A stretch of DNA of 64,000 bases from an uncultured Candidatus Saccharibacteria bacterium (GTDB lineage Bacteria > Patescibacteriota > Minisyncoccia > Phycocordibacterales > UBA9973): positions 1,693 through 65,692 of the forward strand of contig CAZHJZ010000002.1 in the NCBI GenBank assembly GCA_964532495.1, read 5' to 3'. Numbering within the stretch: the stretch's first letter is position 1; the number at the start of each line of letters is the position of its first letter. The notes under the pieces were generated by a model. That model searched no databases. It saw only the letters and a list, made by a program, of their open reading frames with translations, and was not told the DNA's origin. A program made the position numbers and the translations under genes. Below are positions 1-64,000 of the stretch, piece by piece.

Positions 1-1126
1 CCTTTTTCATAGCCTTGATCTGAGCCGATCCTCCCACGCGAGACACTGAGTTACCGACGTTGATCGCAGGACGGATACCCTTGTAGAAGAGGTCTGTTTC
101 CAAAAAGATTTGTCCGTCAGTAATTGAGATCACGTTTGTAGGAATGTACGCTGAGATGTCGCCAGCCTGAGTTTCGATGATTGGAAGGGCTGTGATTGAT
201 CCGCCGCCGTATTCTTTGTTGCGTCGGCACGCTCGTTCGAGCAAGCGGGAGTGCAAGTAGAAGACGTCTCCAGGGTACGCTTCGCGGCCTGGTGGTCGTC
301 GGAGGAGGAGTGAGATTTCGCGGTATGCAACTGCATGTTTTGAAAGATCATCGTACACAATGAGAACATCTTTACCCTGATCCATGAAATATTCAGCGAT
401 CGCAACTCCAGTATATGGAGCTATGTATGAACGAGCTGCCGGTTCTGATGCGCCTGCTGAAACGATAACAGTGTATTCCATTGCGCCACCTTCGCGGAGA
501 CGAGTTTCGATCTTGCGGAGTTTTGAATCTTTCTGACCGATTGAAACGTAGACACAGAGCATGTTCTGGCCTTTCTGGTTCAAGATTGCATCGATAGCCA
601 CAGCTGTCTTACCAGTCTGTCGGTCACCGATGATAAGTTCACGCTGTCCTCGTCCAACCGGAACGAGTGCGTCGATAGCTTTGATACCAGTCTGAAGTGG
701 CTGGTCAACTGACTGACGAGTAACCACACCAGGAGCAACTTTTTCCACTGGCTGAGTTTTGGTAACTTTGATCGCACCTTGTCCATCGATTGGCTGAGCG
801 AGAGAGTTGAGCACGCGGCCGATAACTGAATCACCTACGCCGACTTCAAGAATCTTTCCTGTCGCGCGAACTTCATCGCCTTCTTTGATCTTCTTGTAGT
901 CGTCCAAAACGATGATACCAACGAAGTCTTCTTCGAGGTTAAGCGCTACGCCAGTTTCTCCACCAGCGAACGTCACCATTTCTGATGCCTTGATGTCTGA
1001 GAGTCCAGATACGCGAGCAATACCGTCGGCAATTTCTGCGACGATACCGACTTTTTCACCGCCAGTTGTTTTCTGGAAGGCAGTGATTTCTTTCTTAAGA
1101 TTTTCGATAATTGTATTTTTTGTCAT
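1..1126 (-). CDS. atpA: ATP synthase F1 alpha subunit (N-terminal ~375 aa; C-terminal end lies beyond the window start)
   Basis: Manual translation of minus strand from ATG at 1124-1126: [14 protein letters not shown]...[20 protein letters not shown]...; Walker A and conserved alpha-subunit blocks; ORF absent from track because it runs off the edge. Confidence 0.9.
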
Positions 1127-1131
1127 ATGTT

Positions 1132-1524
1132 TTATGCGGCTAGTTGCTTATGTAACTGGTTGAGCGCGTGACCGAGGCTTGCGTCATGAACCGTATCTCC
1201 GACTTTTACTTTGATTCCTCCGATCAATCGCTGGTCGACTTTTTCGATAACCTCTATCTCTTTTGCTCCGTATTTTTGTTTGAGCGAGAGGGCGAGAGAT
1301 TTGAGCGATGCTTCATCGAGCCTGTTTGCTGTGGTGACGGTTGCTTCGATGATGCCGTTTGCCTTGTTGTAGAGGTTCTGATATTCAGCAATGATCTCTT
1401 TCATTTCCCCTTGCATTCGTTTCTTGTAGACAAGTTCGACGAATTCTTTGAGGCCGGTATTAGATTTCTGTTCGGTAATCTCGAGCAAGAGTTGAGCGAA
1501 GTCTTTTGGTTTTAGTTTGGTCAT
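1132..1524 (-). CDS. atpH: ATP synthase delta subunit (OSCP)
   Basis: 130 aa, position between atpF and atpA, delta/OSCP-like sequence. Confidence 0.75.
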
Positions 1525-2021
1525 GCGGTTACCTCGTTTATGCTTTTGGTAACGAGAGCGCTTTCAACTGATCCTTTGACTGTTCCTTCAAGAACTTTTT
1601 CAGTTGCAGCGATGACGATATCTGCGAGTTCTGTTTTTGCGTCAGCGAGCATTTTTGCCTTGTCTGCTTCAAGCTGAGTTTTTCCCTGAGCAAGAATATT
1701 GTTTGCTTCTGTCTTTGCTGCTTCCATGATTCGTGTTTTCTCACTTTCAGCAGTTTTCTTTGCATCGGTGATCAGTTCGCTTGCTTCTTTGCGTGCCTGA
1801 GCAAGTGCTTCAGCGTATTCCTTTTCAGTGAGAGCAAGCTTGGTAGCATTTTCTTTTGCATCAGTAAGTCCTTTTGAAATAGTATTGCCTCGCTCTTCCA
1901 TGAGTTTGCCGAGCGGCTTGATTGCATATCTGTAGAGAACAAAGAAGACAATGCCAAAGTTCACCATCTGAGCGATGATGATTTTCCAGTCGATGTGAAA
2001 TGTTGAAATGAGTGAATCCAT
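1521..2021 (-). CDS. atpF: ATP synthase F0 subunit b
   Basis: 166 aa, N-terminal TM helix then long charged coiled-coil (AEALAQARKEA...), operon position. Confidence 0.8.
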   Translation of the reverse strand: MDSLISTFHIDWKIIIAQMVNFGIVFFVLYRYAIKPLGKLMEERGNTISKGLTDAKENATKLALTEKEYAEALAQARKEASELITDAKKTAESEKTRIMEAAKTEANNILAQGKTQLEADKAKMLADAKTELADIVIAATEKVLEGTVKGSVESALVTKSINEVTA

Positions 2022-2105
2022 AGTATGTTTGTTTGATTAACTCCGGAATAATATCCAGAATCCGATGCCTGACCGATAGGAAGTCAGGCGCCGATTTCTT
2101 TGATA

Positions 2106-2333
<228 letters not shown>

Positions 2334-2424
2334 CTAATTAATAATCTTTTTGACCAACTCCGTAAAACGGATGGGTTGCAGTGAGAACGCTGTTCTCCGC
2401 ACAACCCAGCCGTCTTATGAATTT

Positions 2425-3375
2425 TTAATGTAACGCTACTTCTTCGAGGTTGTGCACCGTTTCTGATTCATGTGCGTGTTCCTCGTTGTGCTCCTCATGA
2501 TCATCCGAGGCAACCGTGAAGTATACCAGGGTGAGCATTGAGAAGATCAGGGCTTGGATCACGCCGACGAGGATTTCGAGGAACAAGAACGGGATCGGTA
2601 CAAAGTACGCGATCAGTGCTGCCATTGAGGCAAGGAGAACTTCTCCCGCAAACACATTTCCGAAAAGACGGAATGAGAGAGAGGCTATCTTCGCAAATTC
2701 GCCGATGATTTCAAGCAATCCTACGAAGAATGTAATCGGTGCTACAACCACTATGGTCGGATCCTTGCGAATCTTTCCAGGAATGCTTGCGAGCGCCTTA
2801 AGGTTAACAAATTTGTTGAACATTTTCCAGATACCGAGTGTGACGATACCGAAAACGTTTGCGCCGATAACTGCCATGACAGCAAGAGCGATGGTGGTGT
2901 TGATGTCAGCCGTTCCGCTTCGGACGAACGGGATGAAAGAAGAGAGTCCGTGATGTGTTTCTACAAGTCCAAATCCGCCGACAGGAAGAATTCCAAGCCA
3001 GTTGTTGATGAGCACGAAGAAGAATATTGAAATGACGATTGGAAATACCTTTTGGGATTTTGCGCGATTGTTTGTAACTTGGTCAGCAAGCGCGAGACCC
3101 TGTTCATAGACTATTTCCATGACATGCTGGAACTTGCCTGGTATTTTTTTGAGGTGGAGTTTTACCGCGAGAGCGATAATAACAATGATAACTACGGCAA
3201 CCCAGCTCGTAATAAGGGCGTTAGTGATAGCAAAAGTACCGATATGTGCTACCGGTTCAGCATAGAGAGTTATCTCATGCTTAATCTCAGATGAAGCTGT
3301 GGTTGCTTCATGCGTGGTTTCAGTATTATGCGTTGTTGTCGTTGTTTCGTGTGTTGTTTCCATTTTTTTTCTCAA
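2425..3375 (-). CDS. atpB: ATP synthase F0 subunit a with Thr-rich N-terminal and His/Glu-rich C-terminal extensions
   Basis: 316 aa, multi-TM, conserved C-terminal helix pair (SLSFRLFGN...); start codon uncertain, overlaps atpZ-like ORF by ~40-50 nt. Confidence 0.8.
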   Translation of the reverse strand: MRKKMETTHETTTTTHNTETTHEATTASSEIKHEITLYAEPVAHIGTFAITNALITSWVAVVIIVIIALAVKLHLKKIPGKFQHVMEIVYEQGLALADQVTNNRAKSQKVFPIVISIFFFVLINNWLGILPVGGFGLVETHHGLSSFIPFVRSGTADINTTIALAVMAVIGANVFGIVTLGIWKMFNKFVNLKALASIPGKIRKDPTIVVVAPITFFVGLLEIIGEFAKIASLSFRLFGNVFAGEVLLASMAALIAYFVPIPFLFLEILVGVIQALIFSMLTLVYFTVASDDHEEHNEEHAHESETVHNLEEVALH

Positions 3376-3601
3376 GGTCTCTCATGTATTGCATGGTTTC
3401 TTTGTAAATACCAAAGCATGAGATTAAAAAAGCGAATGCAGTCAGTCCTAGGAAGATGAACGGCTTCGTGCCGAATCTTGTATCCAAGTATCTGCCTAAA
3501 AAAAGACAGATGATGACGGGTGTTACCACCCAGCCAGAGATTTTTGTAAAAACCAGAAGCGAGTCGCGCCAGAGGTTTTGTGTGTCTTGTTTCTCCTTCA
3601 T
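3326..3601 (-). CDS. atpZ: AtpZ/AtpI-like small membrane protein (putative ATP synthase gene-1 protein)
   Basis: 91 aa, two predicted TM helices, motif LGRYLDTRFGTKPFIFLGLTAF resembling the AtpZ LGxWLDxxxGTxP signature; first gene of the atp operon. Confidence 0.5.
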   Translation of the reverse strand: MKEKQDTQNLWRDSLLVFTKISGWVVTPVIICLFLGRYLDTRFGTKPFIFLGLTAFAFLISCFGIYKETMQYMRDLEKKNGNNTRNNDNNA

Positions 3602-3608
3602 GGCGGGG

Positions 3609-3680
3609 TGAGCATGGATGGAATCGGACCATCGACCTCTGTCTTATCAGGACAGCGTTCTACCACTGAACTACATGCTC
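3609..3680 (-). tRNA. tRNA-Ile (anticodon GAU), CCA not encoded
   Basis: Manual fold of minus strand: acceptor GAGCAUG/CAUGCUC, D-arm UAGUUCAGUGGUAGAACG, anticodon stem CUGUC/GACAG with loop CUGAUAA (GAU), T-arm GAUGG-UCCGAUU-CCAUC, discriminator A. Confidence 0.8.
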
Positions 3681-3725
3681 ATATCGTCGCAAATAAGCGA
3701 AAATGCCAGTTAATCTGGCGCCGTT

Positions 3726-3754
3726 ATTCTATCAAAAAGTACGAGAGAAAGCAA
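3726..3754 (-). promoter_or_regulatory. putative sigma70-type promoter for tRNA-Ile (TTGCTT-17-TAGAAT)
   Basis: -35/-10 hexamers with 17-nt spacer on minus strand ~35 nt upstream of the tRNA 5' end. Confidence 0.3.
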
Positions 3755-3773
3755 TAAACGCAGATTTTAAATC

Positions 3774-4754
3774 CTAGTCTTCGTCCGCTTCGTCTCCAAC
3801 CACTCCAGAATTGAGCGCATCAATGATCTTTTGGATCTGCCCGTTTTGTATAGCTGGGATGTTTGACCATGATTGGCGAATGCGGTGGTCGGTCACGCGG
3901 TCTTGCGGAAAGTTATATGTGCGGATTTTTTCGCTTCGATCCCCTGTTCCAATCTGGTTTTTACGGTCAGCTGCATATTTCTTTGCTTCCTCCTCTTCTT
4001 TCAGCGCTTGGAGTTTTGCGGTAAGGATGCTCATAGCCTTTTCTCTGTTGCCGAGCTGGCTGCGCTCAGATGTCGATCGTACGTCGATACCAGTTGGTTT
4101 GTGGATCAATCGCACTGCTGTTTCAACTTTGTTGACGTTTTGTCCTCCAGCACCTCCTGAACGTGAATATTCCATCTCAAGATCGCCTGGATCAATGACA
4201 AAGTTAACCTTCTTTCTCATTGGAAGAACGGCAACTGAAGCAGTAGAAGTGTGAATGCGGCCATTTTTTTCAGTTCCAGGAACTCGCTGTACGCGATGGA
4301 CGCCAGTTTCGTAGCGGAGATCCTTATAAACATCTTTTCCTTTAATTTCAAGAGAGACTTCTTTGTAACCGCCCACATCGCTTTTTGCTTCTTCTGTAAT
4401 CTTTGAAGACCAGCCTCGGCCTTCTGCGTATCGCTGGTACATTTCTGCCAATTCCCATGCAAACAATGATGCCTCGTCGCCTCCTGCGCCAGCTCGTACT
4501 TCCATGATGATTTCATTCGGGAATTCCTCCTCTTCTTTCTCGCTTTCCTGGATTTGTTTTACCTGCGACTCGATAGCCTCGCGCTGAATTTTTAGAGATT
4601 CGATCTCTTCTTTGCCAAGTTCAAAAAGCGATTCGTCGTCGCCAATGGCTTCGCGAACTTTTTCTTCTTCGACTTCAAGACGCTCGTATTCGTCGACGAG
4701 GTAGCTCAATCTGTGGTTTTTGCGAAGTTCATCGCGGGTGGTTATATCTAGCAT
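3774..4754 (-). CDS. prfA: peptide chain release factor 1 (PxT-type, motif PGT; GGQ present)
   Basis: 326 aa; RVQRVPGTE...GRIHTS and [11 protein letters not shown] motifs; no SPF motif (not RF2). Confidence 0.85.
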
Positions 4755-4764
4755 ACGTTATTCC

Positions 4765-4846
4765 TACACTTAGTGGCTGCACGAGCCTGGTCGAGGAAGT
4801 ATGGAAGTACCACGCCGCTCGCGGCAACCTGCTTATCAGCAGGTTG
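4765..4846 (-). ncRNA. conserved structured RNA element, copy A (hairpin with GAUA loop engulfing the rpmE stop codon; ends in the prfA Shine-Dalgarno sequence)
   Basis: 82-nt element shared with 34509-34590 and 19939-20016; conserved blocks CCGCG...GCGUrrUAC...CGAyCArG...CGUGCAGCCAyWAAGUGUA; compensatory changes in two helices. Confidence 0.5.
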
Positions 4847-4847
4847 G

Positions 4848-5120
4848 CTATTTTGACTTCTTTTTTGAAGCAGTAGCTTCCTGGCGCTTCTTGAACTTGT
4901 CCACGCGTCCTGCAACGTCAAGGAGAACTTCAGTTCCAGTATAAAAAGGATGAGATACGCTTGAAATTTCAACACGGTACAAAGGATATTCTTTGCCGTC
5001 GTCTTTCGAGATGCCAGTTTCTTTTGTAGGTACAGTTGAGTAGATAAGAAATTGAGCTCCGGAAGTCATATCTTCAAATATAACCTGGCGATAGTCTTTT
5101 GGGTGGATGTCTTTTTTCAT
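4848..5120 (-). CDS. rpmE: 50S ribosomal protein L31 (non-zinc type B)
   Basis: 90 aa, [10 protein letters not shown]... typical L31 N-terminus, no CxxC. Confidence 0.9.
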
Positions 5121-5165
5121 ACCGGGCTACTATAGCATTTTTTCAAAGATTTGCAAGATGCGACT

Positions 5166-6569
5166 TTATCTTCTTGAAATTCCATACTGTTTAAGGTAGT
5201 CAATATCGCTCTGGATTGATGCTTTGAGCTTCATAACGCTTGTTCCATAGGAACATGAAGCACCACCGCTACCGTAGTATTTACATGCTGCTTTGATCTG
5301 AGCGCTATAGCTTGTCCCGACGGCTCCGAGGTCAGTTAGGTACATAGATGAGGCCATAAATGCGTCTTCTGCATTCCATGGATTCGCATCATGTCCGAGT
5401 GCAGTTTTGAGACGATTTACAAAAATTTTCCAGGTTGAAGCAATGAACTGAGCAGGTCCCATGGCTCCTCCATATCCTCCGGCGCTTGGGATTGGACAGG
5501 AAACAGCAGTCTTCAAGGGGTCAAGGCCAAGCTTCCCTACTATGTCTAGGAATGGAGGAATATCTCGGCTTGGTTTCATGACATTGGTAAATGTTTTTCC
5601 CGTTGTTGGATTGTACCCGGCTCCGCTTGTTGTATCGCTCAAGTAACATTTTCCCACGTTAGAACCGAGGTTTGACTCCTGGGTAAGGATTGCAAGAACG
5701 AATGCTGGATCTACTCCAGTTGCGGTGGAAGCTTTCTCTGCATACTGAAGAGCAACGTCGAATCGAATAGCTGAAGATCCTCCGGCAAGACTGAAGAGTT
5801 TCGCCTTGATTGCAGAAACTTTTGCAGCGCGGTCAGCGAGGATTGCCTGGTATTCTTTTTCTTTGTTTTTACTGATTGAAAGAAGCTGGTTCTGCTCAGC
5901 CTGGTTTTTTTCAATTTGCGTTTTGCTTTTTTCAATTGCAGCTTTTGCGTCACGCTCTTGGTCCTGTTTCTTTTCGAGCAATTGTTTTGCTGTTTCTGTT
6001 TGAGTCTTGAGGCCAAGGATCTCGTCGATAGAATTTTTTACTGCAAATTTGATCGAGTCAAAAGCAGCGACGTCGCTGTAAAATTCTGAGATGGAATGTT
6101 CAGACAAAACAAGATCTACTACGGTAGACTGGTCCATTGCGTGAGTGTTTCGGATGAGCTGAGCAAGTGACTCTTTCTCGCTGTCGATCTTTTCTTTTAA
6201 GTCTTCGATTTCGTTTGATTTGTCAGTGATTTCCCCTGAAAGCTCGCTAATAGCAAGGTTCTTGGCCTTGATATTGAGTTTGGCAGTATCGACTTGCTTC
6301 TTTAAACGAGAAATATCGCTCGTCAGCGTCTGTGATTGCCCCTGCTGATTCTTGAGTTCTGCCTGTTTCTGGGCAATTTCTGCTTCGAGGGCGGCAAGGT
6401 CGCTTTGGAGCTTCGCTCTATCTATCTGCGCTTGAGTTAGTTGAGCTTGCTGGGCGTATACGAGCGGAGAAAGTGGAAGTATGACGGCCAAAACAAAAAC
6501 CGCAAAAGCGATAACGCTTTTTGCAGTTTTTGTTTTAAGTCTCTTTTGTTGGTCAAAGAAGTTCCACAT
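5166..6569 (-). CDS. membrane-anchored coiled-coil protein with C-terminal lytic transglycosylase (SLT, family 1) domain
   Basis: 467 aa; N-terminal TM, ~250 aa coiled coil, C-terminal ...ILTQESNLG... and GAMGPAQFIASTW (ES / GLMQ-like SLT motifs). Confidence 0.6.
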   Translation of the reverse strand: MWNFFDQQKRLKTKTAKSVIAFAVFVLAVILPLSPLVYAQQAQLTQAQIDRAKLQSDLAALEAEIAQKQAELKNQQGQSQTLTSDISRLKKQVDTAKLNIKAKNLAISELSGEITDKSNEIEDLKEKIDSEKESLAQLIRNTHAMDQSTVVDLVLSEHSISEFYSDVAAFDSIKFAVKNSIDEILGLKTQTETAKQLLEKKQDQERDAKAAIEKSKTQIEKNQAEQNQLLSISKNKEKEYQAILADRAAKVSAIKAKLFSLAGGSSAIRFDVALQYAEKASTATGVDPAFVLAILTQESNLGSNVGKCYLSDTTSGAGYNPTTGKTFTNVMKPSRDIPPFLDIVGKLGLDPLKTAVSCPIPSAGGYGGAMGPAQFIASTWKIFVNRLKTALGHDANPWNAEDAFMASSMYLTDLGAVGTSYSAQIKAACKYYGSGGASCSYGTSVMKLKASIQSDIDYLKQYGISRR

Positions 6570-6593
6570 AATAAGTCTCGCCTGAGGCGTGAA

Positions 6594-7232
6594 TTACTCC
6601 GCAGCTGGCTCCTCTTCGTCTTTCTTTCCTTTCTTTTCAACTTCGATTTTCGACAAATCGATCGGTGTAGCTGTATCTTCGACTTCTTCTACCTGTGCTG
6701 CAAGTGATGCAATAACCTCGTCCTGTCCTGCTGTTGCAGTGACTCCTGCTGGAAGTTTCAAGTCTGAAACAAGGATCTGGTCATGAAGCGCTACGAGTTT
6801 TGAGAGATCAACGGTTACTGAGTGAGGCATGTGTTTTGGAAGTCCTGAAACTTCGATTTCATGCATAACTTTAACCAAAGTACCAAGGTTTCCTTTTACT
6901 GCTGGTGACACACCGTCGAATTCGAGCGGGATAGCCACTTCGATTGGCTTGTTCATGTCGACTACGAGGAAGTCTACATGAAGAGGAGTTCCTCTCAACG
7001 GATCAAACTGGACTTCGTGGATCAAAACGTCTACTTTTTCGCTTCCTACTGTAAGAGTGACAGTTGAAGATTCGCCAGCTTCCTTGAAAGCCTTCTCGAA
7101 TTCCTTCTGTTTAATGCTAATTGGAGTTGTTTCTTTGCCTGCGCCGTAAAAAACTGCTGGAACCATGCCCCCTGTTCGGATTGCAGCGAGATTTTCTTTA
7201 GGATCGCGTGTTGTTGCTGTGATATTTGACAT
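6594..7232 (-). CDS. rplY: 50S ribosomal protein L25 / general stress protein Ctc
   Basis: Start moved to internal Met (MSNITATTRDPKENL...), 213 aa; the upstream part of the track ORF runs through GC-rich non-coding-looking sequence. Confidence 0.8.
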   Translation of the reverse strand: MSNITATTRDPKENLAAIRTGGMVPAVFYGAGKETTPISIKQKEFEKAFKEAGESSTVTLTVGSEKVDVLIHEVQFDPLRGTPLHVDFLVVDMNKPIEVAIPLEFDGVSPAVKGNLGTLVKVMHEIEVSGLPKHMPHSVTVDLSKLVALHDQILVSDLKLPAGVTATAGQDEVIASLAAQVEEVEDTATPIDLSKIEVEKKGKKDEEEPAAE

Positions 7233-7318
7233 ATTGGGATAGTTTAGCAGAAAAACCCAAAAATGCAAGGTTAGGATTAGCAGGAATATAGGATACAGGA
7301 GGATACTGCGGTGAGACA

Positions 7319-7427
7319 GTGCGCGATGTCGCCTGCCCGTGGAAGGGGCTCGCGGACTGCAGGAGCGGGAGCAAAAATCTCTCAAGATTTTATGCGCACC
7401 CTTCTACGGGCAGGCGGCGAAGCGCAC
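7319..7427 (+). ncRNA. GC-rich structured RNA candidate (6 + 20 bp closing helix, two internal hairpins), identity unknown
   Basis: 5' GUGCGC-GAU-GUCGCCUGCCCGUGGAAGGG pairs with 3' CCCUUCUACGGGCAGGCGGC-GAA-GCGCAC; two G.U pairs on plus strand would be A.C mismatches on minus, so plus-strand transcript inferred; GC content far above flanking DNA. Confidence 0.4.
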
Positions 7428-7454
7428 CCAATAAAATCATATTGGTATCTGTTG

Positions 7455-9212
7455 CTATGAATTATGCGGAACATCTACATGCGGCGGAATCATGTATTTT
7501 TCGATATTCTCCATAGTGGCGCCAACTTTTTTCTTCGGGTTGAAGATCGCAAGCGGATCGAAAATGTTCTTTGTCTGAACAAAGAGGTCATATATTTCTT
7601 TGCCATACATCTGAAGTAGAAATGGTGAACGAATAATTCCATCGTTGTGCTCAGCAGTGATAGATCCATGATACGACAAAACAAGGCTGTATACCTTTTG
7701 AGAAAGTTTGGTAACTATCATGGGCAGCTTTGGGTCGAAAGGATCGACAAGCGGAATAATATGGAAATTGCCATTTTCAGCATGTCCTGCGATTGTATAA
7801 ATGAGTGATGGGTATTCAGCTATAAGCGCATTCACCTTTGGTAAAAATTCCGACAAAAACTCGGGACGGACGATAATATCATCAATAAACGGTGCAGTTC
7901 GCAATCCTTTTACATGCTTGCGGAGCAGGTTGAAGCTATCTCGGCGCATATCCCAATATTTTTCTGCTTCGTTTTCGCTGCGAGTGATGCGCGACTGATA
8001 TCCAAATCGCTTTATTTTTTCCATTCCGAGGCGGCATTTTGCGTCGATTTCCTGTTCCGTATCGCCAGAATATTGCGTCATAAGTACCATCTTCGGAATA
8101 CCTCCGGTAAGAAGCATCCAAAATTCTGGAATGAATGAGAGTGTGAACTTGATAGTCCCCCATACTCCTTTTGATTTCAAAAAGTCGGTAAAGAATTTGA
8201 GTGCAAGCTTAAAAGTTTTGTCGTCGTATGACTCGATACTTTCAGGATTAGTAGAAAGTAATTCGTTTGCGATCTCCCCAACTTTTGAAAAGTCGGGAAG
8301 AAACACAACGAGCAATTTTGATTTCTTTTGTTTGTCTACTAATCTAAAAACTATTTCAGTGACAATGCCAAGTGTTCCCTGTGATCCGATGATGAGCTGT
8401 GAAAAATCAAAAACATCTTCGTCTTCAGTTTTTCCTCGTTTAAGAATATGCCAGAGCGAATATCCTGCAGAGTTTTTGGAAACATGCGGCTTTGATGCGC
8501 GGATTAATGCCTCATGATCTTTGATGAGTTCAAACATTTGCTTGTATGCTTTTCCTTCGAACGTTGGCTCAGTAATTTTGTTGTATAGTTCGCGGCGCGT
8601 GATGGGGCTAAAAGTGTATTCGTATCCGTCAGCAAGTACTACTTTCAGCTCTTTAACATAGTCCTCAGTTTTGCCGTAGCGAAGAGTCAATTCCCCGCCG
8701 GAATTGTTGCCCACCATTCCTCCGACGGCATTCAAAGTTTTGGATGCGGTATAACATGGAAGCAATAGATCCTGCTTGAGCGTTTCCGCTTCAAAATCAC
8801 GATAAAAACATCCCGGCTGCACGCGAGCTTCGCCGACGATTGTTACTTCATTACTATTTTCAAATAGCGGCTTGATTGTATATGGTACAGCAAGTCGCTG
8901 CACAGTGAGAATATTCCCCATATATCGAGTTGTATCCATAATGATGGAATCATTGATGGCTCCTCCTGACATGCAAGTACCCGCTGCGCGAGCAGTGATA
9001 GAAAGCGATGGGTATTTTGCTTTATTTTCGTTCACCCATTTTACGAGCACTTGTATATCCGCAGAGTCTTTTGGAAAGACGACAACCTGGGGACGGATTT
9101 CAAAAAGCGACGCATCATGGCTGTACGCAGAAAGCGTAGCATCGCTGACATCGATGTCGCCTTTGAAATTTTTCTTGAGGTCTTCAAACATTGCATAAAG
9201 TATATCATGCAA
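7455..9212 (-). CDS. FAD-linked oxidase (GlcD / D-lactate dehydrogenase-like, FAD-binding PCMH domain)
   Basis: 585 aa; N-terminal FAD_binding_4-like region and C-terminal FAD-oxidase_C-like region. Confidence 0.65.
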   Translation of the reverse strand: MHDILYAMFEDLKKNFKGDIDVSDATLSAYSHDASLFEIRPQVVVFPKDSADIQVLVKWVNENKAKYPSLSITARAAGTCMSGGAINDSIIMDTTRYMGNILTVQRLAVPYTIKPLFENSNEVTIVGEARVQPGCFYRDFEAETLKQDLLLPCYTASKTLNAVGGMVGNNSGGELTLRYGKTEDYVKELKVVLADGYEYTFSPITRRELYNKITEPTFEGKAYKQMFELIKDHEALIRASKPHVSKNSAGYSLWHILKRGKTEDEDVFDFSQLIIGSQGTLGIVTEIVFRLVDKQKKSKLLVVFLPDFSKVGEIANELLSTNPESIESYDDKTFKLALKFFTDFLKSKGVWGTIKFTLSFIPEFWMLLTGGIPKMVLMTQYSGDTEQEIDAKCRLGMEKIKRFGYQSRITRSENEAEKYWDMRRDSFNLLRKHVKGLRTAPFIDDIIVRPEFLSEFLPKVNALIAEYPSLIYTIAGHAENGNFHIIPLVDPFDPKLPMIVTKLSQKVYSLVLSYHGSITAEHNDGIIRSPFLLQMYGKEIYDLFVQTKNIFDPLAIFNPKKKVGATMENIEKYMIPPHVDVPHNS

Positions 9213-9223
9213 AAGAATAAAGC

Positions 9224-9262
9224 ATAAAAAAATCCGTCACGTTTTGGTAAACGTAACGGATT
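9224..9262 (-). terminator. rho-independent terminator downstream of purL
   Basis: 12-bp stem AUCCGU(U)ACGUUU/AAACGU(G)ACGGAU with UGGU loop followed by U7 on minus strand. Confidence 0.6.
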
Positions 9263-9290
9263 GTAGTAAAAATCAATTCCTCTATTTAAG

Positions 9291-12200
9291 TTAGGCTGGT
9301 ACATTCTGTTCCAACCATCTGTACATATTCTCAATGCGTAGCCTCCAAATGTGAGTTTTTATCTTTCTCCATTCTTCAGGCAGGTACGGAATATGGTTAT
9401 TAGTAGCGAATCGCTCTATGTGCGGCATTTCAAAATTAATGCGTCCATTCAGCGAACATAAGCCCGCAATGCCATACGGTGAACCGTTTGGATTGTGGGG
9501 ATAATCATCAGTTGGCTTGCCATTGTAGCCTGCATACTGAGCAGTAACCATGCCGGAATCCATCAATTTTTGGTAGTCATTTGGGTTTTCAAGCCGGAAG
9601 TTTCCTTCAGCATGAGCGCTCCATGCGGGCATAACAGCACCGCCAAGACCATTGAACAAAATTGATTTACTTTCCGGAATATATAGTGATACTGGGCGGT
9701 GTTCAAACCTGCCAGATTTGTTATGTGTCATACGAGGCGAGCCTTGAATGCCAAGTTTCGCAAAGTCTTCATCAAACAAACCTACAAGCGTTGCCCATTG
9801 CTTACCATTGCATCTGCCGTTAACAAACGTATACGGCAAGGCTATAAGATCTTTCAGAATTTTATTTAATTTTTCGTTAAACAAAAAGCTTCCAGCTAAA
9901 CCTTTGCCGCTGCCAAGCACATCTCCGTAGGAAAATCCTCCGGGAATTTCAAGGCAGTGGAAATCCAATAAATCAGGAATTTCCCCCGATTGTAGTTTAC
10001 TCAGTAGTATATGGTGTACTTCAAAACGATTTCTACCTAGCATTCCATACATATATGCTGATTCATCCTGACCGTTTGTCCCCGGTGCCGCAAGTACGGC
10101 AACCTTGAAGGTTCGTCTGGTTTCGAATGTCACCGGCATATCTGGCTGGTGCACTAGTTTGTATGTTGGTATACCTGATTTACCGCCAGCTTCGCGATAT
10201 GCGAGTCTCTCTGGTACGCCGTTCATTATTTCTATTTCACTGCCTTTTTTCAGTAGCAATTGTTGTAGTTCTACTCCCGAAGCGCTGAATACTGCGTTAT
10301 TACCGGAAGGATTTTTCTGTATATGCAATCCTGACCAGCCTACTGTTGTTTTGCCAATTGCATAAGCAGTTAAGCCAAGGTTATTGGCTAACGTAATAAT
10401 CTCTTTAGCTTTTGCGCATTCAAGCACAATACCGGCCTCCTCGTTAAACAAAAATGAAATCTCATCCACGCCATCTGGCAATGTTACTGTTATTCCATTG
10501 TTGGTTGAGAGAACCATTTTTGCAAGCGTAGTGATAAGGCCGCCCGGCTGTATAGCCATGCCTGCGGTTAGTTTTTTCTTGCGCAATAATAATTGTACAA
10601 GATTGAAGCATTTCATTGCTTCAGTAATTTTAACATCAGGCACTTTATTGCCGGTTGCATTGTAACTTTTGTAGAGAGCTCCGCCGCCCATGCGAGCTTT
10701 GCCCCCACCAAGATCAATGTATACCAGTTCTTTGTTGCCTTGTACGCTCGGTGTTATCCGTTTACGGAAATCGCTCATATGAGCACCAGCTTCTAAGATT
10801 GCTGTATCTGCTGAAGCGACAGTCTGTCCATCAAAGGTAGTTGAGAGCGAAAAACTATCTTTTCCGCCATTCGCACTTAGTTCTGATTCAACCATTGCTT
10901 CAGTTAAACTTTCAGCAGCGCTATAAAAGCGGGCTTTTCCACCTAGGGCTTTGAAGAACCACATCCAGTTAAGGCGAGTACTTATTTTTCTAGTGCCGCC
11001 AGGTATATGTGTGCATGCAAGCGTCAGCAGTAAGTTAGCCACAAGCATTCTACTAGTAGCTCTTTCGTCGATTTGCATTGCGATCGGATTGCTCCGAACG
11101 AATGTTCCAACTACAGCGCTTAGGCCAGTAAAGCCTTGCGACTGAATGCCGTATGTATTAACTGGTAGTAAGTGCACGCCATCGCGTGGCCCCTGAACTA
11201 CTTTTCCGCCTACGCTATGGTCAAAAGTGTTAACCATATAAGTAAGCAACGCAACGCTTGATAAACGAGAAACCCATTCGAAATGTTGGCGTACGCTTTT
11301 TTCCGGCAGAACATACGGCTGGAAATCTCTACGTACGGTTGTATCGGTATAGGTTTTTTGCGGCAGCTTGCCCAGTATATGTTCAAGTTCCAATCTTTCA
11401 GGTTCCCGATTATTTCCTGGCGTAGTATCAATTACGCGCAATAATCCATCACCGGTAATTTCACCTAAAATTTCATAGCCGCAGTTAAACCATTTGCAGA
11501 TCTGAATAAATAGCGGGATGTTTTCTTTTTTAATCAGTGCGCCGTAAATTTCCTGCGATTCCGCAGTCCATACCGTGCGCTGATTGAGTGTTTCAACCGC
11601 TTTGCGAATTTTCTTCAGGTCTACAAACCCTCCTACAGGTGCCATAAGTTCGGTCAGCATGTTCGAAGCACCACCCGCACCTTGATCTTCAAGGCTTTCA
11701 AGCGGATTATCTTCGAGCAATGACAGACAAAAAGTAATTACATTGGCTGCGCAGAGGCCGATCATCGGCTCGCCGCGCTGTACGCTCTTAAAATCAAGCT
11801 TGGCGTTGTTAGTGCCGGCATCCATACTCGATGCAGAACCTCCGCCAACCCCAATATCAAACGTCTTGCCGCCAAAACGCACTATCTGCATACCTACCTG
11901 TGGCACTTGTTTTTCTTTTGCACGTGCAGGTATAGAACCAATGCCACCGGTATAAATAATCGGCTTAATTGTTTCCATCCTTGAACCGTCAGGCAATTCG
12001 ATTCCAACCTCATCATTTCCAAACACAAGCGTAGGCTCTCCAAATGGATTGCCGTAGCCAGCTGCGCCTTTAATTGAGCCAGTTAAAACTGCGCGTGGAT
12101 GAGCCATGTTTTTGGGATATTTCCAGCCCGATGTGTTTTTCAACAAACCAGTTTGAAAATATATTAATCCAAAGCCTACCCATGCACCGGTTTTGATAAC

Positions 12201-13124
12201 TTTGCTGTCGCGCAATCTTCCGCCCGGTCCTGTTTTAGCTCCAGCTTCGGGGCAAAACAACGTTGGGTGGTTGTGCGTTTCAGCAGTCATTGTGTGATCT
12301 ACAAGCAAGCGAACTTTTTGGTAAACGCCTTTTACAGGCATCCATACTTCAACCCATCCTCCTGCAATCACGCCGCCGTTGTCTTTAAAGGCAACTTTGA
12401 CATTTGTGTGCTTGGATGTAAGCGTTCTTTTTACCAATTCAAACGGCGTCATTTCTTTCTGTTTTCCGTCAATAATGTACATGCCTGCAAACTCCCAGTG
12501 CCGGCAATGGCTTGAATTGCCTTGGCCAAGATGGGCAAGGGCAACCTCCGTTGGGTTTGTTTTATAAATGTTTGCAAACATATTGTAGTAATACTGTATG
12601 TCGGCAGCATCCATAGCAAGGCCAAGTTCCGTATTAGCTTTTTCTAATTCTTTGGGTCCATTGCCGAGCAAGTCATATACGATTGTCGGTTCGTATTCCG
12701 TTTGAAGAACTAACTGCCGCGGCAATTCGTTCTCGTAGTAAGTCTCACGCATTTGGTCTACCGTTCCGGCTACTAGCGATGCAACATCGCTTTTCTCGGC
12801 CAGGTAAGCTGTAAACTGTTCAATTTTCACGATGCAGTCAATGCCAGAATTGTGGCAGATAACCGTCGCCTTTTCAGACTCCGGTGTTTCAAACCGCAAG
12901 TTAGGTCCAATGAACCCAATTTGTTGGTTCCTGTTTGGCTGCATGTAGTGCGCGATATTCGTACTGTGTGATTTGGAAAAAGGATGGGGGTTGAGCAGCC
13001 AAAGAAGACGTTCAGTCTCTTGTGGTGTCGGTTCCCTCCTCACTTCTACCGCAAACGCAGTCAACGAATTCGGATGTTGAGAATTGCTGAAAAATAAATA
13101 CAAAATTTTGTTCATACGTAACAA
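9291..13124 (-). CDS. purL: phosphoribosylformylglycinamidine synthase, single-chain large type (FGAM synthetase + C-terminal glutamine amidotransferase)
   Basis: 1277 aa; ...AETHNHPT... (ETHNHP signature), duplicated PurM-like fold, C-terminal GATase with conserved Cys (NGRCNGKQ). Confidence 0.85.
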   Translation of the reverse strand: MLRMNKILYLFFSNSQHPNSLTAFAVEVRREPTPQETERLLWLLNPHPFSKSHSTNIAHYMQPNRNQQIGFIGPNLRFETPESEKATVICHNSGIDCIVKIEQFTAYLAEKSDVASLVAGTVDQMRETYYENELPRQLVLQTEYEPTIVYDLLGNGPKELEKANTELGLAMDAADIQYYYNMFANIYKTNPTEVALAHLGQGNSSHCRHWEFAGMYIIDGKQKEMTPFELVKRTLTSKHTNVKVAFKDNGGVIAGGWVEVWMPVKGVYQKVRLLVDHTMTAETHNHPTLFCPEAGAKTGPGGRLRDSKVIKTGAWVGFGLIYFQTGLLKNTSGWKYPKNMAHPRAVLTGSIKGAAGYGNPFGEPTLVFGNDEVGIELPDGSRMETIKPIIYTGGIGSIPARAKEKQVPQVGMQIVRFGGKTFDIGVGGGSASSMDAGTNNAKLDFKSVQRGEPMIGLCAANVITFCLSLLEDNPLESLEDQGAGGASNMLTELMAPVGGFVDLKKIRKAVETLNQRTVWTAESQEIYGALIKKENIPLFIQICKWFNCGYEILGEITGDGLLRVIDTTPGNNREPERLELEHILGKLPQKTYTDTTVRRDFQPYVLPEKSVRQHFEWVSRLSSVALLTYMVNTFDHSVGGKVVQGPRDGVHLLPVNTYGIQSQGFTGLSAVVGTFVRSNPIAMQIDERATSRMLVANLLLTLACTHIPGGTRKISTRLNWMWFFKALGGKARFYSAAESLTEAMVESELSANGGKDSFSLSTTFDGQTVASADTAILEAGAHMSDFRKRITPSVQGNKELVYIDLGGGKARMGGGALYKSYNATGNKVPDVKITEAMKCFNLVQLLLRKKKLTAGMAIQPGGLITTLAKMVLSTNNGITVTLPDGVDEISFLFNEEAGIVLECAKAKEIITLANNLGLTAYAIGKTTVGWSGLHIQKNPSGNNAVFSASGVELQQLLLKKGSEIEIMNGVPERLAYREAGGKSGIPTYKLVHQPDMPVTFETRRTFKVAVLAAPGTNGQDESAYMYGMLGRNRFEVHHILLSKLQSGEIPDLLDFHCLEIPGGFSYGDVLGSGKGLAGSFLFNEKLNKILKDLIALPYTFVNGRCNGKQWATLVGLFDEDFAKLGIQGSPRMTHNKSGRFEHRPVSLYIPESKSILFNGLGGAVMPAWSAHAEGNFRLENPNDYQKLMDSGMVTAQYAGYNGKPTDDYPHNPNGSPYGIAGLCSLNGRINFEMPHIERFATNNHIPYLPEEWRKIKTHIWRLRIENMYRWLEQNVPA

Positions 13125-13231
13125 TTTTTATTGGTTATGGAAATGAGTTCGAATCACAATTTATGACAGTTTGACCCAAATCTATAACACATATCACCTC
13201 ATGTCAAACGAGCGATTCCGCACAAAATAAT

Positions 13232-13267
13232 AAAAAAAATCCCACGCACAATGAAGTACGAGGGATT
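13232..13267 (-). terminator. weak terminator-like hairpin downstream of lipoprotein gene
   Basis: AAUCCC...GGGAUU stem followed by U-rich tract on minus strand. Confidence 0.3.
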
Positions 13268-13291
13268 TACGATTTTGATGAGATGAACTGA

Positions 13292-13852
13292 TTAGTTTTT
13301 CCGGGAAAACTTTTTTCCCTTAGCAACTCTTTGGCTAACTTCTAGCCTTAGATATTGTCTAAGGTCAACGAGAAGGTATGTGTACTGGCTGCGAGTGTCT
13401 GTGTAGTACACTCTTTTGTTGTAGTGGATTTTACCTATGTCTTCTTTCCAGCCGTCAGCAAGCAAAGTAAAGCGCAAGCTCGGGTCGTTAGGATTTTCTC
13501 CATAACTAAGGTAGTGGTCCTTGGTCAGTTCAAAACTGATCAAGAATTTTTTGGTAGATGGCATATATGACATCTTGCCGGGTGTAACGGTATTGATGAC
13601 AACACGGTCAACTTTTTTTCCATCAACTACTTTTATGATACCGTCAACGATGGTATCGTCCGGGGCTTTGGTAAGCTCACGGGTCAATATAACTGGTCCA
13701 GATGTATAGAATTGCATCTTCTCGAAATCTTTTTGTTCCCAGCCGTATTTGGCTCTCAGAGAGTCTGAGTAAGGAACTAAATGATGTCTGCAGCTCGAGA
13801 AAGTAGTAATGAAGATCAATGCGTAAACGGTGTTCAATGCTATTTTTTTCAT
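13292..13852 (-). CDS. putative lipoprotein (signal peptide + Cys, lipobox-like FSSC)
   Basis: Start at internal Met MKKIALNTVYALIFITTFSSC...; 186 aa; no SD, 14-bp perfect inverted repeat immediately upstream of ATG. Confidence 0.45.
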   Translation of the reverse strand: MKKIALNTVYALIFITTFSSCRHHLVPYSDSLRAKYGWEQKDFEKMQFYTSGPVILTRELTKAPDDTIVDGIIKVVDGKKVDRVVINTVTPGKMSYMPSTKKFLISFELTKDHYLSYGENPNDPSLRFTLLADGWKEDIGKIHYNKRVYYTDTRSQYTYLLVDLRQYLRLEVSQRVAKGKKFSRKN

Positions 13853-14006
13853 GATTGTTGGTTTTATCAAAAACGGCGTGACCGGCTTTGATAAAACCAA
13901 CAATATTTTTCAATGTGTGTACCTTTTATACATTATACTACTTTACAGCCTACTTGTCAATATATAAAATAAGGCCAAAAATAAGCCTAAATGCTATACT
14001 TTTCCT

Positions 14007-14915
14007 ATGCAAAATAACGATTTAGGCTATACAAAAAAGCTGTGTATTCTCCCCTTTGACCATAGGTCATATTTTGAGAATTTACTTGGATATCATGAAC
14101 CCCTTACTGAAGATCAAAAAGGCCAGCTTTCTGATTATAAAAAAATAGTATATGCAGGTTACGAAGCCTCGCTAGGACAGGGCGTATCCATGGCAGATTC
14201 TGCTATTCTCGTTGATGATGTATTTGGCTTCGATATTCTCCTCGATGCAAAAAAGAAAGGCTATACCATTCTACAAAGTACCGAGATCAGCGGTATTGAT
14301 CATTTTGAATTTGAGCACGGTGAAGCTTGGCAAGAATGGATAGAAAAAGTGAAACCAGAGTTTACTAAGGTACTTGTCAGATACAATCCCGATGGCAATC
14401 GTGAATTGAATGATAAGACATTAGGAAACTTAAAAAAACTTTCAGACTATTCGCATGCAAACGGCTACAAAATGATTAATGAAGCCCTTGTTCCTGCAAC
14501 AGAAAAACAGCTTGCAGATCTCGGAAATGACAAATCAAAATATGATCATCTACTGCGCCCAGATTTAACTGTTCGAATGATACAAGAAATGCAGGATGCT
14601 GGAACAGAACCTGATGTTTGGAAAATAGAAGGAATGTACACTGAAGCAGATTATCAAAAAGTTGTAGCGGCGGCACAGCGTGATGGACGCTCAAATGTCG
14701 GCATTATTTCTCTTGGGAGAAATGAAACTGATGAAGTAGTAGAAACATGGCTCCGGGTTGGGGCAAAAGTTCCTGGTGTCATTGGCTTCGCGGTAGGTAG
14801 AACAATTTTCCTTGCAGCGCTTTTAAACTACCGTGAAGGAACTTTCACTCGAGAACAAGCAATAGCAGAAATCGCCTCTCGATTCCTGCATTTCTATCAA
14901 GTATTCAACGGCTAA
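14007..14915 (+). CDS. class I aldolase-like protein (DhnA/LacD/DUF2090-type)
   Basis: 302 aa; N-terminal LCILPFDHRSYF resembles the (I/L)xPxDHG block of DhnA-type aldolases; adjacent to transaldolase and PfkB kinase. Confidence 0.4.
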   Translation: MQNNDLGYTKKLCILPFDHRSYFENLLGYHEPLTEDQKGQLSDYKKIVYAGYEASLGQGVSMADSAILVDDVFGFDILLDAKKKGYTILQSTEISGIDHFEFEHGEAWQEWIEKVKPEFTKVLVRYNPDGNRELNDKTLGNLKKLSDYSHANGYKMINEALVPATEKQLADLGNDKSKYDHLLRPDLTVRMIQEMQDAGTEPDVWKIEGMYTEADYQKVVAAAQRDGRSNVGIISLGRNETDEVVETWLRVGAKVPGVIGFAVGRTIFLAALLNYREGTFTREQAIAEIASRFLHFYQVFNG

Positions 14916-15764
14916 CTAAGCAAACAAGTTTTTCCAATCGCTTGCGAATTTCTCGATACCTTTATCTGTAAGGTCGTGCTGTATATTATATGAATTCCAC
15001 TCCCCTTCATTCAGGTTTTTGTACGGGATCTTTTCTTTTGGCTGCGTAGGCGCTGGAATAGTTAGTTCCGGATTGGCGACCCATTCTTTATAAATTGAGA
15101 GCGGCGCTGTAATAATATCGATTCCTCCATCTACGCATTTTTTTACATGTTCAAGATTGCGAATACTTGCTCCTAATACTGAAACATGGCTGTTCCAATC
15201 TAGATACATTCGTTTAATATTTGTAACAAGATCTGAGCCTTCGAGTCCGATGTCGTCCAATCTGCCGATAAACGGTGAAACAAAAACTTGATCGCGGGCA
15301 GCTCCTTTTGTGGCAGCATGTACGGCTGCAGCTTGTTCTTGGGAGAAACAAAGTGTCATGTTTACTCTTATTCCCTCACTCGTAAGGATCTGAGCGGTTT
15401 TTAAGCCGGCTTCAGTCGTGGGCAGTTTTACATATACGCCAGGAAACCAACTAGCCAAAATCCTTCCTTGTGCAAGCATTGTTTCGTGGGTTGTGTCGCT
15501 ATCTGCAAAAACTTCAACTGAAATGGCACCATTGGGAATAACTTCTTTAATTGCCAAAGCTACTTCTTTATATTTGTCCCATATTACCGTTTGATCCAAA
15601 GCCTTCTGTTCTTTAAGTTCAAGAATATGCGGGTTTTTTGCCACAAGTGAGGGGTTAGTTGTCTGACCATCAAGGAATCCAAGTATAGCTAGTGCTTCCT
15701 CAGTCTCAGCTGGGTTGCCGCTATCTAGGAATAATCTGGTTTGTTTGTGTTCAACTGATTTCAT
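14916..15764 (-). CDS. tal: transaldolase / fructose-6-phosphate aldolase family protein (short type with C-terminal extension)
   Basis: 282 aa; LFLDSGN, TTNPSL, VKLP motifs of TalC/FsaA family. Confidence 0.8.
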   Translation of the reverse strand: MKSVEHKQTRLFLDSGNPAETEEALAILGFLDGQTTNPSLVAKNPHILELKEQKALDQTVIWDKYKEVALAIKEVIPNGAISVEVFADSDTTHETMLAQGRILASWFPGVYVKLPTTEAGLKTAQILTSEGIRVNMTLCFSQEQAAAVHAATKGAARDQVFVSPFIGRLDDIGLEGSDLVTNIKRMYLDWNSHVSVLGASIRNLEHVKKCVDGGIDIITAPLSIYKEWVANPELTIPAPTQPKEKIPYKNLNEGEWNSYNIQHDLTDKGIEKFASDWKNLFA

Positions 15765-15810
15765 CTGGAAAGTATAGCATGACGGAATTCATATGCTAGA
15801 ATAAGCGTAT

Positions 15811-16821
15811 ATGAATGAACAAAAGATTGATTTCTTGGCAATTGGCGATGTCTTTAATGATACATTTATTGAACTTGAAGATGCTCATGTTACTTGCGAT
15901 ATAGACCATGAAGATTGCACTATTTCAATGAAATTTGGAGACAAGCTTCCATACAAGCGAGCGGAAGTAGTTCGAGGCGTGGGAAATGCTGGAAACGCGG
16001 CTACTGCTGCTAGTAGATTAGGAGTCTCTTCTGCCCTCCTCGCTATCACTGGAAATGATGATGACGGTGCAAAAATCTGGGATTATTTTGCAGAACAAAA
16101 AGTTTCGCAGTTATTTATGAGTAAAGATTCATCTTTGCCAACAAACAATGCGTATGTACTTCAGTACGGTCCCGAGCGAACAATCTTAGTAAAACAAGAA
16201 CCGTATTCATATATTGTTCCCGAAGAAACATTAGCAAGTCATATGCCAGTTTGGGTGTATCTTACATCGCTGAGCAAGAGCACTGTGGCCTTCCATCATG
16301 AGTTTATTGCTTGGCTTAAAAAAAATCCTAGTGTAAAACTTGCCTTTCAGCCTGGAACATTCCAGATGCAGCTTGGTAAGGAAGAATTGGCAGATGTATA
16401 TGCTGCTACTGATGCTTTTTTCTGCAACAAGGAAGAGGCTCAGCGTATTTTGAGTTTACCACATGCAGATTTTAAGGAACTTCATGTTGCTATGCGAAAA
16501 CTCGGACCTAAGATAGTTGTTATTACTGATGGTACAAATGGACTGACTGCTTCTGAAACAGACGAAGTAATTTGGAAATTGCCGATGTATCCAGATCCAA
16601 AGCCGCCAACCAGCCGAACAGGGGCCGGAGATGCAACTTCCTCTACTACCGTAGTTGCCCTGGGAATGGGAATGCCTCTTAAAGAAGCAATTATGTGGGG
16701 ACCAGTAAACTCTATGAATGTGGTTCAACATGTTGGCGCACAAAAAGGATTGCTTACTCGAGAAGAATTGCTCGCATGGCTCGCAAAAGCACCAGCAGAT
16801 TATCAGCCTAAAGAACTCTAA
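15811..16821 (+). CDS. PfkB-family carbohydrate kinase (ribokinase-like)
   Basis: 336 aa; N-terminal GG dipeptide region (VRGVGNAGNAA), C-terminal TGAGDA anion-hole motif. Confidence 0.8.
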   Translation: MNEQKIDFLAIGDVFNDTFIELEDAHVTCDIDHEDCTISMKFGDKLPYKRAEVVRGVGNAGNAATAASRLGVSSALLAITGNDDDGAKIWDYFAEQKVSQLFMSKDSSLPTNNAYVLQYGPERTILVKQEPYSYIVPEETLASHMPVWVYLTSLSKSTVAFHHEFIAWLKKNPSVKLAFQPGTFQMQLGKEELADVYAATDAFFCNKEEAQRILSLPHADFKELHVAMRKLGPKIVVITDGTNGLTASETDEVIWKLPMYPDPKPPTSRTGAGDATSSTTVVALGMGMPLKEAIMWGPVNSMNVVQHVGAQKGLLTREELLAWLAKAPADYQPKEL

Positions 16822-16822
16822 T

Positions 16823-17332
16823 ATGGGAATGGAAACACCAGGAGATGGAGGCAAGAAACCCGAAAAGATTCCAAACAAAATAGTAATGAGTACCACCGAA
16901 GCGATAGAGGCTGGGAAAATAATTAATTCATTAGGGACGCGAATTCGTGAAAATAGCAGCGGTAAAGAACAGGCAGTGCTTTTTTTGTTCAGACAGTATC
17001 AAGATATGCGCAAAAGCATCCTGGAGATCGAAAAGGAAATGAGGCAAATAGAAACTGAATTATCAGATCCCGATATTGTAAAAGGTGATTTATACAAGAA
17101 AGTCGAAGTAGGATTCGAAGGTGATGGTAAAGAAAAACCTGAAGATAGAGCTGCTCGCTTGGACGGAATCTATAAAGCATTGACCACTGCACGAGATGGT
17201 TTAGAAGAAACTTGTAAAGATTTTATGGAAGAAATTGAGGTGGCTCTCCCAGATGTTTTCAGTGAAATGGATAAAATGATTAATAGTGTCAGAACCCAAG
17301 AATCTGACGAAATCAATATTGGTTTAAACTAA
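16823..17332 (+). CDS. hypothetical protein (charged, coiled-coil-like)
   Basis: 169 aa from ATG 16823 immediately after kinase stop; followed by terminator. Confidence 0.35.
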   Translation: MGMETPGDGGKKPEKIPNKIVMSTTEAIEAGKIINSLGTRIRENSSGKEQAVLFLFRQYQDMRKSILEIEKEMRQIETELSDPDIVKGDLYKKVEVGFEGDGKEKPEDRAARLDGIYKALTTARDGLEETCKDFMEEIEVALPDVFSEMDKMINSVRTQESDEINIGLN

Positions 17333-17334
17333 AT

Positions 17335-17366
17335 AAAAAGCAGCTACCAAGAGTAGCTGCTTTTTA
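17335..17366. terminator. bidirectional rho-independent terminator
   Basis: AAAAAGCAGCUAC-caagag-UAGCUGCUUUUU. Confidence 0.7.
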
Positions 17367-17369
17367 TTA

Positions 17370-18374
17370 TTAGTGTGCTCCTTTTCTGTTGAGTACCTTT
17401 ACGATTGCCTCCTCGATTTTTCTCTGTCCCATTCCATAGTGTTCGATCAGCTGTTCAGGCGTTCCTGATTGGCCAAACAGGTCGTGTACGCCGATGAATT
17501 CTATGGGCACTGGGAATTGCTGGGCGAGAACCTCAGCGACTGCGCTGCCCATTCCTCCTGCTATTTGGTGTTCTTCAACCGTGACTATTGCCTTTGTTTC
17601 TTTTGCGAGAGCGATGATTGCTTCCATATCGAGCGGCTTGATGGTAGCAAGATTCATGACTTTTGTTTTAATTCCCTTTTTTTCGAGTTCGCGAGCTGCC
17701 ATCAGAGCTTTGTGAACGAGCGCTCCGGTTGCGATGACTCCGACATGCGCGATGCCATGATCCGGCTCCCAAAAGATTTGCGCCTTGCCGATCTCAAACG
17801 GTGTTTCGCTCGTTGTCATGATCGGAGTTTTTTCTCGAGCAAGACGAAGATATGTTGGCAATTCATTCTGTGCGATGGCCTGTGTGGCCTTCTCTGCCTC
17901 GATACTGTCGCATGGAGAAACGACTGACATGTTTGGGAGGACTCGCATGAGCGCGATATCTTCGATTGCTTGGTGTGTTCCGCCGTCAGGTCCGACTGAG
18001 ATGCCCGCGTGAGAGCCTACAATGACCACCTTGCGGTCGTTATACGCAATTGTGGTGCGTATCTGCTCCCAGTTTCGTCCTGGCGAAAACATCGCGTATG
18101 AGGACGCAAATGGGATCTTGCCCATTGCTGCCATTCCAGATGCAACAGTGACAAGATTCTGTTCAGCAACGCCGATTTCGATGAATCGTTCCGGGAATCG
18201 TTCTTTAAAGACATGCATTTGAGTAGATTCGGTAAGATCTGCACAGAGTGCGACAATATTCGCATCTTTTTCTCCTGCGATCTTGAGGCCAGTTCCAAAT
18301 CCTTTGCGGATCGGTACTTGCTCGACGTCATCCATGAAAAGTTTCGGGTTAAGTTTTAGTTTTGGGTTAAGCAT
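17370..18374 (-). CDS. transketolase, C-terminal section (pyrimidine-binding + C-terminal domains)
   Basis: 334 aa; ...ASGMAAMG..., split-transketolase B subunit pattern. Confidence 0.85.
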   Translation of the reverse strand: MLNPKLKLNPKLFMDDVEQVPIRKGFGTGLKIAGEKDANIVALCADLTESTQMHVFKERFPERFIEIGVAEQNLVTVASGMAAMGKIPFASSYAMFSPGRNWEQIRTTIAYNDRKVVIVGSHAGISVGPDGGTHQAIEDIALMRVLPNMSVVSPCDSIEAEKATQAIAQNELPTYLRLAREKTPIMTTSETPFEIGKAQIFWEPDHGIAHVGVIATGALVHKALMAARELEKKGIKTKVMNLATIKPLDMEAIIALAKETKAIVTVEEHQIAGGMGSAVAEVLAQQFPVPIEFIGVHDLFGQSGTPEQLIEHYGMGQRKIEEAIVKVLNRKGAH

Positions 18375-18375
18375 A

Positions 18376-18795
18376 TTAGAAAGTAAGTAATTTTAATCCT
18401 GTTTGCTCATCTTTGACCCGTTCGATGTGCGTTTCAAAATCACTGACAAAAATTTCAAGCGTCATATCTGTCACCAATTTCATGACATGACCGCCGATAG
18501 TGCTGAAGTCCTTCTTTCCGAAGACTCCATGGATATGGAAAAACGGCGCGTCATTGAGCTCAGTGATGGTTCCTGAAATGGAAAGAACTTCAAGATTTTC
18601 TTCATACGTTTTTCGTTCGTATTCTGCCTGTTCGCTGTCAAAGTAGCCGAGCTCAACTTCTCGCGCCATGCCGATGCCTGAGATATGGCCGGATTGGATC
18701 TGGTGCTGGAGCGCAAAAATATCCAGGGCTTGATAGAGCTCTTCCCCTTGATCGAGACGTATGAGGAAACCTTTTGGAACGCGTTTAGTTGTCAT
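18376..18795 (-). CDS. PPC-domain (DUF296) protein
   Basis: 139 aa; DUF296/PCC-type fold pattern; inserted between transketolase halves. Confidence 0.5.
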   Translation of the reverse strand: MTTKRVPKGFLIRLDQGEELYQALDIFALQHQIQSGHISGIGMAREVELGYFDSEQAEYERKTYEENLEVLSISGTITELNDAPFFHIHGVFGKKDFSTIGGHVMKLVTDMTLEIFVSDFETHIERVKDEQTGLKLLTF

Positions 18796-18797
18796 GA

Positions 18798-19046
18798 TTA
18801 TTTACTCAAGTGCTTAGCAAGCTTATAAAAGACGAATGAAAGGATGATCGAACCAGCTAGTATTGCAAACGGAATGTAATTAGCATACGGAGCAGAAGCC
18901 ACCAGGGTCGGACAAACGTTGCTGCCCCATATGTTATTGCAGGCCGCAGGATTAAGAATATCTATAACTATGCGGAGAAACCACAATGCGGTTGCGATAA
19001 AAAAAAGTGAAAGAAAATATGAAATGAAAGAGAGAAGTTTTTTCAT
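18798..19046 (-). CDS. small membrane protein
   Basis: 82 aa, 2-3 predicted TM helices. Confidence 0.35.
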   Translation of the reverse strand: MKKLLSFISYFLSLFFIATALWFLRIVIDILNPAACNNIWGSNVCPTLVASAPYANYIPFAILAGSIILSFVFYKLAKHLSK

Positions 19047-19047
19047 G

Positions 19048-19917
19048 TTATCTATGCTCGCTTTTAATCTTACCTCCTAATGTGCGAAGCTCTTCGAGGG
19101 CCATCTTTGCTTCTTCTTTGTTTGGAGCTTTACCATGCCAGTGGAAATCATACTCGAATTCCTTTACTCCCTTGCCTGGGATAGTTCGAGCAATGATGAC
19201 CGACGGTTTATCGGTTACTGCTTTTGCTGTATTGATCGCAGTGTCTATCTGTCTGAAATCATGGCCATCTATTTCCTGCACATGCCATCCGAATGTTTTG
19301 TATTTTTCACCAAGATCGCCGAGCGGCATGATATCTTCGGTATATCCGTCGATTTGAATATTGTTGCGATCAATAATAGCGATGAGGTTATGAAGCTTTT
19401 CTTTACCGGCAAGAAGTACTGCCTCCCAGGTATTACCTTCGTCATGCTCGCCATCAGAAAGAAGTGCGTAAATAGTTTTGTGCGTTGTCATGCCGTTATC
19501 GATACGGTCAGCGAGTGCCATTCCGGTTGCCTGTGAAAGGCCTGAGCCGAGCGGGCCAGAACTTGTTTCAAGCATTGGTAGATACTCTCTATGCGGATGG
19601 CCTTGGAGGCGAGAACCGAATTTTCTAAGCGTTTGCAGTTCAGTCGTGCTGAAATAGCCTGCATGCGCCATGGTAGCGTATAGTACCGGACAAATATGAC
19701 CATTAGAAAGCACTACTCTGTCGCGATCTGCCCATGTTGGGTTCTTTGGATTATGTTTGAGCGAATGAAAATAGAGATGGGTGAAGATATCAGTCATGCC
19801 GAGCGGCCCGGCAGTATGTCCGGAACCCGCGGTAAGCAGCATAGAAATAATACTTTCGCGAATATCATTTGCCTTAATTGCGAGGTCGGAGATTTTGAGA
19901 TCGTCGAGTGGTTCCAT
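19048..19917 (-). CDS. transketolase, N-terminal section (TPP-binding)
   Basis: 289 aa; GSGHTAGPLGMTDIFTHLYF... N-terminal transketolase signature. Confidence 0.85.
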   Translation of the reverse strand: MEPLDDLKISDLAIKANDIRESIISMLLTAGSGHTAGPLGMTDIFTHLYFHSLKHNPKNPTWADRDRVVLSNGHICPVLYATMAHAGYFSTTELQTLRKFGSRLQGHPHREYLPMLETSSGPLGSGLSQATGMALADRIDNGMTTHKTIYALLSDGEHDEGNTWEAVLLAGKEKLHNLIAIIDRNNIQIDGYTEDIMPLGDLGEKYKTFGWHVQEIDGHDFRQIDTAINTAKAVTDKPSVIIARTIPGKGVKEFEYDFHWHGKAPNKEEAKMALEELRTLGGKIKSEHR

Positions 19918-19938
19918 ATACTTCCAAGTATATCATGA

Positions 19939-20016
19939 TTTACCGGTAGGTAAATTACCGCGCGCGGCGTAGTACATTAAAATTCAGCGACCAGGCGCGT
20001 GCAGCCACAAAGTGTA
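19939..20016 (+). ncRNA. conserved structured RNA element, copy C (plus strand, antisense to flanking tkt/rpe genes)
   Basis: UUUACC-GGUA-GGUAAA hairpin then CCGCGCGCGGCGUAGUAC...CGACCAGGCGCGUGCAGCCACAAAGUGUAGGA; same block order and pairing pattern as copies A/B. Confidence 0.5.
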
Positions 20017-20042
20017 GGAAAAAGTGGAGTAGAAATTACTAC

Positions 20043-20735
20043 TTATAAATCTGTTTTCAAGTTTTGAAAGTCTTCAACCGTGCTTTGAATATCTACTTCG
20101 TCAAAAAGTGCTGAACCAATGACAAGCCTGTTTGCCCCGGCCGCAAGAAGCGGGTGCGCTGTTGTTTTGTTCACTGCGCCGTCAACACTGATAATCATGT
20201 TTGGAGCAAGTGCGCGGACTTTGAGTATTTGCCCGATAACGCGTTCATCGAATGGCTGGCGCTGTTTGCCGATAGCCGCAATGCCCATGCATTGCACGAA
20301 TTTGATATGTGGAAGGAGTGGAATCAAAAGATCTGTATCAGTAGTTGTATTGATCGCTACGCCCATTTCGATGAAATCTTTGTAATACGGATCAACTGTT
20401 TCAAAAAAGCCGAGCAAGTTGTCTTCTGCTTCAAGATGAAAAACCAAACGGTTGGGGCCAATTTTAAGAAGTCGATCAAACTGCTCAGATGCGTTTTTTG
20501 CCATGAGGTCGAACTCGTAGTTCACCTGTTCCCAATATGGCAAGCCGGTTTCTTCGTTGACGATCTCGTTGTAGGCCATTACGTCTTTTCCGTTAAAAGG
20601 CCAGGATTTGGTAGCAACATAGACGCCATCGCAGAAATCTATCTGGATAGTTTTGACCAAGGTAAATACCATGGAAGACTTTGTACGTATTTCACCGACA
20701 TTCTGCGGCATGATTGCTGGAATAATTTCTATCAT
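20043..20735 (-). CDS. rpe: ribulose-phosphate 3-epimerase-like (divergent; first metal-ligand His not conserved)
   Basis: 230 aa; ...FHLEAE..., MGIAAIGKQRQPF (GFGGQ-like), ISVDGAVN, AGANRLVIGSALF blocks. Confidence 0.55.
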   Translation of the reverse strand: MIEIIPAIMPQNVGEIRTKSSMVFTLVKTIQIDFCDGVYVATKSWPFNGKDVMAYNEIVNEETGLPYWEQVNYEFDLMAKNASEQFDRLLKIGPNRLVFHLEAEDNLLGFFETVDPYYKDFIEMGVAINTTTDTDLLIPLLPHIKFVQCMGIAAIGKQRQPFDERVIGQILKVRALAPNMIISVDGAVNKTTAHPLLAAGANRLVIGSALFDEVDIQSTVEDFQNLKTDL

Positions 20736-20739
20736 AGTC

Positions 20740-21231
20740 TTATTGTTCTATTTTGGTAATTCGGCGAACGTGGCGTTCATCCCCTGAAAAAAGCGTATCA
20801 ATAAATACTTTAACTGCCTGCTGTGCATGGCTTTCGAGAATAAAATGAGCACCGAGCGAAAGAATATTCGCATTGTTATGGAATCGCGCTAGCTTTACTA
20901 TCTCATATGGATCTTTACTGGAAGTTCCACCGACATCCACTGCTTCATATGGAATCATTTCGCCATAAAAGACAGCAGCTCGAACGCCGCGAACTTTATT
21001 TGCTACAATCGCCTCGCCTTGTCCGCTTCCTCCAAAGATGATTCCCAAGCTTCCTTGATCGGCGGCAACTGCTTCTGCTGCTGGACGTATAAAATCTGGA
21101 TAGTCGTCTTCTGGTGTGAATTCCAGTGCGCCCATATCGACAATTTCAAGATCCATCATCGAACTCAAATAAGCCTTAATTTTTTCTTTAAGTTTGAATC
21201 CGGCATGATCTGTGGCGAGGTAGATTTTCAT
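20740..21231 (-). CDS. rpiB: ribose-5-phosphate isomerase B
   Basis: 163 aa; MKIYLATDHAGFKLKE... RpiB/LacAB family. Confidence 0.85.
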   Translation of the reverse strand: MKIYLATDHAGFKLKEKIKAYLSSMMDLEIVDMGALEFTPEDDYPDFIRPAAEAVAADQGSLGIIFGGSGQGEAIVANKVRGVRAAVFYGEMIPYEAVDVGGTSSKDPYEIVKLARFHNNANILSLGAHFILESHAQQAVKVFIDTLFSGDERHVRRITKIEQ

Positions 21232-21232
21232 G

Positions 21233-21305
21233 TTTATTTTATAGACTGCCCTGTTTTGATCACATGATCAACGAGGGTGTGCGTATACCTTACTTCGTTA
21301 TTGTA
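21233..21305 (-). pseudogene. relic C-terminal fragment of a second glyceraldehyde-3-phosphate dehydrogenase copy
   Basis: In-frame WYNNEVRYTHTLVDHVIKTGQSIK* ; ~75-80% nt identity to gap 3' end at 21572-21650 (WYDNEMGYTHTLVEHVIKTGNTIN*). Confidence 0.5.
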
Positions 21306-21565
21306 CCATCTCGAGGAGTTTCTGTGATTTGCCCACTTTCTAATTCATCTTTCGCGGTATCTATCGCTTCTAGAAAATCTTCTAATGGAATTTTCCGTGT
21401 CACTTGATTTTCGTCAAGATTAATCCCTGGAAATTCTAACTCAAAAACATCTGGTGCTTCGTGAGTCAACATAACACCGAATTTTCCTTCAAAAGAAATT
21501 TCAGCGACAAGCTTTTCTTTATCTGGATCACTAACAAAGATTATGTTGAAGTTTTGTTTTTCCAT
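21290..21565 (-). CDS. hypothetical small acidic protein
   Basis: 91 aa ORF flanked by the gap 3' end and its relic duplicate; no recognisable domain. Confidence 0.3.
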   Translation of the reverse strand: MEKQNFNIIFVSDPDKEKLVAEISFEGKFGVMLTHEAPDVFELEFPGINLDENQVTRKIPLEDFLEAIDTAKDELESGQITETPRDGTITK

Positions 21566-21567
21566 AA

Positions 21568-22602
21568 CTAGTTAATAGTATTGCCTGTCTTGATTACATG
21601 CTCAACCAAAGTGTGCGTATACCCCATCTCGTTGTCGTACCATGCCAACACTTTGACCAAGTTTCCGCCAACAACGCGAGTCATTGCGAGGTCTGCGATA
21701 GATGCATGTGTTTCGCCAAGGATGTCAGATGATACAAGCGGCTCTTCTGTGACTGCGAAAATTTCCTTCCATCGGTCGCTTTTCGCAGCGTCTTTTAGGA
21801 TTTGGTTTACTTCTTCCGCTGTTACTGTTTTCTTTGAGATAAACGTAACATCAACAATTGAACCTGCTGGAACTGGCACGCGAAGTGAAATACCGTCAAA
21901 GAGTCCTTTGAGATCGGTAAATGCTTCTGTCACAGCGATAGCTGCACCAGTTGAAGATGGAACGATATTTTGAGCCGCTGCACGGCCTTCTCGGAGGTCT
22001 TTCTTTGCAGGACCATCCACGAGTGCTTGAGATGCTGTATAGCCGTGTGTAGTTGATAGCAATGCTTTCTCAATACCAACGGTGTCATGCAAGATTGCAA
22101 TAAGCGGTGATGCAGCGTTAGTTGTACATGAAGCGTTAGAAGTGATCGCACATGTGCCGAATTTGTTTTCGTTTACGCCAACGAGAATTGTCTCGCCTTT
22201 GATGCCTTCGTCTTCTACGTCATGAGCTGGCGCAGTGATAACAACTTTCTTTGCTCCCTGAGTGATATGAAATTCAGACTTGTCATACGCTGCAAAAAGT
22301 CCTGTAGATTCAACAACAACGTCAACTTCCAGTTCTTTCCATGGAAGTTTTGTTGTATCTTTTTCTGAAATAAATTTGATGGGCTTTCCGTCAACAATAA
22401 GGCCGTGCTCATCGCGAGAAACTGCATGGTTCCATTTTCGGTATACAGTATCGTATTGGAGCAGGTATGCGAGTGATTCCAAGGTTCCAAGGTCATTCAC
22501 TGCGACAATTTCCACTTCTGGGCGTTCCCAAGCTAATTTAAAAAACGCGCGGCCGATGCGGCCAAAGCCATTGATGGCTACTTTGATTTTGGTCTGTGTC
22601 AT
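21568..22602 (-). CDS. gap: glyceraldehyde-3-phosphate dehydrogenase
   Basis: 344 aa; KVAINGFGRIGR NAD-binding motif, ASCTTN active-site block. Confidence 0.9.
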   Translation of the reverse strand: MTQTKIKVAINGFGRIGRAFFKLAWERPEVEIVAVNDLGTLESLAYLLQYDTVYRKWNHAVSRDEHGLIVDGKPIKFISEKDTTKLPWKELEVDVVVESTGLFAAYDKSEFHITQGAKKVVITAPAHDVEDEGIKGETILVGVNENKFGTCAITSNASCTTNAASPLIAILHDTVGIEKALLSTTHGYTASQALVDGPAKKDLREGRAAAQNIVPSSTGAAIAVTEAFTDLKGLFDGISLRVPVPAGSIVDVTFISKKTVTAEEVNQILKDAAKSDRWKEIFAVTEEPLVSSDILGETHASIADLAMTRVVGGNLVKVLAWYDNEMGYTHTLVEHVIKTGNTIN

Positions 22603-22621
22603 GCGGGTAGTATACCCTTTT

Positions 22622-23440
22622 TTAGCGTACTACGACAACATCGCCATCATATTTGGCCATACGGCGTTCAAGCGTCGACTGCTGAAGGGGATATTCTCCG
22701 TAGAGAGGGTCTGAAATCATAAACGATGTTTTCCCGTCTACTATTTTATACCCTGAGATAACGGCCACATGGTTTCGGAAAAATCTGATAGATTTGCCTG
22801 CCGGTGTCTGATAGGTAATGCTTCCGGCTGCGTATGAGTCTGGAACATGCCAAAAAATCACTGGGTTGCCATCATCAAGCTCGCGAATAACATCTGACGA
22901 AGTAAATCCAGAATATGCTTCACTGCCAGAGCGATATTCTCTCGCAACTCTGGCAATAGGATCTTTATTCACTCCCCAACCCGTTGCACCGCGCATACCA
23001 TTGGTAGCATTTGAAAAATATCCTTTAACATTGCCAACGAAACCGAGGTTAGGATCGCCCCAGATCATAACTCCATTTTCTGTATAACTCTTGTATGGGT
23101 CGCTAATACCGATTTCTTTTAGAAGTTCATCTTGGCTTTTTTTGATGCCGCGATATTCAAGAGCCATCTGCAAGCTCGCCGATTCGCACGAAAGCGTGTA
23201 AATCTGATAGCGAAGCGGAACAGAAAGGTCTACAATTTTTGAAGGTTTTATTTCTGGCTTTGGTGCAGCTTTGATCGGAGCTGGCGTAGCTACTACCGCT
23301 GGTTGTGTTATCGTAACTTTAACTGTTGGTACCTCTGGATACCATGGCCATTTTTCAATTATCGGCGCATGTGGCAAAGAAACATTTTGGCTTGAAAATG
23401 TAATAAAAGATACGTACAGACTTATAAGTGTTGAAAACAC
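22622..23440 (-). CDS. secreted C39-like peptidase-domain protein
   Basis: 272 aa; signal/TM, Pro-rich linker, YTLSCESASLQMALEY Cys block typical of peptidase_C39-like domain. Confidence 0.55.
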   Translation of the reverse strand: MFSTLISLYVSFITFSSQNVSLPHAPIIEKWPWYPEVPTVKVTITQPAVVATPAPIKAAPKPEIKPSKIVDLSVPLRYQIYTLSCESASLQMALEYRGIKKSQDELLKEIGISDPYKSYTENGVMIWGDPNLGFVGNVKGYFSNATNGMRGATGWGVNKDPIARVAREYRSGSEAYSGFTSSDVIRELDDGNPVIFWHVPDSYAAGSITYQTPAGKSIRFFRNHVAVISGYKIVDGKTSFMISDPLYGEYPLQQSTLERRMAKYDGDVVVVR

Positions 23441-23441
23441 G

Positions 23442-24860
23442 TTATTTTAAGAGCTCTTCAAGAACCTGTTTTGCCAATGCTGGGTTTGCAGCTCCTTTTG
23501 TCTCTTTCATTATCATGCCGACCAGTGACATAAGCGCTTGTACCTTACCGCCTCTGTAGTCTGCTACGATTTTCGGACTGAGATCAATCACTTTTTGCGC
23601 GATCTCTCTCAGTTCTTCTGGATTTTCTTTTTGAATCAAGCCTCGTTCTTCAGCGATAGCTCGAGGAGAACGGTCTTCTGCTTTCAAAATCAAGAGCATG
23701 TCTTTTGCTGCTCGTGATGAAATTGCTCCTTCTCCAAGCATAGTGATAAGTTCGCCAAGCTGGTGCGCATGCGGGAATTCAAAAGCCGGATCTTTCTTGC
23801 GAAGTCCTACGAGGTCTGAAGTAATGTAGTTTGATGCTATTTTTATCTTTTCTTTATCTCCGCCGAGTTCGGTTACTACATCTTCAAAATATGCGGCAAG
23901 ATCGAAATCTGTAACATAGCTTTCAGTATCTTCGGGCTTGATTCCGAACTGTTCGCTGTATCGCAAACGCTTTTGTGCAGGAAGCTCAGGAAGTTCCGCC
24001 TTCATTGCGCTCAAATCAAATGCTTTTGAGAGCATTAATTTTGGAAGATCTGGGTCTGGGAAATAACGGTAATCCTCCGCAACTTCTTTTCGTCGCTGAG
24101 AAAATGTTTTTTGCTTTGAATCATCCCATCCTCGAGTTTCCTTAACAATCTCGTTGATCTTGCCGTCTTCTATGAGCTCAATCATTCGCTTTTGTTCATA
24201 GAGAGCTGCTCGCTCTGCTGCGCGGAATGAGTTGATGTTCTTCACTTCAACTGGCACGCCAAACTTTCCCTCTTCTGTCGAGACGGAAATGTTTACTTCA
24301 ACTCGCATCTGTCCTTTGTCCATGTTTGCTTCGGATGCATTCAAGTATCGAAGGATCATCTGGAATTCTTGCGCAAAAAGACCGATAGTTTCAATATCGT
24401 GAATGACTGGTTCTGTAACAAGTTCCATAAGCGGTACTCCAGCACGGTTGAAATCAACCAGTGAGTAGTCGCCTTTTTCGTGATCAGAAGTCGCAGTATC
24501 TTCTTCTAAGTGAATACGAGTGAGTTTTACCCCTCGAAGCTCGCCTCCTGCGACGATTGGATATTTGTACTGGCTGATCTGGTAAGCTTTCGGGATATCA
24601 GGGTAGAAATAGTTTTTGCGGTCGAATTCAGTAAAGTCAGCGATCTGGCCGTTTAGCGCAAGACCGACTTGTATTACTTTGCGAACCGCTTCCTTGTTGA
24701 TGACAGGCAGCGTACCTGGATGCGCCATACAGACCGGACAGACATTTGCGTTTGGTCGGGCTTCATCAGGATCGTTCTTGCAGCCGCAGAACATTTTTGA
24801 GTTTGTTTTGAGTTCGGCGTGGATTTCGAGGCCGATAGTTGTGTAGTACTGCTTTTCCAT
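23442..24860 (-). CDS. gatB: Asp-tRNA(Asn)/Glu-tRNA(Gln) amidotransferase subunit B
   Basis: 472 aa; MEKQYYTTIGLEIHAELKTNSKMFCGC... and C-terminal YqeY-like domain. Confidence 0.9.
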   Translation of the reverse strand: MEKQYYTTIGLEIHAELKTNSKMFCGCKNDPDEARPNANVCPVCMAHPGTLPVINKEAVRKVIQVGLALNGQIADFTEFDRKNYFYPDIPKAYQISQYKYPIVAGGELRGVKLTRIHLEEDTATSDHEKGDYSLVDFNRAGVPLMELVTEPVIHDIETIGLFAQEFQMILRYLNASEANMDKGQMRVEVNISVSTEEGKFGVPVEVKNINSFRAAERAALYEQKRMIELIEDGKINEIVKETRGWDDSKQKTFSQRRKEVAEDYRYFPDPDLPKLMLSKAFDLSAMKAELPELPAQKRLRYSEQFGIKPEDTESYVTDFDLAAYFEDVVTELGGDKEKIKIASNYITSDLVGLRKKDPAFEFPHAHQLGELITMLGEGAISSRAAKDMLLILKAEDRSPRAIAEERGLIQKENPEELREIAQKVIDLSPKIVADYRGGKVQALMSLVGMIMKETKGAANPALAKQVLEELLK

Positions 24861-24922
24861 AAAAACAGTATACAGAATAACGTGTTTTTATATAACTTGA
24901 CTGAGGAACTAAACCATGTTGT

Positions 24923-25909
24923 CTATTTTTTCAGCATTCCTGCCAATTCCTTCTCAAGAGCTTTTACTGAAGCAGTATCATAGAGCGTAACAGTTAAAAC
25001 CGTTTTGCCCAGCTTTTCAAATTCCTTTACTTTCTTTGCGATTATTTTCGGATCTTCTACGGTGTCAGTCTTGGTAAGAAGTATTACTTCATCTTTCTCT
25101 TCAAGCCCATTTCCATATGCTTTCAATTCTTTGCGGATTTCTTTGTAGACCTTCATCATGCCGCCAGTTTTTGCGAGTTCGTTTTCAAATGAAACGAGGT
25201 GGATGAGTTTGCGTGTACGTTTGACGTGCTTTAAGAACTTTGTTCCAAGTCCCCGGCCTTCGCTTGCGCCTTCGATCAATCCTGGGATGTCAGCAAGAAT
25301 ATATCCGTGAAATTCTCCAAGGTTTGGATCTAGGGTCGTAAAAGCATAGTCGCCAATTTTTGCAGATGCGTTTGTGAGTGAATTCAAAAGGCTCGATTTG
25401 CCAGCATTTGGCAGACCGATCAGTCCAATATCAGCAAAGAGTTCGAGTTCAATATGAAAATTACTTTCCTCTCCAGGCTTTCCTTTTGTCGTCTTGAGCG
25501 GAGTAGTGTGGATTGAACTTTTGAAAAATTCATTACCCATGCCGCCGCGCCCGCCATTAAGAAGCGTAGCTTTTTGGCCATCGGTATCAAGAGCGATGCG
25601 TTCGTTGGTATCAAGGTTCGTAATGATGCTTCCAACAGGAAGTTCAATGACAATATCCTTGCCGTCTCGTCCATGTCGGCTGCGGCCTTCTCCAGGGAAA
25701 CCATCTTCAGCGCGAAATTCTTTCTTGTGGCTGTATTTTGCCAAGGTATGCATATTGCGCACGGCTTTCACCATGATTTTGCCTCCTTTGCCGCCGTCTC
25801 CGCCAGCAGGTCCTCCCTTAGCAATGAATTTCTCTTTGCGCCATCGAACAACGCCGTCGCCTCCCTTGCCGGCTTTTGCCGATATTTTTATTTCATCTAC
25901 GAATGCCAT
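24923..25909 (-). CDS. obg: GTPase Obg
   Basis: 328 aa; Gly-rich Obg fold N-terminus (GGDGGKGG), G1-G4 motifs. Confidence 0.9.
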   Translation of the reverse strand: MAFVDEIKISAKAGKGGDGVVRWRKEKFIAKGGPAGGDGGKGGKIMVKAVRNMHTLAKYSHKKEFRAEDGFPGEGRSRHGRDGKDIVIELPVGSIITNLDTNERIALDTDGQKATLLNGGRGGMGNEFFKSSIHTTPLKTTKGKPGEESNFHIELELFADIGLIGLPNAGKSSLLNSLTNASAKIGDYAFTTLDPNLGEFHGYILADIPGLIEGASEGRGLGTKFLKHVKRTRKLIHLVSFENELAKTGGMMKVYKEIRKELKAYGNGLEEKDEVILLTKTDTVEDPKIIAKKVKEFEKLGKTVLTVTLYDTASVKALEKELAGMLKK

Positions 25910-25945
25910 ATAAATATAATTCTAACACATTTTTGTAAAAATAGC

Positions 25946-25970
25946 AAAAAATGAGCTTGAGCTCATTTTT
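25946..25970 (-). terminator. rho-independent terminator
   Basis: AAAAAUGAGCU-UG-AGCUCAUUUUU palindromic hairpin followed by U-rich tract on minus strand. Confidence 0.6.
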
Positions 25971-26385
25971 ATGCCGCAATATTTTTGCGAGATTCGAGTA
26001 CTTTTCCATCATCAGTTAAGATGTCTTTGAATGTTCCAATCATCTTGTCCATATCGAGTTTTATCTTATAGCTCTCTTTTCCTTGTCTCATGCCGGGTGT
26101 AAAACTCGCAACAGGAGCTCCAAAAATAGCATTGATTGTGTCTACTTTGGGCTGCGCATCCTTGTAATCCCAAAGCAATAACGGTTGTCGAGAGTCAGCG
26201 ATTTGAGTTCGCAATTCTAGCCATTTTTGATAGCGCTTAAACTTTACTTCATGATCTGGAATCTGTTCAAGCAATTTTGCAGGCTGCTTCATTTTAAGAA
26301 TGCCTTCTTTTTCCTTGAGAACCTTTTCGGCTCCTTCCATAGTTAGATTTTTTGGTGTACGCGGCAATCCTCCTTCAAGTTTCAT
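25969..26385 (-). CDS. hypothetical protein
   Basis: 138 aa ORF, no recognised motif. Confidence 0.35.
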   Translation of the reverse strand: MKLEGGLPRTPKNLTMEGAEKVLKEKEGILKMKQPAKLLEQIPDHEVKFKRYQKWLELRTQIADSRQPLLLWDYKDAQPKVDTINAIFGAPVASFTPGMRQGKESYKIKLDMDKMIGTFKDILTDDGKVLESRKNIAA

Positions 26386-26397
26386 ATATAGTGTACT

Positions 26398-27294
26398 TTA
26401 TGCTTCTACTGCCAGTTTGGCAAGCTTTAGGATTGCTTCTTTTGTTTTAGCGATAATCAGCCAGCGTCCATTGTGGCAGAATATTGTGCCAGTAACTCCC
26501 GTCGCGGCATCAAGTTCAGCATCTCGTAACCCTGCCCATGCTTGCGGCATGTCTTTGCGTCGTTCAAAGAGGTTAGTTCCAGTTCCCACTCCCACCATGC
26601 GCCAGCTTCCGTCTGTGTTTGGACGGACTATGAATAACGGCTCGGGAAACTCTTTGAGCACATCTTCCGCCGGAGCGTTGATTTCCATTACGATTATGCG
26701 CTTATCTTCGGCATTGTTGTATGCTGCGAGAGCAATGCTTTCTGCATCGCGGTTGTCACGGGCATTGATTATTTCTCGATCAAGAATTTTTTCAGCGAAT
26801 GCGACCATTTCTAGAAATCTAGCATCTAACTCTGCTTCTTCTTCTTTCCAGGTAGTTCTAAACGCGTAGAGAGCGCTTCGGAGGGTGTATGGAGATACAT
26901 CTCCAGTCGGAGTGTACGTCGAAACACCGTTATCTTCCATATCTATTGGCTGCAAAAGTTTGTGATCAATGCGATCAGCAAGATCCTGGTCACCAGCGAG
27001 AATTACGCCAAGTTCCTTCCACAGCAATCCGCAGGACGCGTACTCAACGCCATTTGCACGCTTGCCCGCTCCGCCTTTTTGGTGGTGATCATATCGCTTT
27101 GTCGCTGGATCGTATATTCCGCCGACATCGAATACAATATCTGCTTCTGCAATGAGCTGTTCATCGCGAGTACGAGTTAAAGTATAGGCCGCGCCTTCTT
27201 TTCTTAGAATTTTAAAAAGAATTGCGCAGGCAAAAATATCATCGATATGAAAATCACGGTTATGAGTGACAAGCTTGTATGTTTTTGGTTCCAT
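26398..27294 (-). CDS. MYG1/UPF0160 family metal-dependent hydrolase
   Basis: 298 aa; THNRDFHIDDIFACAIL ~ THSGxFHxDE signature. Confidence 0.7.
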   Translation of the reverse strand: MEPKTYKLVTHNRDFHIDDIFACAILFKILRKEGAAYTLTRTRDEQLIAEADIVFDVGGIYDPATKRYDHHQKGGAGKRANGVEYASCGLLWKELGVILAGDQDLADRIDHKLLQPIDMEDNGVSTYTPTGDVSPYTLRSALYAFRTTWKEEEAELDARFLEMVAFAEKILDREIINARDNRDAESIALAAYNNAEDKRIIVMEINAPAEDVLKEFPEPLFIVRPNTDGSWRMVGVGTGTNLFERRKDMPQAWAGLRDAELDAATGVTGTIFCHNGRWLIIAKTKEAILKLAKLAVEA

Positions 27295-27296
27295 GA

Positions 27297-27890
27297 TTAT
27301 TCCTCTGATTCAAAGTACTCAATAATAAATCCAACGATGCGCTCTACAAGAAGGAACGCTATGATGCCGAGCAGAAGATAGAGAGCTACTCGCTTCAGAT
27401 CATGTGAGAAAGCAAAAGCTGTGCGGCTGAAAAAATATCCAATTGAAAACATTATTGTTATCCACGCGACAGATGAAACCACTTCTGCCGTTATGTATGT
27501 GCGGAGCTTGGAGCCTGTGTAGCCAGCAAAAATAATGGTGAAATGATTCAATCCGTAAATAAATTTCGAAAAGAAAAGAGACCAAAATGGCTTTTCTTTG
27601 AAATGCGGGAAAGCTATCAGCACGCGTTTTTCAATAAAGTCGAATATCTTATTCTGAGGAATGTATTTTTTGATACCGGCGCCAATCAAGTACCCAAGAA
27701 CAGTTTTTATTGTTGCCCCTGAAACCGCTAGCGTGAGGCCGATTTCAAGCGGAATAATTTTCGTGTGCGCAAGGATACCGATAACAATCAGCGCCACTTC
27801 CCCTTCAATAATAATTGATAGCAGGATCAAAAAGTACACCGCCACGTGGTGGTGTGAGGCAAACAGAGTTGCTGTTTCGATCAACTGCAT
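27297..27890 (-). CDS. DedA/VTT-family membrane protein
   Basis: 197 aa, multi-TM, DedA-like glycine-rich re-entrant region. Confidence 0.55.
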   Translation of the reverse strand: MQLIETATLFASHHHVAVYFLILLSIIIEGEVALIVIGILAHTKIIPLEIGLTLAVSGATIKTVLGYLIGAGIKKYIPQNKIFDFIEKRVLIAFPHFKEKPFWSLFFSKFIYGLNHFTIIFAGYTGSKLRTYITAEVVSSVAWITIMFSIGYFFSRTAFAFSHDLKRVALYLLLGIIAFLLVERIVGFIIEYFESEE

Positions 27891-27893
27891 AGG

Positions 27894-28244
27894 TTATTCA
27901 GTAGCTCGTCCCGCGATCCAGTTTATGATTGAAACAATGAGCGATCCCCAAAATGCCGCTGCGAAGTTTGCAACCGTAAATCCTGAAACGACATAGGCAA
28001 CTCCCCAGAAGAAGAGCGCATTGAGGATGAGCGAGAAGATACCAAGCGTAAGGATATTGATCGGAAGAGTCAAAATGCCGATAACTGGCTTGATAATGGT
28101 ATTAATAAACGCAAGAATTGCTGCTACAACAAGCGCAGTTAGGAATGTATCAACGTGAATGCCTGGCACTACATACTGAGACGCGATGACTGCGAGGGTT
28201 AAGATAATCCAATGTAAAATTACTTTCATGGTGATAGTTAACAA
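27894..28244 (-). CDS. DUF360 / phage-holin-4-like small membrane protein
   Basis: 116 aa, 3-4 TM helices. Confidence 0.45.
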   Translation of the reverse strand: MLTITMKVILHWIILTLAVIASQYVVPGIHVDTFLTALVVAAILAFINTIIKPVIGILTLPINILTLGIFSLILNALFFWGVAYVVSGFTVANFAAAFWGSLIVSIINWIAGRATE

Positions 28245-28700
28245 TTAGATGAACAATGAATCGACAACTTCTTTGACTACAGTGCCGTCTGCTTTTCCAG
28301 CGAGATCTTTCATAAGCATGCCAGTGAGCTTGCCAGCACCAGATTTATCTGTAACGCCAAGTTCAGCTTTTTTGGCTTCAGCAAATGGGCGGACTTCGTC
28401 AGCTGACATGAGCTTTGGAAGATATTTTTCAAGCACTTCGAGCTGGGCACGGTCTTCGTCTGCAAGATCCTGGCGTCCCGCTGCTTCAAATTGTGAAATT
28501 GCATCCTTGCGCTGCTTTGCAGTGCGAGTAATGACCTTGAGTGCCTCCTCATCGGAAAGCATATCCTGCGGAGTACGGTTACTTGATACTAATTCATTGG
28601 TAAATGCGGTTGTAAGTCCGCGGACAACGTTCAAGCGTACAGCATCCTTTGCCATCATCGCTTCTTTAATCTGCCCTTTGATTTGTTCATGTAATGACAT
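28245..28700 (-). CDS. GatB/YqeY-domain protein
   Basis: 151 aa; YqeY-like all-helical. Confidence 0.7.
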   Translation of the reverse strand: MSLHEQIKGQIKEAMMAKDAVRLNVVRGLTTAFTNELVSSNRTPQDMLSDEEALKVITRTAKQRKDAISQFEAAGRQDLADEDRAQLEVLEKYLPKLMSADEVRPFAEAKKAELGVTDKSGAGKLTGMLMKDLAGKADGTVVKEVVDSLFI

Positions 28701-28738
28701 GGCTAGAGTATAGCAAAAAGTGTGATAAAATTCATCTC

Positions 28739-29455
28739 ATGAAAACACTTGTATTTTTGGATACTGAAACTACTGGTATTGGGCCTGACGATCGGCTCTG
28801 TCAGCTAGCGTATATAACTGAAGGAGAAACATATAACGAATTATTCAAACCCCCACTACGGATTCCAGCCGAAGCTAGCGCTGTTACTCACATTACAAAC
28901 AAAATGGTGGCAGACAAGCCAGCGTTTCAAGACTCTCCCGACTACGCGCGCATCAAGGCTCTCTTAGAAGACCCGAATACTATTATGGTTTGTCATAATG
29001 CTCAGTTTGATGAAGGAATGCTAATTCGGGAAGGAATTAACCCCTCACAGTATATTTGTTCGCTTAAAGTCATTCGATATTTGGACAAAGAAGCCAAGTT
29101 CACGCAATACAAGCTTCAATATCTTAGATATTTTCTTGAAATTGAGATTGAAGCCGCGGCTCACGATGCGCTTGGCGATGTATTAGTGCTTGAAAAGTTT
29201 TTTGATTACATTTTAGAAGCAATGATGAAAGAAACTGGCGGCGATGAGGACGCCGCTATTGCAAAGATGATAGAAATTTCGCAGAACCCCTCGTTACTTT
29301 CTAGTATTAATTTCGGTAAACACAACGGGAAGAAAATAGTTGAAGTTGCCCAGATCGATCCGAGCTATCTTGAATGGCTCCTTGCGCAAAAAATTCAAAA
29401 CCCTAATGGTGAAGAAGACTGGATCTATACGTTAAAGTTTCATTTAGGAAAATAA
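28739..29455 (+). CDS. DEDDh 3'-5' exonuclease (DnaQ/PolIII epsilon-like) with C-terminal extension
   Basis: Start at MKTLVFLDTETTG (Exo I), ...HNAQFD (Exo II), ...HDALGD (Exo III, DEDDh). Confidence 0.7.
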   Translation: MKTLVFLDTETTGIGPDDRLCQLAYITEGETYNELFKPPLRIPAEASAVTHITNKMVADKPAFQDSPDYARIKALLEDPNTIMVCHNAQFDEGMLIREGINPSQYICSLKVIRYLDKEAKFTQYKLQYLRYFLEIEIEAAAHDALGDVLVLEKFFDYILEAMMKETGGDEDAAIAKMIEISQNPSLLSSINFGKHNGKKIVEVAQIDPSYLEWLLAQKIQNPNGEEDWIYTLKFHLGK

Positions 29456-29456
29456 T

Positions 29457-29484
29457 AAAAAAAACGCCGTTAGGCGTTTTTTTT
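29457..29484. terminator. bidirectional rho-independent terminator
   Basis: AAAAAAAACGCC-GUUA-GGCGUUUUUUUU. Confidence 0.8.
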
Positions 29485-31849
29485 ATTGAGTGATAGTGGA
29501 ATCTGTTTCTGGCGCTGGAGTCGGATCAGGCGTCGGCTGTGGTTCTGGTGTAAGTTCCGTCTCCATTTGAGGTTGAGTGTCAGATATTACTTCAGGATCA
29601 CTGGCTGGTGGAGTTTCTTCTGGTGTAGTTGGTATTACCGGATCATTATTGAGTTGCCCCTGACTCCCCTGGTTTTGTCCAGAGATTTGATTTTTAAGTT
29701 CAATCAATTGTCGTACATCATTCTCTGTTAAACATTGACCGTCAACACAGAGCTGGTGAGTAGTAACTTTGTCTGAAGAAACATTTCCGAGTCCGTTTGT
29801 GCTACTTCCGAGCCATGACATGAGAGTAGTTTTGAAACTGCTATCACCTATTGTATCAAAATTCTCTATGTTCTTGATCTTAATATCTAATTCACGGATT
29901 GCCTGGAGATTAAGTAAATTTAATCGCGTGTAATTTACTTGTCGATAGCCATCCTTATCAAAGATAACCAAATCTGGAAAGACTGATTCAACATTTTGAG
30001 CAAGCACGCCTAGTTGAGGTATACCGCCAATAAAACCTCGAGACTGTGCTAGTTCGTTCCAGTCAAAAGTTACTAAGTTTACTTGTACAAGCTTATCAAG
30101 CACATTTCCTACTGGCTGAATATTTGTTTTTAAGCGTTCATCTGACGAACAACTTCCACCGAGAATTCCACCGGCAAAGTCTTTCAAACAGCCATTGGAG
30201 CCTGATGTACCGACGCGTATGTCGCCAAATACTTCAAGCTTGTCTCCAGTTGATGGTGTCACCCCTAATCCAACAAAGCCCCCATCCCACACAAGGTTGT
30301 TATTCATAATAAGCGATGTGTTTGCACCAGGAGTAGTCGGGCTGCCTTGTTCCTGCTCATACCGAAGCGTAATCGCTCCATCGACAATATCAATACTGTT
30401 TCGCAAATAGTTATTGATATCGTCAGAATTTTTATTTGAAAAGAGAGATACGCCATTGTTTGTTATATATACTGCTCTGTCGTCGGCACATGGAGTAGCG
30501 CCGGGAATATTGTCGTTACATCGGAAAAATGTTGCATCATCCTTGAACGAGGTGAAGCCGTAGCGCATATTTGTATTGAGGTTTCTTGTTTCCAAAATAC
30601 CCATTGTATTTCCTCCGTTTACTTTTCCGCCAATATCAACTGAAGTGTTTGCCGCATGGTCATTCAACCAAAGTGCTGTGCCATTGTCATCAAGGGCAAG
30701 AAATGAGTCGGTATTCGCATTCATGGTGGAATTCAACTGAACAGAGCCATCATTTGCCATACCAAAGGAATTGTTTGAAGTTGCACCATTGTTGTAAACC
30801 TGGAATAACCCTGGTTTCACATTAAAACTTATATTATCAGTAGAAACAGTTCCTCCCACTTGAAAAGACTTTGCACCATCGTCCCAAGTGAAATCGCTAC
30901 TTCCGCCAAATGCTCCGGTGTTATTAAACTGAATGCTTGTATCTGGTGCAGCCGGATTAGTTGGGCTTCCGCCGCCAACCGTTGCCCATGAGAAGTGACC
31001 AGAACCGTCAGTTACCATAGCTTGGCCATTCGTGCCGTCTACTGTCGGCATAGTAAAGAATGTTCCGTCGTAGTTATAGCGAAAACCACTTCCATCAAGC
31101 TCAATTCCTGTACTAATGCCGCCAGTTGTAGTTGAAGCTAAATTTATGCCACCCGATGCAGGCATGGTTAATACTGAGCCAGTTGAATTTATACCGTTAT
31201 TTGAGAAAAGCTTAATTCGTGGGTTGCCACCATTCCATTCATTTGCAATTGTTGTTGTTTGTTGTCCCGTAAAATCTAAAAGAAAACTCTGAACAGCCTT
31301 ACCTGAACCGACGTTCAAGTCTCCATTTAGCGTTCCGTAGACATATCCGGCTGTTGGATCAACTGATGTTACTCCTGCGAATTGTTCACCACCATCAAGG
31401 AAATTATCATTGTTCCCCATCCTTGTCTCTGTGCCGTCTCCGTGCGTAAAGGTGTTCATGAAGTCGCCGGCTACATGTACTGAATATCCAGGAGTTGTGG
31501 TTCCGATACCTACCTTGCCGTCAGCGAGAACGCGCATCGCCTCAGTATTATTTGTTTTTATTACAAAAGCCTGTGAGTCTGTGGTACCAATGAAGTTAGT
31601 TCCGGGGGTTGTACCTGCATTTCCGTTCAATCCCCATCCGCCAATGTTTTGAAAACAGTTAGACGATCCAGGCGCGCACCCTGGATCAAGGATGCTGTCT
31701 CCTGCAGCATATCCTCCAGATGGCGGAGTAGTCCCGTTCGGCAATTGAGCAGCCATAACCACATACGAATACCCTGTTACCGCAAAGATGCATAGAAATA
31801 GCAAAAAATACTTATTGGCAAATATGCTGCGCCTTGGGTTCATGTACAT
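29483..31849 (-). CDS. secreted tail-fibre-like protein with C-terminal intramolecular-chaperone (peptidase S74-like) motif, paralog 1
   Basis: 788 aa; signal peptide, conserved N-terminal block AQLPNGTTPPSGGYAAGDSILDPGCAPGSSNCFQN, Gly/Asn/Thr-rich fibre-like repeats, ...GGSCSSDERLKTNI... autoprocessing motif, coiled coil, Pro/Thr/Glu-rich tail. Confidence 0.6.
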   Translation of the reverse strand: MYMNPRRSIFANKYFLLFLCIFAVTGYSYVVMAAQLPNGTTPPSGGYAAGDSILDPGCAPGSSNCFQNIGGWGLNGNAGTTPGTNFIGTTDSQAFVIKTNNTEAMRVLADGKVGIGTTTPGYSVHVAGDFMNTFTHGDGTETRMGNNDNFLDGGEQFAGVTSVDPTAGYVYGTLNGDLNVGSGKAVQSFLLDFTGQQTTTIANEWNGGNPRIKLFSNNGINSTGSVLTMPASGGINLASTTTGGISTGIELDGSGFRYNYDGTFFTMPTVDGTNGQAMVTDGSGHFSWATVGGGSPTNPAAPDTSIQFNNTGAFGGSSDFTWDDGAKSFQVGGTVSTDNISFNVKPGLFQVYNNGATSNNSFGMANDGSVQLNSTMNANTDSFLALDDNGTALWLNDHAANTSVDIGGKVNGGNTMGILETRNLNTNMRYGFTSFKDDATFFRCNDNIPGATPCADDRAVYITNNGVSLFSNKNSDDINNYLRNSIDIVDGAITLRYEQEQGSPTTPGANTSLIMNNNLVWDGGFVGLGVTPSTGDKLEVFGDIRVGTSGSNGCLKDFAGGILGGSCSSDERLKTNIQPVGNVLDKLVQVNLVTFDWNELAQSRGFIGGIPQLGVLAQNVESVFPDLVIFDKDGYRQVNYTRLNLLNLQAIRELDIKIKNIENFDTIGDSSFKTTLMSWLGSSTNGLGNVSSDKVTTHQLCVDGQCLTENDVRQLIELKNQISGQNQGSQGQLNNDPVIPTTPEETPPASDPEVISDTQPQMETELTPEPQPTPDPTPAPETDSTITQ

Positions 31850-31941
31850 ATAGTATATGTCTAAATCCTTGATATACCAAGGAAAAACTGTGAATTAGCA
31901 TGTAAATTTTGCTGCAAATCAAATAATGATATACTTCTTGC

Positions 31942-32988
31942 ATGCAAACAGCTCTCATCGCCCTCATATCTATTGTCGTTGGTCTTGCCATTGGCGCTTT
32001 TTTCTTAAGACGGAAAGAAGAAAAAAAGACTGACGATACGGCCATGCAGTTGCTTCTCCAGCAAATCAATGAACTCTCAAGAACGGTAGATAGCAAGCTC
32101 GGTGAATCAAGCAAGCAAGTCAATGAGTCCCTTCGGTACCAATCAACCGAATCCAACAAGCTTATCCGCGAGATAACTGAAGAACTTACCCGTGTTTCTG
32201 AAGGCCAGAAACAAGTTATGTCATTTACCGATCAACTGCAAGATCTCCAAGATATATTGAAAAACCCAAAACAGCGAGGCATCTTGGGCGAATACTACCT
32301 TGAAACACTTCTCAAGAACGTCTTGCCTCCGGGCAGTTACCAAATGCAGTACGGATTTCCAAACGGAGATATTGTTGATGCTGCGGTTTTTGTAAAAGAT
32401 AAAGTAATACCGATTGATTCTAAGTTCTCTCTTGAGAACTACAATCGCATCAGCGAAACCAGAGATCCTGCAGAAAAAGAGCGTTTTGAAAAGATATTCT
32501 TGAACGATCTTAAAAATCGCATAGTTGAAACTTCAAAATATATCTTGCCGGAAAATGGCACTATGGATTTCGCGTTCATGTTTATCCCGCATGAAGCAAT
32601 TTATTATGATCTGATTATCAACAAAATAGGTGCTGTCACTGAAGATACTGAAAACCTCATCCAGCGTGCGGCAAGCAAGTATAAAGTCATCATTGTTTCG
32701 CCTACTTCGTTTTTGGCGTATCTCCAGACTGTTCTCCAGGGGTTGAGAGCAATGCAGATTGAGGAATCAGCAAAGGACATCATTAAACGTGTTGGTGAAC
32801 TTGGTGTGCATCTTCAGCGATATGAAGACTATCATAGCAAGCTTGGCAATGCCCTCTCGACAACCGTCAACCAATTCAATCTTTCAAGCAAAGAACTCAA
32901 GAAAGTAGACAAGGACGTGCTTCGTATTGCTGGCGTATCGCCAGACTTGAAACTCATCGAAGTCGTAAAGCCTGAGCTCGGAGAATAA
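31942..32988 (+). CDS. rmuC: DNA recombination protein RmuC
   Basis: 348 aa; N-terminal TM, coiled coil, C-terminal RmuC nuclease-like domain. Confidence 0.8.
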   Translation: MQTALIALISIVVGLAIGAFFLRRKEEKKTDDTAMQLLLQQINELSRTVDSKLGESSKQVNESLRYQSTESNKLIREITEELTRVSEGQKQVMSFTDQLQDLQDILKNPKQRGILGEYYLETLLKNVLPPGSYQMQYGFPNGDIVDAAVFVKDKVIPIDSKFSLENYNRISETRDPAEKERFEKIFLNDLKNRIVETSKYILPENGTMDFAFMFIPHEAIYYDLIINKIGAVTEDTENLIQRAASKYKVIIVSPTSFLAYLQTVLQGLRAMQIEESAKDIIKRVGELGVHLQRYEDYHSKLGNALSTTVNQFNLSSKELKKVDKDVLRIAGVSPDLKLIEVVKPELGE

Positions 32989-33021
32989 AAAAAATACTTC
33001 TTAGCTTTTGACTAAGAAGTA
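32986..33021. terminator. bidirectional terminator
   Basis: A8-UACUUCUUAG-cuuuuga-CUAAGAAGUA. Confidence 0.6.
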
Positions 33022-33044
33022 GTACTACTATTTATACATGCTCT

Positions 33045-33563
33045 CTAATGAGCGTGTTCTTGTATGCGTTTTCTTCGGGATGTTCGTGGTTTTGGCAATG
33101 CAATCTTTTGCATCAGAAGCGTGCGTACTTCAGTTTGAATAATAATTGCAGGATCACTCAAAAGTGATTGCTGCATAAGCATTGAATGGTGAACCCATTC
33201 ACGTATAGAATCTTTCCTATTGGAAAGTATCCAAAGATAGTAGCAAATAATTTTGTTCTTTTTCTCTACAAAATCTTTGCCGTCAGAAGAAAATAATATC
33301 AATCGCTCTTCGCTTAAGCCCATCCAGATATGGAGAGTTTTGTTCGGCAGTTTGAATGACTGTATGGGAAAATACTTTTCTATTTTTGTATCTTCTGGCA
33401 AATGAAAATTTACCGGCGTAACTATTTGGCATTGAGGAAGCGTATTTCCTCCCCAGATTTTGTTCCAATATTCGTTAAAGAATGCTGTTAAGTTTAATGC
33501 TCGCATAATGAAGTATTTTGGTGGCCGGAAAAAACTCCGCTGCAAGTTTTCTATGGCCGCCAA
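33045..33563 (-). CDS. hypothetical protein (isolated gene flanked by terminators)
   Basis: 172 aa (or 153 aa from internal Met), no recognised domain. Confidence 0.3.
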   Translation of the reverse strand: MAAIENLQRSFFRPPKYFIMRALNLTAFFNEYWNKIWGGNTLPQCQIVTPVNFHLPEDTKIEKYFPIQSFKLPNKTLHIWMGLSEERLILFSSDGKDFVEKKNKIICYYLWILSNRKDSIREWVHHSMLMQQSLLSDPAIIIQTEVRTLLMQKIALPKPRTSRRKRIQEHAH

Positions 33564-33571
33564 AATACAAT

Positions 33572-33617
33572 AAAAAAGGACGCTGTTCCAGTCACTGTAT
33601 CCATTGCGTCCTTTTTT
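33572..33617 (-). terminator. rho-independent terminator downstream of DUF3298 gene
   Basis: AAAAAAGGACGC-22nt-GCGUCCUUUUUU; followed by U-rich tract on minus strand. Confidence 0.6.
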
Positions 33618-33639
33618 GTCAAACCTATAGAATTGTGCG

Positions 33640-34416
33640 CTATTTAAGAAATTCTGGCTTTACTATTCCCTCCAATTCGCTAAATGGAATCGATACTTCT
33701 ATGATTCCCGCGGCGTATGAGGCAATAGCGTATTGCTGAAAGATAATGACAAGATTGCTTCCATTAAACGCGAATGTCGTAAAGTTTCCTGCGTCAGGTC
33801 CAGCGCTCTCAGCTAGCCATTCGGTGTTGATAGCTTCCTTATAATCTGGAAGTGCGAGGGCGTGCTGCTGTACCAATTCAGAAAATCGCTTAATCGCTGC
33901 TTCATCTACAAAGAGATCGGTGGCTACGATAGATTTTCCAGTAAAATCATACGTATATGTTTTTACAACCGTACCCCCGTGCGCTCCTCCTGAGTACGTG
34001 TATGTGTCTAACCGATGCGTCAAAAATGATGCGTTTCCATATGCTTTGTATTGGGTAATAAAGCTGTACTGACGATCTTTGGTGGGGCCGAATTCTTCCA
34101 ATTGTGTGGGAGTAAGCTTTGCTGGATCATTCTCTGCTTTGAACTGTGCTAGCTCCGCGTAGATACGGCCCTTGATATAGTCAGCTCCAAAGATATCTAC
34201 GGGATATTCTCCATGGATTTCAAACCCAGGACTGGAAGTATCTTTGAATGTTTCTTTTTTTATTGAGGAAATCGTAAATCCAGTTGGTTCTTGTATCTGA
34301 GCTTCTTCCTCAAGAACGGGATTGCGTACTATTACTTTTTCACGTATATACAACGCAACTCCTGCGATTACTATAAGTGCGAGAAATAATATGACCTTTG
34401 AGTAGTGTTTATTCAT
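33640..34416 (-). CDS. membrane-anchored DUF4163/DUF3298-domain protein (RsiV-like extracytoplasmic domain)
   Basis: 258 aa; N-terminal TM; YSGGAHG hallmark of DUF3298. Confidence 0.6.
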   Translation of the reverse strand: MNKHYSKVILFLALIVIAGVALYIREKVIVRNPVLEEEAQIQEPTGFTISSIKKETFKDTSSPGFEIHGEYPVDIFGADYIKGRIYAELAQFKAENDPAKLTPTQLEEFGPTKDRQYSFITQYKAYGNASFLTHRLDTYTYSGGAHGGTVVKTYTYDFTGKSIVATDLFVDEAAIKRFSELVQQHALALPDYKEAINTEWLAESAGPDAGNFTTFAFNGSNLVIIFQQYAIASYAAGIIEVSIPFSELEGIVKPEFLK

Positions 34417-34508
34417 AGTGAAAGTATACTCTCAATACAAACACCCCGCAAATAGTTTGCGGGGTGTTTGTATTGAGGCTTGGATCAGGAAATGAATCCT
34501 GTCCTACT

Positions 34509-34590
34509 TACACTTAATGGCTGCACGCCCTTGATCGCTAAAGTTTAAAAGTATCACGCGGGGCGCGGTAACTAGCCTACCGGCTAGTTA
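34509..34590 (-). ncRNA. conserved structured RNA element, copy B (hairpin with GGUA loop contains the dnaK TAG stop; followed by a 15-bp terminator-like hairpin before the next gene)
   Basis: UAACUAGCC-GGUA-GGCUAGUUA then CCGCGCCCCGCGUGAUAC...CGAUCAAGGGCGUGCAGCCAUUAAGUGUA; block order and pairing identical to copy A. Confidence 0.5.
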
Positions 34591-36467
34591 GTCTCAGCAT
34601 CCCGAATCTTTTCATCCTTCACCTCAGCATTCTGAGGTTCAGCTGTAGTACCAGCTTCTGCCTGGCCAGCCTTGTTCATTGCTTCGCCAATCTTTGACAT
34701 AGCAGCTGAAAGTTCCTGACTCGCTTTGGTAATAGCTTCGAGATCTGCGCCATCTTTTACTCCTTTGAGAGCGGTAATTTTAGCATTCACTTCGTCTTTC
34801 ACTTCAGCTGGAATCTTTGCTTCGTATTCCTTAAGTTCTTTTTCAGCTGAGAAGATCATCATTTCCGCAGTGTTCTTTGTTTCTGCGCCTTCTTTCTTTT
34901 TCTTGTCTTCTTCTGCGTGAAGTTCAGCATCTTTCTGCATTTTTTCGATTTCTTCTTTTGAAAGGCCAGATGAAGCTTCGATGCGGATAGTCTGAGTTTT
35001 TCCTGAAGACTTTTCCATTGCCTTCACATTCAAGATACCGTTAGCGTCCACATCAAAGGTAACTTCAACCTGAGGCATGCCTCGTGGTGCTGGTGGCACT
35101 CCATCGAGGATAAATCGTCCGAGAGACTTGTTGTCAGCGGCCATTGGTCGTTCACCCTGAACGATATGGATTTCAACCGAAGTCTGGTTATCAGCAGCGG
35201 TTGAGAATACCTGTGACTTTGAGGTTGGGATGGTAGTGTTTTTTTCGATGAGTTTTGTTCCAACGCCACCAAGTGTTTCAATACCGAGCGAAAGCGGAAT
35301 AACATCAAGCAAGAGCACATCGCGAACATCTCCCTTGAGAACTCCACCCTGAACTGCTGCTCCGAGAGCAACTACTTCATCTGGATTAACTGTGAGGTTT
35401 GGTTCCTTTCCGAAGAATGCTTTTACCGCAGCCTGCATTGCTGGCATACGAGTCTGTCCTCCAACGAGGATGACTTCATTGATTTCGCCAACTTTGAATG
35501 GTGATGCCTCGATAGCGCGTTTAGTGATCATCATTGCGCGGTCGATGAATTCCTGAGTCAATGTTTCGAGATCTGTTCGTGACATTGTTCGAACGAGGTG
35601 CAATGGTCCTGCTTCGCCAGATGTGATGAATGGAATGTTTACTTCTGTCTGAACTGCAGTTGAGAGTTCGATCTTTGCCTTTTCAGCAGCATCGTCGAGA
35701 CGCTGTCGAGCAAGCGCATCCTTGCGGAGGTCGATGCCGTTTTCCTTTTGGAATCCGTCTGCGAGCCAGTTGATGATTTTTTGGTCGATGTCTTTACCTC
35801 CCAAGTGTGAGTCACCATCAGATGACTTCACTTCAATAACATCATCTCCAACTTCGAGAACTGAAACGTCGAATGTTCCTCCTCCGAAGTCGAATACTGC
35901 AATCTTTTCGTTTTTGTTCTTGTTAAATCCGTATGCAAGCGCTGCAGCTGTCGGCTCGTTGATGATACGCATGACATCAAGTCCTGCGATCTTACCTGCG
36001 TCTTTTGTTGCCTGTCGCTGTGCGTCGTTGAAGTATGCTGGAACTGTAATAACGGCTTCAGTGATCGTCTCACCGATGCGAGATTCAGCATCTGCTTTCA
36101 TCTTCTGGAGAATCATCGCTGAGATTTCTTCAGGACGCTTCCATTCTTCTCCGAACTTTACTTCAATTCCGCCGTTTGCAGATTTGCGAACGTCGAATGG
36201 AACTGACTTGATGTCGCTCTGAACATCAGCTTCGTCGAAGTTGTGTCCGATGAAACGCTTGATCTGATAGATAGTGTTCTTTGGGTTTGTAACGCTCTGG
36301 CGTTTTGCAACCACACCAACCAATCGCTCGCCAGTTTTTGAAAGGGCGAGAATGGAAGGAGTCGTGCGCATGCCTTCAGCGTTTTCCAATATTTTCGGCT
36401 GACCACCTTCGATGATAGCAAAGGCCGAGTTTGTTGTACCGAGGTCAATACCAAGTATTTTACTCAT
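34584..36467 (-). CDS. dnaK: molecular chaperone DnaK (Hsp70)
   Basis: 627 aa; [27 protein letters not shown] signatures. Confidence 0.95.
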
Positions 36468-36578
36468 AGTTTTTACTCAAATTACTTCTAATGGTTGTTG
36501 CTAAAAGTTATCCACAGCTATTATATAGAACACTAGAACTTTTGACAAGTATTTCGTGACCACTAAATAACTGTTGAT

Positions 36579-36606
36579 ATTATATAGATATCTGATATAC
36601 TGTCAA
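36579..36606 (-). promoter_or_regulatory. putative sigma70 promoter for dnaK (TTGACA-16-TATAAT) within a divergent promoter region; no CIRCE element found
   Basis: hexamers on minus strand ~100 nt upstream of dnaK ATG; a second TTGTCA-17-TATAAT overlaps; plus-strand TTGACA-16-TAAATA faces the 36784 gene. Confidence 0.4.
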
Positions 36607-36625
36607 ATATCCAATAAATATTAGG

Positions 36626-36665
36626 TAAAAAGAAAAATGGCCAGCGCTCGAACGCTGGCCAATAA
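36626..36665 (-). terminator. strong hairpin terminator oriented on minus strand, upstream of the dnaK promoter
   Basis: GGCCAGCG-cucgaa-CGCUGGCC followed on minus strand by AUUUUUCUUUUU. Confidence 0.55.
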
Positions 36666-36783
36666 ATGATTGATAGATATAATTGTTGCCCTAAAAAATC
36701 GGCATTAAAAAGAACAACGCTACCACGTCCGAATATCGAGAACTTACGGACCTACATTCATAGACAATTATATCACACTATTT

Positions 36784-37314
36784 ATGAAAAAGCAAGACTA
36801 TTCAAAAAAAATCTTAAAGATCCTCTCTGAAAAACCAGCTATTTCAGTGCCTGAACTTGCCGAGAAGGTGGAAACTGATCCTACCAACAAAAAGCTTTCC
36901 TACGCCATTACACGCTCTCTGAAGGGCCTTCGGGAGGCCGGTCTGATCGAGAACTTGCCTTCCGGACAAGGACAATTTGCCCGCCTGACAAAAGAAGGTA
37001 GGAAAAAGGCTCATAGCCTGAACCTCGAATCAAGCTCCATGCTCCCCAACCCTATTTGGGATGGGTTCTGGCGTATTATTATTCTTGATCTCCCTGAAGA
37101 GCGTAAGAACGAGCGAGAGTCACTTCGCTATTTACTAAAGAAAGCAGGATTCGTTTGCCTTAAGAACTCAGTCTGGATATCTATGTACCCTTTCGAACAT
37201 TTGTTTAAAAATATAAAAAAAGATCTCGGGCTTACTACGGAATTTATTATCTTTGTTACGAATACGCTTGATGAAGAAACTGAAGTTGAATTCATGAAAG
37301 TATTTCAAAAATAA
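36784..37314 (+). CDS. winged-helix regulator with C-terminal Cas2-like domain (PaaX-like)
   Basis: 176 aa; N-terminal wHTH (ISVPELAEKV...), C-terminal WRIIILDLPEERKNERESLRYLLKKAGFVCLKNSVW matching Cas2 core pattern hhhhhYDxxxxxxRxRxxLxxxLxxxGxRxQxSVF. Confidence 0.45.
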   Translation: MKKQDYSKKILKILSEKPAISVPELAEKVETDPTNKKLSYAITRSLKGLREAGLIENLPSGQGQFARLTKEGRKKAHSLNLESSSMLPNPIWDGFWRIIILDLPEERKNERESLRYLLKKAGFVCLKNSVWISMYPFEHLFKNIKKDLGLTTEFIIFVTNTLDEETEVEFMKVFQK

Positions 37315-37350
37315 AACACCGACTTTCATCGGTGTTTTATTTTTATTTCT
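37313..37350 (+). terminator. rho-independent terminator
   Basis: AAAACACCGA-cuuuca-UCGGUGUUUU + UAUUUUUAUUU. Confidence 0.8.
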
Positions 37351-37459
37351 TTGGTTCCTTTGCCTTTTTAGGCTTCTTAACCTCCTTTCGCTGGCTGTTA
37401 TTTCCTTTTGCCATAAAATTATGTTGATTATTTGGTGCTAATACTTTTATTGTACACTA

Positions 37460-38113
37460 TTACTTTTTCAATTGGAATATGTTTACTCGTGCTGGACGCA
37501 AAATCTTGTCTTTCGCCTTATATCCTTTCTGAATAACTTTTGCGATCGTGTGATCTTTTGTAGTTTCTTCCGTTTCAATATTTTCAATCGGCTCATGCAG
37601 GTTGTGATCAAATGCATCGCCTTCTTTTGCTGGAATTTCATCGATACCGTTGTCATTCAATACTTTAATCAGCTGCTGATGGATATATTCAACGCCCATG
37701 CGCCAGTTCTTTTCTACTTTCTCCCAAGCTTCCTTGTTTGCGAAAGCCATATCATATGCGTCCAATACAGGAAGTAAGTCCTCTGTCATTTTCTCTCGAA
37801 CATAACCGCCCATTTGGGAAATGCGGTCTGACTCGCCTTTTTTGAAATTCTGAAAATCTGCACGCTCTCGCTGAAGCTGAGTGAGGTAATCCATTTTTTC
37901 TGCGCGAGCTTCCTTGAGATCTTTGCGGAGTTTCTTGAGGGTGGCCTTGAGATCTTCTTCTCCGTCGGCATTGAATACGAATTCAACGACATCATCGGTA
38001 TCTTCTTCGGGAATTTCAGCTTGTATTGGGTCTTTTGGGTCTAGTTCATCATTCATGCTACTCATTATACTCATACAGAAAATAAGTTCAATTCTCTCGT
38101 AAAAAGCCCTCAC
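37460..38113 (-). CDS. grpE: nucleotide exchange factor GrpE
   Basis: 217 aa (start uncertain); acidic N-terminus, long helix, C-terminal GrpE beta domain. Confidence 0.8.
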   Translation of the reverse strand: MRAFYERIELIFCMSIMSSMNDELDPKDPIQAEIPEEDTDDVVEFVFNADGEEDLKATLKKLRKDLKEARAEKMDYLTQLQRERADFQNFKKGESDRISQMGGYVREKMTEDLLPVLDAYDMAFANKEAWEKVEKNWRMGVEYIHQQLIKVLNDNGIDEIPAKEGDAFDHNLHEPIENIETEETTKDHTIAKVIQKGYKAKDKILRPARVNIFQLKK

Positions 38114-38137
38114 TCATTGGGGACTTTTTATTTTTGT
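38101..38137. terminator. terminator-like hairpin with flanking A/U tracts
   Basis: AAAAAGCCCUCACUCAUUGGGGACUUUUUAUUUUUG. Confidence 0.45.
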
Positions 38138-38159
38138 TTGAAGAAAACTTGATAAATAC

Positions 38160-39398
38160 TTAAGCAGATTTACCTGCAACATATCCGGTAGTCCAGCACA
38201 ACTGAAGTGAGAATCCTCCAGACGGTCGGTTGATATGAAGAAGGTCTCCTGTTACATACAGATTGCTGAGCACTTTTGATTGCATAGTTTTGGTATCTAT
38301 TTCATCAAGTGTCACTCCTCCGTCGGCTACGACTGCGCGATCAAATCCCATGAGGTTTGTTACTGTAACAGGGAGCGCTTTGAGCAAGTGCACGATCATT
38401 TTGCGATGTTCTTTTGATACGCTGTGCACTTTTGTTTCAAAATTTATTTCTTGCAGCAATGTCATGATGGCATACGATGTTCCCTCCGGAGTAATTTCTT
38501 TAAATATTGACTTCAGCATTTTGTTTTTGTTTGCATCGAATACTTTGAGAATTTGCTTTTCAAGCGTTCCATGATCAGTATCAGGATACGCATCAATTTC
38601 AGCTCGAACCCAGCCAGACTGGAGCAATTCAGAGACTTGCGTAGAGCTATTTAAGATAAGAGGCCCGGAAAGGCCGAAGTGCGTGAAGAGCACTTTCCCT
38701 TTTTTGGAAAACTGGCGCTTGTCCTCGAGAAAGAAGCTGATCTTCATGAATGAAAGAGAAACGCCGGCGAGAGATTTTATCCATTCTTCATGCACCGCAA
38801 TAGGCACAATTGTAGGAGTCGGAGATTTTACAGTATGACCAAGATCAGTAAGCCATTTAAATCCGTCACCGGTTGAACCGGTTTCTGGATGGGATTGTCC
38901 GCCAGTCGCGAGGATATATGATCGGGCTTGATACTCTTGCTTTCCGGCCATTATTCCAGTGATCTTGCCATCTTCATGAAAGATTCTAGTAACTGTTGCA
39001 TTCGTCTCTACTGTAACGCCGGCTTTCTGAATGGCCTTTTTCATGACGTTGCATACATCTGTCGCCTTTTCTGTTTTAGGAAATGCGCGATTGCGAGCTT
39101 GCACTACAAGCGGCAATCCTCGGGATTCAAAGAAAGTGAAGGTATCTTTTGCGGAAAATTGTGAAAAAGGAGAATGGAGATACGGCTCAGACTTGCCGTA
39201 AATCTTGAGGAATTGCCTAACATTGAACTCTGCGTTGGTAATGTTGCAACGTCCGCCACCGGTGATATTGAGCTTTTCGCCGAGATGCTTGTTCTTTTCA
39301 AGTATGAGAACTTTTTTGCCATTTTCGGCCGCAGTAAGAGCCGCCATCATTCCTGAAGCGCCGCCGCCTACCACTATTACATCCCATACTATATTCAT
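38160..39398 (-). CDS. HI0933/YhiN-family FAD-dependent flavoprotein
   Basis: 412 aa; VIVVGGGASGMMAA Rossmann motif; HI0933-like architecture. Confidence 0.75.
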   Translation of the reverse strand: MNIVWDVIVVGGGASGMMAALTAAENGKKVLILEKNKHLGEKLNITGGGRCNITNAEFNVRQFLKIYGKSEPYLHSPFSQFSAKDTFTFFESRGLPLVVQARNRAFPKTEKATDVCNVMKKAIQKAGVTVETNATVTRIFHEDGKITGIMAGKQEYQARSYILATGGQSHPETGSTGDGFKWLTDLGHTVKSPTPTIVPIAVHEEWIKSLAGVSLSFMKISFFLEDKRQFSKKGKVLFTHFGLSGPLILNSSTQVSELLQSGWVRAEIDAYPDTDHGTLEKQILKVFDANKNKMLKSIFKEITPEGTSYAIMTLLQEINFETKVHSVSKEHRKMIVHLLKALPVTVTNLMGFDRAVVADGGVTLDEIDTKTMQSKVLSNLYVTGDLLHINRPSGGFSLQLCWTTGYVAGKSA

Positions 39399-39430
39399 AG
39401 GGATACTCTACCTTATTTCTGCATATTATC

Positions 39431-39465
39431 AAAAAATCCCAAGCCGTAGCTTGAGATTTTTTTTA
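39431..39465. terminator. bidirectional rho-independent terminator
   Basis: AAAAAAUCCCAAGC-cgua-GCUUGAGAUUUUUUUU. Confidence 0.65.
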
Positions 39466-39473
39466 AGACAAAG

Positions 39474-39635
39474 TTAGTTTTTCTTCATTGTTCCAGTGTC
39501 GCCCGTAAGGTCGAGATGGATACCAGGAGCTTCTTTTTGTGCGACCGGCTTTTTGGTAAAGTACCAAACGCCGAATCCGACAATGAGCACCAAGATAACA
39601 ACGAGAAGTATTGTATTTGTATTATTTGACTGCAT
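39474..39635 (-). CDS. small membrane protein (53 aa; not in ORF track)
   Basis: Manual translation MQSNNTNTILLVVILVLIVGFGVWYFTKKP...; single TM. Confidence 0.3.
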   Translation of the reverse strand: MQSNNTNTILLVVILVLIVGFGVWYFTKKPVAQKEAPGIHLDLTGDTGTMKKN

Positions 39636-39650
39636 GGTGTGAGCGAACTA

Positions 39651-39788
39651 TTATCCGCGAATTATTCTAACAAGGAAAAGGACGATAGCTACAACGAGCA
39701 AGATATGGATGAATGAGCTGACAACATATCCTCCGATAAATCCGAGCGCCCAAAGCAACAAAAGTACGATTGCAATTATTTCAAGCAT
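39651..39788 (-). CDS. lmo0937-family small membrane protein (45 aa; not in ORF track)
   Basis: MLEIIAIVLLLLWALGFIGGYVVSSFIHILLVVAIVLFLVRIIRG matches the lmo0937/DUF5670 pattern. Confidence 0.45.
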   Translation of the reverse strand: MLEIIAIVLLLLWALGFIGGYVVSSFIHILLVVAIVLFLVRIIRG

Positions 39789-39883
39789 GATTAGTAATCT
39801 CTAGTTATTGATAATAACGGCCACCTATCCATACTACTCTTCATTCAGATAATGGCAAGGTGTTTTTACCCTTTACCTGCGAA

Positions 39884-39911
39884 ACAAAAAAACACCCGAA
39901 GGTGTTTTTTT
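39884..39911 (-). terminator. rho-independent terminator downstream of rpsI
   Basis: AAAAAAACACC-cgaa-GGUGUUUUUUU. Confidence 0.8.
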
Positions 39912-39921
39912 GTGAGAGTGC

Positions 39922-40320
39922 TTAACGCTTGGACCACTGTGGTGCCTTGCGAGCCTTCTTGAGTCCGAATTTTCGGCGTTCCTTAGCGCGAGGATCGCGT
40001 TTGAGGTAGCCTTCTTTCTTGACTATTGTTCGGAATGTTTCGTCGAGTTCAACGAGTGCGCGAGCGAGTCCGTGACGAACTGCTTCAGCTTGTGAGTGGA
40101 TTCCTCCGCCCATAACCTTGACCGTTACTTCGAAATCTTTTTCAGGCTTAGCGACTGTAAAAGCGTCGTAGATGATCTTGATCAATTCGCGTGTTGGAAA
40201 GTATTCCTTTGCATCCTTGTCGTTAACGACAATGGTGTTCTTTGCTGCAGGAGTGATTCGTACGCGTGCTGTTGATGTCTTGCGGCGTCCTGTTGTTTCG
40301 ATGTATTTTTTCTTTTCCAT
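39922..40320 (-). CDS. rpsI: 30S ribosomal protein S9
   Basis: 132 aa, C-terminal ...RKAPQWSKR. Confidence 0.9.
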   Translation of the reverse strand: MEKKKYIETTGRRKTSTARVRITPAAKNTIVVNDKDAKEYFPTRELIKIIYDAFTVAKPEKDFEVTVKVMGGGIHSQAEAVRHGLARALVELDETFRTIVKKEGYLKRDPRAKERRKFGLKKARKAPQWSKR

Positions 40321-40321
40321 A

Positions 40322-40666
40322 CTATTCAGAAACAGTTAAATTCTTCATAATGATCGGTCGGAGCTTGTTAGCTGGAAGCATGCCGTAGACTGCAAGCTTG
40401 AACAATTCAGCGTATCCCTTGCGGGCAGCTACGTTGCTCATCTTTTCCTTGGTCAAACCTCCTGGGTATCCTGAGTAGCGAGCATAGGTCTTGGTATCGA
40501 GCTTTGTCTTGCTGATCTTTGCCTGTCCGACATTGATCAAATTGACTTTGCTGCCGGTAACAAGGTGGCGTTCAAATGTTGCCTTGTCCTTTCCCATCAA
40601 GAGTTTTGCTACAGCGCTTGCTGTTCGGCCTAATGTCTTCCCTTTTGCATCAATTGTGTGTGTCAT
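40322..40666 (-). CDS. rplM: 50S ribosomal protein L13
   Basis: 114 aa, L13 family, precedes rpsI. Confidence 0.85.
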   Translation of the reverse strand: MTHTIDAKGKTLGRTASAVAKLLMGKDKATFERHLVTGSKVNLINVGQAKISKTKLDTKTYARYSGYPGGLTKEKMSNVAARKGYAELFKLAVYGMLPANKLRPIIMKNLTVSE

Positions 40667-40683
40667 ATAGATAATTTGTATAA

Positions 40684-41037
40684 TTATACAAAAGCGATTA
40701 TTGCCATTGGGGCGCCGTCCGACTTGCGGGCTGGTAGTTTCATAACGCGAGTGTAACCTCCAGTTCGAGCGCTATAGCGAGGAGCGATCTTGTCGATCAA
40801 AATCTTCACTGCTGCGTCATTGTTCTGAAGTTTTGCGTTCAAAAGACGTCGTTCGCTTGCTCCGCCAACCTTGGCCTGAGTGAGCATCTTTTCGATGTAA
40901 GGGCGCAATTCCTTTGCCTTTGCTTCTGTAGTCTGGATGCTTTCTTTTTTGATAAGAGAAAGAGCGAGACCCTTCAAAAGCGCGCGGCGCTGGTTCTTGT
41001 TTCTTCCAAATTTTCGTACGTTGTTGTGGTGTCTCAT
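40684..41037 (-). CDS. rplQ: 50S ribosomal protein L17
   Basis: 117 aa, MRHHNNVRKFGRN... L17 signature. Confidence 0.9.
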   Translation of the reverse strand: MRHHNNVRKFGRNKNQRRALLKGLALSLIKKESIQTTEAKAKELRPYIEKMLTQAKVGGASERRLLNAKLQNNDAAVKILIDKIAPRYSARTGGYTRVMKLPARKSDGAPMAIIAFV

Positions 41038-41057
41038 AATAATGCTTTAAAAACTGA

Positions 41058-42038
41058 TTACTTAAGCGCCAATCCGTATTGGTCAAGTGTTCGCTTAATT
41101 TCTTCTATACCCTTTTCCCCCAAACCGTCGATCTCGAGGAGATCTTCTTCCTTTTTGCGAGCAATACCCCCAAGTGTTCGGATATTTGCTGCATTAAGTG
41201 CGTTTAAGGTTCGAGTGGAAAGGTTCAAAGTGTCGATGCGAGTCTTCATGACGTCTGTAACGTCTTCTTTGTCTTTTGAAGAGTCATCCTTGTTTGCTGA
41301 TTCGCTCATTGCTGTAGGTGTCGATACATCTGACTGAACGAGGTCTATCTTGAAGTCAAATATTGCCTGGAGCTGAAGGATCATGATTTCGATTGAGCGT
41401 TCGAGAGCCTGTCGTGCAGTGAGTGTTCCGTCTGTCTCGATGATAATGCGCAATCGGTTATAGTTTGTCTTGTCTCCGTATCGCATGTTCTCTACTTCGT
41501 AGGCAACGCGTCGGATTGGGCTGAAGATAGCATCTACGGCGATCGTGCCGATGTCTACCTTGCCTTTCTGGTGCATGTCTCGTGGAACGAATCCAAGGCC
41601 TTTTTCAATAGTGATTTCGATATTGAGCTTTGAGCTTTTATCGGTGAGCTCACAGATGTACTGCTCTGGGTTCAAGACTTCAACTTGTCCTGTTGCTGAG
41701 ATGTCAGCAGCAGTGACTTCCTTGACGCCTTTTGCTGAGAGAGTGACAACCTGAGGTTCGTCAGTCAAAAGCTTGAAGCGCAATTTCTTGAGGTTCAAAA
41801 GAATAAGAACGACATCTTCTTTGATGCCTTCTACTGTTGAAAATTCGTGTGATACGCCGTCGATTTTGACAGACGTAATAGCCGCACCTGGAAGTGACGA
41901 CAAAATGATTCGGCGGAGGCTGTTGCCGAGGGTATGACCGTAACCCGGATAGAGGTTGTCTATCTCGTATGTTCCCTTGCGCTCATCTTCAGAGACGATG
42001 CGAGGTTTTGACGGTAAAATGATGTTATAGTCTGACAT
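41058..42038 (-). CDS. rpoA: DNA-directed RNA polymerase alpha subunit
   Basis: 326 aa; N-terminal dimerisation domain and C-terminal alphaCTD (LNLSTRTLNAL). Confidence 0.9.
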   Translation of the reverse strand: MSDYNIILPSKPRIVSEDERKGTYEIDNLYPGYGHTLGNSLRRIILSSLPGAAITSVKIDGVSHEFSTVEGIKEDVVLILLNLKKLRFKLLTDEPQVVTLSAKGVKEVTAADISATGQVEVLNPEQYICELTDKSSKLNIEITIEKGLGFVPRDMHQKGKVDIGTIAVDAIFSPIRRVAYEVENMRYGDKTNYNRLRIIIETDGTLTARQALERSIEIMILQLQAIFDFKIDLVQSDVSTPTAMSESANKDDSSKDKEDVTDVMKTRIDTLNLSTRTLNALNAANIRTLGGIARKKEEDLLEIDGLGEKGIEEIKRTLDQYGLALK

Positions 42039-42083
42039 ATATATGTTTTGCTTTGGCGCCGGTAGCTAATCGGCGCAATTAAA

Positions 42084-42686
42084 TTAACGACTATAGAATT
42101 CAAGCACTGATCCAATATTGAGGAATCCTTCGGTGTTTTTTGGTTTTCCAACCACTTTACCTTCGATGCTGTCTTCGGTAAGAGTAACCCAGTCAGGCTG
42201 CTTGTAAGTCTTTAGGCGGTCATTCAAGTTTTTGAAAAGTTCTGTGTTCTTGCTTCCTGCTCGTGGAGTGACGACATCGCCAACCTTGATTCGGTATGAA
42301 GGAACAGTTGTTCGAGTGCCGTTAACAGTAAAGTGACCATGAGAGATCATCTGTCGAGCGAATCGGCGTGTGTGAGCGAGTCCAAGTCGGTATACAACGT
42401 TGTCCAAGCGGCTTTCGAGGATTTCGAAAAGGTGGTCCTGAATTGATCCTTTCATTGATCCAGCTTCTTTCACATAGTTTGAAAGCTGGCGTTCAGTAAT
42501 ACCGTAGCTGAAGCGAATCTTCTGCTTTTCGATAAGCTGCTGTCCGAATTCAGAAAGAGCCTTTGGACGCTTTGTAGACGTCTTTGTCTTTCGCTGAACT
42601 GACTGAAGGAACTTAGGAGTCTGGCATTTTTCAAATACACCAGCACCAAGTCTTCGTCCAATTTTATACTTTGCTTTTTTTTCCAT
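42084..42686 (-). CDS. rpsD: 30S ribosomal protein S4
   Basis: 200 aa. Confidence 0.9.
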   Translation of the reverse strand: MEKKAKYKIGRRLGAGVFEKCQTPKFLQSVQRKTKTSTKRPKALSEFGQQLIEKQKIRFSYGITERQLSNYVKEAGSMKGSIQDHLFEILESRLDNVVYRLGLAHTRRFARQMISHGHFTVNGTRTTVPSYRIKVGDVVTPRAGSKNTELFKNLNDRLKTYKQPDWVTLTEDSIEGKVVGKPKNTEGFLNIGSVLEFYSR

Positions 42687-42691
42687 ATGAT

Positions 42692-43120
42692 TTAAACGCG
42701 ACGTGGCTTCTTAGGCTTAGGACCATTGTGTGGGATTGGAGTTTCATCTTTGATACCAGTAAGTTCAATACCGTGAGTCATGAATGTTCGGACAACTGGT
42801 TCGCGGCCTGAACCGACGCCTCGGATGATAACATCTGCTTCCTTGACTCCAAGTGCAGCTGCCTTCTCACCGATAACATCGCCAACTTTTGAAGCTGCGA
42901 AAGGAGTACCCTTTTTCGCACCTTTAAAGCCGAGAGCACCTGCTGAGGCCCAGAAGAGGGTCGCACCATCTTTGTCTGAGAAGACTACTTTGGTGTTGTT
43001 GAAAGTTGCTTCAATGTGAAGCGTTCCTGCAACGACCTTTTTCTTTGGCGCACGTGAACCTGAGGCTCGTGCTCCGCCGCTTTCGGTACCCTTTTGAGTT
43101 GTGATTCTTTTCTTTCCCAT
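42692..43120 (-). CDS. rpsK: 30S ribosomal protein S11
   Basis: 142 aa. Confidence 0.9.
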   Translation of the reverse strand: MGKKRITTQKGTESGGARASGSRAPKKKVVAGTLHIEATFNNTKVVFSDKDGATLFWASAGALGFKGAKKGTPFAASKVGDVIGEKAAALGVKEADVIIRGVGSGREPVVRTFMTHGIELTGIKDETPIPHNGPKPKKPRRV

Positions 43121-43147
43121 GATAATTGAAACGTTGGTATTAAATGA

Positions 43148-43528
43148 TTATGTCTTAGATTCCTTTCGGCGACCTGATGCCATTGTCTTTCTCACATTGC
43201 CTCGAACCGTGCGTGAGTTAGTCTTTGTTCGCTGGCCTCGTACCGGGAGCTTTCGCATGTGGCGAATTCCGCGATATGCCTTGATGTCTTTCAAACGCTT
43301 GATGTTTGCTGAAATTTCGCGTTTGAGGTTTCCTTCGATCTTGAATTCTTCAATGATCTTACGGATTGCGTTCTCTTCGTCCACTGAAAGGCTGTCTGCC
43401 TTGCGGTTTTCGTCGATGCCGACTTCTTTCAAAACCTTGCGTGATCGGGAAATACCGACACCGTAGAGGGCTGTAAGAGCTACGTAGAGCTTCTTTTCGT
43501 TTGGAATTGTTATACCGAGGATTCTCAT
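43148..43528 (-). CDS. rpsM: 30S ribosomal protein S13
   Basis: 126 aa, MRILGITIP... Confidence 0.9.
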   Translation of the reverse strand: MRILGITIPNEKKLYVALTALYGVGISRSRKVLKEVGIDENRKADSLSVDEENAIRKIIEEFKIEGNLKREISANIKRLKDIKAYRGIRHMRKLPVRGQRTKTNSRTVRGNVRKTMASGRRKESKT

Positions 43529-43531
43529 AGA

Positions 43532-43642
43532 TTATTGTTTCTGCTTATGTTTAGGGTTATCACAAATAACACGGAGGTGTCGCTTTCGCAAAACCAACTT
43601 GCATTTATCACACATTTTTCGAACTCGGGATCGTACTTTCAT
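43532..43642 (-). CDS. rpmJ: 50S ribosomal protein L36 (36 aa; below ORF-track size cut-off)
   Basis: Manual translation [36 protein letters not shown] with CxxC...C zinc ribbon pattern of L36. Confidence 0.8.
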
Positions 43643-43785
43643 ATTTTTACAAAAAGATAGAAAACCAAGGGAATTACCCTTAATTTTCCTACTCAGATTC
43701 GTTATTTATCTAACTGAAATCAATATACACTACTTCTAATTATATTGCAAGCCCTCACACGATATGCTAGCTGTGAATTAAGGTT

Positions 43786-45390
43786 TTAAACTGAAGCTCT
43801 CTTAAAAACTTCTTGTATAGTCGAAAGTCCGCCCACAATATCGTCTATTTTTGACTTGATCTTTTCAACTAAACGATCTTCAACGAACTGGCCGTAGGTA
43901 AGTTTAGATTGGTCTTTACTATACTGAAACTCAACATGTCTATTAATAAAATATGTATCTAATTCAGGTAATAATTCAAGATCAGTCTTAATCAGTTGCT
44001 GTAATGCTTCAAAAAGCTTCATTATTTTGGGGTCGCGAAGCAATCCATACAATGCCATATTTTCCATAGCTCTTTCTTTTTCTTTATGCAAAAAACTTCC
44101 AAGAGTCTCTGGTAAATCAATATATTCAAACTCTTTGAAAACGCTTTGGTACTTATACCATGCCTTAAATACCTGATCTAGAGACTGTAGAGATTGGGCG
44201 ACTTCAAATTGCCGCGCTACATTATGTAGCCTGTCAGTCAGAACAAAAATTCTATCGAACTTTTCTTTGTCTGTTTCTAGGGATTTTGAAAGGGGCTCAC
44301 CCACCGGAAAACCAATTTTTTTCCAATCCTCGGCACTACTCGAATGATAGGAAAATTCTTCATTCATTTTTTCTTTGTCTATTAATCGTTTGATTTCATT
44401 CAAAACAAAAGTATGTTGATCTTCAAAAAGGGTTTTATCTACCCCTGCATCTACCCACTTTTCTATGTTAGCTTCATAATGTCTTGGGTCACCCCACGAA
44501 AGGGCTATCGCAAGAGCCCCATCAATAAGGAATTTTTGTATCTCAGAACTTGAGAGCACTTTCCCGTCAAAAAAACTCTTTTCGATACCTATTTCACTGA
44601 ATTTTTCGGTAAATTGTTTGTATTCATCAGGCCCCTTTTTGACTTTATCAAATGCAGCAGCGATAAGGCTACTAAGGAATTCAGGGCTAGACAGCACCTC
44701 ATTCTTGCTGCCTGGAACGACCTTTTCCCAGTCAGCAAGGAACTTACCTAATTTTACATCTTTTGAAGTAAACTCTATCCTTTTTATTGCCTCATCAAGA
44801 ATTATTTTTTTAAATTCTGGGTCTTTCTCAATACTTTCTCTGTTAAAACCACTTGAAACCCAGTTACCCATTTCGTAATCGTAGAATATAGCTGCACTCC
44901 GGGCTTCTGTAAGGCATCTGTGCCTTGCAAGAGCTTGAACTTCAGGCATGTTAATCACCATTTCTACTTCTTTAAAGCCCTCCATTTTAAGTTTGCTAAC
45001 AAAAAGATAGAAAGACATTGTACTGAAATCAGGTTTTTGAATTAACTGACGAACCTTATTTTTAACATCCTCCATTGTTTGAGCTGATGTTTCCTTGGTT
45101 ACAGTAAATGAACCCCCAGCATCATATTTCAGTTTTTTATCAAAATCACCCAGAGTAACATTTGCTTCTGAGATCAATTCACTAACTTTTTGGTAATTAT
45201 TAATTAGAATTTTATTACCAGAGTGCTCAACTGTGTCTGGATGATACCTCAAAGACAACCTTCTAAAGGCCTTCTTTATTTCTTCAGCCGTTGCGTTTCT
45301 CGCAACACCAAGTCGCTGATAAAAATCCTTCTTTTGCCATGAATCAATATCTTCCAGTGTTTGTTCGTCTCCAGTCGTATGACCTTCCAT
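43786..45390 (-). CDS. J-domain (DnaJ-like, HPD motif) protein with ~450-aa uncharacterised C-terminal region
   Basis: 534 aa; DFYQRLGVARNATAEEIKKAFRRLSLRYHPD; markedly AT-richer than flanking ribosomal genes. Confidence 0.55.
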   Translation of the reverse strand: MEGHTTGDEQTLEDIDSWQKKDFYQRLGVARNATAEEIKKAFRRLSLRYHPDTVEHSGNKILINNYQKVSELISEANVTLGDFDKKLKYDAGGSFTVTKETSAQTMEDVKNKVRQLIQKPDFSTMSFYLFVSKLKMEGFKEVEMVINMPEVQALARHRCLTEARSAAIFYDYEMGNWVSSGFNRESIEKDPEFKKIILDEAIKRIEFTSKDVKLGKFLADWEKVVPGSKNEVLSSPEFLSSLIAAAFDKVKKGPDEYKQFTEKFSEIGIEKSFFDGKVLSSSEIQKFLIDGALAIALSWGDPRHYEANIEKWVDAGVDKTLFEDQHTFVLNEIKRLIDKEKMNEEFSYHSSSAEDWKKIGFPVGEPLSKSLETDKEKFDRIFVLTDRLHNVARQFEVAQSLQSLDQVFKAWYKYQSVFKEFEYIDLPETLGSFLHKEKERAMENMALYGLLRDPKIMKLFEALQQLIKTDLELLPELDTYFINRHVEFQYSKDQSKLTYGQFVEDRLVEKIKSKIDDIVGGLSTIQEVFKRASV

Positions 45391-45423
45391 AATATGATTG
45401 GATTCTAGAGGATAGAATGTGTT

Positions 45424-45633
45424 TTAATTTCTTCGAATAATACGACCCTTGCCGCCGTATGGATCCATTAAAACTTCAACTTTGTCTCCAACGAGGATCT
45501 TGATTCGGTGCAATCGCATTTTCCCTGAGAGGTATGCGAGGATTTCATTTTCTTCTATCACTACTCTAAAGAGTGTATTCGGCAATGCTTCGCTGACTAC
45601 TCCCATTTTTGTTTCTCCTTGATCTTTTGCCAT
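45424..45633 (-). CDS. infA: translation initiation factor IF-1
   Basis: Start at internal Met MAKDQGE...; 69 aa S1-like OB fold. Confidence 0.85.
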   Translation of the reverse strand: MAKDQGETKMGVVSEALPNTLFRVVIEENEILAYLSGKMRLHRIKILVGDKVEVLMDPYGGKGRIIRRN

Positions 45634-45677
45634 GTATGGGAGTATTGTAGCAATTCCGTAGTGCAGGGTCAAACTTG

Positions 45678-47006
45678 CTAGTTTGTAGCTTGTTTAACAG
45701 TGACAGTAATTTTTGCGGGATCGCTTGGCAAAACACTCATCCAGAAAGGACGCAGGACAAGTTCTGCTGATGATACTCCCGTTACACTTTCCATTTCGGA
45801 AGAAAACGCACTTCGCTTTTTGCCTGCAAGCAAGTTTTGAACTGCTTGCTGGTCGATCTTCCACACAGCGATAACATCTCCGGTCACTTTAAAGGTGACG
45901 TCTGACGGCACTAATTCTTTCGTTATGTCTGTACTTGTCGCATATACAAGCTTGTCTTCTCCCAGAATAGTTATTTGGTTTGGATCGATTCCTTCGCTGC
46001 CTGGAATAGCCTTAAGTAATTCTTGAGCGAGTTCATCTTTCTTGATCAGGATAGCGCGCTCTTTGCCGCTGTAAGTAACAGTTACTGTAGATGTCTGACT
46101 CGGATTATTTTTTGAATTTGCATCAGTATCTGGCAAGAACTGAAGACTGTCTGGAAGAATCATGTAATTTTCTGGAACTTGCTTGAGTGCATCTTCTTGC
46201 AACTGTCCGTTTACTTGAGTAGCAAGTTCTGCTGAAGCAGCTTTATATTCTGCATCTGACAACGAATACACAGTTCCAGAAGTTCCGCCTGAAAAGGCAG
46301 TCTTGCCGCGGCCATATACCGTTTTTTCCTTAGCAGTTCCTTTGAAGGCAACGATAGTAAAATCTGAAAGCGGGATATTTCCTTCTTCCCCGCCAACATC
46401 GGCAACAAGGGTAGCAGTAACTTGACCAGGAACATCCTTGCCAGCAGAAACTGTTTTCTTTGGAATGGTAACGCTGCTCTGGAGTCGGAAAACTTTTCCA
46501 GAAGGATCAGCAAATCGAGTGGTAGCCACTAAGTCTTGGCTCACAGTTTGGAAGTTGTAAATGACAACAGAACCGCTGGCTTTCATTTTGCCAGTTTCAG
46601 TATTTGTGGCAGGAATTTCCTTTGTTCTGACTTCAGGAATCGTCATAACTTCATAGTGCAAAGCCTTATCCTCAGACTGGCTAGCAGTCAGTGTAATATC
46701 TACAGTGCCAGTAAGTTGCTTTGGAGTGACGATTACAGTAGCGCCATGGAACAAGAACGAAAGCCCATACAAGCCCCCGCCAATAACAAGAAGACCGAGA
46801 ACAATAAAGCCGGCTATCTTGCCCCAGCTTAAATGCGATGGGGTATTTTCTCCAGGTCCTTTGCGTGAAGGTTCGCGATATTCTGGCTCTTCATATACTT
46901 CGCGCTCTTCGCGCAGCTCGGACGAAGGCCGAGCTGCGCTTTCTTTCTTTACCGATCCACCGAGGTGGGTCATTGGACGAATGTCTCCTAAGTATCCTTT
47001 TTTCAT
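45678..47006 (-). CDS. bitopic membrane protein, function unknown (possible PilN/PilO-like partner of the upstream actin-like ATPase)
   Basis: 442 aa; cytoplasmic acidic N-terminus, single TM (IAGFIVLGLLVIGGGLYGL), large extracytoplasmic domain. Confidence 0.35.
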   Translation of the reverse strand: MKKGYLGDIRPMTHLGGSVKKESAARPSSELREEREVYEEPEYREPSRKGPGENTPSHLSWGKIAGFIVLGLLVIGGGLYGLSFLFHGATVIVTPKQLTGTVDITLTASQSEDKALHYEVMTIPEVRTKEIPATNTETGKMKASGSVVIYNFQTVSQDLVATTRFADPSGKVFRLQSSVTIPKKTVSAGKDVPGQVTATLVADVGGEEGNIPLSDFTIVAFKGTAKEKTVYGRGKTAFSGGTSGTVYSLSDAEYKAASAELATQVNGQLQEDALKQVPENYMILPDSLQFLPDTDANSKNNPSQTSTVTVTYSGKERAILIKKDELAQELLKAIPGSEGIDPNQITILGEDKLVYATSTDITKELVPSDVTFKVTGDVIAVWKIDQQAVQNLLAGKKRSAFSSEMESVTGVSSAELVLRPFWMSVLPSDPAKITVTVKQATN

Positions 47007-47011
47007 AGTTG

Positions 47012-48214
47012 TTATTTATTATTACTCATATATTTCGCGACCATCAAAGCACTGATTGACGTTTTGGGGTGAAGCGGAGCTAAATGCCTGACATAATCCT
47101 TCCATTCAATATCACTGAGCGGGACTACCGAGAATTGCTGAGTTGAAAGAAGATTTTGAACAATTGTTTCTTGCGCGACAACTTCTTTGAATAATGGGAG
47201 CATCGATGATTCAGAAACAAGGGCAATTGTCTGAGGTAACGCAAACTGAGAGGCCAATCCTTCTAGTGCGAGACCCAAGCTTCTATTCCAGGCAGCAAGT
47301 ATAGGGTCTAGCAGCTTATTTGTCTTTACCGCCAGCCGTGCTTCAAGTCTGCCAGTTGCATAAAGCGATAGTCGTGCCCTGGCCTCTTCTAAGGTTAGTC
47401 CAGTTGCAGTGCTAAACATTCTAAGAACAGTGTTTGTACCCCAGGGAAATGAAGCTGTTTCCACATACGCATTGTCTTTTACCAAGACAATATCCGTCAT
47501 TTCTCCGCCAATGTTGATAAACAAAAAATGGTCATGCGAAATAAATAGATCGCGAGTAATATGCGCTCCTGCATAACCAAAGGTACGGAATGAAATATCT
47601 TTTCGGTGAAAGGAATTGCCGATTATAGTACGTATTTGATCAATGATAGTTTTAGGACTGATACTGTATACGAGCGAAACTGAAATTTCTTTTACTTTTT
47701 GTCCGTACGGCATAGCTACAGGGTAGCCATTCAAGCGGATTTGGGTAATTTCCCGCTCGATAAGCACTGCTTCATTATTTGAAGCACGATAACTGGATAG
47801 CTCTTCACGGTCAAAAAGATCTGTCTCTCTGCGAACCAGATCAGTGATTAGTTTTTCATTTATGAGAAATGGCACGTTCTTCATAACTCGAACTGTTCGA
47901 GCTTGCGCCGCATACCATGGAGATTCAAGGAAGCAGAGAATTTCATCTGGTGAGCCAATTTTCTCATTCACCATAATGAGCCCTACCTCTTGCAATGCTT
48001 TATTCATTGACCCTATAAGTACTGGAGTTGTTACTTCTACGGAAACAGGAAGTGCCACTGAAACAGCATGTTGTATTTCGGGAATGATTTTTCCTTCAAA
48101 TTCTTCTAAATATACGAAAGCTCCGATAACGCTCTCGCTTCCGATATGGAAAATGAGCGTTCGTTTGCTTTTAGGTGAAGAACGAAAGAGAGACATGCGT
48201 TTATTATACACCAC
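47012..48214 (-). CDS. actin-like ATPase (PilM/FtsA family)
   Basis: 400 aa; phosphate-1-like LIFHIGSESV and FINIGGEMTDIVLV (DxGxxxTD-type) motifs. Confidence 0.5.
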   Translation of the reverse strand: MVYNKRMSLFRSSPKSKRTLIFHIGSESVIGAFVYLEEFEGKIIPEIQHAVSVALPVSVEVTTPVLIGSMNKALQEVGLIMVNEKIGSPDEILCFLESPWYAAQARTVRVMKNVPFLINEKLITDLVRRETDLFDREELSSYRASNNEAVLIEREITQIRLNGYPVAMPYGQKVKEISVSLVYSISPKTIIDQIRTIIGNSFHRKDISFRTFGYAGAHITRDLFISHDHFLFINIGGEMTDIVLVKDNAYVETASFPWGTNTVLRMFSTATGLTLEEARARLSLYATGRLEARLAVKTNKLLDPILAAWNRSLGLALEGLASQFALPQTIALVSESSMLPLFKEVVAQETIVQNLLSTQQFSVVPLSDIEWKDYVRHLAPLHPKTSISALMVAKYMSNNK

Positions 48215-48246
48215 CGAGAACAGGTAACAAATGTATAACTAGCACA

Positions 48247-50004
48247 TTACTGAAGTACTGCCTTGATTCGTCGCACTCCTTGCGAGACAGCTTCTTCTTT
48301 TTGAATTTTAAAGCTGCCAAGTTCTCCTGTGTTAGAAACGTGCGGGCCGCCGCAGAATTCTTTCGAGAAATGAGAGCCATCTTTTTCTTGAATGAAATAG
48401 ACAGAAACTACATCAGGATACTTCGCTCCGAATTCCATTTCAGCGCCAAGTGCTTGAGCTTCTGAAAGCGGCATTTCTTTGCGCACAACATCAAGTTTTT
48501 CAGCTATTTTTTCATTGACTATTCTTTCTACTTCGGCTTTTTCTTCATCAGTCATCTTGCGGTCAAAAATAAAGTCCATGCGGAGGCGTTCTTCAGTGAT
48601 ATTTGAACCTCGTTGCTTGACTGAGGAGCCTAAGACCTGCTGTAAGGCAGCAAGCAGTAAATGATGCGCGGTATGCAGCTTCACTGTCTCTGGATTAGTA
48701 TTCGCAAGGCCTCCTTTGAATGTACCGGCACTTGAAGTTCGAGATTGATCCTGGTGTTCTTTGAGTTTTTGATCAAAAGCCTCACGGTCAATCACCGTGC
48801 CTCGTTCGCGAGCAAGTTCTTCGGTAAGTTCAATGGGGAATCCATACGTCGTAAAAAGAATGAACGGATCAGTTCCCTTTTCAAATTGGCGCAAACCATC
48901 CTTGAGCATTCCACGAAACTTCCTCTCTTCATCAAGTATTACGGCTACTGTTTCGCTTTCTTGTGCGGCAAGCTCAGGATATGCCCCTTTGTATTTGTTT
49001 ATAGTCATGGAGACCAAGCTTGCAAGCGCTTCTTCTGGCAATCCCAGCATATCTGCAAAACGAATAGCGCGTCTGAGCAATCGTCGGACGATATACCCAC
49101 GGTCTTTGTTTGAAGGATGCACGCCGTCTGTTATCAAGAAAACACTCGTGCGCACGTGGTCTGAGATTACACGAGCTGCTTTAAGATCTTCAGTTTTCTG
49201 ATTGCTTTTGATGTATTCCATTACATCAGCAAAAAGATCGGTGTCGTAAATATTGCTTTTGCCCTGCACGACAGTCGTTACGCGTTCAAGTCCAGCACCA
49301 GTATCCACATTGCGTGCTGGAAGCTCTCCTGCTACTTGGCCATTTTCTTGGCGGTACATCATGAAGACGTCGTTCCATATCTCCACAACCTGTTGGGCAT
49401 CTTCAGCTAGTTCAAATTCTTCCTGGCTCATGTCGCCAAGGGTACCAGTGAGATCATAGAACATTTCAGTTGAGGGTCCTGCTGGTGAATTTGGACCTGC
49501 GCTCCACCAATTTGATTTTGAGTTTTTGAAATATATGCGATGCTCTGGCATGCCGAGCTTTTTCCAAATTTCAACTGATTCAAGATCGCGCTCGACAGCA
49601 TCACTGCCGCCAAAAACAGTCACATAGAGGCGTGCTGGATCAAGCCCCAATCCTTCTTCTTTTGAAGTAAGGAACATCCAGCTCCACTCAATCGCATCTT
49701 GTTTAAAATAATCCCCAAGCGACCAGTTTCCGAGCATTTCAAAAAAAGTAAGGTGAGTTGCGTCTCCCACTTCATCTAGGTCTACTGTTCGTACGCATTT
49801 TTGTGAATCTGCGAGGCGAGTGCCGTCTGGGTGCTTTTCGCCCATAAGATACGGCATAAGCGGCTGCATTCCGGCAATATTAAAAAGTGTGGCGTTTGCG
49901 CCATTTCCAGTATCTTGAGTAACCAATGAGGCTGAAGGGATAACAACGTGCCCTCTGTTCTTGAAAAAGGTTAAAAATCGGCTCCGAATTTCGTGTGATT
50001 GCAT
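48247..50004 (-). CDS. alaS: alanine--tRNA ligase, short form lacking C-terminal DHHA1/oligomerisation domain
   Basis: 585 aa; catalytic core and editing-domain HxxxH (HTAHHLL) and ...GGPHV... motifs. Confidence 0.9.
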   Translation of the reverse strand: MQSHEIRSRFLTFFKNRGHVVIPSASLVTQDTGNGANATLFNIAGMQPLMPYLMGEKHPDGTRLADSQKCVRTVDLDEVGDATHLTFFEMLGNWSLGDYFKQDAIEWSWMFLTSKEEGLGLDPARLYVTVFGGSDAVERDLESVEIWKKLGMPEHRIYFKNSKSNWWSAGPNSPAGPSTEMFYDLTGTLGDMSQEEFELAEDAQQVVEIWNDVFMMYRQENGQVAGELPARNVDTGAGLERVTTVVQGKSNIYDTDLFADVMEYIKSNQKTEDLKAARVISDHVRTSVFLITDGVHPSNKDRGYIVRRLLRRAIRFADMLGLPEEALASLVSMTINKYKGAYPELAAQESETVAVILDEERKFRGMLKDGLRQFEKGTDPFILFTTYGFPIELTEELARERGTVIDREAFDQKLKEHQDQSRTSSAGTFKGGLANTNPETVKLHTAHHLLLAALQQVLGSSVKQRGSNITEERLRMDFIFDRKMTDEEKAEVERIVNEKIAEKLDVVRKEMPLSEAQALGAEMEFGAKYPDVVSVYFIQEKDGSHFSKEFCGGPHVSNTGELGSFKIQKEEAVSQGVRRIKAVLQ

Positions 50005-50025
50005 ACTTGTGAGTATAGCAAAAAA

Positions 50026-50532
50026 CTATTTTTTTGCATCCGTTTCGTATTCTGTCTGTTCTCCCCAGGAGATCGGGAGTTTTTTGATTTTTTGTTCAAC
50101 AAACCAAAGCACGACAAAAACGAATAGTGTAAGGAGTGTTGCGAGAAGTGCGAGATCAAATGCGCCATATCCGACAGCCATACCAATACCGGCTGAAACC
50201 CAAAGACTAGTCGCGGATGTAAGTCCTGAAAGATGGTCTTTATCGCGCCAAATCATGAGTCCAGTCCCCAAGAAGCCGATGCCAGAAACAATGGCAGCAG
50301 TAATTACACTTGGGTTATATGCGGGCAATCCAGAATATAACCCAACTGTGACATCAGAAATAATTACAAAGAGTGCCGCTCCCATCGACACAAGGGCATA
50401 TGTGCGCATACCGGCGGTTTTGTGTGCAATGATGCGTTCCACACCGAGAATCAAGCCGAATAGCATGGCAAGAAAGAGCTTGATCAAATATTCATTAAAA
50501 AAAGGACTGAAGGCGAAAATGTGGTGTTCCAT
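50026..50532 (-). CDS. MgtC/SapB-family membrane protein
   Basis: 168 aa; LGVERIIAHKTAGMRTYALV motif. Confidence 0.75.
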   Translation of the reverse strand: MEHHIFAFSPFFNEYLIKLFLAMLFGLILGVERIIAHKTAGMRTYALVSMGAALFVIISDVTVGLYSGLPAYNPSVITAAIVSGIGFLGTGLMIWRDKDHLSGLTSATSLWVSAGIGMAVGYGAFDLALLATLLTLFVFVVLWFVEQKIKKLPISWGEQTEYETDAKK

Positions 50533-50547
50533 ATGTGCCTTATTCTA

Positions 50548-51624
50548 TCACGCAATAATTCCACCACCAAGGCAGATGCCTTTTTTATAGAATACGAGAG
50601 ATTGGCCAGAAGAAGCCGTAACCTCAGGTTGTGAAAAAATAATAGTGGCAGAGTGCCCATCGATAGAAACAATCTCGCAATCAACAAGCGTCGCTCGGTA
50701 TCTTGACCTTGCTTGCAGCTTTTCACTCAACTGTACCTGCTGAATAAAGTTTGTTCGTTCTATTACGATCTCTTTTTTATCTTGAGCAAAAGACGATGTT
50801 GCAGGATTTTCAGAAACAGTAATGGTATTATGCTTAACGTCTTTTGAAACAACATATAGTACTTTTCCGATCACTTTTTTATCGGTAATAGTAAATCCAT
50901 GACGCTCTCCGAGTGTGAAAAACACCGAACCAGGATGAATACCTATCTCAGTTCCCTGTTCATTGAGCACGTTCCCTTCCACAGGCTTAATATATTCCTT
51001 CAGGAAATCTTTCATATCAACAGCTCCTAGCATGCAAATTCCCTGGCTGTCTTTTTTGACAGCCGTTGAAAGGTTATATTTTTCGGCGAGCTTTCGTACC
51101 TGCTTTTTCTCCAAATGCCCTACTGGAAATAGAATATGCTTGAGATCTTCAGGTGTAAGCGTCCATAGAAAATATGTCTGATCTTTTTCTGCGTCTTTTG
51201 AAACTGCGAGCAGATACTCGCCTTTTTTATTTTGGAGCACTTGTGCATAGTGCCCAGTCGCCACAAAGTCAGCACCCTGTGCGAGCGCCCATGTTTTAAA
51301 ACCTCCGAATTTGATCTCGCGGTTGCACATAACATCAGGATTTGGTGTTCGTCCAAGCTTGTATTCCTGGATCATGTAGTCAGCCACGTATTTTTTATAT
51401 TCATCACCAAGATCCAACTCTTTGAATGGAATATCAAGCTTGGCAGCAACGCGCATTGCATCGCGGCGCTCATCGCGCCATGTGCACTCGATAAAGTCCG
51501 GCTGCCAGGTACGTATAAAAACACCCACGACATTGTAGCCTTGGTCTTTCAAGAGTGCGGCCGAGACAGAGCTATCCACTCCGCCTGAGAGGCCGACGTA
51601 TACGGTTTGGTTTTTCTTAGTCAC
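50548..51624 (-). CDS. mnmA: tRNA-specific 2-thiouridylase
   Basis: 358 aa; GLSGGVDSSVSAALL PP-loop, catalytic Cys blocks. Confidence 0.9.
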   Translation of the reverse strand: MTKKNQTVYVGLSGGVDSSVSAALLKDQGYNVVGVFIRTWQPDFIECTWRDERRDAMRVAAKLDIPFKELDLGDEYKKYVADYMIQEYKLGRTPNPDVMCNREIKFGGFKTWALAQGADFVATGHYAQVLQNKKGEYLLAVSKDAEKDQTYFLWTLTPEDLKHILFPVGHLEKKQVRKLAEKYNLSTAVKKDSQGICMLGAVDMKDFLKEYIKPVEGNVLNEQGTEIGIHPGSVFFTLGERHGFTITDKKVIGKVLYVVSKDVKHNTITVSENPATSSFAQDKKEIVIERTNFIQQVQLSEKLQARSRYRATLVDCEIVSIDGHSATIIFSQPEVTASSGQSLVFYKKGICLGGGIIA

Positions 51625-51662
51625 TTCTACCTAGACATTACTAGAGATGTACGATTTTGCCA

Positions 51663-51698
51663 AATAAAAACCGCCCATGACTAATGCCAAGGGCGGTT
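51663..51698 (-). terminator. rho-independent terminator after orphan gene
   Basis: AACCGCCC-14nt-GGGCGGUU followed by UUUUUAUUU on minus strand. Confidence 0.55.
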
Positions 51699-51728
51699 GA
51701 AGGTTATACTTGTTGTGGTTTGTAATAT

Positions 51729-52601
51729 TTATTTTTTATAAACTAAAAACTCATGGTAGCAGTTTTCAGTTTGTTGAATGTTTGAGTTTCCTATCCAGAA
51801 TTGATTTATTTTCCATCTTCCGTTATGTACACGTAACTCAAGGTAAAACTTGTGTCCGTCTAAACTTTCAAACTCGTCTGAATAACAGCGGATATTCTTT
51901 CTTTTTGCTTTATATGGATCTAGAAATTCTTTTACAATTCCAAAATCCTGGTTCTTTTCTAAGAAAAATAAAACTCTGGAATTTAATAGCCCGTAAATAG
52001 TTTCTGTTTCTTTTTTTGCCGTTTCAAAAACCGTATTTTTAAATTCTTCAAGCGAGAGTGTCGGTTTTGGAAAATGCACGAGACAGGTACTAATATTTTT
52101 AGTATCGAAGACTATTAAACCTTGTGATGCAGGTAGCTGGGTTACTTTCAAAAACGGATATGGCGTAGCAACTTTAGCATCTAAATCAATAGTAAGTGTA
52201 ATTTCTACCGTTTTTTGTATTGATCTGCAAAGCGAATGGCAGTATTGAATTTCCGCTTCACTCATGGGAACCATAAGTAAATCAAGATTAAATGTATAGT
52301 TACGAAGTAAGTGTTCAGGATTTGAAATGATTATTTCACCCGAACTTGAATACTCAGTTCCATATACAGCTTTAATTTTCTGTGCAATGCCAGTTGCTTC
52401 TTCTTTCTGAAATACGATATGTACATAGTCTGCAAATTGTTTTTGCATTTCCAGTACACGAGGCATTTTTGCGCTCGGAAGTCCGCCATTAGGTAGTTCA
52501 AAGACTAACGGCTCTGAATTCTCACTGTTTTTAATAATTAGTAATTTGTTTGCGTCTCCATCATATGCTATGGAGAAATAAAGTGTGGCGTTTTTTGCCA
52601 T
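51729..52601 (-). CDS. hypothetical protein (AT-rich orphan with own promoter and terminator)
   Basis: 290 aa; no recognised domain; ~33% GC vs ~47% in neighbours. Confidence 0.4.
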   Translation of the reverse strand: MAKNATLYFSIAYDGDANKLLIIKNSENSEPLVFELPNGGLPSAKMPRVLEMQKQFADYVHIVFQKEEATGIAQKIKAVYGTEYSSSGEIIISNPEHLLRNYTFNLDLLMVPMSEAEIQYCHSLCRSIQKTVEITLTIDLDAKVATPYPFLKVTQLPASQGLIVFDTKNISTCLVHFPKPTLSLEEFKNTVFETAKKETETIYGLLNSRVLFFLEKNQDFGIVKEFLDPYKAKRKNIRCYSDEFESLDGHKFYLELRVHNGRWKINQFWIGNSNIQQTENCYHEFLVYKK

Positions 52602-52670
52602 AAGCGTTTGCCGTTTGGTATACCAGTCTGCTCATCTGGGGGTTGTAAAAGAATGAAAAAATATGCCTGT

Positions 52671-52700
52671 ATTATAGCATATTTTTGTGTATATTGTCAA
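52671..52700 (-). promoter_or_regulatory. strong sigma70-type promoter (TTGACA-18-TATAAT) for the 290-aa orphan gene
   Basis: consensus hexamers on minus strand, ~70 nt upstream of ATG. Confidence 0.5.
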
Positions 52701-52702
52701 TA

Positions 52703-53251
52703 TTACAGCTGCATCAGCTTTTTATACAGTTCCACTGTCGCCCGCACATCGGCAAGCGCCTCATGCTGCTTGTCCTGGACAATACCGAAGTGATTGCAGA
52801 GCGCGCGGAGTGAAAGATGGTCTACGTCCTCATTGTTTCTCAAGAGTGCATAAGCCATTGAAACGGTATCAAGACGATGATAATGCATCTTGTTTTCTAG
52901 GCCTGAATCCTTGAAAGCCTTATCCATGAACGCTGAGTCGAACGCGACATTGTGAGCAACCATGACTGCGCCTTCAGTTTTTTCATTAACAAGCTTCATC
53001 GCTTGAGTGCGGGTCAGGGCTTCAGTCCACTGACTCGGGTCATAATGGTTTATTTTGAGCGAAACTGGGTCTGCATCACTGATACGCTCGGGCTTTATTT
53101 TGTATTCAAATTCATGAAGGACTTCGTATGTTGAAGGATCGCTCGGATTGGTAATCCGCACGACAATGCCGGCCACTTCGATAATCTCGTGGCGCAAATA
53201 ATCCAATCCCGTGGTTTCGGTATCTATAAAGGCGAATACTTGCGGTTTCAT
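52703..53251 (-). CDS. DEDDh 3'-5' exonuclease (DnaQ-like), second copy
   Basis: 182 aa; FIDTETTGLD (Exo I), VAHNVAFD (Exo II), HEALAD (Exo III). Confidence 0.7.
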   Translation of the reverse strand: MKPQVFAFIDTETTGLDYLRHEIIEVAGIVVRITNPSDPSTYEVLHEFEYKIKPERISDADPVSLKINHYDPSQWTEALTRTQAMKLVNEKTEGAVMVAHNVAFDSAFMDKAFKDSGLENKMHYHRLDTVSMAYALLRNNEDVDHLSLRALCNHFGIVQDKQHEALADVRATVELYKKLMQL

Positions 53252-53257
53252 ATCGTA

Positions 53258-54250
53258 CTAGTGTATCAGATACTGCTGAATATTGCGCTTATGCTCTGCG
53301 AATGTCTTTGCATAGTGAGCTACGCCATTTTTATCATGCAAGTAAAATAGATAGTTTGACTTTGTCGGATGAAGTACGGCAGCTATAGAATCGCGGCTTG
53401 GGTTGCCAATCGCTGTCGGAGGCAAGCCAGCGCGCAAATATGTATTATATGGAGAATCAATCTTCAGATCTTCAGGTTCTACTGTGCTCTTATCCAAATA
53501 ATATAAGACTGGGGCATCCACTTGGAGCCGCATGTTGCTATTGAGTCTGTTAAGCATAATGCCTGCGATAATTGCGCGATCATTAGAACCCGCAGCTTCT
53601 TTTTCTACGAGAGAAGCGAGGGTAACCACTTGCTGTTCAGTCATATTACTCTTTGCAATATCAGGCCGCAGCGGAGCAACTTCCTTTTCATAGGTATCCT
53701 TCAATATTTGAATAATTTCGTCGGTATCAGCGGCAGGAGAAATAAAGTACGTGTCAGGATACAAATATCCTTCTTCGTTCTTTGTTTTCTCAAGGAAAAA
53801 TTCAGTATCAAAATATGGCAAATCTTTTACCAACCGTGCCGACATCTGCTTCCTCGTAATACCCTCGTAAAGGATGACGCGTACTGGATCGATATTAAAA
53901 TCTCCGGTCGCCAAGTACTCAGCTACTGTCCAAAATGATACTGGCCGATCAAAGTAATAATCACCGCTTTGCAGCTTTTTGTCATTGCCGAATATTTTCA
54001 CTGCGATTTTAAGCATGAAGCTTGAACGCACCAAATGCAGCACTTCTGCATTATCGGCAACATCCATCAACGTTTGACCATCGCGCACTTTCAAAAATGT
54101 TTTTGTCGGAAAGTCCGAAGGCGCGGAGGAAAGATAGAAGCCTAAGCCGATAACAACGCCAATAGCGAGCATTGCAAAAAGAGTCCCCCAGCGCGGACGC
54201 TTGGGGATCTTTTCCAGTTCGATTGGCATATGTTCCTGAAGTTCATCCAT
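53258..54250 (-). CDS. mltG: endolytic murein transglycosylase MltG (YceG-like)
   Basis: 330 aa; N-terminal TM; SPYNTYLRAGLPPTAIGNP signature. Confidence 0.8.
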   Translation of the reverse strand: MDELQEHMPIELEKIPKRPRWGTLFAMLAIGVVIGLGFYLSSAPSDFPTKTFLKVRDGQTLMDVADNAEVLHLVRSSFMLKIAVKIFGNDKKLQSGDYYFDRPVSFWTVAEYLATGDFNIDPVRVILYEGITRKQMSARLVKDLPYFDTEFFLEKTKNEEGYLYPDTYFISPAADTDEIIQILKDTYEKEVAPLRPDIAKSNMTEQQVVTLASLVEKEAAGSNDRAIIAGIMLNRLNSNMRLQVDAPVLYYLDKSTVEPEDLKIDSPYNTYLRAGLPPTAIGNPSRDSIAAVLHPTKSNYLFYLHDKNGVAHYAKTFAEHKRNIQQYLIH

Positions 54251-54253
54251 AAA

Positions 54254-55561
54254 TTAGAAAGGCAAATTCGATGGTGGTTTTGCGGTCTTTGAATCGATAC
54301 GCTTGAATGATGGTGATTCTGAAACCAAACCTGGGAAGTGAAAGATGGTTGCAAGTTCCTCAGTATTTAGTACGAACACATTCGGCGGATTGGATGGGAA
54401 GAAGAATGAGATCGGTTTTGGAAAGTTAAACGAAAGGAGCAGCGGCGGATAGAAGCATGTGCGGAGCTTATAGTACGTAAGCATACGGCCTTTCAATTTC
54501 TCCAACAACTTTCCTGTCGGATCGCTCCATGGGTAGTCGTATTGGGCTGAGTTTACACGCGCGAATTCATTTGACTCCGGGTCAGCATATTGACGCCAAA
54601 TCAAGCGCGAAGCACGGCGAGTATTGTTAAATGTATGAATATCCACAAGCCGTTTATCAGCCAAGATTACTTGTCGGATAAGCACATCGAACACTAACTT
54701 TGCTTGTTTTTCTTTGACACCTTTCACGGTATCTTTCAGATATTCAGGAACACGGGCATCGAACGATGCAGTAAATGATCCATCCGGCGTATCGTTCTTT
54801 TGCGTACGTTTATAAGGCGCAAGCAATCGTTCCAATTCCTCTTGAGATCCATCCATAAATCCTACCTTGTGGCCATGGTGCACATCGCTCACATATCCTT
54901 TTTCAGATTGTCGAACAATAATTTGCAGCCATACCTGCTCTCCTTTTTCGAGGCTGCCCAAAAATTCAATGACCGGCGTGATCGGATCAACCTTATCTTC
55001 TTCTTTCAATCCAGCCTTATCAAGACCATAGTCTTTGTATGTTTTGATCGGATAGGCGTCATGTTCTTTAAGTTTGAACTCGCAGCCCCAGAGATACCAG
55101 TTGCCATCATTTCTGTATCGAGGAATAGCAAGTGTATAGTCTTCTACTTCCGTTACTCGGACTTGAGGATATTGGGCGTAGAGCTGAGTCTCAACCATTT
55201 TCTTGAGACGTGATGGTACTCGTATGACAAATCGCACTTTACCGTCAATGCCGACAAGTTCGAGGGAATACCAAAAGTGAACGGCACCTTGCCAATAAAT
55301 TTCCCATACGCCTTTCATGCTCATATGGTAGAGAGCGTTCGTTAAGAAAAGTTCCATGGCGAGCGGTGTCTTCTGCATTTCTCGAGGAATAGTGACTTCG
55401 AGCATGCTCCATTCAATGCCACCGATAAATCGTTCGCTCACAAAGTGGTGCCACAGGAAAAAAGCTAACCACCCAAGAAGGAGCGGCGCCCAAATGATGG
55501 ACAATTTCCATATGATGGTGAAGATGACAGAAAGAACTGCAATAATGATGGAACCAATCAT
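54254..55561 (-). CDS. membrane protein, function unknown (two N-terminal TM helices + ~380-aa soluble domain)
   Basis: 435 aa, co-directional and tightly spaced with fibre-protein operon. Confidence 0.35.
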   Translation of the reverse strand: MIGSIIIAVLSVIFTIIWKLSIIWAPLLLGWLAFFLWHHFVSERFIGGIEWSMLEVTIPREMQKTPLAMELFLTNALYHMSMKGVWEIYWQGAVHFWYSLELVGIDGKVRFVIRVPSRLKKMVETQLYAQYPQVRVTEVEDYTLAIPRYRNDGNWYLWGCEFKLKEHDAYPIKTYKDYGLDKAGLKEEDKVDPITPVIEFLGSLEKGEQVWLQIIVRQSEKGYVSDVHHGHKVGFMDGSQEELERLLAPYKRTQKNDTPDGSFTASFDARVPEYLKDTVKGVKEKQAKLVFDVLIRQVILADKRLVDIHTFNNTRRASRLIWRQYADPESNEFARVNSAQYDYPWSDPTGKLLEKLKGRMLTYYKLRTCFYPPLLLSFNFPKPISFFFPSNPPNVFVLNTEELATIFHFPGLVSESPSFKRIDSKTAKPPSNLPF

Positions 55562-55573
55562 GGAGTAAGTATA

Positions 55574-56056
55574 CTATAAACCTGATTTGAAATGAACAGG
55601 AATGCTAATATATTTTTTCTGCAATCCAGGAAGCATGTTTTGTATTATGATAGTTCCCTCTTCGCTGAAGAACGAAACGGGAGGATTGAGTGTTGCTTCA
55701 AAATAGTACGGCTTTCCGTCGGCTATATTTGCTGCTGATACAGGAAGATCTACTTTTGAAATTATAAGACCATTCCCTGCAAGCAATGTCGCTGTGCCGA
55801 TGACTCCGTTTACAGGCTCCCAATCGCATCCATTGCCATATCCATATACTTTATAAGGAAAAGATACGGAAGCATCTTTCTTGGGAGCGTATAACGTTAA
55901 TCCACAATCAAGCTTTAGTATTTTTTTATAATTACCCAAGCCGAACGGATGCTGTTCGGTAAAATACCCCATGGCAAAAAGCGCTACCAAGATGCCAAGA
56001 AAAGTAAGAATGATAAACGGTATTATTCCTCTGTTTGTATTGTTTTTTATTTTCAT
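55574..56056 (-). CDS. small membrane-anchored protein (possible Ig-like extracytoplasmic domain)
   Basis: 160 aa; N-terminal TM; overlaps upstream fibre gene by 4 nt (translational coupling). Confidence 0.35.
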   Translation of the reverse strand: MKIKNNTNRGIIPFIILTFLGILVALFAMGYFTEQHPFGLGNYKKILKLDCGLTLYAPKKDASVSFPYKVYGYGNGCDWEPVNGVIGTATLLAGNGLIISKVDLPVSAANIADGKPYYFEATLNPPVSFFSEEGTIIIQNMLPGLQKKYISIPVHFKSGL

Positions 56057-58023
56057 TGGGATGGTTCCGAAACTGGTAACTGATCAGATTGGTTACTTTC
56101 AGTCGGCGGTGCGACTTCCGTCCCTGTAGCAGAATCCACTGAGGCATTTTCTGAGACTTCAGGTACTTCTGGAACTGAAACTTCTGGAACGGGAACTTGA
56201 ACTTCTGAAACTGGTACTTCTGGAACTGGATTGGATACCTGCTGGGATGAATGCAGCTGTGATTGTGAACTTAAAATCTCATCCACTTGTGAACGGTCAA
56301 GGCATGTTTCTCCGTTCGCATCCGCTACACAGATTTTTTCAGTAGTGAGCTTGTGTGCAAAGATATTTTGGATACCATTCCCTGCACTGCTCAACCACGT
56401 TGCTACTTGAGAAATCAATGAATCTGCACTGAGGTTTGAAGAGCTCTCTAGATGCTTTATTTTAATATCAAGTTCTCGAACCGCTTCTACTAAAAGTGGT
56501 GTCACTCCTGCGTAGTTTGCCTGCAAATAGCCATTTGGCGCTGTTGAAACAAGTTGTGGATAGATGGACTGCAGGTTTTGTGCAATAAATCCGATGTGTG
56601 TATCGCTATCTTGCCCCTCTTTCCAATTATAAGTCACTGTTCTCAGTTGCGTGAGTGTTTCGAGGGTTGAAGGTGGTAAATCAGTAATATTTTTTTTCAA
56701 TCGTTCATCAGAAGAACAAGAGATACCTGCTCCTGATGTCGTGTTGACACTACATGAGGTGAAACCGCTACCGGTAATCACCATATCGTTGATTGGATAC
56801 AAAGTTGAACCGATAACCATTTGATTGCTTGCGGTTATCTGTGCCGCGCGGCCAATAGCTATAGAAGCGTTGAGGCCAGGTGCACTTGCAGCAGAGTCTG
56901 ATCCAATAAAGATATTATTACTCCCGGTTTCATTGTTTGCTCCAGCAGTGTCACCCAGTGCTACGTTAAATGAACCCGATGTATTGTTTTGTCCTGCCAA
57001 TGCTCCAAGAAACATGTTGTTTGACCCGAGACTATTCAATTTTCCCGCCTGATAACCAATAATGACATTTGAAAATGGAGAGGTAGTGTTTGCGCCGGCT
57101 TCATAACCAAGCATTACTGAGTTTCCGCCAGTAAGAGTTGAACCTGCCCCCCAGCCAATCAAAGTATTGGCTCCTTGTGCGTCCTGGCTCGTACCTGCGA
57201 ATGCGCCAATAGAGACTGAACGCTGATAGGTTGCCCCTACAGCGCCTATGCCCGCCTGCTTACCAATAGAAATGTTGTCTGTGCCGGAAGTGTTTTTTCC
57301 AGCTGAAAGTCCAATGTTAAGTTTTCCTGCAAAAGAAATATCGAGTATGTTATCAGTTGTTGTTGATCCAAAAGTAAAGCTGCGTGCTACGTCATCAAGT
57401 AAAAATCTCGTACCATTCGCAGCAATATTTGTATCACCGAGAGAAACAGTTCCAGTAGTTCGGCCAATAATTGTTTGAGCAGTGTCATTCACTTCAATCA
57501 ATGTACTATTTCTTTGATCATCTATATCACCAAGCTGAACAAGATCATCTGGCACATGAACGAAAAATGAAGAATACTGGCCGTCATTTACCCCGAAATC
57601 AACCGCGGTTGCACCTACAGTAGAAGCACCGTCATCAAGGTACAAAACTGTCCCATTTCCAGCACTATTGACATCTCCTGCAAAAAACGTACTCGTTGCG
57701 GTATCAATTGTAGTAGCTTTTGTCGCCGCATCTCTCATAAAACCAGCATCGCCGAATACGTTTCCTGAATTATCTGTATACAGCACTTGATCTGCTGCGC
57801 CTCCGATTATTTTTTGTCCAATATAAATACCCGAATTCTGAAAGCAATTTAATGAACCTGGCGCGCAACCCGGTTGAAGAATACTATCGCCAGCATTATA
57901 TCCTCCGCTTGGAGGAAGCGTCCCATCGGCCAGCTGTGCTGAAAATACGACCACTCCATATCCTAGGACGGAGAGAATAGTGACACAAACAGCAAGCAGC
58001 TTCTTATGAGGAATGAGTGTCAT
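56053..58023 (-). CDS. secreted tail-fibre-like protein with C-terminal intramolecular-chaperone (peptidase S74-like) motif, paralog 2
   Basis: 656 aa; signal peptide; AQLADGTLPPSGGYNAGDSILQPGCAPGSLNCFQN; Gly/Asn/Thr repeats; ...GAGISCSSDERLKKNI...; coiled coil; C-terminal (PEVxV)n repeats. Confidence 0.6.
   Translation of the reverse strand: MTLIPHKKLLAVCVTILSVLGYGVVVFSAQLADGTLPPSGGYNAGDSILQPGCAPGSLNCFQNSGIYIGQKIIGGAADQVLYTDNSGNVFGDAGFMRDAATKATTIDTATSTFFAGDVNSAGNGTVLYLDDGASTVGATAVDFGVNDGQYSSFFVHVPDDLVQLGDIDDQRNSTLIEVNDTAQTIIGRTTGTVSLGDTNIAANGTRFLLDDVARSFTFGSTTTDNILDISFAGKLNIGLSAGKNTSGTDNISIGKQAGIGAVGATYQRSVSIGAFAGTSQDAQGANTLIGWGAGSTLTGGNSVMLGYEAGANTTSPFSNVIIGYQAGKLNSLGSNNMFLGALAGQNNTSGSFNVALGDTAGANNETGSNNIFIGSDSAASAPGLNASIAIGRAAQITASNQMVIGSTLYPINDMVITGSGFTSCSVNTTSGAGISCSSDERLKKNITDLPPSTLETLTQLRTVTYNWKEGQDSDTHIGFIAQNLQSIYPQLVSTAPNGYLQANYAGVTPLLVEAVRELDIKIKHLESSSNLSADSLISQVATWLSSAGNGIQNIFAHKLTTEKICVADANGETCLDRSQVDEILSSQSQLHSSQQVSNPVPEVPVSEVQVPVPEVSVPEVPEVSENASVDSATGTEVAPPTESNQSDQLPVSEPSQ
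56150..56235 (-). repeat. imperfect 15-18-nt tandem repeats (coding, PEVPVSEV low-complexity tail of fibre protein 2)
   Basis: repeated (u)acuucuggaac(u/g)g(a/g)a units. Confidence 0.5.
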
Positions 58024-58067
58024 AGTAATATTGAACTAGTATACCAATAAAATACCTTGCAGCGCAA

Positions 58068-58098
58068 TAAAAAAACGCCCACTCAAGGGCGTTTTTTT
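58068..58098 (-). terminator. rho-independent terminator between regulator gene and fibre gene
   Basis: AAAAAAACGCCC-acucaa-GGGCGUUUUUUU. Confidence 0.8.
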
Positions 58099-58100
58099 AT

Positions 58101-59129
58101 TTAAGCTGCAGAGTAGAGTCCCTGCTTGTTCTTTTTGAAATATTTTGGGTTCTGGAGGTTAACGAGGATCGTATTCTTCTTGAGGTATCGTTCCTTCATT
58201 ACGCGATCAACGACATCATCTTTTGAAAGCGGTCCTTCCTTCTTGATGATTTCGGCGATAACATCCCGGACAACACCAGCCTTGTATCCCCATTCAGCAA
58301 GGGCGTAGATGCCGCGGCCGACGAGAATGAATCGCTTGTCTTTAATGAGCTCGTTGTGGCAAGTAGCAGTGTGAGTTTTCTTGCCGAATGTAGCTTCGAT
58401 TGCCTTTGCAACTTCACGGAAGTGCATAGGTGAACCATGCTTTCGCATAACGAGATATGCATAGTCTTTTACTCCGCGAGTCTTTACGTTCTGAGATTCT
58501 GACTTGCCCCATTCGCCCAACGGATTGCGTGACAATTTCTTTGACATTCCAAGCCATCGCTTTGCAACCTCTTCAGTCTTGTATTCAGCGTTCACTTCTT
58601 TCAAGTGTTCGAGGAATCGGCCGATAAGTTCGCTTTCTGGAACGAGTTCGTCGCTTGAAAGTCCTTCGTAAAGTTTCTTGAGTGAGCCATGGACGATATC
58701 AGCGAGGGCTCCGTCGATAGACCAGCGAGCCTTGAAGTGCTCGTCTTCTTTGTGTTTCAAAAATGCGTCAGAGAGAACGAGGTAGAAGTGGAGGTGGTTC
58801 TGAGTAGCTTCATCTTTCGCAATCATCGGAAGAAGTTCTTCTTCGGCAATAAGCGCACCCAATTCACGGACAACGTTTCGAAGTTCTTCGAACGTATCAG
58901 TTTCAGATTTGTATTCGCCTGACTTTCGAATGGCGTTCAGCGCAGTTGCTTCGATTTGGCGAACACGTTCGCGAGTAATGTTATATGCATCTCCGATCGC
59001 TTCAAGCGTCTTTCGCTCGGAACTCTCTCCGAGTCCAAAACGTGAGACGATGACGTCGTACGAACGGTCCTGAAGCGGTGAAAGAATTCGCTTGGTGACC
59101 TGTTTGGGCTTAAATGTAATTTTTGGCAT
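58101..59129 (-). CDS. DNA-binding protein with N-terminal sigma-70 region-4-like HTH and C-terminal HARE-HTH domain
   Basis: 342 aa; DVIVSRFGLGESSERKTLEAIGDAYNITRERVRQIEATALNAIRK (sigma70 r4.2-like) and ...GSPMHFREVAKAIEATFG...DKRFILVGRGIYALAEW (HARE-HTH pattern as in RpoE-delta N-terminus). Confidence 0.5.
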   Translation of the reverse strand: MPKITFKPKQVTKRILSPLQDRSYDVIVSRFGLGESSERKTLEAIGDAYNITRERVRQIEATALNAIRKSGEYKSETDTFEELRNVVRELGALIAEEELLPMIAKDEATQNHLHFYLVLSDAFLKHKEDEHFKARWSIDGALADIVHGSLKKLYEGLSSDELVPESELIGRFLEHLKEVNAEYKTEEVAKRWLGMSKKLSRNPLGEWGKSESQNVKTRGVKDYAYLVMRKHGSPMHFREVAKAIEATFGKKTHTATCHNELIKDKRFILVGRGIYALAEWGYKAGVVRDVIAEIIKKEGPLSKDDVVDRVMKERYLKKNTILVNLQNPKYFKKNKQGLYSAA

Positions 59130-59234
59130 TTGTGTTGTTTATAACTTATTTCACTACTAATAAATTTGTGTTACTCCAGTTTACCATAAGATAATATTAA
59201 GTCAAATTTCTTATTGGCCCTTACATTATAAGGC

Positions 59235-61013
<1,779 letters not shown>

Positions 61014-61107
61014 AATTAAATAAAATGCTGGTTACTACAAATAAAAAATGCCTGACGGGCATCAAAAGTTATATGAATATAGTAGCACAGATTTTTAGAA
61101 TAGGCAA

Positions 61108-61146
61108 TAAAAAATCAGCACGCCCGGTTGCCCAGTGCATGCTGAT
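61108..61146 (-). terminator. rho-independent terminator downstream of purM-like gene
   Basis: AUCAGCA(C)...(GUGC)aUGCUGAU hairpin followed by UUUUUUAUU on minus strand. Confidence 0.5.
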
Positions 61147-61172
61147 GGTTGGATGCGCGCTTACGCTCAAAA

Positions 61173-62432
61173 TTATCTCGTAAACGAAAGCCACTTATTG
61201 TCTTCTCTCTTTATAAGCAAAACTTTTTTTGCCATATTTTTATTTTCCTCTACACGGCCGATAACATCAGTATGTATACCTAGTTCGCGAGATTGTTGGA
61301 TAAATTCCCGTGCCAGGCCATTATCGCTAAAATATACTTCTTTTAAAACCCCTACATTTGTTGTTTCATGTAGTTCCCTTTCCGAAATTTTTCCGGCTTT
61401 CTGGTATGCACGGAAAACGGGAGGGATAAGCCCTAAATTGTGAAGTGAATTTTTAACAACTTTTATTCCAGGTTGTACGTAACCTAAAACTTTAGTTTGG
61501 CCACCGCCGCTGTTATGGATTATCCCTGTTATTTTCTTTCTGTTTTTAGGAGAAAGGTCATCCAGGAAACTTTTAAACAACGGGGCGCATACTCGAGTCG
61601 GCGATGTTAGTACCTTGCCAAGCGATTCTGCGCCAATAAGCATATCTTCCACGGAATATTTTCCGCGAAAAATCAGTTTTTTATACTTTTTGTCGGTAAC
61701 CTCAGGGGCATACGTCTCAGGAAACTTAGTTTTATACTCAGAATGGAGAAAGCCGTGGCGAAAACCGGTAAAACCGTTTGATGCCGGGCCATAATTCTCT
61801 TCTTCTTCCCATTCAGTTTGGCCATGCGATGCAAGTCCTACTATAATATTGCCCGGGGCAATTCTTTCAGTAGTAATTACATCAGTTTTCTTTATTCTGG
61901 CAGTAACCGACATATCAACTGTTACCGTACGAACTTGGTCCGCAAGGTCTGCAGTCTCTCCGGTTCGATAATCTATTAGAATGCCGAATTTTTTCATATG
62001 CTCGCAAAATGCTTTTGCTCCGGCAATAATCTCATTAATTACTTCGCCAGGAATAAAAAACTTGTTGCGGTTTATAAACATCACGGCTATGTAGGGACCA
62101 GTAACTCCTGATGCCACCATATCGTTTATGTTCATTGCCATTGCATCTATTCCTACGCCGCGCCAAACTCTAATATCTCCTGTTTTCTTCCATAGCAGGT
62201 AGGCAAAAATTGATTTGGAACCGCTGCCGTCTCCATGGCTGCAAGTTACATAGTTTGGGTCACCTGCAAGGTCTAATCCAAATTTACAAAAACAGTACGG
62301 TATTTCACCTTCGCCAAGCTGGGCAACGGCTTTATGTACTTCTTTTTTGCTTGTACTTACTCCAAGTTGCTGGTAAGTTGACTGCGGATTCTTGAGGCGC
62401 TTACGCCTCGTAGTGTTGAGAACAAGTGGCAT
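61173..62432 (-). CDS. purM: PurM-family protein (AIR synthase-like; phosphoribosylformylglycinamidine cyclo-ligase-like, with extended C-terminus)
   Basis: 419 aa; N-terminal block order YQQLGV.., CSHGDGSGSKS (DGVGTK-like), VGIDAMAMNINDMV (IGIDLVAMCVNDLV-like), TGETADL (GGETAEM-like). Confidence 0.65.
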   Translation of the reverse strand: MPLVLNTTRRKRLKNPQSTYQQLGVSTSKKEVHKAVAQLGEGEIPYCFCKFGLDLAGDPNYVTCSHGDGSGSKSIFAYLLWKKTGDIRVWRGVGIDAMAMNINDMVASGVTGPYIAVMFINRNKFFIPGEVINEIIAGAKAFCEHMKKFGILIDYRTGETADLADQVRTVTVDMSVTARIKKTDVITTERIAPGNIIVGLASHGQTEWEEEENYGPASNGFTGFRHGFLHSEYKTKFPETYAPEVTDKKYKKLIFRGKYSVEDMLIGAESLGKVLTSPTRVCAPLFKSFLDDLSPKNRKKITGIIHNSGGGQTKVLGYVQPGIKVVKNSLHNLGLIPPVFRAYQKAGKISERELHETTNVGVLKEVYFSDNGLAREFIQQSRELGIHTDVIGRVEENKNMAKKVLLIKREDNKWLSFTR

Positions 62433-62596
62433 ATAGTTTTCTTTTTGTTGGTTAAAAAATGTGTTTCTTTAGATTTGAATTTATTACTCCAACACTACCA
62501 CGCTATATTCGTACGTCAATGATTTGACTTACTTCAAAAAGTGTTCTATTGTTTGCGTAATCATTTTTTTTTACCACCCAATAAAACCAACCCGTT

Positions 62597-63205
62597 ATGC
62601 AGTACAGCTACACCCCGGTTTCCCGTCAAGACAAATTTGTTGATGACGCAAAAACATTACTGGCATTTTTTATGTACCTTCTTATTCCCGAAATCTTACT
62701 GCTGCCATTTAAAGAGTACAGAGATGACAAGGTAACGAAGGAAATTGCTGCCAGCAAAGCAGAAGAAAAACAAGCTGAGCTACAAAAAATAAAGCGAGCG
62801 AATGACGCCCGCCTTGCATTGATTACCAGGATTGAAGATAGTGTTTTTCCACAATGGAATGACATGCTCACTCTGATAGTAGAATGTTATGGAATTAATT
62901 TCCCCGATGGCGATGTTGGCGCGATGATTAAGCGCAAAATATTAGCAGCAAGCTTTAGTGAAATTATTACGGTGACCGACACGAATATTTTGGGTAAATA
63001 TCCTTACTTTAAAAATTCGCTTTCTTTGCTTGAACACGTATACACAGATGAAACAGACGGACACTACTGCGCGCAGCTGATTGCGGCAGTACAAAAGAAC
63101 GTTGATGAATGTATTAGCAAAAACAAACACTGCACCGGCTATGGTAAAATCATTGCAACAATGAAAGACAAATGCCCTACAGTATTTGCACAGCTAAAAA
63201 TATAA
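62597..63205 (+). CDS. hypothetical protein
   Basis: 202 aa, one hydrophobic segment, Cys-containing C-terminal region; own promoter region and terminator. Confidence 0.35.
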   Translation: MQYSYTPVSRQDKFVDDAKTLLAFFMYLLIPEILLLPFKEYRDDKVTKEIAASKAEEKQAELQKIKRANDARLALITRIEDSVFPQWNDMLTLIVECYGINFPDGDVGAMIKRKILAASFSEIITVTDTNILGKYPYFKNSLSLLEHVYTDETDGHYCAQLIAAVQKNVDECISKNKHCTGYGKIIATMKDKCPTVFAQLKI

Positions 63206-63231
63206 CAGGCACACGGGCCATTTTATAAAAC

Positions 63232-63263
63232 AAAAACGTTTCTCAAGTGAGAAACGTTTTTTT
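63232..63263. terminator. bidirectional rho-independent terminator
   Basis: AAAAACGUUUCUC-aagu-GAGAAACGUUUUUUU. Confidence 0.8.
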
Positions 63264-63265
63264 AT

Positions 63266-64000
63266 TTACCTCATGACTAGTTTGGCAATGTCGTGATATG
63301 TCACCAGCAGCATGAGCGCGATGAGTATAAAGAATCCTACTGTGTTTAAAATGTTAGTGACTTTTGTGGGCAATGGACGGCGGATGATGGTTTCGATGAT
63401 AACGAACAGGAGTCGTCCTCCATCGAGAGCTGGGAAAGGGACCAAATTGATCACCGCGAGAGACAGTGAAATGAGGGCAGCAAAGAGGATGACATATTCC
63501 GCACCAAGATGAGCGGCGTTCCCTACCATGTTCACCATGCCAACTGGGCCAGATACAGCATCAAAGCTTACCTTGCGAGTTATAAGATCTCCCAGACCCT
63601 GCACAGTTTCCTTGATCAAATAGACGCTGGAATGGAATCCCTGAACAATTGCTTGTCCAAACGAGAGTTTGATGTGCCCAGTAAGAGAAGGTGTGATACC
63701 GATCATATATGCAGAGGTGCTCTTACTCAATGCGGGTGTAATTTGTATAGTCTGGAGTTTTGCATCTCGATCAATATTGAAATCAAGTGGCACGCCTCCG
63801 CTTGCGCGTATGAATGCGGTAAGATTTTGCGGAGTATTCTTTTCGAGAACTGCGCCGTCTGTAGTTCGAGTTACTTTTTGGATGATATCGCCAGAACGAA
63901 GCGAGGCGGCATCTGCAGGTGTTCCAGGTGCAACGCTTTCAACCAACAAATGAGTGTTGCCGAGATAGCGAGCTGGAAGTGATTCGTCAAAAATAATAGT
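63266..64000 (-). CDS. rseP: RIP metalloprotease RseP (site-2 protease), C-terminal part; N-terminus lies beyond window end
   Basis: PDZ domain (GTPADAASLRSGDII) and C-terminal TM with ...FPALDGG... motif. Confidence 0.75.
   Translation of the reverse strand, partial: TIIFDESLPARYLGNTHLLVESVAPGTPADAASLRSGDIIQKVTRTTDGAVLEKNTPQNLTAFIRASGGVPLDFNIDRDAKLQTIQITPALSKSTSAYMIGITPSLTGHIKLSFGQAIVQGFHSSVYLIKETVQGLGDLITRKVSFDAVSGPVGMVNMVGNAAHLGAEYVILFAALISLSLAVINLVPFPALDGGRLLFVIIETIIRRPLPTKVTNILNTVGFFILIALMLLVTYHDIAKLVMR

Follow-up and report, generated by a model that had tools for sequence, protein, structure and literature searches.

As dnaK and grpE are separated here by a small gene on the opposite strand, the question arises whether the product of this gene controls the chaperone locus in place of HrcA. 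In the window, i.e. the whole 64-kb stretch of DNA that was analysed, dnaK (34584..36467, minus strand; Pfam HSP70, E=1e-241), the predicted target gene, and grpE (37460..38113, minus strand; Pfam GrpE, E=4e-38) flank a plus-strand gene for a protein of 176 aa (36784..37314), referred to below as the regulator, which is divergent from dnaK across an intergenic region of 316 nt (36468..36783) and convergent with grpE. Gene order, strands and gap were all as given in the original prediction, with Pfam naming dnaK and grpE. The additional statement that the gene sits where hrcA normally resides was loose, as the canonical operon order is hrcA-grpE-dnaK-dnaJ with hrcA upstream of grpE and pointing the same way, not between grpE and dnaK; it fits better for distant relatives (L207-L210), in which the regulator gene lies directly upstream of grpE-dnaK-dnaJ, though divergent. 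A 20-bp hairpin 3' of dnaK (34431..34477, minus strand) probably marks where a monocistronic transcript of dnaK ends, and a bidirectional terminator-like hairpin of 16 pairs, with an A run on one side and a T run on the other, was found in the gap between the regulator gene and grpE (37307..37344). In the window grpE has its own promoter-like site and no operator of the kind described below, and from this arrangement it probably lies outside the predicted regulon in this lineage. Other neighbours of the regulator gene encode a DUF3298 protein and an HI0933-like flavoprotein.

Pfam searches of the regulator led to a match of residues 92-167 to PaaX_M (PF20803, 'PaaX protein central Cas2-like domain'; E=5.9e-20, 71.6 bits against a cutoff of 24) and to a match of HTH_24 just above its cutoff (23.3 bits against 21.9), with weak matches of MarR, ArsR and AsnC-type HTH families to residues 6-60. 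The AF2 model (pLDDT 79.8) consists of a winged helix and a beta-alpha-beta-beta-alpha-beta domain, so that the protein can be divided into an N-terminal winged helix (about residues 6-78), a low-confidence linker (residues 80-88) and a C-terminal PaaX_M/Cas2-like ferredoxin-fold domain (residues 92-174). Foldseek with this model gave E. coli PaaX (8a39, E=3e-6), 3l09 and 3kfw as best PDB matches and only weak Cas2 matches (E about 0.02-0.03); sequence searches of the PDB with the single protein or a profile returned nothing useful, and PaaX was found by the fold search alone. The wHTH plus Cas2-like (PaaX-like) architecture proposed earlier was therefore borne out, while the HMM search for PaaX_C and Cas2 suggested along with it gave a divided result, as PaaX_M matched, PaaX_C was absent (no Pfam match at E<=10, the protein ending at residue 176 directly after PaaX_M) and Cas2 stayed below cutoff (TIGR01573, 15.8 bits against 24.5, residues 97-134) or without a match (PF09827). 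The PaaX equivalog TIGR02277 reached 34.3 bits over residues 45-147 only, against a cutoff of 264.55, and neither HrcA nor MerR families from Pfam or NCBIfam matched. Among 30 regulator sequences 53 columns are invariant, including Asp D102, which adjoins the first strand of the Cas2-like domain (residues 96-101 in the AF2 model). PaaX is described as a wHTH followed by a dimerisation motif in the middle and a C-terminal PA-CoA-binding domain (PMC9493321), and we took this middle domain as equal to Pfam PaaX_M. Judged from domain matches and model, the protein of 176 aa is a PaaX-type transcription factor in truncated form, made up of a winged-helix DNA-binding domain and PaaX_M. By the same comparison, the Cas2 likeness of the latter is probably structural and not a sign of nuclease function.

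CIRCE (TTAGCACTC-N9-GAGTGCTAA) was absent at up to 3 mismatches from the window, as the original prediction had stated for the locus, and also from 211 sources (1.79 Mb). Likewise, no HAIR (CTTGAGT-N7-ACTCAAG) was found in the window at up to 2 mismatches, no CtsR or RheA box at the locus, and no PaaX box (TGATTC-N27-GAATCA) in 36300-38300 at up to 2 mismatches. No HrcA was present among ten ORFs of 300-360 aa in the window. The literature available for searching gave no relevant paper that connects PaaX-like or Cas2-like proteins with dnaK, HrcA and CPR/Patescibacteria/Parcubacteria.

The intergenic region carries a 30-bp palindrome, ACAAGTATTTCGTGACCACTAAATAACTGT, at 36545..36574 (without strand), which is the predicted operator and belongs to a family with the consensus ACAAGTATTTCGYGRYCRCGAAATACTTGT; TTTCGYG forms its inner and ACAAGT its outer half-sites. 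This palindrome had been missed in the original prediction. With a position weight matrix from 63 distinct instances (36 bits), the site in the window scored 38-39 bits and was the only match of at least 8 bits in 64 kb, compared with 15.8 for the best of 20 shuffles. All dnaK-regulator intergenic regions of the related loci compared carry the palindrome, and exactly one site was found in 85 of 86 related loci (881 kb scanned). Of 120 metagenome matches to TTTNGYGRYCRCNAAATACTTG, about 100 were located beside dnaK, the regulator gene or both. The 17 other metagenome matches were low-scoring and mostly lay within ORFs of contigs that are richer in GC and carry neither dnaK nor the regulator gene; they were considered as extra regulon members and rejected as chance matches. 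The metagenome motif scan yielded neither groESL nor other further regulon members at the stringency used, and other chaperone genes were without an operator in the sequence scanned, which for the regulon comprised the 64-kb window of the source genome and flanks of about 12 kb elsewhere.

Overlapping divergent promoters had been proposed for the 316-nt region, and promoter-like sites were indeed present, two on the minus and one on the plus strand. The upstream dnaK site (36579..36606, minus strand) combines TTGACA (36606-36601), a 16-nt spacer and TATAAT (36584-36579), with 12 of 12 matches to the consensus, and the operator corresponds to about +1 to +28 of the transcript from it. The proximal dnaK site (36520..36548, minus strand; 11 of 12 matches) combines TTGTCA (36548-36543), a 17-nt spacer and TATAAT (36525-36520), and its -35 overlaps the left arm of the operator. 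The regulator site (36574..36601, plus strand) has TTGATA, a 16-nt spacer and a TG-extended TATACT (TGnTATACT), with its -35 abutting the right operator arm. The predicted starts from the proximal dnaK promoter and from the regulator promoter are each about 46 bp downstream of the operator centre. Among 150 anchored loci the spacing of the operator to -35 and -10 elements is fixed on both strands: the proximal dnaK promoter was represented by its -10 at a fixed offset in 82 and by a -35 in the operator arm in 67, the upstream one by its -10 in 55 and its -35 in 63-90. Two alternative dnaK promoters are predicted from these motifs.

Alignment of the window with L007-L010 revealed a lineage-specific insertion of 175 nt (36610..36783), which separates the present ATG from the ancestral start site (ATGTCAA, overlapping the dnaK -35) and is common only to the closest relative, L007. 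As the insertion puts the regulator ATG 209 nt from the operator and contains a second plus-strand promoter-like site (36656..36683), autoregulation may be weakened in the window lineage. The strong minus-oriented terminator hairpin of the original prediction was found at 36628..36661 as a GC-rich, terminator-like hairpin with a T tract (stem 36661..36638, 10 pairs, 7 GC), but it lies inside the insertion, is conserved only in L007 and does not belong to the conserved system. A long-range RNA stem of the insertion (fold z=-3.9) was not conserved in L007. No other copy of the insertion was present in the window or in any locus but L007, and its interpretation as a repeated or mobile element was rejected.

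Searches for regulator homologues gave 2127 sequences at E<=1e-3, and the best 120 of these 2127 all had identities of 65% or more. Of 80 species-representative loci, 75 have dnaK divergent from and upstream of the regulator gene, the remaining five contigs ending within 1.6 kb upstream, before dnaK could be seen; the same arrangement was found in L001-L006. In a collection with one genome per species, 412 matching stretches show the pairing of regulator, operator and dnaK, as do many metagenomes. In distant relatives (35-40% identity) the regulator gene is divergent from grpE-dnaK-dnaJ with grpE as the first gene under the operator, and the linkage survives rearrangement between this order and dnaK / regulator / grpE. 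Variant palindromes were detected in the grpE-regulator spacer of three of the four distant loci checked (L207, L209, L210); in the fourth, L208, the palindrome is directly upstream of grpE and a 178-aa ORF separates it from the regulator gene. Operator and regulator gene are also separated by the insertion in the window and L007 and by extra genes in L034 and L041, and in all five cases the operator remains at the start of the unit with dnaK. Where additional ORFs lie between the operator and dnaK, almost all of them have the same orientation as dnaK. One locus (L120), in which dnaK and the regulator gene are 6.5 kb apart with an operator each, was considered as a natural experiment and discarded as a mirror-image fold-back assembly artefact. 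No linkage to dnaK was found for a distant, P0162-like paralogue family, the contexts of which are variable and the members of which are sometimes annotated as Cas2.

Therefore, from the near-universal dnaK linkage in the clade, the conserved palindrome on the dnaK promoter and the restriction of the motif to this locus, the reading of the wHTH plus Cas2-like protein as a non-HrcA controller of the chaperone locus, offered originally as a candidate, is strongly supported. We consider it likely from the sequence comparisons that the regulator acts as a dimer and represses both the dnaK operon and its own gene, binding the 30-bp palindrome and allowing induction on stress. As 30 bp is long for one wHTH dimer, one or two dimers may bind. 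The bound regulator would overlap the proximal dnaK -35, abut its own -35 and extend over the initial ~28 nt of the transcript from the upstream dnaK promoter, and dnaK and, in most relatives, the gene of the regulator itself would be switched off. Under proteotoxic or heat stress binding would be lost and dnaK induced. The most likely input would be feedback by free DnaK, acting as co-repressor or as chaperone of the repressor as for HspR, or an intrinsic thermolability of the repressor, since a small-molecule domain (PaaX_C) is missing and the predicted regulon is the DnaK operon itself.

Other readings of the palindrome and its neighbour were weighed against this repressor. Some activators work from a position near -46, and the distance of the operator centre from the predicted proximal dnaK and regulator starts would suit a regulator that binds the palindrome and activates dnaK in a Class II-like manner. 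Both promoters are, however, so close to consensus in their -35 and -10 elements (11-12 of 12 matches) that they should need no activation, the operator overlaps -35 boxes, and with respect to the upstream dnaK promoter it is in a roadblock position. To our knowledge, all dedicated regulators of chaperone operons with palindromic operators (HrcA, HspR, CtsR, RheA) are repressors, which we also counted against activation, and this mode of action appears unlikely. If the upstream promoter is used, the palindrome would be located at the 5' end of the dnaK mRNA, and it might mainly serve as an RNA hairpin in the 5' leader (for stability or as a thermometer) or be bound by another factor, with the regulator merely syntenic; CIRCE also influences mRNA stability. 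Against this, sequence and not pairing is conserved: at the position pairs 4/27, 5/26, 6/25, 7/24 and 11/20, 23-52 of 115 operators have non-complementary combinations, so that the half-sites vary independently, which speaks for a site bound by protein and against an RNA helix. The central operator bases also change along with the regulator subfamily, as expected of co-evolution between a protein and its site, the element is untranscribed from the proximal promoter, and no Rfam family matched the intergenic region or the insertion at gathering or E-value thresholds. A leader hairpin or another factor is thus quite improbable.

Similarly, the regulator might control only itself or unrelated genes and stay next to dnaK by conserved synteny with the ribosomal-protein/rpoA cluster, as in many loci the whole neighbourhood rpsM-rpsK-rpsD-rpoA-rplQ-rplM-rpsI ... 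grpE/dnaK is conserved. We regard this as very unlikely: a separated operator stays with the dnaK unit, the linkage outlasts changes in gene order, L210 keeps the regulator-grpE-dnaK arrangement without the ribosomal cluster, and the variable contexts of the paralogous family indicate that dnaK linkage is not general to such genes. In Cas2 a metal-binding Asp is found at the end of the strand corresponding to the one that invariant D102 adjoins. Together with the weak Cas2 similarity in profile and fold searches and the Cas2 annotation of some paralogues, this could point to an active nuclease or toxin-like module and hence to a defence or addiction component. Yet no CRISPR-like direct-repeat array was present in the 64-kb window, no cas gene was seen among the ORFs examined, and the regulator occurs in a single copy, shows very high conservation and has a fixed place beside a housekeeping gene. 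As the Cas2 scores are below cutoff and the middle domain of PaaX is described as a dimerisation motif (PMC9493321), a nuclease function is extremely improbable.

Returning to the repressor as preferred reading, the locus looks, by its sequence, like a previously undescribed chaperone-gene switch in hundreds of ultra-small (CPR/Paceibacteria) species, in place of HrcA/CIRCE. Gene regulation in CPR/Patescibacteria is almost unexplored, with few cultured members and few transcription factors with assigned targets, and here one regulator is paired with a specific predicted operator and target gene. Synthetic DNA and recombinant protein would suffice for testing this pairing in vitro, so that the organism need not be cultured. 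The broader proposal, which we hold to be evenly balanced, is that the truncated PaaX-type clade is devoted to the stress control of the DnaK operon in much of the class Paceibacteria (CPR/Patescibacteria) and forms a further non-homologous family of heat-shock repressors beside HrcA, HspR, CtsR and RheA; 'ACAAGTATTTCG-N6-CGAAATACTTGT' would be the operator of this family and the Cas2-like domain a temperature- or DnaK-sensitive dimerisation switch. Confirmation of the pairing would bring a new protein family into the small group of repressors of bacterial chaperone genes, show by what means HrcA/CIRCE or sigma-32 control is replaced in reduced genomes, and give the Cas2-like fold a defined non-CRISPR role as dimerisation or sensor module of a transcription factor. 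The predicted operator would also be a stress-responsive promoter element usable in work on such organisms.

Compared with known systems, the C-terminal domain shares with Cas2/VapD the beta-alpha-beta-beta-alpha-beta fold and the conserved Asp next to the first strand, but it scores below the family threshold, is without CRISPR-cas context and is fused to a DNA-binding domain. PaaX is a phenylacetyl-CoA-responsive, autoregulated repressor acting by promoter occlusion (PMC9493321). Its wHTH and PaaX_M core is homologous to the regulator and its structures are the best matches (8a39, 3l09), whereas the regulator is about 130 residues shorter, is without the C-terminal PA-CoA-binding domain, has no paa genes nearby and is paired with a compact 30-bp palindrome instead of TGATTC-N27-GAATCA. 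As in HrcA/CIRCE, the arrangement is in repressor style, with an inverted repeat that follows the promoter and precedes the first gene of a (grpE-)dnaK(-dnaJ) operon, and in distant relatives the regulator gene is immediately upstream of grpE; in contrast, the regulator is without the HrcA domain and encoded divergently rather than co-transcribed, CIRCE is absent from the 1.79 Mb of loci, and in the sequence scanned other chaperone genes do not carry the operator. HspR/HAIR of actinobacteria, Helicobacter and Deinococcus is an autoregulated repressor system of the dnaK operon with DnaK as co-repressor. It differs in that HspR is MerR-type and encoded at the end of the dnaK operon, while the regulator is a wHTH plus PaaX_M protein encoded divergently and HAIR is absent from the window. 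Both systems have in common a palindromic operator at the dnaK promoter and a regulon, here predicted, of approximately the dnaK operon and the regulator gene, and the lack of a small-molecule-binding domain in the regulator makes chaperone feedback plausible. The palindrome is conserved over the dnaK operon promoter, specific for the locus and next to the regulator gene, as in the functional class of operator-controlled repressors of chaperone operons, and the best reading is that the regulator and its operator would be functionally like HspR/HAIR or HrcA/CIRCE.

The 176-aa ORF under study, hereafter the regulator (36784..37314, + strand), lies between dnaK (34584..36467, - strand; Pfam HSP70, E=1e-241) and grpE (37460..38113, - strand; Pfam GrpE, E=4e-38), with a 316-nt spacer towards dnaK (36468..36783). 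ORF listing and Pfam thereby confirmed the gene layout of the original prediction, and its domain reading, a winged helix joined to a Cas2-like or PaaX-like part, was also correct. Pfam assigned residues 92-167 to PaaX_M (E=5.9e-20; 71.6 bits, cutoff 24), described there as 'PaaX protein central Cas2-like domain', and the N-terminus to the winged-helix family HTH_24 (23.3 bits, cutoff 21.9), with weaker matches of the MarR, ArsR and AsnC type. An AlphaFold2 model built from 30 homologues (mean pLDDT 79.8) showed a winged helix (helices 6-16, 22-29 and 36-51, beta hairpin 55-68, helix 70-78), a disordered linker (80-88) and a beta-alpha-beta-beta-alpha-beta domain (96-174). Foldseek searches of the PDB led to E. 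coli PaaX (8a39, E=3e-6) as top match and to the PaaX-like structures 3l09 and 3kfw next in rank, while MarR-type wHTH proteins and two Cas2 chains matched weakly. All NCBIfam matches were sub-threshold, including PaaX TIGR02277 (34 bits, cutoff 264.55) and cas2 TIGR01573 (15.8 bits, cutoff 24.5). Pfam gave no PaaX_C match. As the protein ends directly after PaaX_M, it is without the C-terminal helical domain, which in PaaX binds the inducer phenylacetyl-CoA (PMC9493321); the middle part of PaaX has been described as a dimerisation motif (PMC9493321). The regulator is a protein of a winged helix and a dimerisation-type domain.

At E<=1e-3, 2127 homologues of the regulator were found, the best 120 of which are all at least 65% identical, about 175-180 aa long and, where the source is named, from Candidatus Paceibacterota, Nomurabacteria or Minisyncoccia MAGs. 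The 30-sequence alignment contains 53 invariant columns, a high degree of conservation by CPR standards. One genome per GTDB species was scanned, which gave 412 stretches encoding a relative; 80 of these loci were fetched and searched by tblastn with the DnaK and GrpE of the window. In 75 of the 80 loci the regulator gene is preceded directly by dnaK on the other strand, the remaining five contigs breaking off 0.5-1.6 kb ahead of the regulator gene; in 60 loci grpE is downstream and convergent. The gene arrangement of indexed contigs with Pfam-annotated genes agrees with that of the 80 loci. Among the records of L008-L086, many TPA MAGs under the title 'uncultured Candidatus Saccharibacteria bacterium' carry loci typical of Paceibacterota/Nomurabacteria, and this title looks like a generic placeholder, not a real classification.

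Every locus whose short intergenic region was lined up contained a 30-bp palindrome with the consensus ACAAGTATTTCGYGRYCRCGAAATACTTGT, usually 34-37 nt ahead of the regulator ATG and termed the operator in the following. A position weight matrix of 63 distinct instances (36 bits) located a sole site in the 64-kb window at 36545..36574 (38-39 bits); no other window position reached 8 bits, and the best score in 20 shuffles of the window was 15.8 bits. The first 86 related loci, 881 kb in all, were scanned likewise: 85 hold a single site of 16 bits or more, and one, a 2.3-kb contig, holds none. At least 120 public metagenome stretches match TTTNGYGRYCRCNAAATACTTG, and about 100 of the 120 listed adjoin dnaK and/or the regulator gene. 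The other 17 listed matches score low on the matrix; those inspected lie mostly within ORFs of GC-richer contigs without dnaK and regulator gene, and we read the 17 as chance. At this stringency and in the sequence scanned (64 kb of the window genome, ~12-kb flanks elsewhere), the motif is specific to the dnaK-regulator locus, and no second regulon member (e.g. groESL) with an operator was among the metagenome matches listed.

To describe promoter geometry, 150 distinct loci were anchored on the operator (positions 0-29, regulator gene to the right). In 82 loci a TATAAT-like hexamer directed towards dnaK is found at -25, and in 67 the -35 of this promoter, TTGTCA, lies at -2 inside the left operator arm. 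Further to the right a second promoter towards dnaK was called, with a -10 at +38 in 55 loci and, in 90 loci, a -35 at +61 or +62 that overlaps the regulator start codon (ATGTCAA). On the regulator strand the -35 is within or adjoins the right operator arm and is followed after ~15-17 nt by TA-rich -10 candidates, from which a leaderless or very short-leader mRNA is expected in most relatives. All three promoter elements recur at equivalent coordinates in the window, where promoters and hairpins were called by consensus scan: TTGACA-16-TATAAT (36606..36579, - strand; 12/12 consensus matches) and TTGTCA-17-TATAAT (36548..36520, - strand; 11/12), both towards dnaK, and TTGATA-16-TATACT with TG extension (36574..36601, + strand). 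The locus-specific palindrome sits on the predicted dnaK promoters. A protein bound to it would occlude the -35 boxes of the two back-to-back promoters and would cover about +1 to +30 of the transcript of the third, and all three placements are of the repressor type.

A palindrome within a transcribed leader might also act as an RNA hairpin rather than as a DNA site, and an RNA helix is expected to be kept by compensatory change. Among 115 distinct operators, several mirrored positions vary independently, with non-complementary combinations in 52 operators at pair 7/24, 38 at 11/20, 32 at 6/25 and 31 at 4/27, and at the strongly conserved positions it is the sequence itself that is kept. Both features have the look of a protein-binding palindrome and argue for the DNA site. 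As to known operators, CIRCE was not found in the window at up to 3 mismatches, in line with the original statement on the spacer towards dnaK, and there were no HAIR, CtsR, RheA or PaaX boxes near the locus.

The operator appears to serve the dnaK side. Operator and regulator gene are separated in five cases, by a 175-nt insertion in the window and L007, by intervening genes in L034 and L041 and by a 178-aa ORF in L208, and in all five it is the unit with dnaK that has kept the operator at its head. The linkage of regulator and dnaK is conserved through rearrangements. A supposed two-operator case, L120 (Ga0116171_10003604), was dropped as a fold-back assembly artefact: its contig is a mirror image with all genes duplicated in inverted order around ~7128, an assembly chimera. 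Where the dnaK-regulator spacer is long, almost all extra ORFs between operator and dnaK have the orientation of dnaK and appear to be inserted into the operator-controlled unit. An 87-89-aa ORF (MxDPxKxDFxQLPKKFxDGAxGAFNK...) recurs there on the - strand (L001 9620-9889, L032 5603-5866, L046 5599-5865), with weak, below-cutoff similarity to DUF3467 (E=0.003), and its small product may be under joint control with DnaK. In different species, small ORFs that are unrelated to each other and in some cases membrane-like occupy the dnaK strand between operator-controlled promoter and dnaK (L010, L012, L020, L023, L033, L041, L047, L048, L056, L065, L073), and the gap seems to collect variable cargo. 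GC-rich hairpins also occur in otherwise AT-rich spacers (L027, L049, L076 (AAAATCCCGATCCGATAATCGGGG), L035, L066, L084), some within the predicted dnaK 5' leader, and might represent terminators, RNA structures or small repeats.

The 175-nt insertion (36610..36783) is common only to the window and its closest relative L007 (88% protein identity) and parts the present regulator ATG from the ancestral start (ATGTCAA) that overlapped the dnaK -35. Within it lies the GC hairpin (36661..36638, - strand), kept in L007 with one mismatch and absent from all other loci. The minus-strand terminator hairpin initially proposed here is thus present with its T tract, but falls outside the conserved system. 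An extended -10 TGATATAAT (36775..36767, - strand) followed by this hairpin might yield an antisense transcript of about 130 nt. The candidate region folds better than shuffles (z=-3.9); L007, however, does not preserve its long stem, and the RNA therefore stays a side observation. A bidirectional terminator-like hairpin is found at 37307..37344, and a 20-bp hairpin 3' of dnaK (34477..34431, - strand; perfect stem, 10 GC pairs) suggests that dnaK of the window is monocistronic; this stem is unusually long and its T tail weak. The listed grpE ORF starts with GTG at 38113, the true start being probably later: a promoter-like TTGAAC-16-TATAAT (38091..38064) lies inside its 5' end (38054-38113), and an in-frame ATG ~8 nt past this -10 may point to a grpE mRNA without leader.

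Searched with a profile, 1.84 billion cluster representatives yielded 3594 clusters at E<=1e-3, the 150 best listed being mostly of about 180-200 aa. Subfamilies ~35-40% identical to the window protein (alignment A2) are divergent from a grpE-dnaK-dnaJ operon in L207-L209, and L210 shows the order regulator-grpE-dnaK. All four loci carry variant palindromes with unchanged outer arms, in the grpE-regulator spacer of L207 (TTGACAAGTTTTTCA-N6-TGAAAAACTTGTCAA), L209 (TTGACAAGTATTTTGCGTACGTAAAAATATTGTCAA) and L210 (similar) and directly upstream of grpE in L208. As these subfamilies share divergent layout and variant palindromes, the association of regulator, operator and DnaK operon is probably older than the window lineage, in which grpE now lies beyond the regulator gene and without operator. 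A still more distant family, for which Cas2 or PaaX is a frequent annotation, begins with a hydrophobic segment near the N-terminus and lies in unrelated, variable contexts, so that dnaK linkage marks one clade and is no general trait of wHTH + PaaX_M proteins. This family (L211-L213; proteins P0157-P0270, P0388-P0506) is a large group of ~190-aa PaaX_M proteins in Patescibacteria with the motif form WDKKWR...LQNSVWVYPYDCE; some members are labelled 'CRISPR-associated endonuclease Cas2' by their sources, and neighbours are non-chaperone genes such as type IV pilin genes, gyrA and Fic/MazE.

We propose that the palindrome would be bound by a dimer of the regulator, or perhaps by two, a length of 30 bp being large for a single dimer, and that the regulator would repress dnaK (grpE-dnaK-dnaJ in distant relatives) and usually its own gene, with stress relieving repression. 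Given that the protein lacks the effector domain of PaaX and that its predicted regulon is made up of the DnaK system itself, the most economical inputs would be feedback from free DnaK, as in HspR, or a dimerisation or DNA binding that is heat-labile, as in RheA, CtsR and some HrcA proteins.

A full-text search of incomplete coverage led to no paper tying such a protein to dnaK or to CPR heat-shock control. By homology the regulator is a member of the PaaX superfamily, but it is not PaaX itself on four counts, namely score, the absent PaaX_C, the absent paa gene context and a different operator. It is also no Cas2, given the sub-threshold score and the lack of a CRISPR array in the 64-kb window. 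In function the predicted regulator-operator pair would resemble HspR/HAIR and HrcA/CIRCE: the logic of regulation would be a known one, its regulator family non-homologous and its operator new.

What the first reader, a model, noticed from the sequence alone, without database searches (positions are those of the whole stretch)
58101..59129. Unusual fusion of a sigma-70 region-4 HTH (N-terminal) with a HARE-HTH domain
Residues ~25-70 read DVIVSRFGLGESSERKTLEAIGDAYNITRERVRQIEATALNAIRK, a near-textbook sigma-70 region 4.2 (-35-binding) helix-turn-helix. It sits at the N-terminus of a 342-aa protein that has no regions 2 or 3. Residues ~215-300 match the HARE-HTH pattern known from the RNA polymerase delta subunit (RpoE) N-terminus: ...PMHFREV...I...FG and D.RF..VGRG.YAL..W. 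This architecture is neither a sigma nor a delta factor. Its position directly upstream of the fibre operon suggests a dedicated transcription regulator or RNAP-associated factor.
Basis: partly seen in the sequence, partly recalled or inferred. Interest (0 to 1): 0.55.

Follow-up and report, generated by a model that had tools for sequence, protein, structure and literature searches.

The report
Sigma-4 plus four winged-helix protein
The gene is real and does join a sigma-factor promoter-binding domain to delta-subunit-like winged helices. It is not a one-off fusion and not a fibre-gene regulator: it belongs to a very large, highly conserved, uncharacterised protein family of Paceibacteria (candidate phyla radiation) bacteria.

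Summary
The ORF is at 58101..59129 on the minus strand and encodes 342 aa.

**Domain calls hold.** Pfam Sigma70_r4 matches aa 16-69 (44.4 bits, cutoff 24.1). HARE-HTH matches aa 220-280 (34.6 bits, cutoff 25.9). There are no sigma regions 2 or 3.

**Structure.** A very confident model (pLDDT 96.8) shows a sigma-4 domain followed by four related winged helices. HARE-HTH is the third.

**Sigma-4 module.** It is group-1-like. The residues that align with the known -35 readers of E. coli sigma70 (R584, E585, R588) and their neighbours (R586, Q589) are invariant in 107 family members.

**The fusion is not unusual.**
- More than 8000 protein clusters share this architecture.
- About 1100 clusters at 50% identity match at E<=1e-10.
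- At least 537 species genomes carry it, all Patescibacteria/Paceibacteria.
- NCBI already calls it "sigma factor-like helix-turn-helix DNA-binding protein". I found no functional study.

**The fibre link fails.**
- The fibre-like gene is found in 1 of 82 related loci.
- A strong terminator separates it from this gene.

**Neighbourhood.** The conserved order is TypA, this gene, DUF8128, YceG, MnmA. The gene has its own promoter, which is strongly conserved in related genomes.

**Best reading (inferred).** It is a housekeeping DNA-binding transcription factor specific for TTGAC-type sites. It is possibly autoregulated and possibly RNAP-associated.

The parts
58101..59129 (-). CDS, 342 aa: sigma-4 plus four winged helices. 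Member of the Patescibacteria family that NCBI names 'sigma factor-like HTH DNA-binding protein'.
   Evidence: ORF list. Pfam. Homologues of 68-92% identity with the same length and domains.
58908..59108 (-). Sigma-70 region 4 domain (aa 8-74; helices 8-16, 21-31, 42-49, 53-69, 71-74). Contains the 4.2 recognition helix TRERVRQIE (aa 52-60).
58719..58901 (-). Winged helix 1 (aa 77-137). Variable and acidic.
   Evidence: AF2 secondary structure. hhalign to WH2, probability 75%. Conservation and charge.
58503..58712 (-). Winged helix 2 (aa 140-209). Variable and near neutral.
   Evidence: AF2. hhalign to WH4, probability 87%. Conservation and charge.
58299..58472 (-). Winged helix 3 = HARE-HTH (aa 220-277). 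The most conserved domain, and basic.
   Evidence: Pfam HARE-HTH, 34.6 bits. NCBIfam RNAP delta, 27 bits, below cutoff. Best PDB sequence hit for the non-sigma part is S. aureus delta, E=0.06. 19 of 58 columns are at least 90% conserved.
58107..58271 (-). Winged helix 4 (aa 287-341). Resembles DUF3320. Conserved and basic.
   Evidence: Pfam DUF3320, 24.1 bits against cutoff 25. hhalign to HARE-HTH, probability 90%. AF2. Conservation and charge.
59178..59205 (-). Putative own promoter: TTGACT, 16 nt, TAAACT preceded by TG (extended -10), about 50 nt upstream of the ATG.
   Evidence: Consensus scan and sequence. Related loci have a matching, strongly conserved promoter at the same place.
58066..58101 (-). 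Intrinsic terminator hairpin with a GC core (ACGCCC/GGGCGU), flanked by an A-run and a U-run. It starts at the stop codon.
   Evidence: Sequence. RNA fold: -25.8 kcal/mol, z=-5.5, none of 200 shuffles folds as well.

Best explanation
This is the Paceibacteria-wide 'sigma-4 plus four winged-helix' protein. I read it as a housekeeping, sequence-specific DNA-binding transcription factor, not a sigma factor, not a delta subunit, and not a regulator of the neighbouring fibre gene.

**Shown**
- The N-terminal module is a bona fide group-1 sigma region 4.
- Every residue that aligns with the known -35 readers of E. coli sigma70, and their neighbours, is invariant across the family.
- Four related winged helices follow. 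The HARE-HTH (WH3) and WH4 are conserved and basic. WH1 and WH2 are variable.
- The gene is a single transcription unit with its own promoter and terminator.
- In this set of related loci, the protein is almost as conserved as the GTPase TypA.

**Inferred**
- The free sigma-4 module binds TTGAC-type (-35-like) hexamers in duplex DNA without needing RNAP.
- WH3 and WH4 contact flanking DNA, or dock on RNAP in the way the delta N-terminal domain does.
- The protein thereby modulates promoter use genome-wide, by occupying or bookmarking -35 elements or sites next to them.
- It probably regulates its own promoter. That promoter is conserved through the spacer and often carries a second TTGAC one helical turn upstream of the -35.
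For: **Domain identity**
- establish the sigma-4 module.
- Invariant R30, T41, L42, G46, R53, E54, R55, R57, Q58 align with sigma70 R562, T572, L573, G577, R584, E585, R586, R588, Q589.
- R584, E585 and R588 are the genetically and structurally defined -35 readers (PMC2613000).

**Fold and repeats**
- Model pLDDT 96.8, pTM 0.86, with sigma-4 plus four units of three helices and two strands.
- The units are related to one another.
- sigma-4, WH3 and WH4 carry family-mean charges of +4 to +5.

**Spread and conservation**
- Searches show the family's spread.
- Median identity to the window proteins across the related loci: 68% for this protein, 75% for TypA, 37-55% for other neighbours.

**Own transcription unit**
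-.

**Conserved promoter**
- The consensus AgTTGACTTTATtt.ATAgTAATGATATTAT appears in 35 species genomes. Its spacer carries 1.23 bits per position, against 0.28-0.45 in the flanks.
- 35 of 37 occurrences of TTGACTTTAT in 919 kb lie on the gene strand. All of those I checked by position are at this promoter.
- 15 of 73 promoters have an extra TTGAC or GTCAA within 30 nt upstream, where about 4% would be expected. The extra site is mostly 11-12 bp from the -35.
Against: - No binding, expression or genetic data exist. I found no paper on the family.
- Invariance of the sigma-4 residues fits DNA reading while free and DNA reading while docked on the RNAP beta flap equally well.
- The promoter conservation could simply reflect selection for a strong housekeeping promoter.
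- The extra TTGAC sites occur in related lineages, so the 15 cases are not independent.
- The identity comparison is biased, because the loci were chosen for similarity to this protein.
Confidence: 0.45

Rival explanations
1. RNAP-bound accessory subunit, or 'sigma-4 in trans'. The sigma-4 module docks on the beta-flap tip helix as in holoenzyme. The HARE-HTH docks on the beta' shelf/jaw like the delta N-terminal domain. The protein then supplies or replaces -35 recognition for RNAP, or competes with sigma-A region 4.
For: - Both recognisable modules come from RNAP-bound proteins.
- Sigma region 4 is positioned by the beta flap, and this sets the 17-bp spacing (PMC2613000).
- The family aligns with sigma70 R562, F563, I565 and G577, which are core-binding positions by my recollection of mutational studies. 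R30 and G46 are invariant, and F31 and L33 are the consensus.
- Conservation is close to that of TypA.
- The only sigma-70-family gene I could retrieve from a genome carrying the family (P0408) has a non-canonical 4.2 helix, VTTSYVNIIKNKAL.
Against: - P0408 still has a region 4 of its own, and it looks like a divergent alternative sigma whose nearest named relatives are Bacteroidota-type RpoD.
- The primary sigma-A of Paceibacteria was not retrieved, so nothing shows that it lacks region 4.
- There is no acidic delta-like tail: the whole protein has net charge +10.
- The NCBIfam delta model scores 27 bits against a cutoff of 42.
- The conserved core-binding residues are also fold-core residues.
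Confidence: 0.22
2. Nucleoid-associated or chromosome- or replication-related DNA-binding protein. Five HTH-type modules coat, bridge or organise DNA, with no direct role in transcription initiation.
For: - The tandem winged-helix array resembles linker histones, Dcc1/Ctf18, the cullin WHB domain and RPC62 in fold searches.
- Three basic DNA-binding-type modules.
- One relative is fused to a DnaA domain IV HTH (P0249).
- Housekeeping synteny, with no regulator-target pairing.
Against: - Exact retention of the base-specific -35 readers is not expected for a non-specific DNA-coating protein.
- The fold matches are generic winged helices with low whole-chain TM scores (about 0.2).
- The DnaA fusion is a single 5-kb contig and may be a gene-calling artefact.
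Confidence: 0.12
3. Reader of modified DNA. The HARE-HTH discriminates methylated or otherwise modified bases, as proposed for this domain in restriction-modification systems, and couples modification state to promoter binding through sigma-4.
For: HARE-HTH is fused to restriction endonucleases and N6-adenine methyltransferases. It has been proposed to recognise modified bases (PMC4738411 and PMC3417536).
Against: - There is no conserved linkage to methyltransferase or restriction genes in 85 loci. The one R-M cluster, in L164, is separated from the gene by secDF.
- The proposal for the domain is itself computational.
Confidence: 0.06
4. Dedicated regulator of the adjacent fibre-like gene or operon.
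For: The 656-aa Peptidase_S74 / tail-fibre-like gene starts 78 nt downstream on the same strand.
Against: - The fibre-like gene is found in 1 of 82 related loci, whereas TypA (77), DUF8128 (76), YceG (71) and MnmA (63) persist.
- A strong terminator lies between the two genes.
- By eye, the fibre gene has its own extended -10 signal.
- A second fibre-like gene at 29483..31849 has no such neighbour.
Confidence: 0.03

Closest known systems
Region 4 (domain sigma-4) of group-1 sigma-70 factors (RpoD/SigA)
   Different: - No regions 1.1, 1.2, 2 or 3, so no -10 recognition, DNA melting or main core-binding surface.
- The domain is N-terminal rather than C-terminal.
- Four winged helices follow it.
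- There is one extra residue in the 4.1/4.2 loop.
RNA polymerase delta subunit (RpoE) of Firmicutes
   Same: It shares the HARE-HTH winged helix (Pfam PF05066 above cutoff). The best PDB sequence hit for the non-sigma part is S. aureus delta. The delta N-terminal domain is an RNAP-docking module (PMC7749165).
   Different: - No polyanionic C-terminal region, which is the functional half of delta. This protein is basic overall, at +10.
- The TIGR04567 score is 27 bits against a cutoff of 42.
- The HARE-HTH is the third of four winged helices, not an N-terminal stand-alone domain.
- The phylum is different.
HARE-HTH proteins of restriction-modification systems and eukaryotic chromatin (ASXL, HB1); Aravind and Iyer 2012
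   Same: Same domain family. From my memory of that paper's abstract, which the library does not hold, it also mentions bacterial proteins that combine features of the RNAP alpha subunit and sigma factors. That would be the nearest published description.
   Different: - No nuclease, methylase or chromatin domains.
- No alpha-CTD is detectable here. Pfam shows no RNA_pol_A_CTD hit at E<=1, and the model shows winged helices only.
- The window has an ordinary rpoA with its own alpha-CTD.
MzaA, the sigma-70-family protein of the MZA anti-phage system
   Same: It is the top NCBIfam and PADLOC hit.
   Different: The match covers only the about 60-aa sigma-4 segment (57.8 bits against a cutoff of 800). 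There are no defence-system neighbours.
Tandem winged-helix proteins of transcription and replication machines (RPC62 of Pol III, Dcc1/Ctf18, UFL1-DDRGK1)
   Same: An array of consecutive winged helices. These are the best whole-chain Foldseek hits.
   Different: TM scores are about 0.2 and sequence identity 9-12%. This is an architectural analogy only.

Membership tests
Sigma-70 family sigma factor | Region 2 (core binding, -10 recognition and melting) | tested here: not met
   No Sigma70_r2, r3 or r1_2 hit even at E<=1. Residues 77-342 fold as four winged helices.
Sigma-70 family sigma factor | Region 4 HTH with -35-reading residues | tested here: met
   PF04545 scores 44.4 bits against 24.1. 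R53, E54, R55, R57 and Q58 are invariant and align with sigma70 584-589.
RNA polymerase delta subunit (RpoE, TIGR04567) | N-terminal HARE-HTH domain that scores as delta | tested here: not met
   TIGR04567 scores 27 bits against a cutoff of 42. The PDB delta hit has only E=0.06.
RNA polymerase delta subunit (RpoE, TIGR04567) | Long acidic, disordered C-terminal region | tested here: not met
   No disordered segment: 334 of 342 residues have pLDDT >=90. WH4 has net charge +6 and the whole protein +10.
RNA polymerase delta subunit (RpoE, TIGR04567) | Binds RNAP at the beta' shelf/jaw | not testable with these tools
   This needs multimer modelling or biochemistry. rpoC is not in the window, and chimeric inputs are not accepted.
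HARE-HTH domain family (PF05066) | Profile score above the Pfam gathering threshold, and a winged-helix fold | tested here: met
   34.6 bits against 25.9. Three helices and a two-strand wing at aa 220-277. The signature D.RF..VGRG.YAL is conserved.
Patescibacteria 'sigma factor-like helix-turn-helix DNA-binding protein' family (NCBI name) | Full-length homology with the same domain order and length | tested here: met
   The 120 best hits are 68-92% identical, cover 98-100% of the query, are 334-366 aa long, and carry PF04545 plus PF05066. Representatives at 35-54% identity are also full length.
Patescibacteria 'sigma factor-like helix-turn-helix DNA-binding protein' family (NCBI name) | Orthologous genomic position | tested here: met
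   The order TypA, gene, (small ORF), DUF8128, YceG, MnmA is shared with 60-77 of 82 loci. The DUF8128-YceG part is also kept in distant members.
MZA anti-phage system (MzaA) | Full-length MzaA match and partner genes | tested here: not met
   57.8 bits against a cutoff of 800, over the sigma-4 segment only. There are no PADLOC hits in the neighbours.

The most novel reading that the evidence does not exclude
Paceibacteria carry an extra general transcription component found in no studied bacterium. It would be a near-universal, TypA-level-conserved protein that reads -35-type TTGAC elements with a sigma-4 domain detached from sigma, and bridges them to RNAP or flanking DNA through a HARE-HTH-containing winged-helix array. 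In effect it would be a trans-acting region 4 or a sixth RNAP-associated subunit, able to alter or replace -35 recognition by the primary sigma.
Probability: 0.2. Interest if true: 0.8.

Novelty: new variant of a known kind. Interest (0 to 1): 0.5.

Why it matters
Patescibacteria are a large part of bacterial diversity, have tiny genomes, and have very few recognisable transcription regulators.

In this set of related loci, this protein is nearly as conserved as a translational GTPase across a whole class. It keeps the exact promoter-reading residues of the housekeeping sigma factor while lacking the rest of sigma. That makes it a good candidate for a lineage-specific core component of gene expression.

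If it binds -35 elements or RNAP, it would change how promoter recognition is understood in these organisms. It would also be a natural example of a detached sigma domain.

At a practical level, the result corrects two tempting misreadings. Some depositors annotated the protein as "RNA polymerase sigma factor".

Tried and rejected
**Fibre-operon regulator.** Rejected on comparative grounds and because of the terminator.

**Alpha-CTD-like domain.** I looked for one because I recalled it from the 2012 HARE-HTH abstract. Pfam shows none, and the model shows winged helices only.

**Paralogues or a sigma factor in the window.**
- There is no second copy.
- No sigma gene appears among the ORFs I annotated.

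**Split-sigma idea.**
- The only sigma gene within reach (P0408, next to L064) has its own region 4, although a divergent one.
- The primary sigma-A of Paceibacteria could not be fetched.
- The idea is therefore neither confirmed nor excluded.

**Phage or defence origin.**
- PADLOC and PHROGs match only the sigma-4 segment.
- IMG/VR holds one distant full-length relative among 216 sigma-4-only hits.
- BFVD has no similar whole-chain fold.

**Aravind and Iyer 2012.** The paper is not in the library, so its content is cited from memory only.

**afdb50 fold library.** Unavailable.

**DUF8128 neighbour.** The model is absent from the local Pfam copy and no paper mentions it.

**N-terminally extended relatives.** P0186 is a SecF fusion. 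SecF is the upstream neighbour in L164, so this is probably a gene-calling artefact.
Full report
**1. The observation**

The ORF lies at exactly 58101..59129, but on the minus strand. The plus-strand reading of those coordinates is full of stops.

Pfam supports both domain calls above its curated cutoffs:
- Sigma70_r4, aa 16-69, E=1.2e-11, 44.4 bits against a cutoff of 24.1.
- HARE-HTH, aa 220-280, E=2.6e-8, 34.6 bits against a cutoff of 25.9.
- A near-threshold DUF3320 match at aa 285-312, 24.1 bits against 25.

No sigma region 1.2, 2 or 3 is detected even at E<=1.

NCBIfam places the N-terminal segment closest to region 4 of RpoD, RpoS and MzaA-type sigmas. It gives a sub-threshold match of the HARE-HTH to the low-GC RNAP delta subunit, 27 bits against 42.

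**2. Anatomy**

*Model.* An alignment of 107 family members gave an AlphaFold2 model with mean pLDDT 96.8 and pTM 0.86. The model has:
- a four- to five-helix sigma-4 domain (aa 8-74);
- four units of three helices plus a two-strand wing: WH1 77-137, WH2 140-209, WH3 220-277 (the HARE-HTH) and WH4 287-341.

*Repeats.* Profile-profile comparison of the four units shows they are related to one another:
- WH3 to WH4, probability 90%.
- WH2 to WH4, probability 87%.
- WH1 to WH2, probability 75%.

*Fold searches.*
- The other units match generic DNA-binding winged helices such as forkhead, MecI, SAMD1 and linker histone.
- The best whole-chain matches are other tandem winged-helix proteins, at TM only about 0.2.

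*Sequence search against solved structures.* A family profile hits group-1 sigma region 4 chains at E about 1e-20. For the non-sigma part, the best single-sequence PDB hit is S. aureus RNAP delta, which is marginal at E=0.06.

*Conservation and charge.*

| Module | Conservation | Family-mean net charge |
|---|---|---|
| sigma-4 | conserved | +4.3 |
| WH1 | variable | -2.7 |
| WH2 | variable | +0.3 |
| WH3 (HARE-HTH) | most conserved | +4.7 |
| WH4 | conserved | +4.9 |

**3. The sigma-4 module keeps the -35 readers**

The alignment to E. coli sigma70 gives the correspondences below. The target has one extra residue in the 4.1/4.2 loop.

| Target | E. coli sigma70 | Conservation in family |
|---|---|---|
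| R22 | R554 | at least 90% |
| R30 | R562 | invariant |
| F31 | F563 | consensus residue |
| L33 | I565 | consensus residue |
| T41, L42 | T572, L573 | invariant |
| G46 | G577 | invariant |
| T52 | T583 | at least 90% |
| R53 | R584 | invariant |
| E54 | E585 | invariant |
| R55 | R586 | invariant |
| R57 | R588 | invariant |
| Q58 | Q589 | invariant |

R584, E585 and R588 are the residues shown by genetics and by the T. aquaticus sigma-4/DNA structure to read positions -31 and -33 of the -35 element (PMC2613000, read). This establishes homology and retained determinants. It does not show binding.

**4. It is a large, catalogued, uncharacterised family**

*Size.*
- The word-indexed search hit its ceiling of 8000 clusters. 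The best 120 are 68-92% identical, cover 98-100% of the query, are 334-366 aa long, and all carry PF04545 plus PF05066.
- The exhaustive search of 1.84 billion representatives found 577 clusters at E<=1e-30 and 1108 at E<=1e-10. Nearly all of the top 150 are full length at 35-54% identity.

*Taxa.* All named sources are Patescibacteria: Paceibacterota/Paceibacteria, Nomurabacteria, Campbellbacteria, Ryanbacteria, the Parcubacteria group and Minisyncoccia. Some third-party MAGs are labelled Saccharibacteria. Their loci share the gene order of the Paceibacteria-labelled genomes.

*Names.* Source names include "sigma factor-like helix-turn-helix DNA-binding protein", "HTH domain-containing protein", "hypothetical protein" and, once, "RNA polymerase sigma factor, partial".

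*Literature.* Full-text searches found no paper on the family. The paper that defined HARE-HTH (Aravind and Iyer 2012) is not held. From memory, its abstract mentions bacterial proteins that combine alpha-subunit and sigma features. I found no alpha-CTD in this protein.

**5. Genomic context refutes the fibre link**

I ran tblastn with the window's neighbouring proteins against 82 related loci.

| Neighbour | Loci with a match (of 82) |
|---|---|
| TypA | 77 |
| DUF8128 membrane protein | 76 |
| YceG | 71 |
| MnmA | 63 |
| RNase T | 34 |
| Small ORF after the gene | 14 |
| 656-aa Peptidase_S74 / tail-fibre-like gene (56053..58023) | 1 (L003, the 94%-identical closest relative) |

- The conserved same-strand order is TypA, this gene, an optional small ORF, DUF8128, YceG, an optional RNase T, MnmA.
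- In members only 35-40% identical, the upstream neighbour changes (LeuRS, SecF, HTH_8 proteins), but DUF8128 and, in two of the three loci, YceG and MnmA stay downstream.
- In the window, the gene has a promoter-like TTGACT-16-TGgTAAACT about 50 nt upstream.
- A hairpin of -25.8 kcal/mol (z=-5.5) flanked by A- and U-runs starts at the stop codon. The gene is therefore its own transcription unit.
- The fibre-like gene is a lineage-specific insertion behind a terminator.
- The window also holds an ordinary rpoA with an alpha-CTD.

**6. Conservation level and promoter**

*Identity to the window proteins, median across the related loci:*
- TypA 75%
- this protein 68%
- MnmA 55%
- DUF8128 51%
- RNase T 48%
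- M50 protease 38%
- YceG 37%

The loci were selected for similarity to this protein, so its figure is biased upward.

*Promoter.*
- Most loci have a canonical -35/-10 promoter upstream of the family gene.
- In 35 species genomes it reads AgTTGACTTTATtt.ATAgTAATGATATTAT.
- The 17-nt spacer carries 1.23 bits per position. The flanks carry 0.28 and 0.45 bits.
- 35 of the 37 occurrences of TTGACTTTAT in 919 kb lie on the gene strand. All of those I checked by position are at this promoter.
- 15 of 73 such promoters carry a second TTGAC or GTCAA within 30 nt upstream of the -35, where about 4% would be expected. It is mostly 11-13 bp away.

These lineages are related, so the counts overstate independence.

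I read this as a strong, constrained promoter. It may carry an extra sigma-4-type site, which would fit autoregulation. That last step is inference.

**7. Mechanism**

*Best reading (confidence about 0.45).* The protein is a housekeeping, sequence-specific DNA-binding transcription factor.
- Its detached sigma-4 reads TTGAC-type hexamers.
- WH3 and WH4 add contacts with DNA or RNAP.

*Main rival (about 0.22).* It is an RNAP-bound accessory subunit.
- sigma-4 would sit on the beta flap and the HARE-HTH on the beta' shelf/jaw.
- The delta N-terminal domain binds there (PMC7749165).
- The flap positions region 4 relative to the -10 (PMC2613000).

*Attempted test of the split-sigma version.* The only sigma gene within reach is P0408, about 5 kb from the family gene in L064. 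It has regions 1.2, 2 and 4. Its 4.2 helix is non-canonical (VTTSYVNIIKNKAL), and its nearest named relatives are Bacteroidota-type RpoD. It looks like an alternative sigma.

*Weaker rivals.*
- A nucleoid or replication-related role (about 0.12).
- A modified-DNA reader (about 0.06). This follows the proposal for HARE-HTH in PMC4738411 and PMC3417536, but no R-M linkage is conserved here.
- The fibre regulator (about 0.03).

**8. Comparison and novelty**

- It works partly like sigma region 4, and perhaps like the delta N-terminal domain.
- It fails the membership tests for both sigma factors (no region 2) and delta (no acidic tail, below the family cutoff).
- It is a full member of the Patescibacteria family that databases already list.
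- As a gene it is ordinary for its lineage. As a kind of system it is an uncharacterised recombination of known RNAP-associated modules.
- I rate it a new variant of a known kind, with interest 0.5.

**9. Verdict**

- The claim that the fusion is unusual does not hold, and neither does the fibre link.
- The family deserves experimental attention because of its spread, its conservation and its intact -35-reading residues.

Noticed in passing
L009-L082 upstream regions (for example L024 5903-5977); window 59178-59205: The family gene's promoter is conserved through its spacer in 35-47 species genomes (AgTTGACTTTATtt.ATAgTAATGATATTAT), while the flanks are randomised. 15 of 73 promoters have a second TTGAC or GTCAA about 11-13 bp upstream of the -35, against about 4% expected. 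This may be a site for the protein's own sigma-4 module.
   Followed up: partly
window 56053-58023 (-) and 29483-31849 (-): Two large Peptidase_S74 (endosialidase-chaperone) / tail-fibre-like genes of 656 and 788 aa. The first matches many PHROG tail-fibre families. It is an insertion that is absent from 81 of 82 related loci.
   Followed up: partly
window 54254-55561 (-); L163 11120-12319; L164 11150-12700; L165 11108-12463: A membrane protein is the most persistent neighbour of the family, even at 35-40% identity. Precomputed tables annotate the homologues in L001, L163 and L164 as DUF8128. In L164 it is followed by a TraG/VirD4-like ATPase. The model is not in the local Pfam copy, and no paper mentions it.
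   Followed up: partly
L083 4983-5903: A 306-aa distant relative (27% identity, same sigma-4 plus HARE-HTH plus WH4 motifs) sits on an IMG/VR contig among small phage-like genes. It is the only full-length relative found in the viral collection.
   Followed up: partly
L064 7306-7921 (protein P0408, 312 aa): A sigma-70-family gene lies about 5 kb downstream of the family gene in a Nomurabacteria genome. Its 4.2 helix is non-canonical (VTTSYVNIIKNKAL) and its region 2.4 is altered (WWIRSNILN). Its nearest named relatives are Bacteroidota-type RpoD.
   Followed up: partly
proteins P0249 (552 aa) and P0186 (659 aa): In P0249 the family is fused to a C-terminal DnaA domain IV HTH, on a single 5-kb contig. 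P0186 is a SecF fusion. SecF is the upstream neighbour in L164, so P0186 is probably a gene-calling artefact.
   Followed up: no
window 40684-43528 (-): An ordinary rpsM-rpsK-rpsD-rpoA-rplQ cluster. RpoA keeps its alpha-CTD, so this genome has a standard alpha subunit.
   Followed up: yes
window 58024-58065 (-): By eye, the fibre-like gene has its own TTGCGC-18-TGgTATACT promoter-like signal between the terminator and its ATG.
   Followed up: no
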